A DNA stretch of 63,935 nt, counting the filler, from Globobulimina sp. (Eukaryota), in NCBI GenBank assembly GCA_003354225.1. It is 55 parts of 55 records of this genome, joined end to end, with 100 filler letters (N's around TTAATTAATTAA, not from the genome) between each part and the next. Parts side by side here need not be neighbours in the genome. Positions count along the whole stretch, not along the records: positions 18,644 to 19,708 come from PIVH01024450.1; 54 more parts are not named here. The stretch is one strand, 5' to 3'. Position numbers and translations under genes: made by a program. Of this stretch, positions 1 to 63,935 are shown piece by piece (position 1 is the stretch's first letter; the number at the start of each line of letters is the position of its first letter). A model generated the notes under the pieces. That model was not told the DNA's origin. It ran no database searches and saw nothing but the letters and a program-made list of their open reading frames with translations.

Positions 1-2
1 GC

Positions 3-1066
3 AAGGTTCGGTTCCGTGGTGTTGGCAAAATAACATTTATTGGAAATTTAGAACATACAGAAACGAGCATATGGTATGGCATACATTTAAATGAACGAAC
101 GGGCAGACACGACGGCACTGTCAATGGTGTAAAATATTTCAAATGTCCCCCTCAATATGGATTACATTGCAGGCAAAACCATTTGACATTAATCAATGAC
201 GAAATTAAACAAAATGAAGACATAAAAAAAGATCCGGATCCAGACGATGATGAACTTCCACCAAATTTATATTTGAATTCCAATTCCATTGCACGAGCAC
301 CAAATTCATTCAGTTACGTTGTTTATAATATACATGTATTCATGTCATGTGTTGAATATATAATGTCGAAGTGATAGGTTTTAAGTCACCAACTAAAAGT
401 ATGCACTTATTGCTGCCGGGGGTACAAAAATATGAAGAAAGTGTGTCGGTTTCGCCAGCTTCTCCAAGCTACAGCAACATAGTGAACGGACAACCGTTGT
501 ACAAGAATACAGTCTCAATTCGCAATATTATTCCCGCGGATGCTTTCCGGCCCACATTATCCGTTCATGTATTACCGGGCCTACACGGACCAAATACAAA
601 TGAGGCTGATAATAAACACAGTAAACCGATAGCCAGTTTAATCAAATCGATTACTACCGTGGTCTTACCCGGTTATCGCGATAAATTAAAAAAACGAAAG
701 TTTTTGCAACATTTCGACTACAATGAATTTGAGGATGAATTAGGTGACGGCGAGTTTGGCGTAGTGTATAAATGCAGGAAACTTCATGTTGAATTTGAAG
801 CTGTTCCATCAACACCAACGCTTATTAGAAATACCACGTTTGGACTGGGCAGTGTTACGTATACGGGTACGCCAGATACGTATACTGGACATGGACACTG
901 TAGCTATTCTGGTATATACGTAAAACGTTTTCCATTTGTAATTTGTATATTTTTTTTAATTTGTGGCACTGTATATAGGTATGCACAGTGCACAGAATTC
1001 ATATTCATTGTCATGGAGCAGCGAAGATGATGAAGACAACATTCATAATAAAGATGATGGTGATGA
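3..1066 (+). CDS. CAP-Gly domain protein continuing into a probable protein kinase N-lobe (partial; introns 313-377 and ~912-978)
   Basis: Frame 3 gives KITFIGNL..WYGIHLNERTGRHDGTVNGVKYFKC (CAP-Gly). The GT-AG intron at 313-377 restores frame into LGDGEFGVVYKC (kinase Gly-loop). Confidence 0.75.
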
Positions 1067-1166
1067 NNNNNNNNNNNNNNNNNNNNNNNNNNNNNNNNNN
1101 NNNNNNNNNNTTAATTAATTAANNNNNNNNNNNNNNNNNNNNNNNNNNNNNNNNNNNNNNNNNNNN
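1067..1166. other. Artificial contig linker N44-TTAATTAATTAA-N44 (first of 54, recurring every ~1165 nt up to 62872)
   Basis: Identical 100-nt spacer with a stop-in-all-frames core; flanking contigs fall in length from 1066 to 1063 nt and are unrelated to each other. Confidence 0.99.
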
Positions 1167-1627
1167 TCAATGGTTTATTAATAATTCCACGCATTGGAAT
1201 ATTTCATTAAACAAAGCAAGCTTATTTTTTCCAAACTATTATTTACAAAATTTGATTGATTCATATTTGGAAATAAAATTGATTTGTAAATATATGAAAT
1301 AAATATGACTGCAAGAAAATAATCCAAATAAATATGACTGCGGAATTAACCGTTTCTGACCATTTTATCTCAATTTATGATTTACAACAACTGCCGGTTC
1401 AGTATCGCCGCATTATAACCTCGCATATCATCAGAGAGATTGAAACATGATATTATGATTTTAAAGAACAATTTTTATGCAAAGTTTTCGATATTTATGA
1501 AAAAGAATATAATTAAAACATTAAAAAATCACTTCACGACAATGTTATTTATGAGTGGTGCCACTTATTTATTTTTAATATTTATTTTTTTATTATCATG
1601 AAGAAGTGTTTGAAAAAAAATATATTT

Positions 1628-1748
1628 GGTTAGTTTGAATAGTTTGGAAAGATCTAGTTGGTATTTAGTATGAATTGCAGGAGTTTGAATAGTTTGAAAA
1701 GAATAGTAAAAGTTTGGAAAGTTTGATATATTTTGAAAAGTTTGAAAC
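1628..1748. repeat. Degenerate 9-10 bp minisatellite (AGTTTGRAW)
   Basis: Repeated agtttgaat / agtttggaa / agtttgaaa units. Confidence 0.6.
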
Positions 1749-1865
1749 ATGGATCTTATCAAACCACATGTGCCTCTTTGAAATAACTTAGGTTTTTCCC
1801 AAAAAGAAAATAATTGTGTCGCAGATGTCAGTTCTGCAAACCTAGTTACAAAACATAAGTTGAAT

Positions 1866-2150
1866 TTATGCTATATCATCAATATTAGTTGAATTGTTAT
1901 GGTTTATATTTGGGTGCATATAAGAATGGCAGCAAAAACTGAAATTGGCCCAAATGCGCATAATATACCAATACCACCACCGACAACAAAGCAAGGAAGG
2001 CAACGACGATAAAGGCCACACCAACAACAAAAGGAACACAAACAGCAACAATAAAAGGCATAGAAGGAGGCATAGACTGCTGCAGTCACCACAGCCACAC
2101 CAACAACAGAAAAGAGTGTTTAATGGAACATAAGCAATTATTAAAGCTGA
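1866..2150 (-). CDS. Cys-rich hydrophobic membrane protein, 3' part
   Basis: FCCWCGCGDCSSLC..LLLLFVFLLLLVWPL..LCCRWWYWY; no family recognised. Confidence 0.4.
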   Translation of the reverse strand, partial: SALIIAYVPLNTLFCCWCGCGDCSSLCLLLCLLLLLFVFLLLLVWPLSSLPSLLCCRWWYWYIMRIWANFSFCCHSYMHPNINHNNSTNIDDIA

Positions 2151-2332
2151 AATATCAAATATGAGATATTAACAATGGTAGAGATATCAGATCGATAAAT
2201 GTTATAGTGCTCTTTAGATTTAGATTTGTTATNNNNNNNNNNNNNNNNNNNNNNNNNNNNNNNNNNNNNNNNNNNNTTAATTAATTAANNNNNNNNNNNN
2301 NNNNNNNNNNNNNNNNNNNNNNNNNNNNNNNN

Positions 2333-3398
2333 AAACAATAATTTGTGCCATATATGGACATCCGGACAAATGCATAACAATTTATATATTCAATTGTATT
2401 TCTAACACAATTTGTAAAGCCAACAATACAGACATTCACACAGTTAATGCACGCATTATGCCGCCGATTATCTCTCACCAACGACCGTAACATATCTATA
2501 CATGTTTTAATTGCCTGCATAATGGCAATAATAAGCGAGCCGTAAGCAATACTCCCAAACGATGTGGTTATGGCTCTTTTAAATGCATAATACACTACGT
2601 AGGTTGCTCTACGATTTGGATATAAAAAATACCAGAACGCTACGCAGCCACTAATGGAGGAATAACATATATTTGTAATCACTTGAAAGGTCCAATAATA
2701 TGCAATTACATATAAGAATATGACAGCTTTGGTCGATTGTGTGCCTCCGATGGAATAAGAAAAGCCCATACTCCATATTATCAACCATAATATCTGTAAT
2801 ATGCTGCATAATAATGAGATGAAATAGGTGGCCGTGAATTTATTCAATGCGTCCATGGATAATATAAGCAACGCAGTGGTGAATTGAACGCGATGTCGGA
2901 TGAGGAATATCCAAATGAATTGGATGAATGCTATGAATAATACACTTATTCCCACCCAAATGGAACCGAATGAAAACATTATAATGAAGCCATATATTAC
3001 AAAAAATAAAAATGACACTATTAAGGAAAACCATATCACAAAATCTGCAAATTTGCGAACAATCATTAACATTATACACGTGGTACAGAGCGAGATTACA
3101 ATGGATATTGTGATTAATTTCCAAAAATGTTGGTTAAGATAATCATTATTTGAATTTGGCGAATTTGAGTCAAATGTATCTTTATTTTGCATGTAAAAAT
3201 AGAGTGATAATATTGATATTAATAAGAGCCAGATTATGAATAATATTGCAAACATTTTATCTTGATATGGTGCGTCTGTACGGAATCGATCTTCTTCGCG
3301 TACAATTAATTTCTGTAACTCGGGAGTACGCTCTTTACTCGCCCCGATAGCTTTATTCCCCAGAAGGTCAAGGAACGACCGTGCCTTGGCTCGTTCGG
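2333..3398 (-). CDS. Choline transporter-like (CTL/SLC44, Pns1) family protein, partial
   Basis: Multi-TM ORF open across the contig; YQDKMFAILF, WTFQVITNI, AITTSFGSIAYGSLIIAI, YAFVRMSIYGTNYC. Confidence 0.9.
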
Positions 3399-3590
3399 NN
3401 NNNNNNNNNNNNNNNNNNNNNNNNNNNNNNNNNNNNNNNNNNTTAATTAATTAANNNNNNNNNNNNNNNNNNNNNNNNNNNNNNNNNNNNNNNNNNNNAA
3501 TTTTGCTGTAATAAAAATAAAAGAGATACAGTTATTTTTAATATATTTCCCACAATTTCTGTTTTGACTGTTTGCTTGTATATATTTTAG

Positions 3591-4376
3591 TTTGTAGCAA
3601 CATTTGGGTTTGTTGATGGTGTTGGCGTTCCAGAGCCTCCTGCGATTACAGTGAAAGAGATATGTGACTCATCAGTAAAACTCGTTGGTGCATTTGAAAA
3701 AGGAGCGGTTGAATGTTTGCAAGTCGATGTAGCTGAATTTAAAGGAGCTTATGAGAGTGACATGAAATTAGAATGGAAAACTGATCGATTTGAAGTGAAA
3801 CAAGCCAATGAAGAATATGATGTACAACAATTGAAATCAGAATGTGATTATGTTTTGAAAGCAAAATGTAAAAACGGAAAGGGATGGAGTCAATATGCTT
3901 CTGTTCAAACTTTTAAAACGAAAAAAGATGAGCTTAAATTTGTGTTATATAATTCATCACATTTTGCGGTAAGCAATAATGGTAAAACAATAAAAGGGCG
4001 TAGCCATTGCTATGCGTCAAGTGCGTATATTGGAAGTGGATATAATTCAGGAATTCATTCGTGGTCAATAAAAAGAGTAGGAAAAGCTGCGTGTGCAAGT
4101 GTAGTTGGTATTTTTGCTGGAACAAGAAACACTGAGTCAAGGAATGGTACGCATCATTATTTTTATAATAAGGCTGGACATTCGTATTATTATTCCAATA
4201 TGGGCAGTAATGATGTGGTGAAAATAATTTTAGATTGTATCAATTGGGGTGTCACCTTTTTCATAAATAAAAAACAAAAAAAGCAAGACAACATTGAGAT
4301 GAATCAGACATATTATTTTGCTTTGACTTCTTGTGGAGCTGCTGCATATTGTCATTATGAAATTGTATCAGACTAA
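3591..4376 (+). CDS. Fibronectin type III + SPRY/B30.2-like domain protein, 3' part
   Basis: QLKSECDYVLKAKCKNGKGWSQY (FN3); GYNSGIHSWSIK, DVVKIILDC..VTFFIN, YYFAL (SPRY-like). Confidence 0.7.
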   Translation, partial: FVATFGFVDGVGVPEPPAITVKEICDSSVKLVGAFEKGAVECLQVDVAEFKGAYESDMKLEWKTDRFEVKQANEEYDVQQLKSECDYVLKAKCKNGKGWSQYASVQTFKTKKDELKFVLYNSSHFAVSNNGKTIKGRSHCYASSAYIGSGYNSGIHSWSIKRVGKAACASVVGIFAGTRNTESRNGTHHYFYNKAGHSYYYSNMGSNDVVKIILDCINWGVTFFINKKQKKQDNIEMNQTYYFALTSCGAAAYCHYEIVSD

Positions 4377-4663
4377 ACTCATGCTGCAATTTAATCATGA
4401 CATGTATTGAAGCTTTTGAACAGATTTTAAGTGATTTTTCTATATTTTGAAAGTTTTTCTTGAAAACGTCAGCTACTTTTGAGTTAAGACCATGGATGAA
4501 AAAAAAGGAGAATTTCTCGAACAATCGCTAGCTTTGGATCGCGAAGTAATAACCGTTGGTTTANNNNNNNNNNNNNNNNNNNNNNNNNNNNNNNNNNNNN
4601 NNNNNNNTTAATTAATTAANNNNNNNNNNNNNNNNNNNNNNNNNNNNNNNNNNNNNNNNNNNN

Positions 4664-5656
4664 TTATAACATTTGCCATTTGTTCTTCGAAATTTAACAA
4701 TTAATGCTGACAATAATTCCATTCTATATTTACAATGCTTGCTATCAACAAAAGCCTGCGGCACTGCCAACCGTGCATTTGATTGTGCGATTCTTAGTGT
4801 TTTATCTAATGCGTTCTTAAACGCATAAATCAACTCTGTTAACTGCAAAAATTTATTTCGTTTATCAAAAAATGCGACGTTTCCCATTACTTTTCTGATT
4901 CGATCTTGATTGGTCGTCAGTCGCTCCTCCCAATTCACCTGGATATACATTACAAATACAGAACGTATACAGTAATTACTTAATTAACGCGATTTACTTT
5001 CAGATAACTAAATATACCTCAACCGAAAATGTTTCATCATACAATAAATCTGATGCAGATTTAAAAAATTTGGTCCTTTGTGGCAAATAACCATTATTTG
5101 GTTCATTTAATTTTTTTAATAATTCATTTTGTGATAGAAATGAATGTCGAATGCCACCAAATTGTGTTCTCCATTTTTGTGCATTTCGAATATTGTTTGG
5201 TGTTAATAAAATATACAATAAATTATGATCGCGGCGTCTGAGCAAACCAGTGTTGAAAACTAAATACATATTTTGCAGTATAATTGCTTGTTTGGCAAAT
5301 ACTTGACATCTAAATATATAATCCAAATACTTATATAATAATACATTAGCTTTACCCCACTTTTCTTTTATTATATACTGTGATAATCTGCACGTACAGT
5401 CTTTGCTTATATAAACAAAATCTTTTAATTGAATTTGATCTTTATTCTCTGGTTCAAATATTGTGATGGAATTATCTGACACAGCGGAGGAACTGTTGCT
5501 TTGTTTTAATTTTTCATCATACGAATTGCTGGATTTGCTGCTATATAATGACGATGACGATTCTTTTGCCATCAGTTGGTCAATATCATCAACTACGGAT
5601 GATAGCATGCTGTCCATATCAACAGCATTGATATATGCGTTAATTACATCATCCAT
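4664..5656 (-). CDS. DUF3825-like domain protein, partial; phase-0 intron 4939-5017
   Basis: LYKYLDYIF..VFNTGLL..LYILL..W..LPQRTKFF..DLLYD..|VNWEE..N.DRI..ALDKTLRIAQSNARLAVPQ matches the DUF3825 pattern; a GT..CAG intron joins the two ORFs in frame. Confidence 0.7.
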
Positions 5657-5828
5657 TTTGTAGTTTTAGAACCTAAAAAAAGTCCTGAATAACCAGTTTT
5701 TTTTTTGACATGCTACGGACTTTAAACANNNNNNNNNNNNNNNNNNNNNNNNNNNNNNNNNNNNNNNNNNNNTTAATTAATTAANNNNNNNNNNNNNNNN
5801 NNNNNNNNNNNNNNNNNNNNNNNNNNNN

Positions 5829-5947
5829 TAGTATCCTTGAGCACTGCCAAATCTGGCCACGTAATGCCAATGGCTCGGCATATGAGCTGCACTCAGTGTA
5901 ATTTGTTCATATCCGGTCATGCTTCCCATTGTATTTGAATCACCATT
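5829..5947 (-). CDS. Fragment with phage tail-collar/tail-fibre-like motif
   Basis: NTMGSMTGYEQITLSAAHMPSHWHYV resembles G..GG.E..TL....MPSH.H. Confidence 0.5.
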
Positions 5948-5982
5948 TTATGTGAAACAATCAATTTTATGTGAAACAATCA
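5945..5982. repeat. Perfect 19-bp tandem duplication ATTTTATGTGAAACAATCA
   Basis: Two adjacent identical copies. Confidence 0.9.
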
Positions 5983-6504
5983 ATATATTTGTGATTGGTT
6001 TTATTGTTTTAATTAATTAGTCTCTAATATATTATATTTTTGCTAATTTTATTCTTTTTAACAATTATTAACAAATCAAAAACAAAGAAACAGTCATTGA
6101 AATATTTATTTATTCCTTTTTTTCCTCTCAATAACATTAATTTATTACAATATCTCTTTCCTTATTTATATAAGCATACACTTTTTAGTTTTTCTTTTAT
6201 TTTCTTTTTTCAAAAGCAAACAATATAATTTATTTTCTTTTTCTCCAAAATATTCAATATTATTATGTTCTTTGTCTTTTTTTTCTTTTCTTTTCTTTTT
6301 TCATATATATATATATGCTTTGTTTCTTTTTTGTGTTTGTGTTAAGTCAAACGCCGGTAATAAATATAAAGTCTGAACATACAGTTTCTTTACATTTATT
6401 AAGGTAGTTTCTCCACTTGGTGTTAGCGAAAGCTTTTGTTGCATCTTATGGAAACATTGTTTTTTGTTATGATGATTTTGCACTGTCCTATTTATAGGTA
6501 AAAT

Positions 6505-6893
6505 TGAGTGGCTATTTTAATTAAATTTAGGAGCTGTCTTGTTTTAGCAGCACCCACACCGTAAAAAAAATTATATCTCATCGCCCATATTATAAACAAC
6601 AGCATAAATTCAATCAATCACATTTACAATATCTCAAATGCGATCTTAAGTGCTGTCAAGGCAATCGTAGTGGGCGCTGCATACATTGTAACGGTATCTA
6701 AGACGTTGAACACTTACTATTATATTGTCGCTCCTATCGCTATGCCCGTCAACCATTTCTGAATTTAATCTCATTAATGTACGCTCGATATCGATTGGAA
6801 ATTAACCTGAAAACGATCCTGTTTCCTCCGAAGGATTTGCGATGGAGACACCGAAAGATGATTTTAATGTCTATTTTATCGTTTGTAATTAGG
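6505..6893 (+). mobile_element. Degenerate non-LTR retrotransposon ORF2 C-terminal Cys/His zinc knuckle
   Basis: GRCIHCNGI*DVEHLLLYCRSYRYARQPF (C-x2-C..EH..C..Y..R) with an internal stop and a disrupted upstream frame. Confidence 0.65.
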
Positions 6894-6993
6894 NNNNNNN
6901 NNNNNNNNNNNNNNNNNNNNNNNNNNNNNNNNNNNNNTTAATTAATTAANNNNNNNNNNNNNNNNNNNNNNNNNNNNNNNNNNNNNNNNNNNN

Positions 6994-7544
6994 TTATTTT
7001 TTTTCCGTTTCTTTCTGGGTGGTGACAGTGATACGGATGACATAGAATCCTCATCAAAATCCAATGAGCCTCTCTTCCGTTTTCTATTTTTTCTCTTTCT
7101 TTTGCTCTTGCTTTGGATGGGCGAGCATAATAATTCAATATCGGATGACATTGACATTGACTCACTTTCATCATCATCATCGTCCTCATTTTTATTTTTA
7201 TTTTTATTATTTGTATTATCATCATCCTTCGATTGAGATTGTAAGTCATCATATGACACAGTGTAAAGACCAAATTCTCCATCATCAGAATCAGCGTTTG
7301 CATCATTTTCATTTTCTGAATCACTTTTGTTTTTTGATTTTTTGGATTTTTTAGGTGTTTTCTTCTTTTTTTTCTTTTTTTGATATTGAGAAAGTACTTG
7401 ATATCTGGCCTGCGCTCTTTGTTGCGTCTCTTCTTGCAGTCTTTTCTCTGCTTGTTTTATATCCACTGATAGTGATACAGACGTTTCAGGTGTATCTGAT
7501 TCGTCATTTGATAGCTTACGCTTTTTATTTTTTTTACGCGGCAT
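6994..7544 (-). CDS. Lys/Asp/Ser-rich probable nuclear protein, N-terminal part
   Basis: MPRKKNKKRK..., low complexity with NLS-like tracts. Confidence 0.55.
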
Positions 7545-7586
7545 TATGAATACTGTGCATACCAAAAAACTTTGACTGAACAAACA

Positions 7587-8024
7587 ATGTCAACTGAACT
7601 TACTACAAACAATACGGACAATGTAAATAATACAAACAACACAGACCATGTAAATAATACAGATAATATACCTCCATTGGATGACAAAAATGAAAGTAAC
7701 ACAATAGGACAGAAACGATCAGTTCAGGAAATTAGTAATGAGACACACGACTTAGAACCACCAACAAAGAAATTAAAAACAGCACATCCCATCACACCAA
7801 CCATTGAGGAAAACAATAAAAATCAACAGCCAGACCAAGATAATGCCATTAACCTCCAACATCAAAACACATCAACTTCAGACAGCAACGACCAACAAAA
7901 GCAAAATAATACAGAAAGTATGCCAGAACCGAGTTGCAGCATGGAACCAAACAACAACAATAACAACAACAATGACAATGACCATACGCAAGACACACCG
8001 GACGATATCGAGCTCGATTTGTGA
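7587..8024 (+). CDS. Asn/Thr-rich disordered protein N-terminus (probably first exon)
   Basis: MSTELTT..EPPTKKLK (NLS-like); possible GTGAGT donor near 8021. Confidence 0.5.
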   Translation: MSTELTTNNTDNVNNTNNTDHVNNTDNIPPLDDKNESNTIGQKRSVQEISNETHDLEPPTKKLKTAHPITPTIEENNKNQQPDQDNAINLQHQNTSTSDSNDQQKQNNTESMPEPSCSMEPNNNNNNNNDNDHTQDTPDDIELDL

Positions 8025-8579
8025 GTGAATTCGACCGCCTGCACCCGGCTGTTCAGCANNNNNNNNNNNNNNNNNNNNNNNNNNNNNNNNNNNNNNNNNN
8101 NNTTAATTAATTAANNNNNNNNNNNNNNNNNNNNNNNNNNNNNNNNNNNNNNNNNNNNATTCTGAATAATTGTAGAAATTGGAATAATTATTGAAATCTT
8201 GAAAAACTGTGGTATTTTGTATTTTAAGTCAAAAAAGAGGGAAAAGACAATCCAGATTCCACAATTTTAGTAATTTCATCTTTTTTGCAATATCATTACT
8301 TTTTAGAAATTATGGGAATTTGCAGTATTTGGCACTATTTGCTCAAAAAATGGCAAAAGAGTTAGTGTGCTCATACCTAGGTTTTTGGGTTAGCAGAGGT
8401 CCGTGGTTTTCAACCTAGTATTATGAAACTAAGCGGTTACTAAGCCAAAAAAGTTAATTGCTAATTTAGCAATTAATTGAAACTGTTTTTAGTGGAGTAA
8501 TGAAAGAAAAAAACATTAAATAAATAATACATATCCGATTTACCCACACCCTCAAAAAACTAAATCCATTGTCAATTTA

Positions 8580-9223
8580 TCATATACGTCCCTTTCCCTT
8601 TCTATTTCTTCCCTTTCTATTTCTTGAGCATGAATCAAAATTTCCACCAAAATCCCATTCAATTCCAGCCGCCGTGGACAGTACAACACCATTTGATTGG
8701 ACAACTTGATTGCTACTACTTGTAATTTTAAAATCAACCGAAACTGTAGATGATAAAAAGGGATTATCACCCATTTGAAACGAACAATCACCATTCTCAG
8801 TATAACCAGTCACCCATTCACTTGCATGCGATTGTTTTACTTGAACATCTGTACAATCTGTAACCACGCAGCCAGACATCAACGAGTTCATTATATTATC
8901 GACATAGACAGCCCACCACCACACCGGTGCTCCAACAGATGGCGTTTCCAACGCAAATCCTGCAAAAAAAAACTATTTCTACAAATCTTTACAATGAAAA
9001 AAGAGTGCATGCAATGTACCTTTTACTTTAACACAAATGTTACCATCAACACAACCAGAGCCACCTCCATAACTCGTAGGAGTAAGCGTAGTTGCAACAG
9101 GTGCGGGAGTAGCAGCAGGCAGCGATGTCGCATCTGGATCCCAATCAGCAGCAACCACCTCATTGGCGAGTTGGAATTGCGGCGATTGGTTGTTTTCAGT
9201 ATAAAATTGCCAACACATAAAGC
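8580..9223 (-). CDS. Protein with expansin C-terminal (CBM63-like) domain after a Pro/Thr linker; intron 8960-9019
   Basis: VWWWAVYV..DVQVKQS..EW..SVDFKITSSSNQVVQSNGVV..GIEWDFGGNF; the intron restores frame (VKVK-G-FALETP). Confidence 0.55.
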
Positions 9224-9401
9224 NNNNNNNNNNNNNNNNNNNNNNNNNNNNNNNNNNNNNNNNNNNNTTAATTAATTAANNNNNNNNNNNNNNNNNNNNN
9301 NNNNNNNNNNNNNNNNNNNNNNNAGTGTTATTTCGAGATGGAACCATCTGTTCGAATGTTTTATCATTGACGCCAATCCCCTGACGGATTGCGTTACCAC
9401 C

Positions 9402-10388
9402 ATGGAAGAGGTAAAATCATTATCTATAAATACATATTTTAAGCTTAAGCTGAATGCACTGGAACATTCTATAAATTATTCATATCATTCTATGCTATCG
9501 TTGAGAAGGCAGATTATGATAATCTCGAATATTATTAATAATAATTCCATCGTTTATCATAAGCTCATTCAAACATTTATTAACATGCATAACAACCATA
9601 TGAATATAAGAAGAAATGAGAAATATGTTTGGTTCCATATGCATGTCAGCAAAGCAGCGGGGCGGACAATAAGTTCTACATTAAAACATACAGAGCGTTT
9701 ATTTTCATCCAGATCCAGATCTGAATTTGAAGCCAAACCTCAGTATGCTGGCTATCATGGAACCTCTTCGAATAAACCATGTCGTGAACAATATCTATAT
9801 GCAAAATTGCCATCGCACATTGCAAGAGAAGACCCAATGATGACTTATAGCGATGATCATTTAGTTATAATTCCAAATAGCGGTAACAACAAAACAAACG
9901 ATATGAATCATGCAAAGCCCTCTCTTTGCCGCAAATTTATTTATTTGTTATCATTCCGTGAACCTTTGGAAAGAATATGCTCTCAAATGTCACAGTTTAA
10001 CAATCAATTTGCTTTCGGCGGGAAAAATTTTTTGAGAACGTCATCGTCAATGTCGTCGATTGCGAAAAACGAAAATAAAAAGCAAAAAAAATATGAATCG
10101 AAAAATTTAAATGTGGGGAAAACAGTTTGGGGATGGTGGAGAAACTATTGTTATACACAAGGTATTATGATAAATGGAGTGGAATATAGATTGATATTGA
10201 ATGGAAATGATTATATGGGTTTGTATAAAACATTAATTAATTCGCAGACTGCTGATGGACAACAACATATTTATTCAAATCAAGATGTTAAGCAAATGAC
10301 TGCTGAGACATCCACGTTATCAAAGTATAAATTGTGGCAATTTGATGTACCGTTTTGTTTCAGGAACAAAAAAGGCGTTCATTTATTT
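9402..10388 (+). CDS. Sulfotransferase-like protein, partial
   Basis: 5'-PSB-like FHMHVSKAAGRTI and 3'-PB-like YLLSFREPLERICSQ motifs. Confidence 0.75.
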
Positions 10389-10488
10389 NNNNNNNNNNNN
10401 NNNNNNNNNNNNNNNNNNNNNNNNNNNNNNNNTTAATTAATTAANNNNNNNNNNNNNNNNNNNNNNNNNNNNNNNNNNNNNNNNNNNN

Positions 10489-10637
10489 ACCCAGGTTGGT
10501 CGAGGAGTGCCACAATCAGCACATTTATCATTTTTTAAGTTTGATTTTTTACTCAATTTCTTTACTTTTTTGCAATATTTTCTTGCTTCACGTTCTTTCT
10601 TTGACATTGTGCTCACAGATTTGCTTTTTTTCTGCAT
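10489..10637 (-). CDS. ArfGAP domain start, fragment
   Basis: NDKCADCGTPRPTW (ArfGAP zinc-finger start). Confidence 0.75.
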
Positions 10638-10668
10638 CTCCTAGGCCTGGGCCTATATATGCAACATA

Positions 10669-11379
10669 ATGACAAGCGATTTACCAAGTTACAATCATCC
10701 AACATTATATCCAACACGACCCACTACAACATCAGAATATGCGGATGCAGAATGCATCGGAATATGTGGCACGCCGGGGCCACTATTTGACGTTGGAATT
10801 GGTGTTCTACATTCAAATAACTACACAGCGACCATCATTATAATCGTTGGAACAATAGTATTGTTCGGAGGAGCAATTGTTGGAGGATGTTGGTACAGAA
10901 AAAAGAAGCAATCGAAAGAGATTGATAATGAGAGGGAGCGAATGAAAAACGAAATGGAAAAGAAGGCACAGGCTATGAAAGAAGCAGACGATGCTGCAAT
11001 CAGTACAATAATAGATGTTATAGGATGCGATAAAGAGGAGGCAATGTTTGCATATCAATCCCAACAAAAGAACCAACAATCTGCGATTAATTATTTATTA
11101 GAAAAGAAAGAACACGGAAACAAAGATAACGTATTTGTTAATCTTGCATATGGAGATATAGATAGTGTAAAACATGGAGATGTTGTCAAAGAAATGGTTA
11201 TTAATAACGATGTTGTTAAGGAAATAAATGCAACGTATAACAGCAATATACGGGATGAAGATGATGAAATGGGAAACGATGAGGCTGTTATAAAAGAATT
11301 GGATGAAGATTATAATAATTATGTTGAGAACGCTAGAAGAGAAACATATGGCGAATATAAGTTTGTGTTGAAGATGTGA
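10669..11379 (+). CDS. Single-pass membrane protein with cytoplasmic UBA-like domain (probably 5'-truncated)
   Basis: TM IIIIVGTIVLFGGAIVGGCWY then RKKK; IIDVIGCDKEEAMFAY..NQQSAINYLL (UBA-like). Confidence 0.65.
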   Translation: MTSDLPSYNHPTLYPTRPTTTSEYADAECIGICGTPGPLFDVGIGVLHSNNYTATIIIIVGTIVLFGGAIVGGCWYRKKKQSKEIDNERERMKNEMEKKAQAMKEADDAAISTIIDVIGCDKEEAMFAYQSQQKNQQSAINYLLEKKEHGNKDNVFVNLAYGDIDSVKHGDVVKEMVINNDVVKEINATYNSNIRDEDDEMGNDEAVIKELDEDYNNYVENARRETYGEYKFVLKM

Positions 11380-11653
11380 ATCAGAAACATACGTTTTTTA
11401 TGTTATTGTATTGTTGAACCTATATCACAAATTGTCGGATTTATTCATTAGACAAAAGGATTTATATAATTATTTATTAAAGCTGTTTTTAATAATTATA
11501 ATCTGAGCTATATGCTCAGCTGCACGACAATCAAACACATACAATTAATTGATNNNNNNNNNNNNNNNNNNNNNNNNNNNNNNNNNNNNNNNNNNNNTTA
11601 ATTAATTAANNNNNNNNNNNNNNNNNNNNNNNNNNNNNNNNNNNNNNNNNNNN

Positions 11654-11891
11654 AATGTTCAGACACAAAGCCTGTGATATACATTGCTAAAATACCAATG
11701 GCAAATAAGCCATATAAAAATGGTATTAATCGGCCAAATATATTAATAAATTTCTTTCCCGCTTCCACTTCTTCATCGCGCATCGAATATTGGGCGGTTA
11801 CATCACGTCGGGAAGCTCGGTAATTATGTTTTTTTAAAACATTTTGTTGTTCGTTACGATCGGCCATTTCCAATTTCACTTCGGATGCCAT
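11654..11891 (-). CDS. Membrane protein N-terminus, unknown
   Basis: MASEVKLEM.. followed by TM segment LIPFLYGLFAIGILAMYITGF. Confidence 0.55.
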
Positions 11892-12011
11892 GGTATAGTT
11901 TGTATAGTTTTTCGATCAGATTCACTAACATTTTTAGCATGCATTATTTTTTAAGAGACCATGGGTTCGTAATTTAATTATACATTGGATTACTGAAATC
12001 AAATACAAATT

Positions 12012-12341
12012 ATGGTTTGTGCTAAATGTCAAAGAAAATTGACGAATAACATAACCCCTGATACGCATCATTTTAATGGGAAATGGATAAGAGGCAAAAA
12101 GCCCATCAAACCACAAGTAAAAGAGAAAAATATGAGCAAGATCCTGGAAAATAGACTTAGTCATAAGAAAAAAAAGAAAAAATTCAAAAAAGGTGCAAAT
12201 GGCAAATGTAGGATATGTAAAGGTGTATGCCACCAGAAATTATATTATTATTGTCAACCATGCGCGTATCAAAAAGGTATTTGTGCGATGTGTGGCAAAA
12301 AGCTGCATGATACTACGTCTTATTGTCAGTCCAATGTATGA
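12012..12341 (+). CDS. CRIPT: Cysteine-rich PDZ-binding protein (CRIPT), complete
   Basis: MVCAKCQRKL..ITPD..ENRL..CRICK..YCQPCAYQKGICAMCGKKLHDTTSYCQSNV. Confidence 0.95.
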   Translation: MVCAKCQRKLTNNITPDTHHFNGKWIRGKKPIKPQVKEKNMSKILENRLSHKKKKKKFKKGANGKCRICKGVCHQKLYYYCQPCAYQKGICAMCGKKLHDTTSYCQSNV

Positions 12342-12388
12342 ACTATCAACTTAATATTTAAATAATTTTCATTGTGAGTTTGTAAAAT

Positions 12389-12718
12389 TTATCCTTGCAC
12401 CAAGCTACTACGTAAATTAATCTTTTGTGTAATTGTGGCAAAGTTAATAATCGTATCCATTGCATTGAGAGTATTTGAGCATATTTCTTGCGTCCATTGA
12501 TGGAGTGTATCAGTCTGCGATGTTAAAACATAAAATGACAGCACAGAAGCAGCGGAATAGGATGCTGATAAAGTGTTTGTTGCTGTAACTCTGGAATTTG
12601 GTAAAGTTAATAATGCGCCCAATGTTACATTGTAATATGGATCCGGCAGTGCAGTGGCTAATGAATCCAATTGTTGTTCGGCCAAATTCCAGGAATATTG
12701 GGAAGTGCCTTGCGCCCA
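12389..12718 (-). CDS. Hypothetical protein C-terminus, convergent with CRIPT
   Basis: Open frame from the contig edge to a TAA 47 nt from the CRIPT stop. Confidence 0.5.
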   Translation of the reverse strand, partial: WAQGTSQYSWNLAEQQLDSLATALPDPYYNVTLGALLTLPNSRVTATNTLSASYSAASVLSFYVLTSQTDTLHQWTQEICSNTLNAMDTIINFATITQKINLRSSLVQG

Positions 12719-12818
12719 NNNNNNNNNNNNNNNNNNNNNNNNNNNNNNNNNNNNNNNNNNNNTTAATTAATTAANNNNNNNNNNNNNNNNNNNNNNNNNN
12801 NNNNNNNNNNNNNNNNNN

Positions 12819-12966
12819 AGAAGTACACGAGATTGGCTTGCGTGAGGTTGCGCGAATTGAAACCGAGATGACGAAGATATTGGAAAAACTGGGGCATGAG
12901 GGGGAGAACCCTACCCAGCAGTTGCTGACTTTGGGCGCGAAAGACGAATTTTTGTATGCAAATACT
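12819..12966 (+). CDS. DUF885-like fragment (ends at an apparent junction)
   Basis: EVHEIGLREVARIETEMTKILEKLG..EFLY matches the DUF885 'IH.IGL.EV.RI..EM' motif; GC content drops after ~12966. Confidence 0.6.
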
Positions 12967-13143
12967 ATTTACGCAGTTTTTAAAATGAATCAATTGGCGT
13001 ATAAATATCACTCCGTTTTTGAGCAAGAGCGATGAAAGAAAAAGACAATCAAAAATTTGAATATACAATGCATGTCAAGCACTCTGTATTCATACAATAA
13101 CAAACAAAGAGAACAAAAATATGAGAAATATCAATCAATCAAT

Positions 13144-13883
13144 TCATTTTTTCAATAATAATCGAACATCGACAGGACCACCACCACTCAGCGCCTTCTT
13201 CTCTTTACAATTCTTATGTTTATCCTTATCCTTATTCTTATGCTTATCTTTATTTTTTTTATGATATTTATCCTTTTTTTTGTGTTTGTGTTTGTGTTTA
13301 TGTTTTTTCTTTTTATCCTCACTTTTCTTCATTTTTTGTTTTAACTGTTGGTACAATTCAATTAATTCCTGTTTCTTCTTTAGATCTCCGACATTATTAT
13401 TTTTATTCTTATTCTTAGTGATCACATTTATTGTGTTTGGATTTATTTTAACTTTGATATTTGCCATGTTTCCATAATCCGTTCTACGAATTAGATTTGG
13501 CGGCATTTCCCACCAATTATCCAACTTTTTTTTCTCTTCTAAGTCCGTAATAAATTGTTTTCGCTGTAATTTTTCGAATGGAATGTTATAATTGAATGTA
13601 GGCCGATTTTTTACATTTTGTGGTACTTGCGGTCTTTTATCATATTTTGCTCCTAACTTATAACTCCATGGACCTGTGGGTAATTTGGGCAATGCCAAAT
13701 CCATTGGCATACAGTCCTCCTCTCCCTCATTATCATCATCATCATCATCCTTCGCATCCAGATCATCATCATCATCATAATCACAATCATCGCTATTCAT
13801 ATCATTAACATTATTCCCATTGTTCTCTATATCAAGTTTTGGTTTGTTTTTTTTACTTTTCTTCCTAGTTCGTTTCTGTTTTT
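13144..13883 (-). CDS. Acidic/Lys-His-rich hypothetical protein, 3' part
   Basis: Open 240-codon frame with a globular-looking middle section (LPKLPTGPW..WWEMPP). Confidence 0.55.
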
Positions 13884-15177
13884 NNNNNNNNNNNNNNNNN
13901 NNNNNNNNNNNNNNNNNNNNNNNNNNNTTAATTAATTAANNNNNNNNNNNNNNNNNNNNNNNNNNNNNNNNNNNNNNNNNNNNCTAAACCACTTTATCGT
14001 TAATTGAACTGATCACATACCTGTTGTTCAAATACAATATTTCCAACTACATTTTCCACTGCTGCTGCTGCTGCACCTACATGTATACCATGATTGAATT
14101 GAGCTACTGCTCCTACTGCACCTATACCATTATGTCCGTCCGTTTGCCGTATCATTTTTAAACTATATTGAATACAATACTGAAATTATAGTATAGTCCA
14201 TTATCGGATGGAAGGAAAACAACACTAACATTACCTTTAATAGTTGAGGATGTTGTCTATAATCCGTAGGACCAACATTTAGCAATGCACCAAAGCCGTT
14301 CCATAAATTGTATAATACAGGTTCGTATGCTGACAAAGCAAATAACTGTTGTGCTGAATCTGTAACCCCTTTGGTCAGTAGCAAGAATGCCTTCAATCTG
14401 TTCATCAATGCATCTAAAGTGGAATAAGTGGGAATAGGTCAATAATTAGGTAATGAACTACAGTACAATACAATTGGTAAAAAATCATCATAATTAGGGT
14501 ATGAAAGCGTTTTATAATTTAATTTTGAAAATCACTGTACTTGGTTCATTCTGGCTCCATGCCATCGATATTGTACATGTAATGTAATTCATAATATTAA
14601 TTATTATCAATAATTGACATACCAACTCCAACCGTGCCACCCAAACGACTAACACCAAAATAGAAACACAACGCCATTCGTCTTGCCATATTTCTTGTAC
14701 TCCATGTAGGGTTGTTCACCAATAAACCTTGGAACTCTTGCAAATCAGCAGCAGAAAAATGTTGCCTGAAAAACTTAATATTTACAAATTGAACTAATCA
14801 CAAAATTCAACTAAACTTACATCAAAACAGGATTAGCCTGCATTTCGACAGGTTGTACAGCATTTCCACCTTCATCATCAAACATCTCCATGTACATGAC
14901 AGTAGTATATTGCTTCTTATAATCTAATGATGCACTTACAACAGTTTATGCAAGATATGCACACGAATATGACATATTGATGTACTTATGACATCACACT
15001 TCGAAGTGTCGCATTACACTGCACTGTGAAACTTGACTAGATCATTACNNNNNNNNNNNNNNNNNNNNNNNNNNNNNNNNNNNNNNNNNNNNTTAATTAA
15101 TTAANNNNNNNNNNNNNNNNNNNNNNNNNNNNNNNNNNNNNNNNNNNNAAAAAAACACTCAAAAAAAACTCAGCAAA

Positions 15178-16213
15178 ATGGAGATTTATGGCGAACCAGA
15201 GGATAAATGTTTGGTATGCTTTGAATCAAATCATCAGGATACGATGGTAAAATGTAAGGAATGCTCATTAACCGTACATCTCAAATGTTATGGTGTTACC
15301 GGTAAATCCTTTGATGAATGGAAATGTAGATATTGCATATACGCAGAAGAACAAAATATTGACTGTCAGCCAGATAATTATAGTATAAAATGTCGTATTT
15401 GCAATCAAAAAACATTTGCGGCATTAAAACCGTGTGCAAAGAATGATGGTTTTGCGCATTTAATCTGCGCACTGTGGACACCATTTACATTTGTCCGGAA
15501 TCAGTATCATATGTCGCCGATACATAATATCAAGAAATGTGATAAATATAAAAACATTTTAGAGAAATTGCATTGTATGGCATGTGGCCAAAGCTTTGCT
15601 ACATTAAAATGCAGAATTAAAAGTTGTAGGTCCTTTTTCCATCCATTATGCCTAATCGGTAAAACAGGTAATTCCAAGCAACATAAATGTATGATTCGGC
15701 AAGATTTCATTATCGACAAAATGAATGCTGCTATGTTTTATGCGTATTGCCCAAAACATGCACATTTGCATCAGGTTAGTGTCTATTTTGTAAATAAGTT
15801 ATAAATTATAGTTGTAATGCATATTAATTATACGGTAAAATTAAGGCATTTGATTCGTTGAACGTGACCAGAAGTGATCGCGAAGCCACATTTATTGCTA
15901 ATAATGAGCTCGAAGCTGACGATGCAGACAAATTTAAAGATGTTGAATCAAAGATATGTGCAAATAATGATGATATAGAGATGTCAGTGTTTGAGCAACA
16001 TAAACAAACAAACAACTATGGTCAGAGTAATATGTTTAAAGATAATAATTGTTTACAATGCAATCCAGTTGGTGTGGAATTATCGCCTGCATTTTGTAAT
16101 AATACTAATAATTATAATCATTTAATTTACGACAATAGTAATATTTATGCAGACGCAAATATGGGCGAAAAATCACAACAACAATTTTTATCAAATACAA
16201 CACCAACTGTTGC
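15178..16213 (+). CDS. PHD + extended-PHD (PZP-like) chromatin reader, partial, intron near 15775-15845
   Basis: CLVC..MVKCKECSLTVHLKCYGV..WKCRYC; CRIC..ALKP..AHLICALW..CMAC..LKC..C..FFHPLC..YCPKH. Confidence 0.85.
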
Positions 16214-16535
16214 NNNNNNNNNNNNNNNNNNNNNNNNNNNNNNNNNNNNNNNNNNNNTTAATTAATTAANNNNNNNNNNNNNNNNNNNNNNNNNNNNNNN
16301 NNNNNNNNNNNNNAGCAATGGGACACGAGTAATCGTAGGGCTGTCGTGGTAAGACACGGTTTAAAATCTGTATCTCGCAGCAGAGAGCTATCCTGTACTT
16401 GTAAGGATCCTGGTGAGGCCAGGTGACGAGCTTAGTTGTCAATTTTTGTATAACTGAGCTCCCGTGAGGCAAAGTGTCTAACTGTGTTCCATGAAATTAT
16501 TTTTCTACGGAACTGTAAACCAGTTAGGACCAAGT

Positions 16536-16663
16536 ACAGAGGACCTAAACCAAACGTGACGGGTAAACCAGTTTGAACAATAATTTGCTATTTACAAATG
16601 TTTGCCAATTTACAGATTGCAAAATATTGTTGAAACTGGTTTACCATCACTTTAGGTTTCTGT
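16536..16663. mobile_element. ~128-bp imperfect inverted-repeat (foldback/MITE-like) element
   Basis: ACAGAGGACCTAAA..GTGACGGGTAAACCAGTTTGAACAATAATTTGC pairs with GCAAAATATTGTTGAAACTGGTTTACCATCACTTTAGGTTTCTGT. Confidence 0.65.
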
Positions 16664-16770
16664 CACCAAGCTTGTACAATTATAATTGCTTGCAATTTAC
16701 CTAACTAACACTTTCTCCATAAAAACAAAATTAGACATTTCGAAAGTTTGCAGCAAATAATTAGAAAGAG

Positions 16771-17378
16771 ATGAAAAAAACATCAACATCATCATCATCA
16801 ACATCAGTATCAACATCAGCATCAACATCAGCATCAAAATCATCAGCAGCATCAGCATCAACATCATCAACAACATTATCATCATCAGTAACAAAAAAAA
16901 AAATCGGATCAACAAGAAGAAAAATATTTAATCATAAAACAATTGAAAAATATAAAGAAAAAGCAAACAAATTTAGTGTTAACAAAAAATACACCAAGCA
17001 AACATTAACACGAATGCCAAAGTCACAACTTTTGTTCATTGCTAATGACTGGAAAATTAGAGTAAAATCAAAAAAAATCGTAGACCAAATTTATAATAAT
17101 ATATATAACCAGTCATGGTTTATCGCTTTCCAAATGGAACAATCAGCATCAAAATCATCATCATCAAAATCATCATTATTATTATCTAGTAGTAAAAAAT
17201 TATTGAAAAATCAATCAGCATCCACAGAGCAATTAATTAAAAGAACATATCCAATTGGAATTCCAAGACATGGTGTAATATGTTGGTTTATTTCGGGTTT
17301 ACAAGCACTTACCCTTGTTCAATGGGATCCTGTATTTTTTGATTATGCACGGAAAAATAATGATTTATTTTCAAGAGT
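16771..17378 (+). CDS. Ser/Thr-rich protein with a possible USP peptidase Cys-box at the contig end
   Basis: TCAGCA/TCAACA microsatellite-encoded S/T/A tract; PIGIPRHGVICWFISGLQAL resembles G-L-x-N-x-G-N-T-C-Y-x-N-S-x-L-Q-x-L. Confidence 0.5.
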
Positions 17379-17478
17379 NNNNNNNNNNNNNNNNNNNNNN
17401 NNNNNNNNNNNNNNNNNNNNNNTTAATTAATTAANNNNNNNNNNNNNNNNNNNNNNNNNNNNNNNNNNNNNNNNNNNN

Positions 17479-18150
<672 letters not shown>

Positions 18151-18163
18151 CCAACGCGGGTAT

Positions 18164-18210
18164 TACGCCATATGGCACCGCATAAAATACGCCATATGGC
18201 ACCGAATATA
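18164..18210. repeat. ~24-bp direct repeat TACGCCATATGGCACCG(C/A)ATA
   Basis: Two tandem copies, each with the palindrome GCCATATGGC, at the upstream edge of the PI3K remnant. Confidence 0.8.
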
Positions 18211-18427
18211 AGCGGTCGTACGGAGTCAATGGCGCATTATAATGTTTGGTCATTCCTATTGCTAATTAGTGCAACGCCTCGGCCGTATAATCTGGGCCAC
18301 TCTCACTGCCATCCCCCTAAAAGGAACAATGCCATCAAACCGTGTAAATGGAATACTTCCTCGCCGTGATTGATACTCTTCGCCGATATCACACAATGAC
18401 GGCACCTCATAATGCGTCACTTTCATG

Positions 18428-18509
18428 TCATCGCCGTAGGATTTGAACCTACATCCATTTGGTTTGCAATCCATTTAAACCAATGCTCTGCCAATTGAGC
18501 TAGGCGACC
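18428..18509 (-). tRNA. tRNA-like element (Ala-type UGC anticodon if an 8-nt loop insertion is removed); probably a pseudo-tRNA or SINE head
   Basis: GGTCGCC-TA-GCTC AATTGGCA GAGC-A-TTGGT[15-nt loop]ACCAA-ATGGAT-GTAGG TTCAAAT CCTAC-GGCGATG; D and T arms intact, 1:72 mismatch. Confidence 0.6.
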
Positions 18510-18643
18510 TTCCATATGACTTCCGAATGCTTTTTACTTGATTNNNNNNNNNNNNNNNNNNNNNNNNNNNNNNNNNNNNNNNNNNNNTTAATTAATTAAN
18601 NNNNNNNNNNNNNNNNNNNNNNNNNNNNNNNNNNNNNNNNNNN

Positions 18644-18913
18644 ATCTCTGCTCCATTGGACCGTTGTTCCGTTGCAGTAAATAACGAGTTTTTCGTTTTC
18701 GTACCGATCGTAGCAGAAATTTAGCACAGCACCATCGGTTCTTTTCATAAATGAAAACAAGCACTGGCTCGGCACCGAACTTGTCGTGCCAGTGGTGGTG
18801 GTGGTAACAACTCGTTCTGGACTGTCCTTCGTTGTGATCAACATAAAAATTGATATGAAAATTAAAACGGCTCCGGCCGTGCCGACCAATGCGATATTTT
18901 TGCGAGTATCCAT
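18644..18913 (-). CDS. Small N-anchored membrane protein with Thr-rich stalk, partial
   Basis: MDTRKN + TM IALVGTAGAVLIFISIFMLI + TTTTTGTT + Cys-containing ectodomain. Confidence 0.65.
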
Positions 18914-18946
18914 AGTCGTTGAATTAATGAGACTATATCCGCGTTC

Positions 18947-18954
18947 TTTTTATA
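18947..18954 (-). promoter_or_regulatory. TATA box (TATAAAAA) ~34 nt upstream of the ATG at 18913
   Basis: Canonical TATA sequence at a compact promoter-like spacing. Confidence 0.5.
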
Positions 18955-18960
18955 CCTATA

Positions 18961-19095
18961 CGAGGATGAGAACCTCATCCCCCCCCTCGTGCGCCGCCTT
19001 AGAGGCGGCGCACCCAAACCCAGGGAAGGGCTGGGCGGAGCTCCGCCCAGGGGGGTTGGCCAGGCTGCCTAAGAGGCAGCCTGGTGGGGGCTCGC
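18961..19095. repeat. GC-rich cluster of four perfect hairpins/palindromes between divergent ORFs
   Basis: GGATGAG-AAC-CTCATCC (18964-80); GTGCGCCGCCT-TAG-AGGCGGCGCAC (18989-19013); CTGGGCGGAGCTCCGCCCAG (19031-50); CCAGGCTGCCT-AAG-AGGCAGCCTGG (19060-84). Confidence 0.95.
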
Positions 19096-19230
19096 AAAAA
19101 AAACTGGTTGAGGTGTCGGGCTCAGGCTTAGGATTCGGCCGACTCATGCTTCGCATTCGTCATATCGCTGCGCGTGGCCTCACCTCAAGCCTTGCGAGAA
19201 GCCCGAAACCTAAACCTTTTTTTTCAGAAT

Positions 19231-19683
19231 ATGACCGAACGTCAGCTCAGAATTGTTGTGCGTCAAACCATTATGTGGGCCACAGGGAAACCGATACGCG
19301 AACGACATTTCATTTTACCTACATTGATAGAAGCCATGACAGAAATAAAAGATCCGATATTACAACGATATGCTAATTTTTTGCCTGTAGAAAAAGTTAT
19401 TCAAGCTGTATTCAAGGATAATATTATAAATTGGGGCCGAATAGTGTCGATTTTCGCATTTTGTGGCATGATGGCTAATCTGAATAAAAACAGACCTAAT
19501 TATTTATTAAAATTGGAGTACGATTTTGCAAGAGCCCTGTTTGTGCACGTGGGAGCCTGGTTCCACAACCATAATGGCTGGTACGGTTTTGAACGATTTA
19601 TGGACAAAAAGACAGATATTGGATTATTGATAATGGCTGTTTCTATAATTTTGTTTTATTATTCGATAAAATACTTCGTATAA
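19231..19683 (+). CDS. Bcl-2 family apoptosis regulator, compact intronless 150 aa (virus-like)
   Basis: BH1 VFKDNIINWGRIVSIFAFCG; BH2 WFHNHNGWYGFERF; C-terminal TM IGLLIMAVSIILFYY; first ATG at 19231. Confidence 0.9.
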   Translation: MTERQLRIVVRQTIMWATGKPIRERHFILPTLIEAMTEIKDPILQRYANFLPVEKVIQAVFKDNIINWGRIVSIFAFCGMMANLNKNRPNYLLKLEYDFARALFVHVGAWFHNHNGWYGFERFMDKKTDIGLLIMAVSIILFYYSIKYFV

Positions 19684-19808
19684 ACACTTTTCACCAAAAA
19701 ATGCTTAANNNNNNNNNNNNNNNNNNNNNNNNNNNNNNNNNNNNNNNNNNNNTTAATTAATTAANNNNNNNNNNNNNNNNNNNNNNNNNNNNNNNNNNNN
19801 NNNNNNNN

Positions 19809-20328
19809 TGCCCTCTCTGTCGATGGTGCGACGATTACGAATATTCACGGCCAATTTACGTTGTTTGTTGCGACTATTTAACTGATCCAAAAGCGAAGGT
19901 TTTGAGCCAGTAAATCGCTTTTTGCCCCCTGCAAAAACGCCGTTGTTGCTAATTCGATCTAAATTGCTTAGCCAGGAATGACCAGATTGTTCCTGTGAAT
20001 TTGAGGTATTCTCTTCTTTCGATTCAGTGACAGATGAGTTTGTATTGGAATTCGTGTTGTGTCTATTATCTGTATTCGTTCTTGGCAACGCATTCAAAAT
20101 CTTCTCTCTGTATAATTCAAATTCTTCTGATTTATTTAAGGGATCCACCAATTGAAGGATCACTGTGGCTAATTTCGTGAAATCCGGTTTAAAATTGGCT
20201 ACTTTGAAGGTGACGTTCGCCTCAGTTAAACCAAAATAAATATACATCTTCGATTTGGGCGAATTTTTATACGTCATATTATTTTTGTTGTTCGGATCGC
20301 AAATAAATTGATTAAATTGATTGATCAT
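19809..20328 (-). CDS. Hypothetical protein N-terminus after a long AT-rich leader (possible retroelement ORF1)
   Basis: Open frame of >170 codons; no diagnostic motif. Confidence 0.4.
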
Positions 20329-21004
20329 TGTGCTCCAAACAATTTTTGCAAATTGAATGAATTGATTTACTTGTTCTAAGTCGTGATTTACTTTTAGTTA
20401 CAAAAAGAATTTTAAAAACTTAAAAAGAACTGAAGTAAGACTTAAATAATAATAAATAAACAGAAAAGATATTTCGTCACCAATCAAAACCCTTGTTCAA
20501 CAAATAGAACATAGTGTTTTAATTAAATTCCTTATAACTAAAATAACTTACAAATAATTAATGATTACTTTGTGAATATAATAATAAGATAAGATTATGA
20601 TTAATTCTTTGATTGATAGGGGAAATGAATGAAACTATAATTTACAACCAGTATGAAACGGGGGGGAAACATTATATTTAATATAACTAATATACCTAAC
20701 AACAAACATAAACAAATAACAAAACTAAATAACATACTTGATATAAATACACATAAATAATAATAAATCCCCTCCCGAATATTCTAATTATAACTTCAAT
20801 GATTTTATCGAATTATGAAATTTATCTAAGTAAAAGTCTGCTTCTTCTGCATCGAAATCAAATTGTTTGCTATNNNNNNNNNNNNNNNNNNNNNNNNNNN
20901 NNNNNNNNNNNNNNNNNTTAATTAATTAANNNNNNNNNNNNNNNNNNNNNNNNNNNNNNNNNNNNNNNNNNNNTGATACAGTCGTAAATATTTGTATATT
21001 AGTT

Positions 21005-21622
21005 ATGATTTGCAGCGGCGTTATAATATGTTTACTTGGCATTGGAGCTGCCATTGGTTATGGTGGGTATGAAGCAGTTCAATCAGGAATGGACGAAGAA
21101 GCATATGCAGCAACGTTTAATATCCCCGGGAAATGTGAATGCTTATCATCCCGAACAACGTCACATCGTTCATGTTCTGGTTCTGGATCAAAAAGACGTT
21201 GTACCACACAATATACCACACATTACACATGGGAAGTAATTGATAATTATAACAATACAATGCCCTGTGACGTTGCTAAAACATTTGAATCTGAGGAATC
21301 AGGCCATGGATCATATGGTATTGGTAGCAAAGTTACATGTTTTACAAACAATAAATGTGCAGAGGTATTCATATCAACAAACAATACACACAATGAAAAT
21401 GCTGGATGGATATATTTTGGCGCATCGTTATTATTTCTCATATCTTGTTGTTTTGGTGTTTGTTTTTTTATAGCATTTTATAATCACTCAGTTAGTGTTT
21501 GTAAACAATGTTGTGGTGACGACATGGATTGTAATCAAATTGGGGGAAGTTGTAGTAGTTACAGTTGGTATGGAAATGCAATTAATTCGTGTTGTGGATA
21601 CAATGACAAGTACTCTTCTTAA
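21005..21622 (+). CDS. Two-TM protein with Cys-rich extracellular loop
   Basis: TM1 GVIICLLGIGAAIGY, loop with CSGSGSKRRC, TM2 WIYFGASLLFLISCCFGVCFF. Confidence 0.6.
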   Translation: MICSGVIICLLGIGAAIGYGGYEAVQSGMDEEAYAATFNIPGKCECLSSRTTSHRSCSGSGSKRRCTTQYTTHYTWEVIDNYNNTMPCDVAKTFESEESGHGSYGIGSKVTCFTNNKCAEVFISTNNTHNENAGWIYFGASLLFLISCCFGVCFFIAFYNHSVSVCKQCCGDDMDCNQIGGSCSSYSWYGNAINSCCGYNDKYSS

Positions 21623-22312
21623 ATTGATTACTGCTGATAACGAATACAAACTGTTTTTATTGTTTTTAGTATGCAAATTAATGTACGATCGAGTTACTAT
21701 TTTTTTCGTAGAAAGTTCTGGGATCGATGATCTCGGTCTGATTTTAAACGACAAAACTGCACAACTTAAAAAATATAGCTCTGAGCTTTGAGCTCGATAA
21801 TCGATGCATTCTTGTGCTTTATTATCAATTTCTCCTTCATTGTCTGCTGAACCCGTACTTCGAACGGCTGCCATGATATGGAAAAAACTTTTCACTTAAA
21901 AAATTTATTGAATGCAAACAAATATGACTTTTGTTGTCTGCTGTTGACGGCGTTTTGTGTCGGATCTGAACAAACACATATGTAACATGGCTAGGGTTCA
22001 CTTGTAACCTTTGTGATTTCTATACTATTCCTTCTTCGNNNNNNNNNNNNNNNNNNNNNNNNNNNNNNNNNNNNNNNNNNNNTTAATTAATTAANNNNNN
22101 NNNNNNNNNNNNNNNNNNNNNNNNNNNNNNNNNNNNNNAAACAGTAATCTCCCGATTTATTAATGTTTGCAATTTGACTCTTATTTGAGTGAATTTTTCT
22201 ATACTCATAATCGCCATTATTATCATCATAATCGCCATATTATGATCATAATTGTCATTATTAGTGTTCTGTTTATATAATTAGATAATTGACAAAAAAA
22301 TAAACTCAATTT

Positions 22313-22345
22313 TCTCTCTCTCTCTCTCACACACACTCTCACCAC
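22313..22345. repeat. (CT)n(CA)n microsatellite
   Basis: tctctctctctctctcacacacactctcac. Confidence 0.85.
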
Positions 22346-22431
22346 ACAACCGCTTTAATTATAATAATTCAAAGAAAAGAAAAGAAAAAAAAAACCTCGA
22401 GTTCATCTCAAATATCGTCACCTAAAAAACA

Positions 22432-23203
22432 ATGATATCAATAATTCATTTTTTCCTGTATTACAAATCCTTTATAAATATCGTTTTGTTGGATAAATCA
22501 CCACAAAATAAACTCGATTTGTATCATTGGTCAATGTATCAAGTTTTCAATCTTTGGAACAAACCCATACAAAAAAATGGTTATACTTTAAAAGATAAGG
22601 CACTGCCTTTTTCTTCAGGATTTAAATTAGGTGTCTTCACCAAATTGGTATTATTGAATCGTGTCTTTGTAATTATTTTGCAACTCATGATGCCATTCAT
22701 CAGTTTATGTCTCGGATTGTTGATTAATAAAACATATTTTAAATGCATTCAACATCCATATTATTGCGTTTTGCCATGTCGTACCATTGATTTTTGTATC
22801 AAATATAATTTAATGGAGCAGTATTTGACTTCTACGTCATACAAACATTACCTTTATAACATTTTAAAAGATGAAAATTTATGTATTGGTAATAAAGATT
22901 TATTCAATGAATTCTGCATAAAATATTCTATTCCGACAGTAAAATGTTTCAAAACATTGAAAGAGTTGAAGCAGCAAACAATTGCAAAAGAATCAGAGTT
23001 TATAATAAAACCTGTTAATCTCGGACAGGGCATTGGTATATTTTCAACAAAGAGACCACAGGAATATTTATCACAAATTCCAAATGTTGTAATTCAACCA
23101 AGATTGAAAAATCATGAATCAATTATAAATTTTACAAAAAATACAAAAACATTGAATACATTCAGAGTTTGTACATTTACAAAAGATTCTAATTTAAAAC
23201 CTT
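22432..23203 (+). CDS. ATP-grasp protein, sugar-transfer-associated (ATPgrasp_ST)-like, partial
   Basis: NKDLFNEFCIKYSIPTV, FIIKPVNLGQGIGIF, VIQPRLKNHESI, LNTFRVCT. Confidence 0.75.
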
Positions 23204-24470
23204 NNNNNNNNNNNNNNNNNNNNNNNNNNNNNNNNNNNNNNNNNNNNTTAATTAATTAANNNNNNNNNNNNNNNNNNNNNNNNNNNNNNNNNNNNNNNNN
23301 NNNTAAATATCCAACTAAAATGATGCAATATATAAGGTTTATGGTGGAACAACCCATGGCAAATATGGTTGGTTTGTGTATGAAACGGGCGTTTGTTACA
23401 TTAATATAAAAAATGTAAACCTGTATAATGTACAAACTAAACTTCAATTTGTTTATCGTAATACATCTTGTTTGTGGTTGACATGCTTCACAAAATAAAT
23501 TGGATGCACATCTTTTCTCCATTCATAAATATATAAACCACCATCAATATGACATGTTATCATAGCCACTCTATCATTGAGTGTATCTTTGGTTGGATTC
23601 TTCAACCACACAATGGTTCCAATTGGATATCCATGAGTTATTGGAACTATTTTTTCCAATAATGGATGGTTCCATTCCATCAATAAATCTGTTAATATTT
23701 TTGTATATTTTGATTTCATTAATGATGATAATGATTGCACTTCGCGATGACCGCTTTGCATTGTTATTAAAGCGTTTGTATTCCCAATCCTAATCGAATA
23801 TTCTTGCATGTCCATCCGATGAGATCTCTTGAAAAATATTGTTCTGTTTTCTATTTTACGCACACCACGTCGATCAAAGCGGGAAATGCCAGCGAAAGAC
23901 ATGTTTTACGAAAATGTAGATTTCTAGTGACTTGACTGGATTTGACTAGATTCAGTATTTCGGGAAATCATGATTGCGCTGCTCGAAACAAAAAAAGAAA
24001 ATACCCTGATAAACTAGTTGGTGAGTTATGATCACACAAAAAATTTCAGATCAATACGATCAATATTCATGAAGAAAAAAAATAATTAAAATTTCACCGA
24101 AAAATAACATTTTCGTGACCTGTATTTTGGCCCTTTCAACTTGATGTGAATCAAAACAAATTATGGATGCGGAGTTAATAAATATGAAAGAAACCAAAAG
24201 AAATAATACAAATGGAAATAATGTGATTGATAAATTATTAGTTAAAGGTGGTGCATCTCAAGATCTACATTTGGCAAAGGGTAGTTTTAGCGGTGTTTAT
24301 GAGAGTTTCTCGGCCGTTCCAAATGGGAATGCGTGTGATTTTTCAATGAAATCAAATTAAAATTAGACNNNNNNNNNNNNNNNNNNNNNNNNNNNNNNNN
24401 NNNNNNNNNNNNTTAATTAATTAANNNNNNNNNNNNNNNNNNNNNNNNNNNNNNNNNNNNNNNNNNNNGT

Positions 24471-25533
24471 GATCATAACAAGAATGTACCTATAGTTTTG
24501 ATCGATAAGAAAGGAATTGATAAGGTAGTACCCATGCCCCTTTCAAATCCGAGTATATCGACTATAGATGATTTAATTGAAGACTGAACACTTGCCGATC
24601 TAAATTCTGATCGGAGTAGTCTACCAATCTTATCCGAACAAGTGTTCAAAGTTGTCGATTGTAACCAATTTGGTTACTTATCCAATATCTTTAAGGATTG
24701 CTTATCGTCATCCTTGACGGATTACTACCCTCTTTCCAATCCTATCGTCCTACCCGAATTTAATTATCGGAGATCTGGTCAATAGTTGGAAATGACACCA
24801 GTTCAAGGATTTTTCCAACGAACGAGTGTTAATGACCCTTGCCCATGTTGAGGCACATTGCCCAAATGTTTCCGAAACGGAATTAGCTCGATTTGTTTAC
24901 AGTTCCCAGGTTACCCAGATACAAGATATCTGGAGAGATATCTGTGAGAATCAACTAAACTTAATCGATGTCTTACATTTAGAATTTCAAATTGTGTGTC
25001 AACATAGAGCTGGCCTTGCACTGCAAGAATTCTGCAATCAAGTTAACCAAGGTTATTAACCTTGAGCAAAACCTTTAGAATTGACTTCTTGCAAAGAATA
25101 TATTTTGCATTCAACCAGATCGGTTGCATACATAATCGAAAAGCCAGATAACATCGCTGGTTCTGGATCAAAAACACTACCACCTGTGTCTAAACCACTA
25201 GCCATTGTCTTGTCTCAAGAATGAGCTTCAGCATTCCAAAGATTGTTGGAAGTCCACCTCAACTGAAGTGGATGTGGTCGAGGTCATGACAATTGGCATG
25301 GCGACCGATCACGATTCCGGTGACAGGCCCCGTGACCGGATGCTTAAAAGAACATGGCCCAGCAATTCCCAGAGCTAAGGAAGGAGAAGCTTAAACTCTC
25401 TACCTTATTCAGGAGACTTTGGCCCTGATACCATTTGGCGTCTATAACAAGAAGCCTGGGACGAATGCACCAAGCGACAAGTAGCAGACATCGCTACTCA
25501 AGGCCTGGTTAGAGACAGCCAAAATATACATGT
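24471..25533 (+). pseudogene. Decayed coding sequence of unknown origin (several TGA/TAA stops, at least 2 frameshifts)
   Basis: Protein-like reading across the contig, broken by stops consistent with CGA>TGA or CAA>TAA changes and by frameshifts near 24760 and 25425. Confidence 0.45.
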
Positions 25534-25633
25534 NNNNNNNNNNNNNNNNNNNNNNNNNNNNNNNNNNNNNNNNNNNNTTAATTAATTAANNNNNNNNNNN
25601 NNNNNNNNNNNNNNNNNNNNNNNNNNNNNNNNN

Positions 25634-26469
25634 CTTCTGGGTCCTCATCTGCTTGTTGTACGCTAGTATGTCGTTCTGCATTCTGCTTAAAATGTGAACA
25701 AACACAAACAAGTAATAAATAAAAACTACAGCATAATAATACCACCAACAACAATGATGTTACAATTAATAGCACAGATTCTTTTTCTTGACTAGTTTTA
25801 TTAATTTTCGCTTCATTCAATTCAATAATGTCAGGATACTCGGTCACGTTTGTATTGTTATACATTAATAATTGCCGATTATTATCATTATTCGCTTTAT
25901 TATACGCAGCACATTCAATATTTACAGTATTATTTCTTGTATCAATCAATAAATTCGCACACTTATTCTCTGTATTTATTATTTTATTATTTATTGTTAA
26001 TGTTCCATTGTTATTATTTGGTTCAATTATTAATGAATTGTTTTGCGATTCAAATTGCAGATTTAACTGCGTATATTTCGTATTCTGAACCATAATAATT
26101 GCATTGTTGCAGGATTCTTCCTAATTATAATGATCATGATATTAACATCAAAGTTACATGTAATCGTAATTACAACTTAACTGATTTACAATTTATTACA
26201 CAATCCCTACCATCATATGGACATTTAATTGTTTTTGAGCATACATTTGGTTTATTACACGAAACAATGCATTTATTATATAAAAAATTATTATCATTGC
26301 TATCACCGCAGATTATTTCCTTCTTTGTTTCTATTGGGTATCCAGGTAAATCCACATAACATGTGTCTAAAAAACAAATGGATGATCCAAATGCAGCATA
26401 AGCAACCAATGATAAAGCCACAAAACAATAGAGAGTGCACATTGCAAATTGGTAGTAAACTGGTACCAA
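25634..26469 (-). CDS. Type I membrane protein with Cys-rich ectodomain; intron 26121-26181
   Basis: Signal-like N-terminus; CVINCKS|EESCNNAII joined by a phase-0 GT-AG intron; TM LLIVTSLLLVVLLCCSFYLLLV. Confidence 0.75.
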
Positions 26470-26523
26470 AAAATAGAAAACCTCTAGTCCTCACATCACA
26501 AAAGCGAGTTAATATTTGTTAAA

Positions 26524-26698
26524 ATGGCTCAAGCAAATAGTAAAGCAGTGAGAAGATTGCATAAAGAATTGAAAAAATTAAAGAAAGCACCATTTCCAAA
26601 CGCCGATGCCGAACCAGCTGGTAAAAATATGTTAGTTTGGACAGCCAAAGTCAGAGGGCCAAAAGGTTCACCTTATGAAGGCGGCAAATTTCGAGTAA
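26524..26698 (+). CDS. Ubiquitin-conjugating enzyme E2, N-terminal part
   Basis: AVRRLHKELKKL..NMLVWTAKVRGPKGSPYEGGKF. Confidence 0.93.
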
Positions 26699-26798
26699 NN
26701 NNNNNNNNNNNNNNNNNNNNNNNNNNNNNNNNNNNNNNNNNNTTAATTAATTAANNNNNNNNNNNNNNNNNNNNNNNNNNNNNNNNNNNNNNNNNNNN

Positions 26799-27540
26799 TG
26801 ACCCAAAAGTCACTCTTCTTTTATTTTGTAATGCTGTGGGATTTGTACCTTGCGATATTGATAAATTCAATGCATTATCCAACCAAACACATGCTTTATT
26901 ACCTTTGTCCACTGCCAATGGATTCCGCGTATACCAAATATGTTCACTGATAAGATTAATATCATTCGAGTTTGCAAGACCTAAATTCTTCGCTTCTTTT
27001 TTATTGATCCATGCGGTTTTTCTAAAAACCCCTAAATTTTCCCATTTCACACATTTTAATTTCATACGCGATTTTGTATATTTGTCATCTTCTTTTTTAA
27101 GCCGGTCAAACACATCAAATCTGGCAACATCACATTTAAAATTTTGAGGGTTATGCCTATAAATTAATTTGCCATCACTTCCTTGTCCAACGACACACGA
27201 ACATGAATATATTGAATTTGTAGTTGAAATATTAATTGTTTTTGATGGGCCGACTTGTGCATAAATACGTATTTGTCCATTCATTGCATTATTCAGACGT
27301 TTAATATGTCCCTCTAATAACTCACTCACTTTATTACCGCGGGCAAAATCACTACGGCGATATTTCGAAACCATACAAAATTGTAATAATTCGCGCTTGC
27401 AATAAACTCGACCATTGTTATAAAAATGAAAAACTGCATTTTCTAATTTGGTAATATCGCCCTGTGTAAATTCTGGTATTTGTTCTGATTCATTTTTTTT
27501 ATATTCAGGCTGTATTTTGATATCATTATATTTTTGAAAT
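26799..27540 (-). CDS. Hypothetical protein, internal fragment
   Basis: Open frame of ~245 codons, no recognised motif. Confidence 0.5.
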
Positions 27541-28142
27541 GATAGGCAATATTATGGTTAATGTTATCATCGATTGGGGCATATATGAGTGTGGTATTTG
27601 TGTTGTTGTTAATTAAGGTCTATTCAACAACGTATGCTGAATGTGTCAAAGGAGTAAGAAAAGTATGCTCAATCAGTGCAAGTTATTTATTTTTAGGAAA
27701 GAATAAGAAATTCGGATTTTTGCATTTATGCGGTGTTGCATGTTTTATTGCATCATCAATAACTACGGTTTATACCAAATCCATCAAAACAAAGAAGAAA
27801 ACCAAATAATGACTAATGACTGTGACTAAATTCTGCTCTCCATTTGATTCGGGCGTGTTAAAANNNNNNNNNNNNNNNNNNNNNNNNNNNNNNNNNNNNN
27901 NNNNNNNTTAATTAATTAANNNNNNNNNNNNNNNNNNNNNNNNNNNNNNNNNNNNNNNNNNNNTTAATTAATTGATGGCATGTTAAGCTGAGCCCCTCTC
28001 GAAGCAAGGGCACTTTCTGCGCCAAGGCTAATATGACATCCTCAATCCCTGGTTTGTAGGCTATCCGCAAATCAAACATCCTCGTTTGGAAAAGGAAATA
28101 TAGTTTAATATGCTGGTGTCAGGGGGCAAGTATTGAAACTGG

Positions 28143-28655
28143 ATGAGGATAAATGGAACTAACACGAAAAAAATACGAGAAAAGCTTGAGGGGAAAGTGG
28201 ATTTAATTGCAGATTCTTCATTGACCGTTACGGACAAGAATGATCAAACAAAACTGTACAGCTTAAAATATAGTGTACATGTAAATATAGAACTTATTAA
28301 TGATAAAATATACTTATCCCCTTTTTTGAATGAACCTATTGATGAAAATCCACTAAAACAAAAAACACGAAATTATCCGGTTGATATTGTTTATCCCGAA
28401 AAAAGGATTTATAATTCAATAATTAAGATTCCGCAAGGATATAAGGTGGATTATACCGGAGAAAACTACGATATAAATAATAAATTATTTGCATTAGATT
28501 ATAAAACAAATGTAATTGGTGAATACTTGCAAGTATCGTTTGTTTATTATTTCAAAAAGTCAGTTTATTCTGCTGAAAATTACATGAAAATTAAATTGTA
28601 TTTTAGAGAAATTATAAAAAGGGCGAACGAAAAAGTCGTATTTATTAAAAAATAA
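28143..28655 (+). CDS. Bacterial DUF3857/DUF3858 transglutaminase-associated protein C-terminus (Bacteroidota-like)
   Basis: ENPLKQKTRNYPVDIVYP..IKIPQGYKVD..YSAENYMKIKLYFREII..EKVVFIKK. Confidence 0.8.
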   Translation: MRINGTNTKKIREKLEGKVDLIADSSLTVTDKNDQTKLYSLKYSVHVNIELINDKIYLSPFLNEPIDENPLKQKTRNYPVDIVYPEKRIYNSIIKIPQGYKVDYTGENYDINNKLFALDYKTNVIGEYLQVSFVYYFKKSVYSAENYMKIKLYFREIIKRANEKVVFIKK

Positions 28656-28676
28656 TTCGAATTATCTCAAATTTAT

Positions 28677-29028
28677 ATGAAGTACAAAGAAATAGAATCC
28701 TTAAATCAATTTGAAGACATATATTTAAACAACAAACAATTTGTTTTATTCGCTTTTCAAAATATTGATTTTAATTTAATTAAGGATGAATTTCAAAACT
28801 CATCATTTACGGAATGTTTATTTCTTGGTTGTAAACTTCCACAAAACACACTGGAGAGATTATATTCAAATAATTACATCTTTCCTCAGCTAAATGTGCC
28901 TTACAACTGTTATTCTGCGAGCCTTTATTCATCCAAAAGTCTTTATGCAAATTACCAGCTTGGAAAGGTTGAAAGCTATAAACAAACCCTGGATTATCAA
29001 ATTTATAAACATTATCTGGGTACTGGAA
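28677..29028 (+). CDS. Bacterial LOG-family/Rossmann-fold nucleotide-binding protein N-terminus
   Basis: CLFLGC..IFPQLNVPYNCYSASLYS..LY..YKQTLDYQIY; starts 21 nt after the upstream stop, operon-like. Confidence 0.6.
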
Positions 29029-29128
29029 NNNNNNNNNNNNNNNNNNNNNNNNNNNNNNNNNNNNNNNNNNNNTTAATTAATTAANNNNNNNNNNNNNNNN
29101 NNNNNNNNNNNNNNNNNNNNNNNNNNNN

Positions 29129-29740
29129 ATATCCTTAAATTTCTCATTATCAAATGCCATTTTGGCACAGTTTATGCCATGCGAATTCTTACAAATGCCT
29201 TGGACAAACTTATACAAAAAAGTGATCCTTTCATTGGCAGTGTCCTCGGCGAAGCTCATATGATACATGGCCACTCTGTCGTTCCCCACAAAGGAGTCGC
29301 ACAAGCCGTGATAGTGTGTACTGAACAGACACCGACATTCGATTTTGTGAATGAGCTCTTTCGCCACGGCGTAGGCAATGGCAGTCCCATCAAACGTGCT
29401 CGTGCCACGGCCCAATTCATCCAAAATCACCAAAGAGTCACTGGTGGCGTGCGAGAGAATATTGCTCGTCTCTTCCAACTCAACCATGAATGTGCTCTGC
29501 CCTGCCAAGATTCGGTCGAAGGCCCCTACGCGCGTGAATATTCGATCGATTGGAGTGATATATGTCTGTCTCAAAAGCGTCGATTTCCCGCCCATGTTCG
29601 GTCCAGTCACAATCACAAAATTGGCTTTGTTCTCTTTCGTGCCCAGGACAGTGTCATTGGGTATAAAATGACCGCTTTTATTATTGCTCAGACTCAGGTG
29701 CGCCTCACCAATGCATGGGTGTTTGCCGTCTCTAATCTCT
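29129..29740 (-). CDS. MSH6: MutS homologue (MSH6-like) ATPase domain with an in-frame ~20-aa deletion
   Basis: FIPNDT, VTGPNMGGKSTLLRQT, DRIFTRVGA.DRILAGQSTFMVELEET, ILDELGRGTSTFDG, LFSTHYH, ITFLYK. Confidence 0.85.
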
Positions 29741-30292
29741 AAATATAATATTGAAAGTGTCAGAGAAAAGTGACATCGGAAATAGGAATACAAATGCACA
29801 AACCTAAAAAGGCACTCTCATTCGCATTGCGAGCCACAAACACAGGTCTGTTCATATCACAGTCCACGGCGTAGGCGCTCACATGCGCTAATGACTTTGA
29901 TGAAGACTTTGGTTTTAGGTTTGGGTTGGCGTGGAGGTCCTTTTGGTCTGTCGCGTTTGTCCTTGTCGACTGAGCCGACTGAGCCTGCGATTGGGGACAA
30001 ATCATTTGGAACAGTGTCCACGCGCATGATGGAAGTGATTAATTGTGACGACTCGTTTGCAACAGTTGCCATGCATGATGGGGTGATTTTTGAAAGGAAT
30101 TACCACTGGGACTTCGCAAAATCGTTTCAAAACTCAACACAACCTGAACGTCGAGTGAACGGTATCCTATACAAACTGAATCATGACACAAANNNNNNNN
30201 NNNNNNNNNNNNNNNNNNNNNNNNNNNNNNNNNNNNTTAATTAATTAANNNNNNNNNNNNNNNNNNNNNNNNNNNNNNNNNNNNNNNNNNNN

Positions 30293-30822
30293 AAATCATT
30301 GAGTATTTTAGATTTTTTCATTTCGATGATATTGTGGCTCCACAAAGAATGCAGATTTTAGATTTTGTGATCAATACTAACCAAAAAGATATCGAAGCAA
30401 TTGTACATGGATTGAAACAACATCACGATTACAAACAAGAAGATGTTAACAAAGCATATCTCAATAAATATTTTATGGAACTTGATGGTGTCATGGAGAA
30501 TATGGACAACATTGATGTTAAAAATGTGAATGGTTTGCTGAATAAACGGTATTCATTTGATTGGGATTTGATGTATGAAGCATTATCACTGAAAATATTT
30601 TGTGATGGATATTCAAAATATAGAATTGGCAATGGATGGGTCACAATTAAGAAGTCTGTATTTTATGACATCGGACAATTTAGTACATTGGAAATATGGT
30701 CCAAAACAGGGGAAGATGTTGCTCTTACTGCTGGAACAATTGCCCATGGTCATAAATTAAATGGGCTTGATATTCCTTTTGGATTGCATTGTAAAACGCC
30801 TCCAAAAGAACTTTGTGTTTGA
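30293..30822 (+). CDS. Hypothetical protein C-terminus
   Basis: Open frame ending in TGA, convergent with the oxygenase. Confidence 0.45.
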
Positions 30823-30931
30823 ACTGTAAAAAACTTTCTTGGTCACAACATAACCTCTGGATGTTCAAGCAATCGGTGACTCACTCCCTGGCTGAATGTT
30901 AATTATATAATTAATTACAAAATAAAATATT

Positions 30932-31356
30932 TTAAGACCAAAAAGATAATTCGTCATTATGCACAAAACCGTCACCGAATCTTCGTCGTGCATGCTTTTT
31001 AAAAGCCATTGGCAATTGATAACGTTGCAAAACTGTATCATTTCGATTCTCTTTACATTTTTGACAATCTTTTAATTCATCGATAATTCGATTCATATTT
31101 GGTCCAACAAAATAAACAATACTCGTTCTTCGCTTTTTTTTATAAGCACTCACGCGATGAACTGGCGACAGCCAATAACCAGAAGTATACATCGCCATTG
31201 CTTCACCAATATTAATTACCAAACTATCATCGGCAATATTTTTATTACTTACTGTATACCATTCATTGTCAACTCTTTCTAACTGCACCTGTAACAATTC
31301 AGCACCTTCAACATCATCGCTACTAACTATCGTAATACCGGACCAATCCTGATGTG
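30932..31356 (-). CDS. 2OG-Fe(II) oxygenase (IPNS-like), C-terminal part
   Basis: HQDWSGITIV (HxD), LVINIGEAM, SPVHRV, RRTSIVYF (RxS). Confidence 0.9.
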
Positions 31357-32303
31357 NNNNNNNNNNNNNNNNNNNNNNNNNNNNNNNNNNNNNNNNNNNN
31401 TTAATTAATTAANNNNNNNNNNNNNNNNNNNNNNNNNNNNNNNNNNNNNNNNNNNNTAGTACTTTGCATATGGTAATTCAAATGTATTAGTATTAAACGG
31501 TTTTGTGTTCAATGCATTGGACACAATTTGAAACATATGGAGAAAAAATCATAAAGAATATTACACGACAAATCCAATGACTTCGCTTATTGCTCGCTCT
31601 GATGTATGATATGAACTGTAGTTTACCGTAAATATATGTATAATGTTTTGATTGATATTTTGCAGTGTGTATATATTGAAGAGGGGCGATAGTAGTGATC
31701 TAACTATCTTTAACCTAAACATAAACAGCAAACAATAAAGAATACATAAACATATAATACTCACTGTTTTGTGTTATGCAGTGTTTGTGTACATGTTTTA
31801 GCAAAATTCTTTGTATACGGGAACAAGAAAGACAAAGAAAATATGCAATCAAAACATTATACAAATCTATACGATAACAGTTTCTTTTTATATTATTACA
31901 TCATGTAAGTACTAGTGATACCATATACATTTGCTATCGTTTCAGTTTCTGTGGTGATGATAATATCTGTATAACAATGAAACAGAATTGGAACAGATTG
32001 AAAGCAGTTGGATATATCAGATTGCTTTCGTTTGGTCTGACAGGAGTGTCATGGTCATTCAACTGTTTACATTTTGTAACATTGTGACCCAGTTAATGTT
32101 TTCCGAACAGGTTGACGAAACATTTTTTTACATTGAAATGTTTTACGGTTTCTCTCGATCCTTAATCACCAAAGCTATAAAGAAAAGTATGCGAAAAAAG
32201 TGATCAATTTTTCTCAAGTTTTCCCATAAACGATTTGGGACAAAAATATATAGGTTATATACATATTAATGTTAATGCAATTTAAATATCTTAAAAACAA
32301 AGT

Positions 32304-32390
32304 GCGTGGATGATCCTCACTGGTGTGGTGTGCAGACTTCAAATCTGTAGCGGTGTAATTACCGAGTGGTTCGATTCCACCTTCTGCGCG
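32304..32390 (+). tRNA. Eukaryotic selenocysteine tRNA (anticodon UCA)
   Basis: GCGTGGATGATCCTCACTGGTGTGGTGTGCAGACTTCAAATCTGTAGCGGTGTAATTACCGAGTGGTTCGATTCCACCTTCTGCGCG: 9/4 fold with a U:U pair in the acceptor stem, long variable arm, G73. Confidence 0.95.
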
Positions 32391-32402
32391 GTAAACAAGT
32401 CA

Positions 32403-32413
32403 TTTTTTTTTTT
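32403..32413 (+). terminator. RNA polymerase III poly-T terminator of tRNA-Sec
   Basis: T11 run 12 nt downstream of the tRNA. Confidence 0.8.
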
Positions 32414-32801
32414 CTTTTTTGCATATAAAATGAATACGAATATGTACAAATGTTACCAACACGCCCCGTATGTGCGAGGATAAGCTAAAACTTAAAGATA
32501 ATACATCTAAACCCAAGTACNNNNNNNNNNNNNNNNNNNNNNNNNNNNNNNNNNNNNNNNNNNNTTAATTAATTAANNNNNNNNNNNNNNNNNNNNNNNN
32601 NNNNNNNNNNNNNNNNNNNNTGTATAAAATGTGCATATATATGACAATTATGACGTGATGCCATCACATAGTAGTATTAAATCAATTTGATGGAAATGTC
32701 CCAGAGTACAAGTTTTTTTTTTCAGTAAATAAATCAACTCAAAAAAAACCAAACCATCTTACATTCTTTCTTTCTAAGCTTCCCATCTATTTTATACAAT
32801 C

Positions 32802-33684
32802 ATGGGCAAATTATCAACAGCAGCGCGAACGGCAAGATTTGGCCCCACCAGAGCCAAACGAACCTCTCATCACAAACTAGCCAACAAAAGACGGCAACGC
32901 ACACCAAAACTGGCTCGAAAACAAATGAACAAAGCCCGTTTAAACCGGCAGGAAGAAATGGAAAAAGTTACCAGCAGCGCACAAAAGAGATTGCAACGAT
33001 TAAGTTTTGCCAATCTAAAGGATGGATTCGCAGACAACGCCAACAATAAACCAAAACAACCAAAACAACCAATGTCTCGCAATCAAAGAAATAAGTTTTC
33101 TCGGCAAAATAAGAAGGCCCAAAAAGCAAAACAAAAGCAACAACCACAAATCGCCACCATTGACTTTACGACTTATGATCGCCACATTCAATCTGATGAA
33201 TCATCGCAAGAAGAAGACCAAGACCACGATGCCAGACATAGCCAATACAGCGATGCTGAACAAAAACGGGAGGAATTATTACAACAATTCGAGACTGCGC
33301 ACAAACCGAAATCATGGGACGTCCGAAAAGTTAATTTATTTTGTAAAAATATCTATGTTTGATTTGTCAACCAATTACTCAGCAAATACTGATAAATATG
33401 ATTTAGAGCAAATTGTCGTATCAATCTGCGACCGGTGGCTGGATCCATGACAATGAAGGCGAAGCTGCGCCGAATGCCGAGAGTAAAGAAGAGGACCTCA
33501 GTGACGGTGAGGTGGTTATAAATGAGCAGCAAATTACGGATTATATGCAGTTGGGAAACATTAATAAGGAGCAGGACGAATTGAGCGACGGCGGTGACGC
33601 TGTGATGGATGGTTCCGATGCTGATGATGGCAATGCTGCAGATAGAGAGATAAAGAAAATTCGAGCGCGCGAATGGAAGTTACA
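32802..33684 (+). CDS. Basic/acidic probable nucleolar protein N-terminus, intron near 33330-33410
   Basis: Arg/Lys-rich start followed by acidic tracts in two ORFs. Confidence 0.5.
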
Positions 33685-33784
33685 NNNNNNNNNNNNNNNN
33701 NNNNNNNNNNNNNNNNNNNNNNNNNNNNTTAATTAATTAANNNNNNNNNNNNNNNNNNNNNNNNNNNNNNNNNNNNNNNNNNNN

Positions 33785-34848
33785 ATTACTATCAAAACTT
33801 ATGGTCATGTTTCGCAATCCAAATAAGATAAATTTTTGTTTAATTTCTTTATTAAAAAAAATTGTTAAAAAATATTTTTCTTTATTTTAAGGTTCGAGAA
33901 AATTTTTCAATCAAACAGCTGAAGATATTTTTGCCACCATTAAAGGAAATAGAAGACGACATTTCTATGAAAAAATATTACCTCATAGATATTCAAAGAT
34001 TTATTTTGATCTGGAATATAAAAAAGAATTGAATCCATCTATAAATCCGAAGACAATCGTTAATCAATTTTTATCCCTTGTTTTGAAAACATTACAGAAA
34101 GAGTTTGGTGTGATTTGCAGTAGAAAGGTAAATTTTTATATTTATCATTAATCAATTATATTTGGTTGTGATTTGCTTTTCCATTGTGTTTCAAGTGGAA
34201 AATAATTTTTTTTGTTGAAATATTTGAAGTCGTATAATTATATATATAGATATATTAGATTTATATTGAATTTTTCAGAATGTACTAGAATTGGATTCAA
34301 CAACAGAATTGAAAGTTAGTTATCACTTCATTTTTAATATACCGAATAACAAAATATTAAGAAACAATGAAGATATGAAACTAATTTGTAAAGCAATGAC
34401 GAATGGATTAAGTCCAGATAATCCAAATTTACCAACCTCTATTAAAAACATGGTTGTTGTACAAGAAAAAAATGGAAAGAAGAATTATTTCTTTGATACG
34501 ACCGTTTACGAGTAAGTTTAATATATAATTTTTATATGTAATTAATAATATAATAAATTGTAATTTTTCAGACCTTTTCAAACTTTTCGAATGTATCAAA
34601 ACACAAAAATTGATAATCCTAATGCTATTTTGTTCTTACACGAAGATTGTATATTTTATCAAAACAAACCTTCCGCCGAAAAGATATTTCATGACAGTTT
34701 GGTAACAATCATTGACAATAAAAAAGATTACCAATTTATAATCGATAGTCAACCGGTAGAATTGATTTCCAGAGTAGTGATGTCTGATCAAAACAGATAT
34801 ACAAAAGATGGTGTGAAAATGGCAAAGGCTAAAGAAATTCAAATAAAA
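33785..34848 (+). CDS. PRIMPOL: PrimPol (AEP primase-polymerase), multi-exon partial
   Basis: RHFYEKI..KIYFDLEY (motif I), VLELDSTTELKVSYHFIF (SxH), FFDTTVY|..QTFRMYQNTK (motif III); GT-AG introns 33804-33891, 34128-34278, ~34512-34571. Confidence 0.85.
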
Positions 34849-34948
34849 NNNNNNNNNNNNNNNNNNNNNNNNNNNNNNNNNNNNNNNNNNNNTTAATTAA
34901 TTAANNNNNNNNNNNNNNNNNNNNNNNNNNNNNNNNNNNNNNNNNNNN

Positions 34949-36012
34949 AATGCATTGTAATGTAATGTATGTATGTATGCATATATGCATGCATGCGTTT
35001 GAGTGACCCTCCTGCGAGCTCTCTGCACCAATTCAGCTGCTAAACACTTACAATTATCCACGACTTGCTGGGCATACTCCTTAAAGGCCACAGATAGGCA
35101 CTCTTTCAATGCCACTGCCACGCCGGCAATGGCATGGTTGTGAGGCCCGCCTTGAGTGCCTGGAAAGACTGCGGAATTGATCTCTTTTTTCAACTCCTGC
35201 TTGCAAAATATCATCGCACTGCGCGTAGCTCGCAAAGATTTGTGCGTTGTGGTAGTCACTACATCCGCATAAGCAAAGGGTGAGTCCACAATGCCCGCTG
35301 CTACTAAACCGCTGAAATGAGCCATATCGATCAACAATTTCGCATCGACCATGTCTGCGATAGCTCGCAACCGCTTATAATCCCAATCGCGAGGATAGGC
35401 ACTGCTGCCTCCTACGATTAATTTGGGAGAGAATCGTTTCGCCGATCTCTCCAAATCGTCATAATCAATGTAACCGGTTTCTACATCAACCTATATATGG
35501 AATATCAGCGTAATGCATAATTTCCAGAAATTAATTTTATAGAACATGTACATAATATGGCAAGCACTGGAAGTATGTGGAGGAGATGTTGATGGATTTG
35601 TGTCCACGATAGAATCCATGAGACAAATGGCCGCCATCCGGCAAGAATAAGCCCATGAAGCGGTCATTGGGTTTTAACAACGCAGTGAACGCAGCAAAGT
35701 TGCACACGGAGCCGCTATATGGCTGGACATTGACCCACCAGTCTTGCGCGGATAAACCAAATGCGGTTAAGGCCCTTTCTTGGCATAAGCTCTCTAATTT
35801 ATCTATGAAATGGTTGCCGCCGTAATAGCGTTTACCAGGGAGGCCTTCTGAATATTTGTTGGTTAGACAGGAACCGACTGCTTCCATCACTGCCATGGAG
35901 GTGAAATTCTCGGAGGCGATTAATTCCAAACCAGTGAATTGACGCTTTTCTTCTGCTTTTATTATGGCATATATTTAGGGGTCGACGTCGAGTAATGGCT
36001 TACTGCCTCCTG
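34949..36012 (-). CDS. SHMT: Serine hydroxymethyltransferase, partial; intron 35491-35551; in-frame TAA at 35975-35977
   Basis: [69 protein letters not shown]. Confidence 0.95.
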
Positions 36013-36918
36013 NNNNNNNNNNNNNNNNNNNNNNNNNNNNNNNNNNNNNNNNNNNNTTAATTAATTAANNNNNNNNNNNNNNNNNNNNNNNNNNNNNNNN
36101 NNNNNNNNNNNNATCATTAATTTAATTATTGCTGATTATACACTTTAATTAATTCTACTTAAATTAATTTCATCGGACATGTCACCTGTTTGAAACACTT
36201 TTCTTTTGAAATTGTATACATTATCCTTGCATTGCATGTAAATCTCCAAAGTAAAATCGCATCAAAAAAACCACACAATACCAACAGACGAATATGTACA
36301 TTTTATGTCATATAATTTAATAAACGCACACTGTTTACATCCTGGCTCCTGCTTCAGCTTCAGCTTCACCGACATACATTGCTTTGAAATATCGCCCGAT
36401 TCCTTTGCTAAAAAATCCGCCAAATCATCCAATCCATCGCAATGCGGTCGAATCGCACCCGAATGGTCAATAGTGTCATCTTTCAAATACTGTCTATACC
36501 AATTCCCAGGTCTGATTCTTGTAATTATCCGTCACATAGAAAGAACCATAGAACCAGATACTCAGACAACAATGTTGAGTCTGCGCCGTTGGATTATTCA
36601 AACAAGCCCCAATCCATACCAATTCCCAGATATTGGATCTTAATCGTCTCAAATTTAATTCCATCATTAACTTTGAAAATTGAAATATATTGTGTTAAAT
36701 TCAAATTATACGGTTTATAGTATATGGATATTTAGACTGATTTAACCATTCCATTGATTTGAATCTAAATGCGTTTTCTTGCCTTGGGGTCATCATTGTT
36801 TTTGATGATTCCTCCGCATTGCATCCATACACCAAAAAATGTGTTGACATTTTTCGATATGCTACATAGCAAATAAGGTTTTTTTGTTAGTACTCACAAA
36901 ATCAGAAAATAAAAACTC

Positions 36919-37176
36919 ATGCCATTAATAAATCGATTTGTTTGGAGAACACCACGTATCATTGGTACAGGAATGACAAAATTAAGCAGAAAGCGAGATG
37001 CTAATGTTACTCCGACATGTTTGATGAAAGAAGCATTGGAGGAGGCATTATCCGCTGCAAACTTAGAATTACATGATTTGGACGCATTGATGGCAATCCC
37101 CTCGCTCTCCCATCCTCATTTTATGGAAGCACACCGCATTGACACTAAAAAAGGGGTATTGCCGCAGTCCGGATTG
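36919..37176 (+). CDS. Thiolase-like (SCP2/SCPx type) N-terminus
   Basis: RIIGTGMTKLSR..LMKEALEEALSAANLELHDLDAL. Confidence 0.75.
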
Positions 37177-37276
37177 NNNNNNNNNNNNNNNNNNNNNNNN
37201 NNNNNNNNNNNNNNNNNNNNTTAATTAATTAANNNNNNNNNNNNNNNNNNNNNNNNNNNNNNNNNNNNNNNNNNNN

Positions 37277-38340
37277 ACTATAGCAGAACCATTGAATGCA
37301 TTGAATCGTGGTAAAGATGGACCAGATATTTCCAAGAAGTGGGGACCAGAACAGGAAGAAGCATTCAATGTTTTGCGAGGATTATTGACATTGAAACCAA
37401 TCATGTGTTTTCCAGACCATAACAAACCATTCTACTTGTTTACAGATGCATCGGCATATGGTATTTCTCGAGTATTGTGTCAGTACGATGAAGACGGACT
37501 ATTACATCCAGTTGGATTTGCATCAAGAACATTGTCAAAAGCGGAGAGAGCTTATTCAACCACAGACAGAGAATGTTTAGCTATTGTTTGGAGTTGTGAT
37601 TTCTTTCGTCCCATTATTTTAGGTCGTGAACTTCATGTGTACACTGATCATAAACCATTGGAATCGGCATGGGGATCCAAGTCGGCCAAAGTTCATGAAC
37701 GTCTGACCAGATGGGCATTGAAAATGGCTCATTATCAGCCATTCACAATTTCACATTTGCCTGGAGAAGAAAATGTAGTTGCTGATTACTTGAGTAGAAG
37801 TCCAGTTGCTTGGTGTTTGGAGAAGGAACGTAGTGCTTATTTCGACAATATGACTCATAAACATGGAGATGATGAGGACAAGTTCAAGACTTATTATGAC
37901 AGTTATGAGAACTACTTGGATACCATAATGACATTAGAGAAGCCAAAGAAAGCACAAGTTTGTTTGCAACAGAATCGTGGCGAGCCGAATGATCAATTCA
38001 TGGAACGAATGTTGTTTGAATCGGTTTCGGGATTATTGGTTATCGACGAGAAATGCCCGGTTTGTGATATTATAAACGGCACTGTGAATGGAAGAGAAAT
38101 TGAAGTGAGAGAACCAACTGATAATGTACCAACAATAGTTTGTGAAACTCGTCTATCGGCAGCTTTCGCAACTAGACCAGCTTTGATTAATAATCCACCT
38201 GTTCAGAAGACAACGACTCGTGGACGGACTCGGAACTCGGTACTTTTGAAGTTGAAGGATAATGATTTGAACGATCCAAAGAGAGGAATGTTTGTTGAAG
38301 CTGAAGCGCAAACGGAAGGTATTTCTATGGCTCAATTTTA
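37277..38340 (+). mobile_element. Ty3/Gypsy LTR retrotransposon pol (RT connection + RNase H)
   Basis: WGPEQEEAF, PFYLFTDASAYG, PVGFASRTLS.AE..YSTTDRECLAIVW, VYTDHKPL, RLTRWAL, NVVADYLSR. Confidence 0.95.
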
Positions 38341-38617
38341 NNNNNNNNNNNNNNNNNNNNNNNNNNNNNNNNNNNNNNNNNNNNTTAATTAATTAANNNN
38401 NNNNNNNNNNNNNNNNNNNNNNNNNNNNNNNNNNNNNNNNTGTTTGTATACGTTCAAATTCCCGATGATCGTAAAACGTTGTTTCCGTTCGAGACGACGT
38501 CGAGAACTGATATGACGTTTTCAGATCAGAGCGGGTAACGTTTCTGTGCGGTTTCCAAGCAAACTGCGCATTTTCCAAGCTTAACTTTTTCAGCTTGGCA
38601 AAGTTTTTTCTTTTTAT

Positions 38618-39356
38618 CATGGATTTCATGTTTCTGTTTATTGTCTATATAGCAACTCCATCGTCGCCGATAGGTATATCAAACCGATGGGAACCGGTTC
38701 AACCGCTTCCACCGCAACCATCGCAATCACAACAGCCGCATTGGAATTGTCGAATATGTACATATGCAAATCACCCACAAATGAAATGTTGTGAAATCTG
38801 TGAGCAACAAACAAATCCAAATAATGAGCAACCGCCTGGTTTTGGAACGCGTCGCAAAAATGCAGCAAATACTCACAACGCGCCGCCACAAAATATAAAT
38901 AAGCATTTAAAAGGCGATTATATTAAAGACAGTGAATTAAAAATGATGCTTGAAATGGGCGTATTTGATGAATATGAAGAATCTCAACAATTTGAACGAG
39001 AAAAACAAAAAAAAGAAGACAAATTAGAAGAATTACGGCAAAAAATTGTGGCGTTGGAGGCAGAGAAACAACAAAAACAACAAATACAGCCTACATTTGT
39101 GCCAATTGCAAATAATACGAATCTGAGTCTAAACGTATTGCCTCCACCGTCTATGAATAAGCAACAAATTGGAAATGCATCGGATCGTACCGTTGCTATT
39201 TATCGTCAAGAACCGCCATATTATGGGTCGCCAATGATGGTTCAAAATTATTTATCGCATAATATGTGTCAAAGAGCAATACGAGGAACACAGTATGGAG
39301 CGAACAATGTAAATAGATTAAGAAATTATTCTCGCGGCGGAAGGAAAATAGGTTAA
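38618..39356 (+). CDS. RanBP2-type zinc finger + coiled-coil protein
   Basis: WNCRICTYANHPQMKCCEICEQ. Confidence 0.75.
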
Positions 39357-39604
39357 TAATAAAATGTTAATGGTTCCCGATGAAACACAACCTTTAGCAA
39401 TTCAATTTTGACTTTCAATGTTTTATCTTGAAGAATCTGTAAAAAACTGTAAATTCAAAGAGTTTACAGTAAGAAACAGGAATTTCAAACTTAAAAGCAA
39501 AAAGNNNNNNNNNNNNNNNNNNNNNNNNNNNNNNNNNNNNNNNNNNNNTTAATTAATTAANNNNNNNNNNNNNNNNNNNNNNNNNNNNNNNNNNNNNNNN
39601 NNNN

Positions 39605-39851
39605 ATAGTATGGAAACGATAAATCATCGCCTAAACGTGTTACTGTCTCATCGTTCAAGTCAATTCGAGATGGATACCAATTTGCGCCGGGACTATCTTG
39701 AGCTAAAGCAAATATATTCCCTGCTGATATTTTACTATCTGCTGCTTGCAATTCACAACTTAGCTCACTTCCATCTGATTGCGCAGTAAATTCTTTTGTC
39801 GCTGCAATGTAATTAAATGTCAAAATTACGCTAGTTAATACAGTTAGCATT
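39605..39851 (-). CDS. Secreted hypothetical protein N-terminus
   Basis: Signal-peptide-like MLTVLTSVILTFNYIAA. Confidence 0.45.
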
Positions 39852-40768
39852 GTTGATTTTCTAGATAAAATTTTAAGATTATGCGTAAATCCGAAACACA
39901 AGTTGCGACAGCGAGAACATGTCGAAAAAATACCTATAAATGGTTAGATTGATGAATTTAACATAAACAATGTGAAATCACACAGTTTAGCAATAAATAT
40001 GTTACAGTAACACTATGGAAAAACAACATTAACAAAAAGAAACAGGAAAAAAGAAGAGGAACTGAACATAGATATGAATAAAAATAAGTTGTCTCACCAA
40101 ATCACCAAATATATGAATAAAAATGTGAGGCACACAGTCTCACCAAATCACAAAGACAAACACACACAGATAAATAATGTTTTTTTAAACAACAAATAAT
40201 TATTTTAAATCTTAATATTTTGTAAATTTAATCATACCATTCCATCCGAATCCGATGTACCATCATTAGATTGACGACATCCTTTATGTTTAACTCCAAC
40301 TTCTGACTCTTTTGATTCCTGATTCCGAACCCCACCTAATTGCAATTCAATTTGTGTTCGTTTGAAAAGTGTTGATCTTTTCTTGCTAACTGAAGGATTA
40401 TCCTTTGTCATAATTGTTAATCTATATTTAAATGCAACCTTAAACTTAGAACTTAATTCAAAATGAGTGCGAAATACATTATTAATATTAGTTAATAATG
40501 TTTTTGATCCATATAATTGCGTTACAAAATATTTTGGTGTCACAGTATCTTCACTCAATAATTCAGCTCCCATCGATTCTAACTCTGTGCTGTATACAAA
40601 ATGAATGACATGACTAATAATCCCATATTTAGTCATCATTGATTGTCCAACTTCGATATTGTTGGCTGNNNNNNNNNNNNNNNNNNNNNNNNNNNNNNNN
40701 NNNNNNNNNNNNTTAATTAATTAANNNNNNNNNNNNNNNNNNNNNNNNNNNNNNNNNNNNNNNNNNNN

Positions 40769-41832
40769 AAATGGAATATCCTCCATTCCCTATACGATAG
40801 TAATTGCTCCGACCATATTCCAATCATTTCAGCCTTTGAAGTTTCCCATTCATTTGGATACGAAGAAGATAGAAAAACCTGGAACTTGGCAAGTAAACCA
40901 AAGTGGAGGAAATACACAGAAACGCTTGAGAAAACAATAAAAGATACAACATTTGATAGTGACCCAAATATATACACAGAACAACTGACATATATCATAT
41001 TATATGTATCCGAACAAACAATTGGTTATAAAACCTATTACCGTGGCCATAAACCATGGTGGAACAGGAAAATAAAGAAACTAAAGAAGAAATGCAAAAG
41101 ATTGAGAAGAAGACTCCAAAGAATGAAACGAAATGCGAAGAGATTGAGAGTGGAATTCCATAACTTTCCAAGATATAAACGTGAAAAATCAAAGCTAAAT
41201 AGATTCCAAAAAGCAAAATTTGATCAAATAACCATAGCCAAAACAAAATACTATATTAAAATTAATAAATATATACAAAAATGTAAGGATTATGGACGCA
41301 GATTCTGGCGTACCATATCCAATAATAAATCAAATCAAATAGATACTAATAACATCCCCCATTGAATTATAATAACGAACTAAATATAACCGATCCGAAA
41401 AGACAGGCAAAAGCTTTACACGAAGCTATGATGAGACCGCCAAAGCCTCCATCTAATCCAGAACATGAATCATGGCATAACTATGTAAATAAATACGTCC
41501 CAGAATTCCTAAATAATCATCGAAATTCGCCTAATATAAATAATAATGATATACATAACATAATCGCCGATAAAATTAGACAAAATAAGCTATCACAAAT
41601 AGATCATCCATCCGATATAAATACAAATATATTAATAAACCCCGCCAGTTACCAAACAATAAATGATCCAATTTTAAAATATGAAATAAAAAAAGTAATA
41701 AAATGCCTTGATACCCATAAGGCCTATGGGCCCGACAGAATCCACAACCAAATGTTGAAGAATGGAGGCGATGCCTTACTAAATTGCCTCATCCCATTGT
41801 TTAATAAATGTCTGATAAAGGGAACATTCCCG
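40769..41832 (+). mobile_element. Non-LTR retrotransposon ORF2 (APE endonuclease end to RT start), frameshift at ~41360
   Basis: SDHIPI, KPWWN, FWRTI, YEIKKVIKCL..HKAYGPDRIHNQMLK..LFNKCL..GTFP. Confidence 0.92.
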
Positions 41833-42136
41833 NNNNNNNNNNNNNNNNNNNNNNNNNNNNNNNNNNNNNNNNNNNNTTAATTAATTAANNNNNNNNNNNN
41901 NNNNNNNNNNNNNNNNNNNNNNNNNNNNNNNNGACTTTTATCACACGTACAAAAAAGTGTTTTTCGTTTCTATTTTTTGAAACACTTAAAGTTTGGAGGC
42001 TTAGGTTGGTAAAAAATAAAACAGTTTTATTGGCGTTTTTTTTGATAAAAATTATAGTTTGCTGCGTTTCTCAGAAACAATAAAAATCTGACGTTGAAAA
42101 CCTGTTGCTCTTATCACGTTTCATCAAACTAGGTAA

Positions 42137-42996
42137 ATGTCAAAGTTGTTCTTACTTTTCCGGGTGGTGATCATATTTGGACACAGCTCATATGCATTTA
42201 CAACATCTAGTTATGATTTTATTATTGTCGGAGCAGGAACATCAGGTTCAGCATTAGCGTCAGAACTATCAAAAGAAAATACAGTTTTATTAATTGAAGA
42301 AGGTGGATGGTCCTCAGAATGGAAAGAAACAATTGAAGATGCAGTAAATTATTTTGATGTGCTAAATAATCCACAAATTGAAAAAGGATATATGTCAATA
42401 CCACAAACTAATGTTAATAACAGAATTATACCGTTATACAGAGCCAAAATAACCGGTGGATGTGGTGCTCATTACGGAATGTGTTGGACATTAGGCAATA
42501 AAAATGATTTTGATAAAAGATGGAATATTGACGGTTGGCGATGGAATGATTTATCAAAATATTGGGATGATATACAAAATGCATTCGAATTAAATACAAT
42601 AAAAAGAGATATATTCACTGAGAAATTTATACAATCAGCAAAACAAAATGGATATGAATATAACCCAAATTATAATGATTTAAATAATGATAATGGACAA
42701 TTTGGCGTTTCATTATTTCAATATTCTGCCAAATTAAAAGAAAACCAAAATCAAATATATGCACAAAGAGAGAATTCATGGACACAATATATTGAACCAA
42801 TTATTTCGACGCGCACTAATTTAGATATTATTGTATATCACAGAGTAAATAAAGTATTATTCAATGAAAGTTCTAATAATTATAAACCAACAGCGATTGG
42901 TGTCGAAACCACAAATATTGTAACAAATAGAAACTATAATTTTTATGCGAATAAAGAAGTGATATTAAGTGCGGGGACTTTTGATACTCCAAAAAT
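42137..42996 (+). CDS. Secreted GMC oxidoreductase, N-terminal part
   Basis: Signal peptide; YDFIIVGAGTSGSALASELS..VLLIEEG; RAKITGGC; KEVILSAGTFDTPK. Confidence 0.93.
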
Positions 42997-43128
42997 NNNN
43001 NNNNNNNNNNNNNNNNNNNNNNNNNNNNNNNNNNNNNNNNTTAATTAATTAANNNNNNNNNNNNNNNNNNNNNNNNNNNNNNNNNNNNNNNNNNNNCAAA
43101 GCCAAACATTTCAATCAACTTAAAAGCA

Positions 43129-44160
43129 ATGAAAACACACAGAAAGCATCGAAGAAATAGTATTGGTTCTCCCGGAAGAGCGGGAACCAGAAATACATGG
43201 AGTGAGTGGCATAATCAATGGAGAAATTTAGTGAAGGAATCAGGAAGAAACAAGAATGAAATTTTAAGGCAATCGCTAAGTGCTTGTGGCTCAATGAACG
43301 AATGTTGCTGCATTAAAAGGATTATATTTTTAATGCGATTCTACAGAACATTTGAAAATGATTTGCAACAAATCATCGAAGCAATGAATTTGACGGAATA
43401 TTCCGTTGTAGATTTATTAAATGATCACTATCATATTCTGGAGTTTCATAAACAGAGAGACAAACATTTTGATTTTATTTTTAAGCAAATAACTAAGATC
43501 AAACAATGTGAAATTAAAAAATGCTGCATGATGAAAAGGAATTTATTGAGTAAATATAATGATTATATGCCACTGTATCGTGGTTTGGATCATATGGATG
43601 ATATCATTAATATTCAGATATTGGATAAATTGCATTGTTCTTATTTACATTCGTATGATTTATATCGGTTTTCAGCGCAACAAAATGATGAATTACAAGA
43701 AATATTGGAAAATAATACAAATATTTTGCATAACGAGTATTATAAAGCGATGGATAAAATGATGCATTTTAAACACTCCCATTTAAAAGACATATATGGC
43801 GCAGATTATCGGTCATTTGACAATAAAATAAAACAATACAGCACAGATTGTCAATTTAAACAAGAAAATGAAAATATATTTGGTTATAAATATATTTATA
43901 ATATTAACGAATTGCAAAATGAAGAAAAAACGAAAAACACTACATATTTAGAAGCAAAATATAATAATTTAAAAGAAGAAACGTTAAATAATGAATTGAT
44001 TGGTATTTCAAAAAAGGACTGGGATTTAACATTACGAAAATGCCAAAGATACTATTTTCAAACAAATAAAATGAACAAAGTTAAAATCAACAATATTGAA
44101 TCGATGATTTGTTTGTCTTTGTTTGTAAATTTTGAAGATTTTCAAAAAAGATTTAAAGCA
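43129..44160 (+). CDS. Hypothetical protein with a Cys/His-patterned helical domain
   Basis: Open 340 codons; CCCIKRI, LLNDHYHIL, LDKLHCSYLHSYD, YNNLKEE. Confidence 0.65.
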
Positions 44161-44260
44161 NNNNNNNNNNNNNNNNNNNNNNNNNNNNNNNNNNNNNNNN
44201 NNNNTTAATTAATTAANNNNNNNNNNNNNNNNNNNNNNNNNNNNNNNNNNNNNNNNNNNN

Positions 44261-45024
44261 CAGTTACATTTTATTAAAATAATCTTACATAAAATCGTGA
44301 CCGTCACCATAATATAAATGGTGACAGGAGCATATAATACCATTTGCCACAGACTTTGGTGTATCCAGCATTCGTACTCCACAACTAATTAGTAGGCACA
44401 AACAACATAATTACGTATACGCGAAATATAAAAACAAAAACCTGTGTCATCAGCGTTTGGGGTAAGACCATAATTTGAAGATGCTAATCCAGACATAAAT
44501 AACGCAAAACATGTCATTATAACTTTGTGTTTTTTGACAGAAATGCCACCGCCAATATTCCATGATTCTGGAATTAACGCTTCATACTCAACACCGTTCA
44601 TTAACCACCAAATGTTTAATGCAATTGAAAAGGACCACGTCGCACTTGAAAGCCCTGCAAATTGAATTATAAATCCAAATATCCAACACAACGGAAATAA
44701 ATTTTCGCCTACATTTTGAATCCAGGTGGAATGGGCAGCCAAGCCAGAATAATACAGCAAAGTCATAATATGAAAACATACATCGTACATTGACATATAT
44801 AACACATAGTCAGTAACAATGTAATCTTTTCTATATTCTTCTATACTCATTTCCAATCTAAGTATACATCAACAAGTCATTGTAATGTGAGTATTGGAAA
44901 TTGAAATGAAAGAACACATTTTTCTCTTGATGGCAGCATAAATAATCCAACACGAACCAAGAATGGATGTTGCTGACAGAATAGTGCAAACCACCGCAAC
45001 ATTATGATAATCGGAATCAGACAT
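44261..45024 (-). CDS. cAMP-receptor-like (CAR/GCR1 family) GPCR, partial, 2 introns
   Basis: SATSILGSCWII, VLYMSMYD, LCWIFGFIIQFAGLSSATWSFSIALN, YG..ECWI. Confidence 0.8.
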
Positions 45025-45424
45025 AAAAACTGAAAAATTCCTTACTTCAAAACTCCTAAATCTTAAGTTATAAAAAAATTAAAACTAATCTGCAAATTAA
45101 AAATATCTGTACGTACAAATCATGAAATGTACAAATCCGTCACTATATTTGTACGTTTCCCCAACAGAGTCAGCCTATTCCTCCTCATTGCAATCTTTTA
45201 TAACACCATTTGGTAATTCAACGTTAACCTATGTTTTCAAAAGAATAAAATTTGACATTAACTTAGAAAGAAACATTACGATGGATACGATGGATACAAT
45301 GAAATAGAATAAAAAACAATGAAANNNNNNNNNNNNNNNNNNNNNNNNNNNNNNNNNNNNNNNNNNNNTTAATTAATTAANNNNNNNNNNNNNNNNNNNN
45401 NNNNNNNNNNNNNNNNNNNNNNNN

Positions 45425-46488
45425 ATCATTAAAACGTCCACAAAATCACAGCATTTCATATCACAAATCATTGATGACTCAAATCGATATCGGCAAATGA
45501 TACAATTTAAATTGCTATCTCTCGTTTTAATAAAATATTTAGAAATACGCAGCAATTCATGCGATATAAAGGAGCAGCAAACCGTCATAATGTCCTTGTG
45601 GACCATCATAGATTGCAATAAATGGAAATATTTTGATAAAATATCCAAAATACAACAAACTCAATGTCAAGTATTTGGTTATAAATTATTAAAATATCTA
45701 TTCATTAAAACACCGTTTTTATCCGTAATCAGTTCTATTTTTACCACACATGTTAAGTCCACACATTCTGTCTGCGATTTTGCGTCCATTTAATATTATT
45801 TTTATGAATAAAACAGATGAAACTGCCTTCATCGGATAATCACAACGCAAACAATACAAAAACAATCCTCGCCTTATTACATACAATAATTATACGATAT
45901 TTCCAATTTGCACACATTCATAAAAATAATACTGTGCACATTAACGATAATGAATCAAAAATGGATGAAAGTAATATTATTAATGAGGAGGACAGCGAAT
46001 TACAAGTGATATCATGCATTTGTTTGGAGATATTATCCATTCCATATTATACAGAAAGACTAATTGCATACAATTTAAATTCAGTGATAAAATCATTTAT
46101 TTCCCATAATATTTGGTCGCAAATAATTACCCAATTTAATAAATATTGTATGAATACATACGAATCATTTATTTTTCTCACAAAACATAACAATAAGAAA
46201 CAGAAAACGTTAAATGATTTATGGCAAAAAATAATATCTTCCCCAACGGATCAGGATGGCGGCCATTGCAACGAAGAGAAAAACGAAAACAAAAACGAGT
46301 TGGATGTGATGGACATGCCCGATTATGATGATTATAATGATTCAGATTCAGATATCGATGACGAAATGGATGAAATGGACGGCGAAAATAACAAAAATTC
46401 ATTGCAAACATTTTTAAATATGACACAAACATCAAATGAAGAAAATACATCCCATGAATTATACATGAATCCAAACCGGAAAACATCC
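45425..46488 (+). CDS. Hypothetical helical protein, internal fragment with an intron near 45750-45817
   Basis: Two consecutive ORFs, acidic tract, EILSIPY motif. Confidence 0.5.
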
Positions 46489-46588
46489 NNNNNNNNNNNN
46501 NNNNNNNNNNNNNNNNNNNNNNNNNNNNNNNNTTAATTAATTAANNNNNNNNNNNNNNNNNNNNNNNNNNNNNNNNNNNNNNNNNNNN

Positions 46589-46914
46589 CAACAACATATG
46601 ATTAAACATAAAGACAATTCAAAACAACATTGTATTGTAATGAGCTGTGGTGATTTAGTATGTATACTTTGCTTTTTGTTGATATATGATATGATATGTT
46701 ATCAATTACTGTTTTAAAGTCATTTTGGTGCTATAAATGCGATGATTATTTAAATCATTTACGTCTTCGTCGTATTTTTGAATTTTATAAAATTGCGCAT
46801 GTTAAAAAATTTAAGCACGAAATCCATAATTTAGAGCAGTTAATGGAAAGAACTGATTTTGAACAACAGGATAATTTGGAAAAGGTTAAAATAACACAAA
46901 CAATATCTATTTAA
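46589..46914 (+). CDS. ZnF-UBP (BUZ) domain fragment, one intron
   Basis: HMIKH..HCIVMSCGDL|SFWCYKCDDYL. Confidence 0.75.
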
Positions 46915-46954
46915 TTATCTGATATCAAACAAATAACACAAAAATATCTAGCAA

Positions 46955-47652
46955 ATGACACAAAAAAAAACCTGGTTCAAAGGAACAGAAATTTTAAATC
47001 GAAAATGGCAAAAACAAGATGCGATTGAATACGATTCAGATGCAGAGGGCAAAAAAAATGCAGATGATGGCAAATCGCATGTTCATACTGGCGTAATTTT
47101 AACGGTCAATGACAAAGGCAGTTTTGGCAAAATTATGATAAAAGATGATAGCGGTTCATATTGTAACTATGGTTTGGATGAAATTTATATCAAATTACCG
47201 CCTCATACGCCCACAAACACTGTCAAACGGAAAATCAAAACGAATACTAACGCTCCAAATAATTTATATTCCACAATGGCAACAAATAATAATATTGAAA
47301 CGAAGGTGAATCTGAATCATAAATCCTATGATTTTAAGGAATATCGAGGATATGACGACAATGAGGCTTATAAGCCACCACTTGAATATGTGCCATATGA
47401 CAGAATTTTTCAAACGGTGATGATATTGAATATGATTCTGATCCTCAAAACAGTCACATTCGAAGAGGTAAAATCGTATCCATCAATGTTAAAGAAATGG
47501 TATTTGCGGTTAAATTAATAAGCGGTCATACTGTCAATGTTGATTTAAATAAGGTTCATATTGCAATGAAGAAAGAGTTTTGGTGTTGTCAGATATGTGG
47601 TTTTCAGAACGGATATAAAACAAAACAATGTATGGTTTGTCGGATGAATGAT
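46955..47652 (+). CDS. Protein with two SH3/Tudor-like repeats and a RanBP2 zinc finger (frameshifted near 47410)
   Basis: HTGVILTV..IYIKL; HIRRGKIVSI..VHIAM; FWCCQICGFQN..CMVC. Confidence 0.5.
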
Positions 47653-47752
47653 NNNNNNNNNNNNNNNNNNNNNNNNNNNNNNNNNNNNNNNNNNNNTTAA
47701 TTAATTAANNNNNNNNNNNNNNNNNNNNNNNNNNNNNNNNNNNNNNNNNNNN

Positions 47753-48816
47753 ACCTATGTGCGTATGCATCTGAAAGTATTGCAGTTATTTGGGATTGGA
47801 CCTATAATAAATATAAATATCTGATTGGTGGTCATAAAAACGACAATATAGTATCATTATGTTTTCATCCAAATGGACAGTTTCTGATCACAGCATCATT
47901 ACATTCATTGTGTATATGGGATATAGAAACAACCACAGTTTTATATTGTTGCTGTTTAAATGATGGTATATCTTCTTCTAATTATCATATATCAATATCA
48001 AAGAATGGTGAATATGTAATATTAGTTAGTAATACATTTATATTAATTTATAGTTGTATAGAAACTAGAAATGGATGCATCGAATTAATAGCTAGTGCTT
48101 ATTATGAATTTATAGACTAAAAAGATTCAATTATCAGCCTTAATGTGTTCAGTAATTCGCACCAACAATTTGTCACTTTAAGTAACAACGAAATACAATT
48201 TTGGAAATTCAATGTTTTATCATTGGAATGTAAGGAGTCAAATATTATTGAATGTGTCAATACACATTGTATTGATTACATTGAGCAACATCAACATATT
48301 GCTATTGGCAGATTTAAGTCAATCACATTGGATGATAGCGATCATATTTATGTTTTAGGAGTTTTAGGTGATGTCTTATTGATGGATAATTACGGAAATA
48401 TGCTATCGCACTTTAAAGGGCAACATCAAAATTGTTTATTTTCGTCAATTGATATTGGAAATCGTTTTTTGGTGTTATCAACATCCAAAGGCGCCATTGA
48501 AGTGTGGAGGAAAGACAGATTGTCATATATTCGATCCATTGCTTACCCATCACAATTACGGAAGCATTTGCAATATAAAATACATCCAGCTTCAATCGCA
48601 AATAAAAGTAAATCATTTAACTGTAATTTTTTGTCACTTGACTTCGATGACAATCGTCTGATTGTCCGTTATTCCGATAATTGTCTATGTGTTTTACAGT
48701 TAATATCATCGCGATTAATAAGATACACTCTAACTCATTACAGTGATATCACAACAATCTGCGTCTCAAATAATAGACTAACATCACCTTCCTATTGCCA
48801 CCAAGACCATTCCTGC
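47753..48816 (+). CDS. WD40-repeat protein, partial, in-frame TAA at 48118-48120
   Basis: GGHKND.IVSLCFHPNGQFLITAS..LCIWD; SKGAIEVW; both ORFs are in the same frame. Confidence 0.8.
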
Positions 48817-49028
48817 NNNNNNNNNNNNNNNNNNNNNNNNNNNNNNNNNNNNNNNNNNNNTTAATTAATTAANNNNNNNNNNNNNNNNNNNNNNNNNNNN
48901 NNNNNNNNNNNNNNNNTGTAACATTAGTTATTATCTATTTACTATAAAGACCTGAAAAAAAAACTTTTGAATTTTGAAGAATGAGTGTATGTTAAAAAAA
49001 CTTTGCCTCGCTCAGTCAGTCTGCAATC

Positions 49029-49961
49029 ATGTCAACAGTGTTAAAAAAATTGCAAAAAAAATGGGGCTCCAAAGAAAATGAATTACAAAAAGAAAACCAC
49101 GATCCATTATCTTTGGAACATCCCGAAAACAAAGGTTTCGCAAATATTATTTGTACTCCCCATCAAAACGGAAAACAACTTTCCACTCCAAAACAAAATA
49201 CGAAAACAAAAGATGAATGGGACTCAAACCGACATCTTCACACTCAACACTCCCGCAATACATTCACATTAAATATCTCAAATACCTCATTAATCGATCA
49301 GGAATTCGATGAATTGGAACTAACAAAGCGCAAAAAAACACAATCCACACAACCAACATCACAAAAAACGTATGATATTTGGCTCACAATCTCAAACAAC
49401 AGAAAAAAAATAATCCACATCAATTTATATGCCACCGGTAACATATCAATAGTGCCACAACACACTGCCACCATCTATGTACGCCAAGATTCCATGAATA
49501 AACATTTAGATATCACGGATCCTAAAAAAAAGGACGAAATCCGTCAATTTTTATATAACACGGACGGGGATGACATCTTAATCTCCATTCATTGCGGTGA
49601 TACAAATTGCGATCAATTTTTCAAATTCATCCAATATCTCCATCAAAATACGCCCGGCGATCGCGACATATCCAATAGCTACAAATCTTCAACAAAACAC
49701 AAACGACATTCCAAATTAAACAAATCCGGCTATACACCGACCATTTCTTCCTTCCATACGCCTGTCCGTACTAAAAACGACCAGCATCATCGTCGTGGCT
49801 CTGGAATGGGTTCAAAACGTAACCGTGCTCAGCTAATGGCCACTATGGGCAACCGGCGTAATAATCCTATGGCGGCGGACCGCGCTGAACAACGCATGAA
49901 AAAACTCAAAAAAACACCTGTTGCTGATACACTGTATGCATTTTTTTTGTACTCGGTCTGA
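49029..49961 (+). CDS. Hypothetical protein, possible non-LTR retroelement ORF1
   Basis: A/C-skewed sense strand; IHINLYATGNISI motif resembles some LINE ORF1 N-termini. Confidence 0.4.
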   Translation: MSTVLKKLQKKWGSKENELQKENHDPLSLEHPENKGFANIICTPHQNGKQLSTPKQNTKTKDEWDSNRHLHTQHSRNTFTLNISNTSLIDQEFDELELTKRKKTQSTQPTSQKTYDIWLTISNNRKKIIHINLYATGNISIVPQHTATIYVRQDSMNKHLDITDPKKKDEIRQFLYNTDGDDILISIHCGDTNCDQFFKFIQYLHQNTPGDRDISNSYKSSTKHKRHSKLNKSGYTPTISSFHTPVRTKNDQHHRRGSGMGSKRNRAQLMATMGNRRNNPMAADRAEQRMKKLKKTPVADTLYAFFLYSV

Positions 49962-50079
49962 GACCAACGCTCAAAAATANNNNNNNNNNNNNNNNNNNNN
50001 NNNNNNNNNNNNNNNNNNNNNNNTTAATTAATTAANNNNNNNNNNNNNNNNNNNNNNNNNNNNNNNNNNNNNNNNNNNN

Positions 50080-51060
50080 GTAACCACTCCTCAAAATTAA
50101 CTCTTTTATCCTGTTCATCATTATTGATTGGCAGTTTATAGTCATTCAATAAATATGAAGTCAACGCAATCAGTAAACAATATCTCTGCAAATAATTTTG
50201 TGTCCGATGTGCCAAATGTTTTTTAGATTTATCACTCACCGCCTTTTCCCCACTTACTTTCATTTTATATATAGCTTTCCTTAAATTTTGCATATGACTC
50301 AAAACATCCAATACATCGTCACACCATTTTTTGGCCTTTTTCCCCTGCGGCAAAATCCGCAACAAATCCAAAACCGCATAATATTCGCCATTTATAAGTG
50401 CTTCACTTTTACTTTGTACTTTTGCTTCATTCACACCATACCCTCCATGGCCACTGACGCTCCTCTTATAATTATATAGTTTTAACTTCCTTTTCCATAA
50501 TGCATAGATAACCATTCCTGTGGTGGTCCGGCCGCGGCCCATTTGACAGTTAAATATAAAGATTGAATCATTTGCATTCTGTTCAAACAGACCGATAAAT
50601 GTATCAATAATCATAGCCGGCGGTGCCTGTTCATCGGTTATTGGCAATCGATGATAGGTTGGCTTGATATTTAAGTCACTGTTTGTAATGGCAATGGTGA
50701 AGGCCTCTGTATACGCCTCATTACAAGTCATTATTTTATTATTCTGCACTTGTTCCCATTCAGCAAAAAGATTTCCTGTATCAGACTCAGAATGGATTAG
50801 CAATTTATTCTCAAACTTAGCACATTCAGTTCCTGCATCTTGTTTTAGTGCCTTCTCCATGGCCTCCACTCTCTTGATAGTAATACCGGTAAATATCAAA
50901 TTTTCATACGGCTGATGCAGTTCACGTAAAACCACCGGTTCGTCATTTACATATAACACTGGCTCCTCCCGGAGACATATCCAATGTATAGGTGCTGCCG
51001 CGGACGATTTATTTTTCTGTTTCCATTTCTGTGCACAAAATAATATAATTTCTTGCATTG
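50080..51060 (-). CDS. PALD1: Paladin-like phosphatase, partial
   Basis: WICLREEPVLYVN, RVEAMEKALK, YHRLPITDEQAP, FNCQMGRGRTTTGMVI, NLRKAI, YLQRYCLLI. Confidence 0.92.
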
Positions 51061-51242
51061 CTCGAGCTATATAATCATAGTTAAATATATCAACATTTTG
51101 TAACTGGTTGCAAAAAAAAAACATCTTTAACTGGTTGGTATANNNNNNNNNNNNNNNNNNNNNNNNNNNNNNNNNNNNNNNNNNNNTTAATTAATTAANN
51201 NNNNNNNNNNNNNNNNNNNNNNNNNNNNNNNNNNNNNNNNNN

Positions 51243-51940
51243 TTTGAATATCTGTGGGATTTACAATATACACTGCAGGCGGTTCCAAAATTAAAATTTA
51301 CCAAAAATAAAAGCAAAAAAAAATTATTACAAATTTATATTGATAATTATAAGAATATTTTATTGCCAGTTGTAAGAAATAACGGATTGCGTAGGTCGGT
51401 AATTCATGGCGACGTAAATGATATGAATGTGTTATGCAATGCGGATGGGGCTAATAAAGAAATAATTGCTTTTTTGGATTTTAGCGATTGTAAATTGTCC
51501 TGCACTGTTTTTGAGATTGCAATCTGTTGTGCATATTTTATGTTAAATAAAGATAAAAAAACGGCGCTGATGGTTATGTATGAAATAATTAATTGTTATC
51601 ATAAAATATATCCATTAACAAAGCAAGAAATAAATGTATTTTTTGTAGCGGTGTGTTCCCGAATATTGATTTCTGTGTTGGTTGGGAATGAGAAAATTGC
51701 TTTGTGTCCGGAAAATAGTTTAGATGTTTTTTGTTTTTTTATTTGTTATATATAGTTATAAAGTATATTGAATATAAAGTATACATAAATTGTGATGTTT
51801 TTTTTATTGCCAAAAATATAGAGGAATATTATGAGTTACATTCAAAACCTGGTTGGACTTTTTTGGAGCATTTTGCAGATACAAATCCATTGCTGATTGC
51901 AAAGGGGATAAAACAGAAACTTTTTACCTCAAAGTTGTGA
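51243..51940 (+). CDS. HYKK: Hydroxylysine kinase-like (APH/choline kinase fold), 3' part, intron ~51718-51820
   Basis: WDLQ, VIHGDVNDMNVL, FLDFSD, VFEIAICCAY, YHKIYPLTKQE, PGWTFL. Confidence 0.8.
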
Positions 51941-52405
51941 ATTCGAAATTGAAGGCGTGACAATTATCAAAATTCCATGACAATATTCGTGACATTGATT
52001 ATTTTTCACAGAAGAGCAAAATCACGACACGTTCTTTTGTGTATAAATTTTTATGATATTTTTTTTTGGTATTTTTTGTATTTTTTTTTTTCTTTTTTCG
52101 AGAGAAACTAAGATTAAGAACTAAAGTTGTATAAATTAAATTAAATTAAATTAAAATCTTATCTTCATTTCTTACTGTAATTCTTTCCCGAAAATCCACA
52201 TCGTTTCTTTTGTTTTGTTGCTGAGCTAGTCATGCAATCAAGAAAGACTTGTTCAAATGCATTGGCATTTAATATTTTATTTCTGTTAATAAACATATTG
52301 AATATNNNNNNNNNNNNNNNNNNNNNNNNNNNNNNNNNNNNNNNNNNNNTTAATTAATTAANNNNNNNNNNNNNNNNNNNNNNNNNNNNNNNNNNNNNNN
52401 NNNNN

Positions 52406-53042
52406 CTCTTTCCTCATAATACATGAATTCATATTTGTTATCTGTGGAAGATAAGATATTGTATTGTTTGTCTTGGATATAGTTCGAGATTAAGCGTCTC
52501 ATTTGTTTGCCGCCTAAACTGTGAATGATATCGTAGCGTGAAAATAAAACGTAATGATGTAAACCTTTAGGAAAATAATACGGGAAATTAAAGTGTACAA
52601 AAGCATCATCATTGGTTTTGTTGGTAATAAAGGCCTCCGCGGATTGGTTGCTTTTATTTGCTTTGAAAGGACACTTAAAATATTTGATTAAGATCTTATC
52701 GGTATAAGATTTGTAATCTATTTTTGCTGCGTTTATGTCATTTAAATAATGTTGCTTAATTTTACTATTTTGATATAATTTATCGAACCATTCGAATTCA
52801 ATGTATTGGCTTAATTGATACCAACTTATTCTTTCTTCGTCGACATGGTCTTTTTCGTGCAATTCATCAAATACTGAATGCTTTACTGCGGTAAATGAAA
52901 GTTGACGATTTAGGCTCGGTAATTTACGCATATCTTCAAATTGTGGCGTTTTTTCGTCAATTTCATCTAATAATCCATTTATATCATCATCTAATAATCC
53001 ATTTATATCATCATCGGAAAGATTATCTAACGAGAAACTCAT
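52406..53042 (-). CDS. DUF3605 (Gig1-like) protein, partial
   Basis: ISWYQL, FNFPYYFPKGLHHYVLFS; 21-bp tandem duplication encoding DDDINGL(L). Confidence 0.65.
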
Positions 53043-53570
53043 AACGGGTGTCAGGAACCAAATTTCTGACAATTAACAGCGACCTCTGGCACTTCTTAAA
53101 CGTTAGTAACGTTGGTAACAGCGAACAGGATTGATAGCTGTTTGAAAAGATTTTCAAAAATTACTGCATTTACTGACGCAATTGCACTACAGATCCGATG
53201 TAGAAACACAAGTCATTACTCATCGAACACTACTTTCAGACTCAGAGTCACTATCTTCTCTCTTCTTTTCTTTATGGTTTTTGTTTTTTTTAGATTTAAA
53301 TTGCTGACATAATTGCTCAAAATCGCTTGATGGCAACATATGTATCCAAAATACAGCAATCACAGCAACCAGTGCTTGAACATAAAACGCCAAACAATAA
53401 TTAAACGGCCATATGTTAAAATCAATACTGAATGTACTATTCACTAAGATACAGCTACTCCTACTACTNNNNNNNNNNNNNNNNNNNNNNNNNNNNNNNN
53501 NNNNNNNNNNNNTTAATTAATTAANNNNNNNNNNNNNNNNNNNNNNNNNNNNNNNNNNNNNNNNNNNNCC

Positions 53571-54631
53571 GATTTCCCACCACCATCCATAGCATCTACC
53601 TCATCATCATCCATAGTATCTACATCACCCTCATTATCTGTATCAAATCTATCCATATTAGAACGTTTTCGGCAAATGACGCTAAATGCGACTAAATGGA
53701 AGGACTTAAAGTTAAAAAGAAACACAATTCGTGGCTTAGAATCAAGCTCTCTCGTAAATGTAGCAGTGCCCGACAAGGATGGTATTGAATTAATCAATGC
53801 CATTCGCCATAATCTGGGACACGTAATTGGCAGCATGTTGCATTATGAACACCGTGTTTTATATTTAATTGTCGGATTATTAGAAATCATGAAAACAGAT
53901 TCACTCACATTGCATAACAATAATCAACCACAAAAACCACAAATTATGGTCATATCGAGTCGCCGACACAGTGCCTCGATTTGCAACCGGTTCTTTGAAG
54001 AAATTACTAAATTTTATGATAACTTTTTTTGTCGCTTAGTGATTGGCGGAACGAGATCAGGTCCATTGATACGACAGTTACAGATCGGGCATACAGTGCA
54101 ATGTGGTACGCCTGGCAAACACTGCGAGATGATACGTAAAAAAGTGATGACTAAAGCGAGTATGAGCAATTTAATTGCCTTTGTGTTGGATGATGCGGAT
54201 GAATTAACATCGTCGCAGGAGATGAAGGAGCAAATGGAACTCATTTATACGGTGTTACCACAGAGGAAATTTAAAGTATTATGCTTACTATCCATAGCAA
54301 ATGAAAATGCAATGTCAGAGTCAAAGGAATTGGCACATAAAATTTGTGATGAAAATGCACAATGTACGGCACTGCCGCAGCAAGTATCGTCGTTTAGGGA
54401 ATGTATGGATGATCATATTGTGGCTGAAGTTGACACTGATCACGAAAAGGAACATTTGTATAAAGAGATTATTCAGTTATTTAATGATGATAAACACATC
54501 GTGATTTTTTTTAATCGCAAAGACAAATTACGAGCAACCTTTGAAGAATATCGATATCGGCGTTTGAGTGTGCCGTGGCGGAACATTTTTTGTTTAGATG
54601 GTGATGAAAGGGACAATGAAGTGAGGGAACG
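53571..54631 (+). CDS. eIF4A-like DEAD-box protein with degenerate ATPase motifs
   Basis: WKDLKLKRNTIRGL, PQIMVIS, LVIGGT, CGTPGK, FVLDDADEL, IVIFFNRK; no Walker A. Confidence 0.85.
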
Positions 54632-54731
54632 NNNNNNNNNNNNNNNNNNNNNNNNNNNNNNNNNNNNNNNNNNNNTTAATTAATTAANNNNNNNNNNNNN
54701 NNNNNNNNNNNNNNNNNNNNNNNNNNNNNNN

Positions 54732-55794
54732 CAAAACAAACAACAGGTACAGCAGCCGACGAGTGGGATATTTTTGAGTCAATGTTTGACGCAGATCCGA
54801 AACCTGCGAAGTTAGAGAAAACTGAGCAAAATTCTGATAACTTTTATATGAACCAAATTATTCTTGTAACTGGTATGTGGCCAATGTGAAACATGCTGTA
54901 TGTATTTGCAATGTATATATACTTAGATGGTGAACCCAATGCAGGTGTTAGTAACACAAAGCATATTGTATCCAATGTGCAGAAAGCAAATGATTTAGAA
55001 AACATTGATAAATATAACAATAAAATCAGTATATTTTCGTTTGGAATCGGTAAAGATGGAAACGACGGCGGTTGGATTAATGACTTAAACCATTCATTTC
55101 TAAAATTGTTATCCTTAAATAATAATGGCTTTTATAAGAGAATTAAGCAGACGAATACTGATAAAGTGTTGAAAGAATACTTTAACATTTTATCAAAACC
55201 AATTTTATCAAATATTAGATTAGACTATCAAAATAAACATATTTATGATTTAACAAAAACAACATTTAACACGTTTTATTCCGGAAATGATTTAATTATT
55301 TGTGGTAAGCTTAAAAATACGACAAAAACAAAAAAAATGCACGATATAACTTTACATTTAACTGTTTCAGCAATTACAGGAAAAGAGATTAATAATTGTG
55401 TGAAACCGATGAATATTTGTAAGAATATGGAAATTAATATAACTCCACAAAATTATCCAACCAATAAAAGCAATGTGGAGCGAATTTGGGCATATTTAAT
55501 GCTTCAAGAATTTGCCAAAAAGAAATTAATTCACACGGATATGATTGAATATGATGATGCAGAAAAGAAAAATGATGATTCTTTCCCGTTATCATTGGCC
55601 TTGAAATATAAATTTGTGACCCCATGGACATCGATGATAGTGGTAAAACACAAACATATTCAACAGAAACAGCAAAAACAACAGAAACAGCAAAAACAAC
55701 AGAAACACAAACATAAATATCCAACACTATCCAGTAAGGCTATGAGGTCTGACGAGGAAAGTGAAGAAGAAGAAGATAGCGAATCTGAAGAAGC
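54732..55794 (+). CDS. vWA / inter-alpha-trypsin-inhibitor heavy chain-like protein, partial, intron ~54873-54926
   Basis: IILVT|DGEPN, IFSFGIG, FLKLLSLNNNG, ERIWAYL, LALKYKFVTPWTSMIVV. Confidence 0.88.
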
Positions 55795-55894
55795 NNNNNN
55801 NNNNNNNNNNNNNNNNNNNNNNNNNNNNNNNNNNNNNNTTAATTAATTAANNNNNNNNNNNNNNNNNNNNNNNNNNNNNNNNNNNNNNNNNNNN

Positions 55895-56957
55895 CGTAAA
55901 AGAAATGAAGTTTATTTAACCAACAAACATAAACATGTTCAAATCGTTGACACATTTATTTATTGGAGACAATATATTCAACAAAAACAAAATATAAAAT
56001 GTCATATAATTTCTTTAAATCACGTCTGCGATCAATTTATTTTGAATAAGAATTTAAAAGAATGGTATGATTCATCTCAATTATCGTTAAAATTAAAATT
56101 TGCGAAACATAATCATATTAAAAATATGTTATATAAAAATATTAAATGTTGGTTGAAATACAATCGAGACCGACAAAAACATAAATATATGCTACATGTT
56201 GCTATTAATGAGCACAACAAAACATTATTAATTAAGTTAAGATTTGCATATAAAGTGTCTTTCATTACTTAAGTGGTTTTTTTTCACTTACTTTAGTAAA
56301 GAATGACATGTCCAAAACCTAAGCCCTATGTTGTTTTGCTTGTAAAGTGCGATATTATATTGGAATACGTTTAAATGTGCCAAAATTAGCATTGCTGTTC
56401 AGCATAAACTATCAAAACAATACATAGAAAGAAAATATATCAAATATTGGCGGCATGAAACAATGAGCAATTTATCATTGCAATCAAGAATGCTTAATTT
56501 CCGTACAAATATCAACACAAATAAGAAATCCGCGGCATTAAAATGGTGGAAAACACATCATATAAAACACCGGAAATTAGTTGGCATTGAAACAAGTATC
56601 AAAATACAACGCGACATACAAATGCTATCCATACTGTTTTATATATGGTTTGATAAATACCACGAAAAAGAAACACTGCGATTACTAAATGAATATGCAA
56701 TCGGTTTGCATAAAGATAAGATATTAACACAAATCTTTGCAAATTGGGTTAAGATATTACCTGTATTAAAAAGAGAGAAATTGCAATTAATGAAACCGCA
56801 GTTAATATTTCATTTTTATCAATGGAGAGCTCGCAGTGCGCACAACAATGATTTAAGAGACCGCTGCTATGAGATGGAAGTGAGGAAAATGCGGAGATAT
56901 TTCCATGTTTATCGACAATATGTTTTATGTCAGAAACAACAACGAGAACAGGGACAG
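55895..56957 (+). CDS. Sfi1-like (centrin-binding) repeat protein, partial
   Basis: Periodic L/F-x-x-W-K/R motifs (FIYWRQ, LKWWK, FYIWFD, FANWVK, FYQWR). Confidence 0.55.
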
Positions 56958-57388
56958 NNNNNNNNNNNNNNNNNNNNNNNNNNNNNNNNNNNNNNNNNNN
57001 NTTAATTAATTAANNNNNNNNNNNNNNNNNNNNNNNNNNNNNNNNNNNNNNNNNNNNTTGTTCCAATCTTTCTGCACAATAATAAATTCTGGATTTTTCG
57101 CAACAAAATTCAATTGAAACGTTAACTTTTTTGAAACGTTAACTTTTAATGTTAACTTTACACTGCGATGTCTTTTGTTTTGTTGGATTTGTTTCAATGC
57201 ATGCAAAGTTTGGTGATGAGAAATAAGGTTTTTTGTAATTTTTGTTTATTAGAATCAAAAAAAAACAAGATTATGGTATTGAATCATAAAGCGACAAATG
57301 TAAACAATAAATATTCTTAATTTTGAATTGAACAAAAAAGGAAAAAAGAAAATACACATTTTATAATAATAAGAGAAAGAAAGAAATA

Positions 57389-58120
57389 TTAAAAGCCTAA
57401 TTCAGTCAAAGTATGTACTCTCGATTTAACGAATGCTTTCTGCGGCAACGAATAAACCAAAACATTGCCATTGGCCAACCCGACAAACATATACGTCTCG
57501 TCTTTGTCTAAAAAAATGCAGGAAACGGATTTCTTGGGATCCTCGAATTTCTTCCTCGTCTTAAACGACGGCAACTCTTTGACTCTGACAATCTTCTCCG
57601 AGCCGCCGCAAACCATATGGTTCCCGCTCTTACTAAACTGCACATCGTAATATGTGTCGTCCCTACTCGACGAATATGACATTAATTGCCCATTCGACGC
57701 ATATAAAAAGATGTCCTTTGTCTGCTTGCTGTAACACAAAATGTGGCCAAACACCGACGACACTCTGACGATGGTCAACTCCCCGGACGGGATGCTCCCG
57801 ACTTTCAGCTCATACTCGTCCTCCTCGCTCCCGCTGTTCTTGTTTTGTGGGTGTGGCGGAGAGGGCGACGGCGACAACTCTTTGAGTTTGCGCTCTTTCC
57901 GCCTCTTTTCGATGCGCAGTGCCTTATCGATGTACGGCTGCAACAAATGATAATGTTCGCCCGTCGAGGCATTGTAGACATTGACAATGCCGTCCAACGA
58001 GCAACAAACAATGAGGCCCGATTTCAGCGACACGTCGACGCACAACACGCCCGCCAATAAGTTGTCTAAAATGTGCGTCGGATTGGGGTCCACCAACTCG
58101 TTCAACAGCAAATGAGCGCT
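57389..58120 (-). CDS. WD40 C-terminus of a BEACH/neurobeachin-like protein
   Basis: VLCVDVSLKSGLIVCCSLDGIVNVY, LYASNGQL, FSKSGNHMVCGG, MFVGLANGNVLVY. Confidence 0.75.
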   Translation of the reverse strand, partial: SAHLLLNELVDPNPTHILDNLLAGVLCVDVSLKSGLIVCCSLDGIVNVYNASTGEHYHLLQPYIDKALRIEKRRKERKLKELSPSPSPPHPQNKNSGSEEDEYELKVGSIPSGELTIVRVSSVFGHILCYSKQTKDIFLYASNGQLMSYSSSRDDTYYDVQFSKSGNHMVCGGSEKIVRVKELPSFKTRKKFEDPKKSVSCIFLDKDETYMFVGLANGNVLVYSLPQKAFVKSRVHTLTELGF

Positions 58121-58743
58121 NNNNNNNNNNNNNNNNNNNNNNNNNNNNNNNNNNNNNNNNNNNNTTAATTAATTAANNNNNNNNNNNNNNNNNNNNNNNN
58201 NNNNNNNNNNNNNNNNNNNNGAATGGATATAAATATATTAATACACCCCTTCTTGTTCTAAAACTTTAGCAAATAAATGTAAAATTATATTAGCAATTTG
58301 TGCATTAAATCTGATTGTAAATACTTTAGTGATATCTCTAAATATTTCACCAAACTCTTCATTGTTTGGCACTGGATTTTCAACCATTCTTTGGGGATAA
58401 ACACATTGTCTTAGTCTTTCATACTGATTATGTTTGACTTCAAATAATATACTATTTTACAACAACACGCGTCGGCGTCATATCCATTGTTAATATCATC
58501 ACACAAATATATATATATAAAACAAAAAATGGTATACCTGATGATGCACAAATATTGTGATAATTGTGATGAAAATTGTTGTTCAATTCGTTTGTTTAAT
58601 TGATCAATATTCTGTGGTGCCAATGCCATATTAATTAACACAACAGCATATCATAAGTGGCTACTTGTGTGAAGAAAGAATGATTTGAAGAGTGAAGGTC
58701 TGATGACGCGAAAAAGGGTTACTTTGAATTTTCTGAACTCGAA

Positions 58744-59283
58744 ATGGCAACTGAACCAAATAAAAAAAAGAAAAGACTAAAGAAACTGAGATCAGTATCA
58801 TTATCAGGTGAACGATTGATAAAATCAAACAAAAAAGTAAAGAAAAGTAAAACTCCATTACCTAAAAGTAGTTCTGCTAAAAAAAAGACAAAAGCAAAAC
58901 GACGCCGAACAGCCTCCGATGCCTCATCCAAACCAGAACTATCAGCTATTGTAAAGTTGGCAAATTCAAAGACTGCAGGTTTTTTAAGCAAAGCCACAAA
59001 AGATTTAAGTTTCACGGTTAAAAATACAAAAAAAGAAATAAATAAAGATTTCGAAGAATTTAACCGTGCATTAAACGACCAACAAAGTAAATTATTGGAT
59101 GATTTACAAACTATTTATGATGCTAAACGGGAACAAATTGTCTCCATTGAACAGAAAATATTTAACAACGCCAAAAAATCTAAAAATCTCAAACAAAAAG
59201 AATATGACATTAACACCAATATTACTTTTATCGTCGATAAAATTGACATATTATCGCAAATTGTTAAATATGGTTCGATCCAA
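58744..59283 (+). CDS. Lys-rich coiled-coil protein N-terminus
   Basis: KKEINKDFEEFNRALNDQQSKLLDDL, resembles a B-box C-terminal coiled coil. Confidence 0.5.
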
Positions 59284-59383
59284 NNNNNNNNNNNNNNNNN
59301 NNNNNNNNNNNNNNNNNNNNNNNNNNNTTAATTAATTAANNNNNNNNNNNNNNNNNNNNNNNNNNNNNNNNNNNNNNNNNNNN

Positions 59384-60446
59384 GACATTAGATGTCCGGG
59401 GCCCGTCCGACCGCTGTGGGCCTATGATCGAGTTCGGAGAGAAGGATTATGGACAAAACTAAGAGACTATGGATTCCCAGAACAATTGGTAAGGGCAATA
59501 GAAAGTAGCTACCACAATCCTGGAGCAATAATTTCATTTCAAAATCAAAATACCGAAAGACTATCAATGAACGTAGGACTCAGACAAGGATGTACTATGT
59601 CACCCATATTATGGGCATTATTCATAGCAGACCTTGGAAAAGAAATCGAAAAATCAAACTTAGGCATAACAATCGGACCAAATAACGAAAACAAAAATCT
59701 ATCTGGAATTTTCTTCGCCGACGATATGCTATTATTTGCCGCTTCAGAATCCAAAATGGAAAAATTACTAAACATTGTTGGTAATTACGCTCAAAAATGG
59801 AAAATAGAATTTTCGGGCCCTAAAAGTATGGTAATACCACTAAAACGTGATATAGACGAAACCAAAAATTGGAAAATAGGAAAAATGTACATTACCGAAA
59901 ATGAAGAAAAAATCATCAAAATTCACGAACAACGCGAAGCTAAATATCTAGGAATTACCATCAACAAACATAGAGGCAGTATGTTTCAAAAACATAGAAA
60001 CGATCTAAGAATTAGAACCGAACGAGAAACTACAAGATGCTATAGACCAGCAATCGCAACTGCAAGATCAGTACTCTATGGAACAAAAATATGGGAAGTA
60101 TATGTAGTTCCAAAAATCCTACATGGAATAGCTGCAATAACATATTCTACAAATACTTTCTCTGGAATAGAAGTTCAACAACGCGAATTCATCCGATCAA
60201 TATCTAAACTTCCAAGACATACACATAGAGCCGTTATATACGGTGAAACCAAACTACTTCCAATGCAAATGGAAGCCGACAAAAGAACAATGAACTACCA
60301 TCAACATCTAAATAATCTAAACAACAACAATATTGCAAAAATTGTTTTATTAGAACAACGTCAAATATATACACAAGATCCAAATCAAACAACTTGGTTA
60401 AAACATGCCATTAATATCTATAATAAATACAACCTCGATCATAACG
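59384..60446 (+). mobile_element. Non-LTR retrotransposon reverse transcriptase
   Basis: GLRQGCTMSPILWALFI, IFFADDML, KYLGI. Confidence 0.95.
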
Positions 60447-60546
60447 NNNNNNNNNNNNNNNNNNNNNNNNNNNNNNNNNNNNNNNNNNNNTTAATTAATT
60501 AANNNNNNNNNNNNNNNNNNNNNNNNNNNNNNNNNNNNNNNNNNNN

Positions 60547-60685
<139 letters not shown>

Positions 60686-60705
60686 CTATTGTTAATGATT
60701 TATAA

Positions 60706-61293
60706 TTACTTTTCAGTTGTTTTTTTTTCAACCGAAGCTTTTTTAATTATAACCGGCGAAACCGGTACATCCCTGTATCTACTTTTAACTGTGGTCCGCT
60801 GCCCCTCAATAGATTCCACAACGTTCATTCCTTTTACAACCTTCCCGAAAACGCAATATCCCCAGCCCTTAGGGTTTTTACCTGTGTGATCAAGAAAACG
60901 ATTATCAACTGTGTTGATAAAAAATTGAGATGAAGCAGAATGCGGATTATTTGTTCGGGCCATCGCAATTGTTCCCCGGCGATTTTTTAGTCCGTTGTCA
61001 GCTTCATTCTGTATGGGAGCATCTGTTGATTTATTTTGCATATCTGCTGAAAATCCGCCTCCCTGAACCATAAAACCCTTAATGACACGATGAAAAATCG
61101 TGTTTTCATAAAACCCTTTTTGCACATAGTTTAAAAAGTTTTTAACTGTTTCCGGTGCCGCCTTGGGATCAAGCTCAAGTGTTATAACACCGAGATTTGT
61201 TTCCATAATTACACGGGGGTTATTCGTTTCCGAAAAAACATGTCCGGCTGATAATAATAATAGTAACAAACAAATTACAGTAATTTTTTTCAA
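60706..61293 (-). CDS. ppiA: Bacterial periplasmic cyclophilin-type peptidyl-prolyl isomerase
   Basis: Signal peptide; APETVKNF, FHRVIKGFMVQGGG, GTIAMART, SQFFIN, GYCVFGKV; TTG start with AAGGAGG RBS at 61300-61306. Confidence 0.93.
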   Translation of the reverse strand: MKKITVICLLLLLLSAGHVFSETNNPRVIMETNLGVITLELDPKAAPETVKNFLNYVQKGFYENTIFHRVIKGFMVQGGGFSADMQNKSTDAPIQNEADNGLKNRRGTIAMARTNNPHSASSQFFINTVDNRFLDHTGKNPKGWGYCVFGKVVKGMNVVESIEGQRTTVKSRYRDVPVSPVIIKKASVEKKTTEK

Positions 61294-62102
61294 AACAAAC
61301 CTCCTTAAAGTAAAAAAATGAATCGTTACACAAAATTTGTCAAAATCTTTATTTATGTTTTCAAAACATATTTATCAACCAAATTATTGCACTATCATCA
61401 ATCCGATTTTTCTTGCATTGTTGATAAGGATATACATATAATCAAAACCGAAAACTTTGGGAGACATAACTAATTGCAATTACATCGATATTTGTATCTT
61501 GTGGGCACTTGTTTGCACAATGTGGATTAATGTCCGCCTGTACATGTTTACCCGTGTTTAATACTTCGAAGCCTATGAAAGTCGAAAGAATTAAAGATCC
61601 GCGATTTGTNNNNNNNNNNNNNNNNNNNNNNNNNNNNNNNNNNNNNNNNNNNNTTAATTAATTAANNNNNNNNNNNNNNNNNNNNNNNNNNNNNNNNNNN
61701 NNNNNNNNNACTGTTTGCCAAACAGTATATTTACTGTTTGGCCACTGCTTTTGTATCTAAACACAGTAGAGCTGAGGATTGCTTTTTTGACAGGCAAAAT
61801 TTGGTGTACCCAAAAATGAGTTAACACGACAAACAAACATGTAATCACTGTTTATTCTGATTTTTTCATTGACATAAATCATATTTTGCAATTATGGACT
61901 GAGTAACTTCAAACAAGTCATTTGTGTCACAGCAGTCATCAGTTTGAGGTTTTGAATTTACATTTTTTTTTGATGTTGGTTTCTAGTGCCAATTTGTTTA
62001 TATCCTTGTTTACAATGTTCGCATTTAAATGTAAATAAATACAAGCGAATTTTTATGTTTAGTCTAGTGTAGTCTGTAAAGTTTCTTCAAAACTTTAAGA
62101 AA

Positions 62103-62772
62103 TCAATTCTGATACAAAATGGTTTGTATGGAATGCGGCGGAATATTTATGTGAACAAATCCTTTCCGTCCATCATATATTTCAACATCAGCATCGTTAT
62201 TAGAATGTGTATTCAATAAAACAACCACTGTCTTATCCAAATTCTCCTCATCAATGACTGCTGTAAACCACAAGTCTTTATCTATTTTATCAGCAACAAT
62301 ATGAATACGATACGAATCCCTCAAAATAAATCGTGTAATATGTGCCATGTGATAATACATTGGTTGTTTATAATACTTTTCCTTCTCAAAATCCACAACA
62401 ATCGGTGCATCGCAAGTATTATTCACATGATTTGGGCCACCATCAATATCCAAAATAAAATTCCAATCAATCCAGCCACTTAAACCATTTTGTATATCAC
62501 CAATAATATCCTCTGCATATTGCATTCCTCGCCACCAATCCCCTAAACTGACACCGCGGACCGGCGGCGATTCGATGACAGAAAAACCACTGCACGCTTC
62601 GGTATTGATTAAAAAAATATTCTCGTCCTTCTCCGCATTATACTTCGCTATGAAATCATACGTTTCATGTATTTGCTGGAAAGATCCAGTACAGAGCTCC
62701 TGGGGACATCCGTGCGTCGGCGAGGTGAGCATATACCAATGCATTCCAATGCCATTTATATATTTGGACACT
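62103..62772 (-). CDS. GBA: Glucosylceramidase (GH30), C-terminal part
   Basis: GIGMHWY, INTEAC, WIDWN..LD..GGPNHVNN.CDAPI, KQPMYYHMAH. Confidence 0.93.
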
Positions 62773-63095
62773 NNNNNNNNNNNNNNNNNNNNNNNNNNNN
62801 NNNNNNNNNNNNNNNNTTAATTAATTAANNNNNNNNNNNNNNNNNNNNNNNNNNNNNNNNNNNNNNNNNNNNGAGGCAATAGAGTGAGGACTATTTATTA
62901 ATCCACGCTGCTGGCAAGCAATCCTCTTAGACATAAGTAGACTTTAAATGTAACGGTCTCAAAAAAAACTTAGTTGGCCATAGTCTAATGCACTAACTCT
63001 TATACTGGCTCATTTGAAGTAATTCTGTGAAAACCTTTCAAGTAAAGTATATAATATAACGCATCAAAAAAAATATACAATCAATAAACGTTGGG

Positions 63096-63668
63096 TCATT
63101 GTGGAGGTGCCTGCATCATAGAAAGTAGTCCCAAGTCATCATCGCTACTCGATTGATTATTGTAGCCTTTAGCAATTTTATTATTCTCATCATCAGATCC
63201 CGACGGTTCGTCCACTTCGCCTTTCATATCGTTGACATTTGTATCAATGCCAGTAATCGGTGCTTTTTTATATCGCGATTTGCAATCCTTATATGATCGG
63301 CCTTTAAATTGTGTGTTATTCCAGAAATTCTCATTGTGCTGAAAAGCAATCACTTTCCAGTCCTCATTGTTCATATCCTTAATTTTCAACACATTTATTT
63401 TACTGTAGAGTTTGACGTCTTGTATCAACGAAGATTCTTCATCCACCATCCACTGCGTTGGTGTAGCGCGTTTCTTTTTGCTTTTCTTCTTGTGCTGTTT
63501 GGCGTTTCTTGGCTTTATATTTGTACCCGTATCCATATCAATTTTCATGTCTTGCATGGCATTGTTGTTATTATTATCATTGATGCTATTTTTGCGCGCA
63601 GTTATATCATAATTTGTGTTGCCCATATTATGTAATAATTGTTGTAGCTCACCATTTAGTTTTTGCAT
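63096..63668 (-). CDS. Myb/SANT-like domain protein, 3' part
   Basis: WMVDEESSLI..DWKVIA..GRSYKDCKSRY. Confidence 0.7.
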   Translation of the reverse strand: MQKLNGELQQLLHNMGNTNYDITARKNSINDNNNNNAMQDMKIDMDTGTNIKPRNAKQHKKKSKKKRATPTQWMVDEESSLIQDVKLYSKINVLKIKDMNNEDWKVIAFQHNENFWNNTQFKGRSYKDCKSRYKKAPITGIDTNVNDMKGEVDEPSGSDDENNKIAKGYNNQSSSDDDLGLLSMMQAPPQ

Positions 63669-63935
63669 TGTGGTTATAAATTGCCTTATTTCCTGCGGTT
63701 GGATTGGTGCTTCTATCTCAGATCGAGAGGCTGTTATATATCATACATATTTATATTAGTCTATATTTGTTGGTGTAGATATGGTTTAACTCGATTTAAT
63801 AAACTTTGATATTTTTGAGTGATATTGCTGATGAATGGTCCAATTGGTAAGATATTGCTGTTTTATTTCCTGATATTTACCGATTTGTTTATCAACATTA
63901 TCGAATACATTTTGTGGTTTGGGAATTTTATTTAA

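Follow-up and report, generated by a model that had tools for sequence, protein, structure and literature searches.

Bcl-2 proteins are treated as an animal invention that was later borrowed by animal viruses, and to our knowledge they are known only from animals and their viruses. The described proteins that most resemble the one reported here are Mcl-1 and A1/Bfl-1 (also NR13/Bcl2L10), with which it shares the Pfam Bcl-2 domain, the BH1 NWGR and BH2 GW motifs, a predicted eight-helix bundle and a C-terminal anchor. Viral Bcl-2 proteins (FPV039, BHRF1/BALF1/ORF16, ASFV A179L and the iridovirus Bcl-2-like proteins) resemble it in their small size, their lack of introns, their eroded BH3 and their C-terminal anchor; the LxxxGD BH3 motif is dispensable in pro-survival or viral members of the family. 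With regard to unicellular organisms, PMC4979448 states that protozoa possess no sequences similar to Bcl-2. At least one kind of 'animal-type' apoptosis protein is on record for Foraminifera, namely the caspase homologues reported in Reticulomyxa (PMC10565124, PMC11463336; for R. filosa, Klim et al., cited in PMC10565124). These belong to another protein family, and the relevant passages of those sources report no Bcl-2 there; by title and abstract, none of the papers found on foraminifera and Bcl-2 reports a foraminiferal Bcl-2.

The window, by which we mean the whole stretch of DNA that was analysed (63,935 nucleotides), comprises 55 unrelated contigs of about 1064 bp each, chained via N/TTAATTAATTAA spacers. 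The Bcl-2 contig is exactly one of these parts (18644-19708, 1065 bp). Its features are given below, the motifs, the tail anchor and the T-run having been read from the sequence.

18644..18913, minus strand: putative divergent ORF of 90 aa, open at the contig end, with one hydrophobic stretch, a Thr run and a Cys-containing tail
18946..18954, minus strand: TATAAAAAG, 33-41 nt upstream of the ATG of the small ORF, a consensus match only
18964..19090, no strand: cluster of four GC-rich palindromes (18964-18980, 18989-19013, 19031-19050 and 19060-19084), perfect inverted repeats I7, I8 and I12
19098..19224, no strand: second structured element, with 25-nt imperfect inverted arms (I1, 84% complementary), bounded by A8 and T8
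19217..19227, plus strand: T8 run followed by CAG, 3 nt upstream of the ATG
19231..19683, plus strand: Bcl-2 family gene, an uninterrupted ORF of 150 codons plus stop, with no intron
19429..19446, plus strand: BH1 motif NWGRIV (aa 67-72), in which R70 is the groove arginine
19558..19590, plus strand: BH2 motif WFHNHNGWYGF, aa 110-120
19618..19668, plus strand: hydrophobic tail anchor IGLLIMAVSIILFYYSI, aa 130-146

The CpG observed/expected ratio of the Bcl-2 contig (1.31 against a median of 0.96) falls inside the spread of the other window contigs, and the Bcl-2 ORF (GC 0.36, GC3 0.37) lies within the spread of the AT-rich eukaryotic ones; among the window contigs compared, the dinucleotide signature gave no discrimination and assigned the Bcl-2 contig to no source. 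A search of sequencing runs found the contig in a single run, X1 (0.77 of its words), which may be the source sample; two further runs, X2 and X3, gave no cover, and the listed runs with the contig include no RNA run. Elsewhere in the window, a choline-transporter-like ORF scores 129.7 bits in Pfam and has no match among longer proteins at E up to 1e-10.

The region 19231-19683 is a real Bcl-2 family gene, beyond chance. The original prediction had described an intronless 150-aa ORF with BH1, BH2 and a C-terminal anchor but no LxxxGD, all of which can be read at these positions, and had proposed that a Pfam search, structure prediction and phylogeny be used to check it. Against Pfam PF00452 the ORF scores 46.5 bits (E 5.7e-12), well above the curated gathering cut-off of 31.4, and an Atlas query returned the same family assignment. 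Within BH1, N67, W68, G69, R70, I71 and V72 are invariant between the window protein and the two relatives nearest to it, as are W110, G116, W117, G119 and F120 of BH2. W68 is nearly invariant over 16 family rows, and several clade members carry the BH1 variants SWSK, NWGT, NWES and TWRR. Canonical LxxxGD is absent, the alpha2 region reading LIEAMTEI without the G-D pair, and a Pfam scan of the ORF gave no match to the BH4 domain (PF02180) at E up to 1. An intron-bearing relative on Mb-scale contigs (P0070) stops matching at ..HHGW and continues with unrelated residues, whereas the window ORF runs uninterrupted through this point of BH2.

Structure prediction agrees with the family assignment. 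The AF2 model (pLDDT 83.9, pTM 0.81) has eight helices, beginning with an N-terminal helix at 2-17 and ending with a C-terminal helix at 131-149 that is modelled at low confidence (pLDDT about 52-53). Foldseek on the PDB listed 43 matches, all of them Bcl-2 family chains (TM 0.57-0.74), with a probability of 1.00 to BAX, Mcl-1, NRZ, A1 and Bcl-2, and the protein is thus predicted to have the Bcl-2 helical bundle round a central hairpin. Mcl-1 and A1/Bfl-1 are also the best PDB sequence matches: phmmer with the single window protein places Bfl-1/A1 first (E 1.7e-7), and the family profile ranks Mcl-1 (1.6e-11) ahead of A1 (7.9e-11) and fowlpox FPV039 (4.4e-10). The modelled fold matches Mcl-1 and A1 at TM 0.6-0.74, with just 17-25% identity in structural alignments. 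Unlike them, the window protein has only 150 aa, a shortened alpha3-alpha4 region and neither an LxxxGD BH3 nor a Pfam BH4; its gene is without the BH2 intron, it falls in a separate clade and its owner is probably not an animal.

An exhaustive search of 1.84 billion representatives retrieved close relatives, the nearest reaching E 1.4e-51. Eight representatives lie below E 1e-10 and the next stands at 3.6e-8, leaving a clear gap. The resulting clade contains about 19 compact proteins, all from metagenome contigs of 4301 bp or less; all seven relatives tested score above the PF00452 cut-off (the lowest at 31.8 bits), and at 29-74% identity the relatives retain the length and motifs of the window ORF. 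A 65-row tree, built from 12 family rows and the window protein together with 50 other best matches, P0070 and L001 (a Bcl-2 protein discussed below), recovered all 13 family rows as monophyletic (SH-aLRT 99). Their stem has a length of 1.17 and arises within none of the animal or viral groups sampled, on a backbone without resolution. The clade is a previously unnamed branch of the Bcl-2 family known only from short environmental contigs. A JGI metagenome scan yielded no member of the family but four distant loci, with 27-52% identity along short segments; a protein scan of prokaryote genome contigs gave no family match, and peptide strings of the family do not occur in the literature searched. 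Neither the 60 matches listed from the exhaustive search nor the names read include an annotated protein of Reticulomyxa or another protist.

An alternative owner would be some small animal of an unsequenced lineage, marine or freshwater (for instance a meiofaunal nematode, flatworm or gastrotrich), present as prey or contaminant, the clade then being a fast-evolving, intron-less animal Bcl-2 subfamily. The known range of Bcl-2 favors this reading, as does the fact that the nearest named proteins are all animal (a frog Bcl-2 domain protein, a fish NR13-like protein, bat A1 and a starfish BAX-like protein), few rows being named. The start context points the same way. The T8 run and CAG ahead of the ATG are a possible candidate for a 3' splice or trans-splice acceptor, and in nematodes, flatworms and rotifers trans-splice acceptors look like such a T-run with (C/T)AG just ahead of the ATG. 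Related starts recur in the family: copies in a metagenome bin described below (G001) have TTT(T)AG 2 nt ahead of the ATG, and the read-through translations of relatives end in ..FFYFQ, ..TSYQ and ..LFK immediately before the M. The start contexts of 35 other window ORFs have no T-run with CAG in common. (The upstream read-through of one relative, P0062, contains a tRNA-like stretch, as judged from translation alone.) However, spliced-leader trans-splicing occurs in a rhizarian too, according to PMC6053224. Moreover, the clade is nested in no sampled animal group; none of the 19 family sequences is named or has a UniRef/nr accession, even though annotated animal proteomes are in the collection; and the conserved BH2 intron is missing. 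We regard an animal owner as unlikely, a judgment to which the repeats of the contig also contribute.

The original prediction reported very little spacer DNA and called the contig virus-like. The spacer between the two ATGs in fact measures 317 bp, or 30% of the contig, is palindromic and has 57% GC, and the term 'virus-like' is an interpretation that no sequence feature shows. In the predicted DNA fold the palindrome cluster is closed by a C5/G5 stem, and the fold of 18950-19230 has a z of -8.5, with 0 of 200 shuffles folding equally well. Depth in run X1 rises to 378 and 238 (bins 19040-19111), compared with 5.0-6.2 in the flanks; a 65-nt unitig from the palindromes has a depth of 270, and other unitigs (depth 4.7-8.2) share a module and then enter unlike AT-rich DNA. 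The palindrome cluster is a high-copy dispersed repeat. The second structured element is also repeated, since a 657-nt unitig at depth 23 shares 19109-19154 with 6 differences. Short GC-rich palindromes in AT-rich DNA are familiar from yeast mitochondrial GC clusters and bacterial REP elements, which the spacer modules resemble: they are perfect palindromes of 20-25 nt, modular and present in many copies, whose high GC contrasts with AT-rich surroundings. They differ in their nuclear-type setting beside protein genes and in having no Rfam sequence match, the contig giving none at E up to 1.

On the far side of the spacer, the original prediction had placed a TATA-preceded, Thr-rich membrane ORF. 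The reading frame, its hydrophobic stretch, the Thr run and TATAAAAAG are all present, but support for a gene is not: the sole Pfam match is below the cut-off (19.3 against 24.3 bits), no usable match was found in the Atlas and no kin in IMG/VR. GC3 is 0.51 in this ORF compared with 0.37 in the Bcl-2 ORF.

The repeats provide a link to a foraminifer sample. The palindrome pattern has two matches among 32.2 million prokaryote-genome contigs, both in one MAG with the prefix GloG15 (G001), while the palindromes and the repeat described below for this MAG are absent from all 54 other window contigs. GloG15, as described in passages of PMC6783311, is an assembly from 3,360 hand-picked Globobulimina individuals, with a draft genome of 34.25% GC and an N50 of 1,797. 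Three G001 contigs carry a palindrome array, then TTT(T)AG AT ATG, then MLL(R/G)T.VHQIVLWATGQTIH, corresponding to residues 5-27 of the family; these three family-fragment contigs are mis-binned into a bacterial MAG. The family fragment breaks off into a repeat that is found at 37 places in the small contigs of the MAG. An apparent GT..AG intron following the fragments was considered and dropped, as splicing there would give a frame that departs from the family sequence. The palindrome cluster of the window is 77% identical over 112 nt to that of one G001 contig (C409), with one module identical and with arm changes that compensate each other, and the module order of C409 recurs at the loose ends of run X1.

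A contaminating animal would be unlikely to give a repeat about 45-fold above its flanks in run X1, or to turn up as several repeat-bearing contigs when hand-picked foraminifera are sequenced. Since the only DNA-level kin found is in a foraminifer metagenome, the gene may be protist and not viral. The G001 contigs are binned with a bacterium, and hence we infer the owner from the source of the sample alone; picked foraminifera still carry prey, symbionts and possibly viruses, and none of the contigs found links a family gene to an unmistakably foraminiferal gene. The lack of annotated protist proteins among the matches listed and of the palindromes on the other window contigs also speaks against a foraminiferal owner.

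Run X1 also contains a second, diverged copy of the gene. A 198-nt unitig (depth 3.1) aligns without gaps to 19396-19577, from which it differs at 27 positions, the copy being 85% identical to the window gene. Twelve of the 18 in-ORF differences listed are at third codon positions; together they alter 14 codons, of which 8 changes are synonymous and 6 conservative, with no stops. The window gene is, judging from this pattern, intact and under purifying selection. That the ORF should instead be a dead retrocopy or a chance frame without function is highly improbable. The G001 copies are indeed 5' fragments only, cut by a repeat, and one is frame-shifted relative to the others. The window ORF, however, is complete and has kept all the motifs of the family, its differences from the second copy cluster at third codon positions, and its length and motifs are kept by the relatives across their whole range of identity.

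The original prediction preferred to see in the contig a piece of an undescribed DNA virus or of a polinton-like element. More fully stated, the gene would be an anti-apoptotic gene captured by a large DNA virus, or by an integrated viral or polinton-like element, of a protist or invertebrate, and the palindromes would be viral repeats of the homologous-region type. An intronless, compact gene of 150 aa with a degenerate BH3 does fit a virus-captured gene, which weighs against a foraminiferal owner, and the divergent layout of the two ORFs is in keeping with it. Large invertebrate DNA viruses have dispersed palindromic repeats, and the excess depth of the palindrome, roughly 45-50x over the flanks, is in the range of large-virus palindromic repeats. 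A multicopy integrated element would likewise account for the short contigs. Giant viruses can bear tRNA genes, paralogue families and repeats, and a tRNA gene adjoins one family fragment. Finally, the best full-length match outside the clade among those listed (P0010, E 2.1e-7) pairs in the tree with L001, a 178-aa Bcl-2. The IMG/VR contig that encodes L001 is 208 kb long and also has an RNA-polymerase-like ORF, judged by eye.

Set against this, the L001 and P0010 pair lies in another group of the tree and not beside the clade. The 1065-bp contig has no viral hallmark gene, a length too short to decide the matter. Scans of 2.9 million IMG/VR contigs with the family motifs and with the proteins P0063 and P0008 gave one distant, 30%-identical match and no family member, and neither the palindrome nor the two neighbour ORFs had any kin there. 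None of the 19 family sequences is on a contig of more than 4.3 kb, and gene fragments abutting a 37-place repeat resemble a eukaryotic genome. Viral folds in BFVD are similar (TM 0.6-0.78) but no closer than cellular ones, with 12-23% identity over the first 15 rows, and an adintovirus Bcl2 is a poor match (TM 0.40). We therefore find no positive evidence for the viral preference and consider this origin decidedly unlikely. What stands of the original prediction is the ORF with its motifs and tail, the divergent ORF and the reading as a true, compact, intronless Bcl-2 homologue. The option that gained most is the one it had rated less likely, a Bcl-2 outside Metazoa, through DNA-level kin found only in a hand-picked foraminifer metagenome, the owner being assigned by sample.

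The locus bears the marks of a large, repeat-rich cellular genome, namely a dispersed palindrome, a diverged second copy and fragments beside a 37-place repeat. We give roughly even chances to the reading that this is a cellular gene from an AT-rich eukaryotic genome full of repeats, whose owner would most probably be a Globobulimina-like benthic foraminifer or else some eukaryote associated with it. Somewhat more tentatively, at a little under even, we propose that true Bcl-2 proteins with a tail anchor form an expanded family of their own in Foraminifera (Rhizaria), beside the caspase homologues of Reticulomyxa.

The gene encodes a compact, tail-anchored, multi-BH protein, presumably of the pro-survival (Mcl-1/A1-like) type. 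Its C-terminal helix would anchor it in the mitochondrial outer membrane or the ER, leaving the modelled eight-helix bundle to offer a groove lined by R70 of BH1 and the BH2 tryptophan. This predicted groove may take up the amphipathic BH3-like helix of a putative partner and so restrain membrane permeabilisation.

The palindrome repeat accounts for the poor assembly of such genomes and, as a marker, allows further contigs from this organism to be traced. Should the owner prove to be a protist virus or an unsampled animal lineage, the clade would still be a new, deep branch of the Bcl-2 family. If the foraminiferal assignment is true, it is tempting to consider that Bcl-2-type control of mitochondrial permeabilisation is not confined to animals and their viruses, and that it is either far older than Metazoa or reached a protist lineage by gene transfer, to diversify there afterwards. 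A diversified foraminiferal Bcl-2 family would thus reopen the timing of mitochondrial apoptosis control and, with the reported foraminiferal caspase homologues, would provide a non-animal test system.

The contig at 18644-19708 carries an open reading frame (ORF) of 150 amino acids (19231-19683, plus strand) whose product is, as originally predicted, a Bcl-2 homologue, scoring 46.5 bits against the Pfam Bcl-2 cut-off of 31.4. It contains NWGRIV (BH1), WFHNHNGWYGF (BH2) and a hydrophobic tail; neither LxxxGD nor a Pfam BH4 match was found in it by sequence reading and Pfam scan. The 60 PDB matches listed include Bfl-1/A1, Bcl-2, Mcl-1, Bcl2L10 and Bcl-xL (E 1.7e-7 to 3.6e-5), and Mcl-1 and A1 are the solved structures closest to the family profile. 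An AF2 model built from 16 family rows has eight helices (pLDDT 83.9, pTM 0.81), and the chains among the 43 Foldseek matches listed all belong to the Bcl-2 family (TM 0.57-0.74). The BAX monomer ranks first, an outcome that may stem from the packing of the modelled tail helix against the bundle.

The most telling part of the contig is the spacer between this gene and the small divergent ORF. Its 317 bp between the two ATGs (57% GC) hold four perfect palindromes with centres of 0-3 nt, which the predicted DNA fold places inside a C5/G5 stem, followed by a 127-nt imperfect inverted repeat with A8 and T8 at its ends; the fold has a z of -8.5, and 0 of 200 shuffles were as good. When Logan contigs of X1, the one sequencing run found to contain this sequence, were aligned to the contig, depth was 378 and 238 in the bins of 19040-19111 against 5.0-6.2 in the flanks, and a 65-nt unitig over 19045-19089 reached 270. 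Furthermore, X1 unitigs of depth 4.7 and 8.2 have the first long palindrome in common and then run into unlike AT-rich DNA. Thus, the palindromes are a dispersed repeat about 45-fold commoner than the gene, with more copies, at the gene's own depth, in the gene's genome.

Another X1 unitig, 198 nt long and of depth 3.1, aligns to the Bcl-2 ORF at 85% without gaps. Third codon positions account for 12 of the 18 listed in-ORF differences, and the 14 changed codons comprise eight synonymous and six conservative changes. This shows that the gene has another, divergent copy (paralogue, allele or related strain's gene) in the run and that purifying selection acts on the frame. The ORF is a real gene, and we consider it very improbable that it is non-functional.

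Searching 32.2 million contigs of prokaryote genomes with the third palindrome gave two matches, both on small contigs of one 3.1-Mb metagenome-assembled genome (MAG), G001, titled 'Gammaproteobacteria bacterium isolate Glo_16 GloG15_CONTIG...'. Here, one palindrome module is identical to that of the window and another has two stem positions changed on both arms, so that complementarity is retained. A family profile search found three G001 contigs matching family residues 5-27 only. Each runs from a palindrome array through TTT(T)AG AT ATG and MLL(R/G)T.VHQIVLWATGQTIH(NPH) to a break into repeat, with a frame shift within the MLL(R/G)T.VHQIVLWATGQTIH(NPH) stretch in one of the three copies. 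The features around these 5' fragments are as follows.

Features at G001 loci
L009 854-935, plus strand: tRNA-Leu(TAA), 96 nt upstream, packed with ORF 286-798 ahead of the family 5' fragment
L009 286-798, minus strand: 170-aa ORF of no Pfam family, closely packed with the tRNA-Leu(TAA), upstream of the family 5' fragment
L008 530-882, L009 1099-1237, L010 504-979 and L011-L017: complex, satellite-like repeat whose units include ..GGTTCCGAAATCGAGTATCGATATCGA.. and ..CCGAGTTATGGCTATTTC..

The upstream read-through of the relative P0062 translates to ..GSNP.., possibly a tRNA T-arm; together with L009 this would suggest a candidate recurring tRNA/Bcl-2 neighbourhood. The repeat downstream of the fragments is found at 37 sites spread over 18 of the small G001 contigs; the mis-binned contigs are therefore high-copy eukaryote-type repeats contaminating the tail of a 'gammaproteobacterial' MAG. 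High copy number may be the reason that a coverage-based binner joined them to an abundant bacterium. The loose ends in X1 have the module order of the G001 contig C409; hence, both data sets contain sequence of a single genome or of close relatives. According to excerpts of its source paper, the GloG15 assembly was made with IDBA-UD from pooled Globobulimina turgida and G. auriculata, benthic foraminifera picked by hand; the draft genome has 34.25% GC and an N50 of 1,797 nt, and some 2.26 million contigs stayed unassigned (PMC6783311).

Exhaustive searching of 1.84 billion representatives with HMMER (E up to 1e-3) returned 60 matches, eight of them at E <1e-10 (P0001-P0008, 76-157 aa) and the next only at 3.6e-8. 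Cluster members and matches to a profile bring the clade to 19 sequences, which fall into 13 clusters at 90% identity and share 29-74% identity with the window protein. These sequences, found on ENA, Logan, JGI or NCBI contigs 485-4301 bp long, all lack both a name and a UniRef/nr accession, and the window protein itself is absent from a collection of 15 billion proteins. All seven family members tested pass the Pfam Bcl-2 cut-off.

A tree of 65 rows was built from the window protein, 12 family rows, 50 other best matches, P0070 and a protein from the viral contig L001; fragments (P0006, P0009, P0014) and near-duplicates (P0061-64, P0071) were excluded. All 13 family rows group in a single clade (SH-aLRT 99) that has deep internal branches and a stem 1.17 changes per site long. 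The few nameable outgroup rows are proteins from frog, fish (NR13-like), bat (A1) and starfish (BAX-like), and in this tree, whose backbone is unresolved, the clade nests within no sampled group. Ownership by a small unsampled animal seems to us rather unlikely. P0070 and its 13 cluster members are a 174-217-aa Bcl-2 homologue on ENA contigs as long as 2.65 Mb, from some sequenced eukaryote outside the clade; they stop at ..HHGW and continue with unrelated residues, the signature of the conserved BH2 intron.

The original prediction favoured a DNA virus or polinton-like element. We found no positive viral sign on a contig of 1 kb, a length at which a viral owner may escape notice. Scans of IMG/VR with family motifs gave only one distant match, a 178-aa Bcl-2 that is 30% identical, on the 208-kb contig L001, and queries with P0063, P0008, the small neighbour ORF, the neighbour ORF of a related contig and the palindrome gave none. 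The L001 homologue (9794-10330, plus strand) has a tail anchor and lies near RNA polymerase large-subunit-like and RNase III-like ORFs (both by eye); the Logan protein P0010 is its close relative, and both cluster with vertebrate-type sequences, apart from the clade. Fold matches in BFVD (herpes-, pox-, asfar-, iridovirus and adintovirus Bcl2) are no closer to the window protein than cellular ones. A diverged multi-member family, consistently tiny contigs, the high-copy palindrome repeat, gene fragments that abut another abundant repeat, and relatives in a foraminifer metagenome together agree better with a large cellular genome, rich in repeats and in AT, than with a virus, and we regard a viral or integrated-element owner as unlikely.

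A cellular protist gene is the reading that we hold, with about even confidence, and a foraminifer is the obvious candidate. The Bcl-2 ORF has a GC of 0.36, in line with the published 34%; the dinucleotide signature did not discriminate the contig's owner. Precedent exists in caspase homologues of the foraminifer Reticulomyxa, according to excerpts of two papers (PMC10565124, PMC11463336); in a literature judged mainly by titles and abstracts, no paper described a Bcl-2 from a foraminifer, and family peptide strings were absent from literature text. Against a foraminifer, no contig joins the gene to an unmistakably foraminiferal one, the 60 HMMER matches include no annotated protist protein, and a picked foraminifer still holds prey, symbionts and possibly viruses.

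The 63,935-base window consists of 55 separate contigs of 1063-1066 bp with spacers N/TTAATTAATTAA/N; the finding occupies exactly one, so those beside it carry no linkage information. The notion of a protist-dominated library is plausible: most contigs are AT-rich (GC 25-41%), most carry standard-code eukaryotic-type long ORFs (choline-transporter-like, PTP-like phytase (paladin-type) domain, GH30 glycosidase, GMC oxidoreductase), and some look bacterial by eye, eukaryotic and bacterial DNA being mixed in the assembly. The bacterial-looking ORFs lie at 60547-61609 (minus) and 27964-29028 (plus), one a secreted cyclophilin-type isomerase. Whole-contig retroelement-like ORFs (reverse transcriptase, RNase H or endonuclease, by eye) occupy 37277-38340, 40769-41832 and 59384-60446. 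A tRNA-Sec gene on an unrelated AT-rich contig (32304-32389, plus; Rfam 74 bits, ARAGORN anticodon TCA) implies that at least one organism of the sample uses Sec. Another tRNA gene (18427-18509, minus; Rfam 45.6 bits), on the contig 17479-18543 (48.5% GC), could not be typed by ARAGORN, whose two-base anticodon call may reflect an intron, and adjoins a PI3/PI4-kinase-like ORF (by eye).

In the window gene and the G001 copies, a T-run and (C/T)AG stand 2-3 nt ahead of the ATG, a pattern seen at none of 35 other window ORFs compared, and in read-through translations of three relatives the residue just before M is Q or K; the pattern may serve as an acceptor for splicing or trans-splicing. The protein itself would be a tail-anchored helical bundle, probably on the mitochondrial outer membrane or ER, with a groove that retains the BH1 arginine and BH2 tryptophan and would bind a partner's BH3-like helix. 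Such binding would restrain permeabilisation, as with Mcl-1 and A1. Some clade members have lost the BH1 G-R (SWSK, NWGT, NWES), and the family may thus be functionally split.

Follow-up and report, generated by a model that had tools for sequence, protein, structure and literature searches.

The DNA analyzed here (the window) is a 63,935-nt stretch from Globobulimina sp. with a GC content of about 30%. Within it, we examined an intergenic gap of 317 bases (18914-19230), 261 of which are occupied by a cluster of GC-rich hairpins and an adjoining foldable element, module B. On one side of the gap lies a small membrane-protein gene (18596-18913, minus strand; ATG at 18913), which is cut by an N mask, matches no Pfam family above cut-off and has four known relatives, one of them adjoining a second hairpin cluster (locus L004, described below). 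A TATA-like box, TATAAAAAG (18946-18954, minus strand), read from the sequence and presumably acting as such, is located 41 nt before the ATG of this gene and 9 nt from the first hairpin (H1). On the other side, a Bcl-2-like gene (19231-19683, plus strand; Pfam PF00452, E = 6e-12) starts with an ATG at 19231 that is immediately preceded by T8-CAG. A search of viral contigs guided by the membrane protein confirmed none of 38 candidate stretches, and its sole match in prokaryote genomes (L021) was discarded as a chance 15-residue match on a Bacteroidales contig.

The Bcl-2-like protein carries an NWGR motif and a C-terminal hydrophobic tail, and is encoded in a compact, AT-rich, protist-like genome. 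Only two relatives were found among 5.8 billion clustered proteins (59% and 55% identity), both on contigs of about 1 kb with the source given as 'ena', and the closest Atlas clusters were mostly chordate. A search of viral contigs guided by this protein returned one distant match (L020, a 208-kb viral contig, 30% identity), in which no GC-rich hairpins were found. In addition, a public sequencing run (X1), available as contigs, containing 78% of the sampled sequence words of the locus and possibly the window's own source, holds a second contig over 19396-19577 (depth 3.1 versus 5.0) with 27 mismatches to the Bcl-2-like gene in 182 positions; its source is a paralogous gene, a diverged allele or a related organism present in the sample.

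To place the locus, 43 of the 62 ORFs of at least 120 aa were scanned against Pfam, leaving out overlapping shadow frames. Matches included a choline-transporter-like protein, PHD fingers, a PI3/PI4-kinase domain and the Bcl-2 family domain, as well as MutS domain V, SHMT, gypsy-type reverse transcriptase (RT) and RNase H, cyclophilin, GH30, WD40 and DEAD proteins. The 64 kb also contain two tRNA genes and no rRNA gene: one is a tRNA-Sec gene (32304-32390, plus strand; 74 bits), and the other (18428-18509, minus strand; 82 nt), whose anticodon was unreadable by ARAGORN, probably holds an intron. Because ordinary eukaryotic genes are present there (a PI3K fragment, tRNA, Bcl-2-like, MutS and SHMT), the window is, as judged from its gene content, eukaryotic chromosomal DNA using the standard genetic code. 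No candidate mobilizing enzyme was seen in the window, and the 43 scanned ORFs included no Rep/HUH, capsid, packaging or RAYT gene.

Other features of the window deserve mention. It contains 108 runs of exactly 44 N (4752 N in total), arranged in pairs 12 nt apart about every 1165 nt, which are masks and not assembly gaps. These runs cut most ORFs to less than about 370 codons and also mimic long open frames. Alternative genetic codes were rejected, as the long 'ORFs' of about 388 codons that they produced consist of N runs, and the apparent gain is an artefact of these runs and of AT-richness. A 50% GC island (17479-18114, minus strand, continuing to about 18400) encodes only the catalytic end of a PI3/PI4-kinase, in pieces distributed over three reading frames, the frame shifting three times within about 300 nt. 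This island, which has the appearance of a degenerated gene fragment that differs in base composition, adjoins the tRNA gene and the repeat-filled intergenic gap. Fragments of gypsy-type retrotransposons (RT, RNase H) are found at 37292-39356 and 59486-60502 (plus strand).

Four GC-rich hairpins in the intergenic gap

An earlier sequence-only reading of this gap had described four perfect GC-rich stems of 7, 11, 10 and 11 bp, and all four were present at those positions. They lie within 121 nt (18964-19084) with a GC content of 72%, against about 30% for the window. H1 (18964-18980) is a 7-bp perfect hairpin (GGATGAG/CTCATCC) with the loop AAC, and a run of eight C spans 18979-18986. H2 (18989-19013, plus strand) is a 25-nt unit with an 11-bp stem, the loop TAG and the tip CCT-TAG-AGG, and is followed by the linker CCAAACCCAGGGAAGGG (19014-19030). 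H3 (19031-19050) is a perfect 20-bp palindrome, CTGGGCGGAG/CTCCGCCCAG, which lacks the CCT-WAG-AGG tip and contains two inverted GGGCGG boxes. H4 (19060-19084, plus strand) is again a 25-nt unit with an 11-bp stem, here with the loop AAG and the tip CCT-AAG-AGG. The apex GCCT-(T/A)AG-AGGC, which the same reading had noted in H2 and H4, matches only these two places in the window, and the A8 run that it had placed after the cluster is found at 19096-19103.

This four-stem cluster is far beyond chance. Among 5000 dinucleotide-preserving shuffles of the 135-nt region, 34 contained any perfect stem of at least 10 bp (observed stems: 11, 11, 10 and 7 bp) and 74 contained two or more stems of at least 7 bp (observed: four). 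The region was also folded both as single-stranded DNA and as RNA, yielding z-scores of -6.5 for DNA (197 nt) and of -5.7 (plus strand) and -7.3 (minus strand) for RNA (291 nt), with none of 200 shuffles folding as well in any of the three. In the minimum-energy folds of both kinds, the C-runs, including the C8 run, pair with later G-runs and close a multibranch structure around the hairpins, as had been suggested. Of 32 perfect hairpins detected in the window (stem of at least 8 bp, loop of at most 8 nt), only H2, H3 and H4 have a GC content of 0.68 or more, while the remaining 29 do not exceed 0.46.

The sequence-only reading had named the cluster a candidate replication origin or structured control element, and had likened it to the hairpin origins, termini and packaging signals found in small DNA viruses and mobile elements; in such a reading, an initiator protein would recognize the hairpins. 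Clustered perfect hairpins with a common tip do resemble initiator-recognized origins, and GC clusters are likewise the building blocks of yeast mitochondrial ori/rep sequences. Nevertheless, the loops of the cluster measure 0-3 nt and cannot be likened to a nick-site loop; in the hairpin origins of Rep-encoding single-stranded DNA replicons, the nick motif sits in a loop of at least about 9 nt with a Rep gene alongside, and neither feature was found here. The neighbors are the ordinary eukaryotic genes listed above, the 43 scanned ORFs offered no Rep/HUH, capsid or packaging gene, the hairpins are multi-copy (see below), and X1 contigs over the locus, which cannot show molecule ends, revealed no contig end, inversion joint or read-end pile. 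We therefore consider an origin, terminus or packaging signal highly improbable.

Other candidate identities were also discarded on reading the sequence. Helitrons have a GC-rich hairpin about 10 nt before a CTRR 3' end, a 5' TC end and insertion between A and T; no CTRR/T junction follows the last hairpin on either strand. Likewise, a SINE with an A-tail, telomere-like G4T2 linkers and GC-box, AP-2 or NFI sites were considered, none of which was convincing.

A second locus and the 25-nt unit

A metagenome scan with a 21-mer of H4 returned four loci, of which one, L004, is a true relative; the others (L001-L003) were rejected, one being a bacterial terminator-like hairpin and two lying in GC-rich bacterial contigs. 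L004 is found among the unassigned contigs of what its source describes as a foraminifer-associated metagenome (PMC6783311). It is oriented opposite to the window and contains three 25-nt units (655-679, 688-712 and 723-747) and an imperfect fourth hairpin. The cluster lies directly upstream of a homologue of the window's membrane-protein gene (162 aa; ATG at 828), and a TATA-like sequence, TATATAAATAAG (787-798), starts 41 nt from this ATG, the same spacing as in the window. The gap between cluster and TATA-like box is 9 nt in the window and 24 nt in L004.

Comparison of the two loci showed that the cluster core is better kept than the neighboring coding sequence. The clusters are 81% identical over 101 nt and include a 40-nt identical block (19050-19089, plus strand, corresponding to 689-650 of L004) that comprises the G-run/TTGG linker, H4 and TGGGG, whereas coding DNA reaches 71.6% identity in its best-kept 95 nt, the membrane proteins are 53% identical over 90 unmasked residues, and little of the promoter flanks can be aligned. 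On the far side of the L004 cluster, a tandem array of 140-150-nt repeats takes the place of the Bcl-2-like gene, and downstream synteny with the window is absent, which associates the cluster with the membrane-protein gene alone. The array, at 1-600, comprises three copies each of a 64-nt and a 31-nt block, and several small ORFs with no Pfam family are found downstream. It should be noted that L004, rather than being an orthologue, could be a paralogous locus of the same organism or of a close relative, so that its likeness to the window does not prove conservation across species. The sequence-only reading had held that homologous loci retaining the genes and losing the stems would speak against it; the one homologous locus, L004, keeps the hairpin cluster.

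All five hairpins with a CCT-NAG-AGG tip in the two loci have a stem of exactly 11 bp and a 3-nt loop, and all five are oriented alike relative to the membrane-protein gene. When these five units (four of them distinct) were aligned, all 44 pair cells held Watson-Crick pairs and none held G-U; 6 of the 11 stem pairs have changed on both sides, 5 are invariant and none has changed on one side only. Neither the pairing nor the covariation score was reached by any of 500 shuffles, and partners slid by 1-3 columns were 34-48% paired. As the sample is small and the units were picked as hairpins, the pairing is partly circular; what is informative is that pairs change on both sides beneath an unchanging tip and that G-U is lacking altogether. 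The suggestion that different stems under a shared apex reflect selection for structure plus a recognition loop is supported by these units, which keep both the tip CCT-WAG-AGG and the 11-bp stem while no pair is broken.

The units also differ between the loci in a way that is not limited to base substitutions. H4 is identical to unit U3 of L004, and the upper 17 nt of H2 are identical to U1, the lower stem differing by two compensatory pairs. The outer stem of H3 is common to U2, with GGAGCTCC where the tip would be, and the arms of H1 are the outer arms of U1 with the tip missing. Because the H3 tip is replaced and the H1 tip is missing relative to the L004 units, the cluster is, on this sequence comparison, a mosaic produced by unit gain, loss and truncation between copies.

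Compensatory changes of this kind, together with the very strong folds of a GC-rich island in AT-rich DNA, could also be expected of a multi-copy gene for a structured small RNA, or of a cluster of short hairpin RNAs, transcribed from the gap, for which the T8 runs available on either strand (19217-19224 on the plus strand; the complement of 19096-19103 on the minus strand) might act as RNA polymerase III stops. However, no G-U pair or bulge occurs in the 39 stem pairs of the window cluster or in the 33 of L004, and either strand folds equally well, which is unusual for a selected RNA. The loop-less 20-bp palindrome is a DNA feature, and unit content varies among copies. Moreover, Rfam returned no match in the window at gathering score, and searches with E values up to 10 at the site and up to 1 in L004 returned only sub-threshold noise from miRNA models (16.8 bits versus a gathering score of 100). 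A small-RNA gene is thus unlikely, and since the stems of both loci contain neither G-U pairs nor mismatches, the constraint would appear to act on the DNA, that is, on both strands, and not on an RNA.

Copies in a sequencing run and the repeat-family reading

Within the window itself, a blastn-short search with both clusters and module B found no further copies, and no other unit was found in the remaining 59 kb of unmasked sequence. A covariance model of the 25-nt unit, run with filters off on the window, L004 and L020, recovered only the known units and, weakly, H3. A scan of prokaryote genomes with a 31-mer gave no match, and scans of viral contigs with three unit patterns gave 0, 15 and 0 matches, all 15 of which were dismissed as chance, most of them lying in what appear to be coding regions of contigs with no relation to the locus. 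A protein query made from the translated cluster, meant to detect spurious ORFs over other copies, yielded no candidate. An exact look-up of four ORFs over the clusters found none in the protein collection, an exact match being impossible for the three that start with GTG or TTG.

X1 contains the cluster hairpins in multiple or dispersed copies. Ten X1 contigs matched 18644-19708, and the depths given in this text are those of the eight listed. Among these, locus-specific contigs have depths of 6.18, 5.53 and 5.02, whereas a 65-nt unitig over 19045-19089, with two differing letters, reaches 269.6, about 48 times the locus contigs in this one run; as summed contig depth is not copy number, we read this value as tens of copy-equivalents or a high-copy replicon and not as a count. 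Two further contigs among the matches listed (depth 4.65, 4 differences; depth 8.21, 3 differences) match 18979/80-19015 and beyond this H2-like match have different AT-rich flanks. The letters beside the high-depth unitig spell the neighboring units of L004, with one difference in 23 letters on one side, indicating that L004 is the common form of the element and the window a variant. The X1 contigs break within the cluster, as expected of a repeat. Small differences between X1 and the window comprise an extra A in the A-run, C>T at 19093 and T>C at 19175. Two other runs of the same sample (X2 and X3) did not cover the locus. Although copy number is approximate, the hairpins are therefore not unique to this locus, and, being present both in the short-read-derived X1 contigs and in the separate L004 assembly, they are not the amplification fold-back artefacts that, according to the sequence-only reading, would have refuted it.

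The depth of 270 could come from a high-copy replicon such as an organelle genome, or from other organisms in the sample. One may thus ask whether the family is mainly mitochondrial, with the nuclear copies being transferred fragments: GC-rich palindromic clusters are described as classic in AT-rich mitochondrial DNA (PMC4478555), and nuclear DNA of Volvox is reported to carry organelle-type palindromes (PMC2670323). Against such an origin, units are carried by at least four loci at nuclear-like depth or in nuclear-like context (the window, L004 and the X1 contigs of depth 4.65 and 8.21), and the promoter-proximal position is alike in two of them. Furthermore, the stems seen in full in the window and L004 are perfect, whereas the nuclear copies in the Volvox account are degenerate (PMC2670323). 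An organelle-derived family consequently seems improbable to us.

Perfect stems on both strands, a loop-less palindrome, multiple copies, mosaic structure and a core better kept than coding DNA together fit a DNA-level palindromic repeat of the REP/BIME or mitochondrial GC-cluster kind. We propose, with a probability of roughly 0.5, that the cluster is one copy of a small modular family of GC-rich palindromic repeats in the nuclear genome of an AT-rich eukaryote. The building block of this family would be the 25-nt unit, with its 11-bp Watson-Crick stem, its 3-nt loop (T/A)AG and its invariant tip CCT|WAG|AGG. Units of one cluster would point one way, joined by C-run or G-run/TTGG linkers, and would be gained, lost, truncated or swapped among copies, making each copy a mosaic. 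The element would be copied or homogenized as DNA, and its stems may be kept perfect because a hairpin or cruciform with a fixed tip is the substrate of a putative structure-specific protein or repair process. It would settle, or survive, where the DNA lies open immediately before core promoters, and its co-option there as an upstream promoter element is possible. Mobility of the element is inferred; comparison of the two loci revealed no empty site, target-site duplication or terminal inverted repeat for the cluster.

That the cluster stands beside a TATA box at identical places in the two loci is as compatible with a promoter function as with a selfish element. The palindromes may be double-stranded sites or extruded cruciforms for a transcription factor, serving as the upstream element of a divergent promoter pair, with the other copies being promoters of co-regulated genes. 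Several observations favor such a cis-regulatory cassette: the cluster lies close (9 or 24 nt) to a TATA-like box that stands 41 nt from the ATG in both loci, and the genes that follow are homologous; its orientation relative to the gene is alike in both loci; H3 has two inverted GGGCGG boxes, which we take to resemble GC boxes; and two other X1 copies have a TATA-like sequence on the gene-facing side too, within flanks or loose ends of about 30 nt. Perfect inverted repeats are, in addition, described as generally enriched upstream of start sites (PMC13155455). On the other hand, TATA-like words are common in DNA of 30% GC; the 65-nt stretch with a depth about 48-fold that of its flanks, and the 40-nt block kept unchanged in two loci with proteins of 53% identity, show a repeat-like conservation that is unusual for factor-binding modules; and a strict regulatory grammar would not tolerate units swapped or truncated between loci, as in H3 and H1, which have no tip. 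The structured control element suggested by the sequence-only reading is thus possible as a minority reading insofar as the cluster abuts a TATA box in both loci, but the multi-copy hairpins are not a single control site.

The repeat-family reading can be extended to a nuclear counterpart of REP/REPIN, in which the 25-nt hairpins would be recognized and copied as single-stranded or cruciform DNA by a dedicated structure-specific enzyme (e.g., a HUH-type nuclease), and would then have been domesticated as portable upstream promoter modules, here for the membrane-protein gene and perhaps the Bcl-2-like gene. This extension is speculative and has, in our view, a low probability.

Beyond the four hairpins to which the sequence-only reading had drawn attention, module B (19096-19224) fills the rest of the gap. 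With A8 and T8 as its borders, it forms an imperfect hairpin of 129 nt (fold z = -4.9), and a 657-nt X1 contig (depth 23.1, among the matches listed) matches its positions 19109-19154 with six differences and has other flanks. The best explanation for module B is a second, lower-copy foldback repeat beside the cluster.

Comparison with known palindromic repeats

A survey of 118,019 genomes describes eukaryotic perfect inverted repeats as AT-rich and GC-depleted (PMC13155455), and for this reason a family of GC-rich palindromes would be atypical for a nucleus. Small GC-rich palindromic repeats are well known as units in bacteria and in AT-rich organelle genomes, and in the open-access literature we found no account of a nuclear family in which stem length is fixed, the tip never varies and the stems change by compensation with no G-U pair. 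Should the family be confirmed genome-wide, it would offer a tractable case for the recognition of DNA hairpins and their propagation in a nucleus, a test of promoter supply by such elements in compact protist genomes, and a practical marker that breaks short-read assemblies of poorly known organisms.

Among eukaryotic elements, MITEs and foldback elements are small non-coding nuclear repeats that are present in tens of copies, fold into hairpins and often lie near genes. The cluster differs from them in being a row of independent mini-palindromes and not one long foldback, and the terminal inverted repeats and target-site duplications typical of MITEs were not seen at the cluster ends in the window and L004, which, with two copies, are provisional. 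Of the two elements in the gap, module B comes nearer to a foldback MITE.

Bacterial REP, BIME and REPIN elements, as described (PMC3733652; PMC3116915), are likewise many-copy, intergenic palindromic units of 20-40 nt that form mosaics with fixed linkers and are thought to be recognized as DNA hairpins. Here, however, the host is a eukaryote, and the GTAG or CGTC end tag of REP/REPIN is present in none of the five units, which begin with GTGCG, CCAGG, ATGAG or CCGGG.

The palindromes of the Volvox carteri organelles and nucleus resemble the present family in several respects, as that report presents them: they are hairpins whose 3-5-nt loop motif stays constant while the stems vary, one unit can be inserted within another, and copies also occur in nuclear DNA (PMC2670323). 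They differ in that the mitochondrial repeats have an AT content of 71-84%, the loops of both organelle families read TAAA/TTTA, and the repeats are abundant in the organelles (PMC2670323). The nuclear copies of Volvox are degenerate and were judged inert (PMC2670323), whereas those of the window and L004 are GC-rich, perfect and located by promoters.

Finally, the palindromic GC clusters of yeast mitochondria are reported to be mobile, with units that 'merge and shuffle' (PMC4478555). The likeness to these clusters, such as GC42, extends to short GC-rich hairpin units dispersed in AT-rich DNA, constrained stems, an intergenic location and the shuffling of units into composite arrays (PMC4478555). 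A duplicated AG target site is a further mark of the yeast clusters; for the present family, the flanks of the other copies extend over 30 nt and include no empty site. Short GC-rich palindromes in an AT-rich genome are what we found here (72% GC versus about 30%, perfect stems), as are dispersed copies and unit shuffling (depth 269.6 versus 5-6, with copy number approximate; unit content differing between the window and L004). Mitochondrial residence is where the two part: the window carries PI3K, Bcl-2-like, MutS, SHMT and gypsy RT sequences and, in 64 kb, two tRNA genes and no rRNA, and its context, with TATA boxes and nuclear-type genes, is nuclear, in contrast to that described for the yeast clusters (PMC4478555). 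The unit itself, with its fixed 11-bp stem, 3-nt loop and invariant CCT-WAG-AGG tip, also sets the family apart from GC42 as reported (PMC4478555). The loops are the most variable part of GC42 (PMC4478555), whereas the tip is the most constant part of the units in the window and L004.
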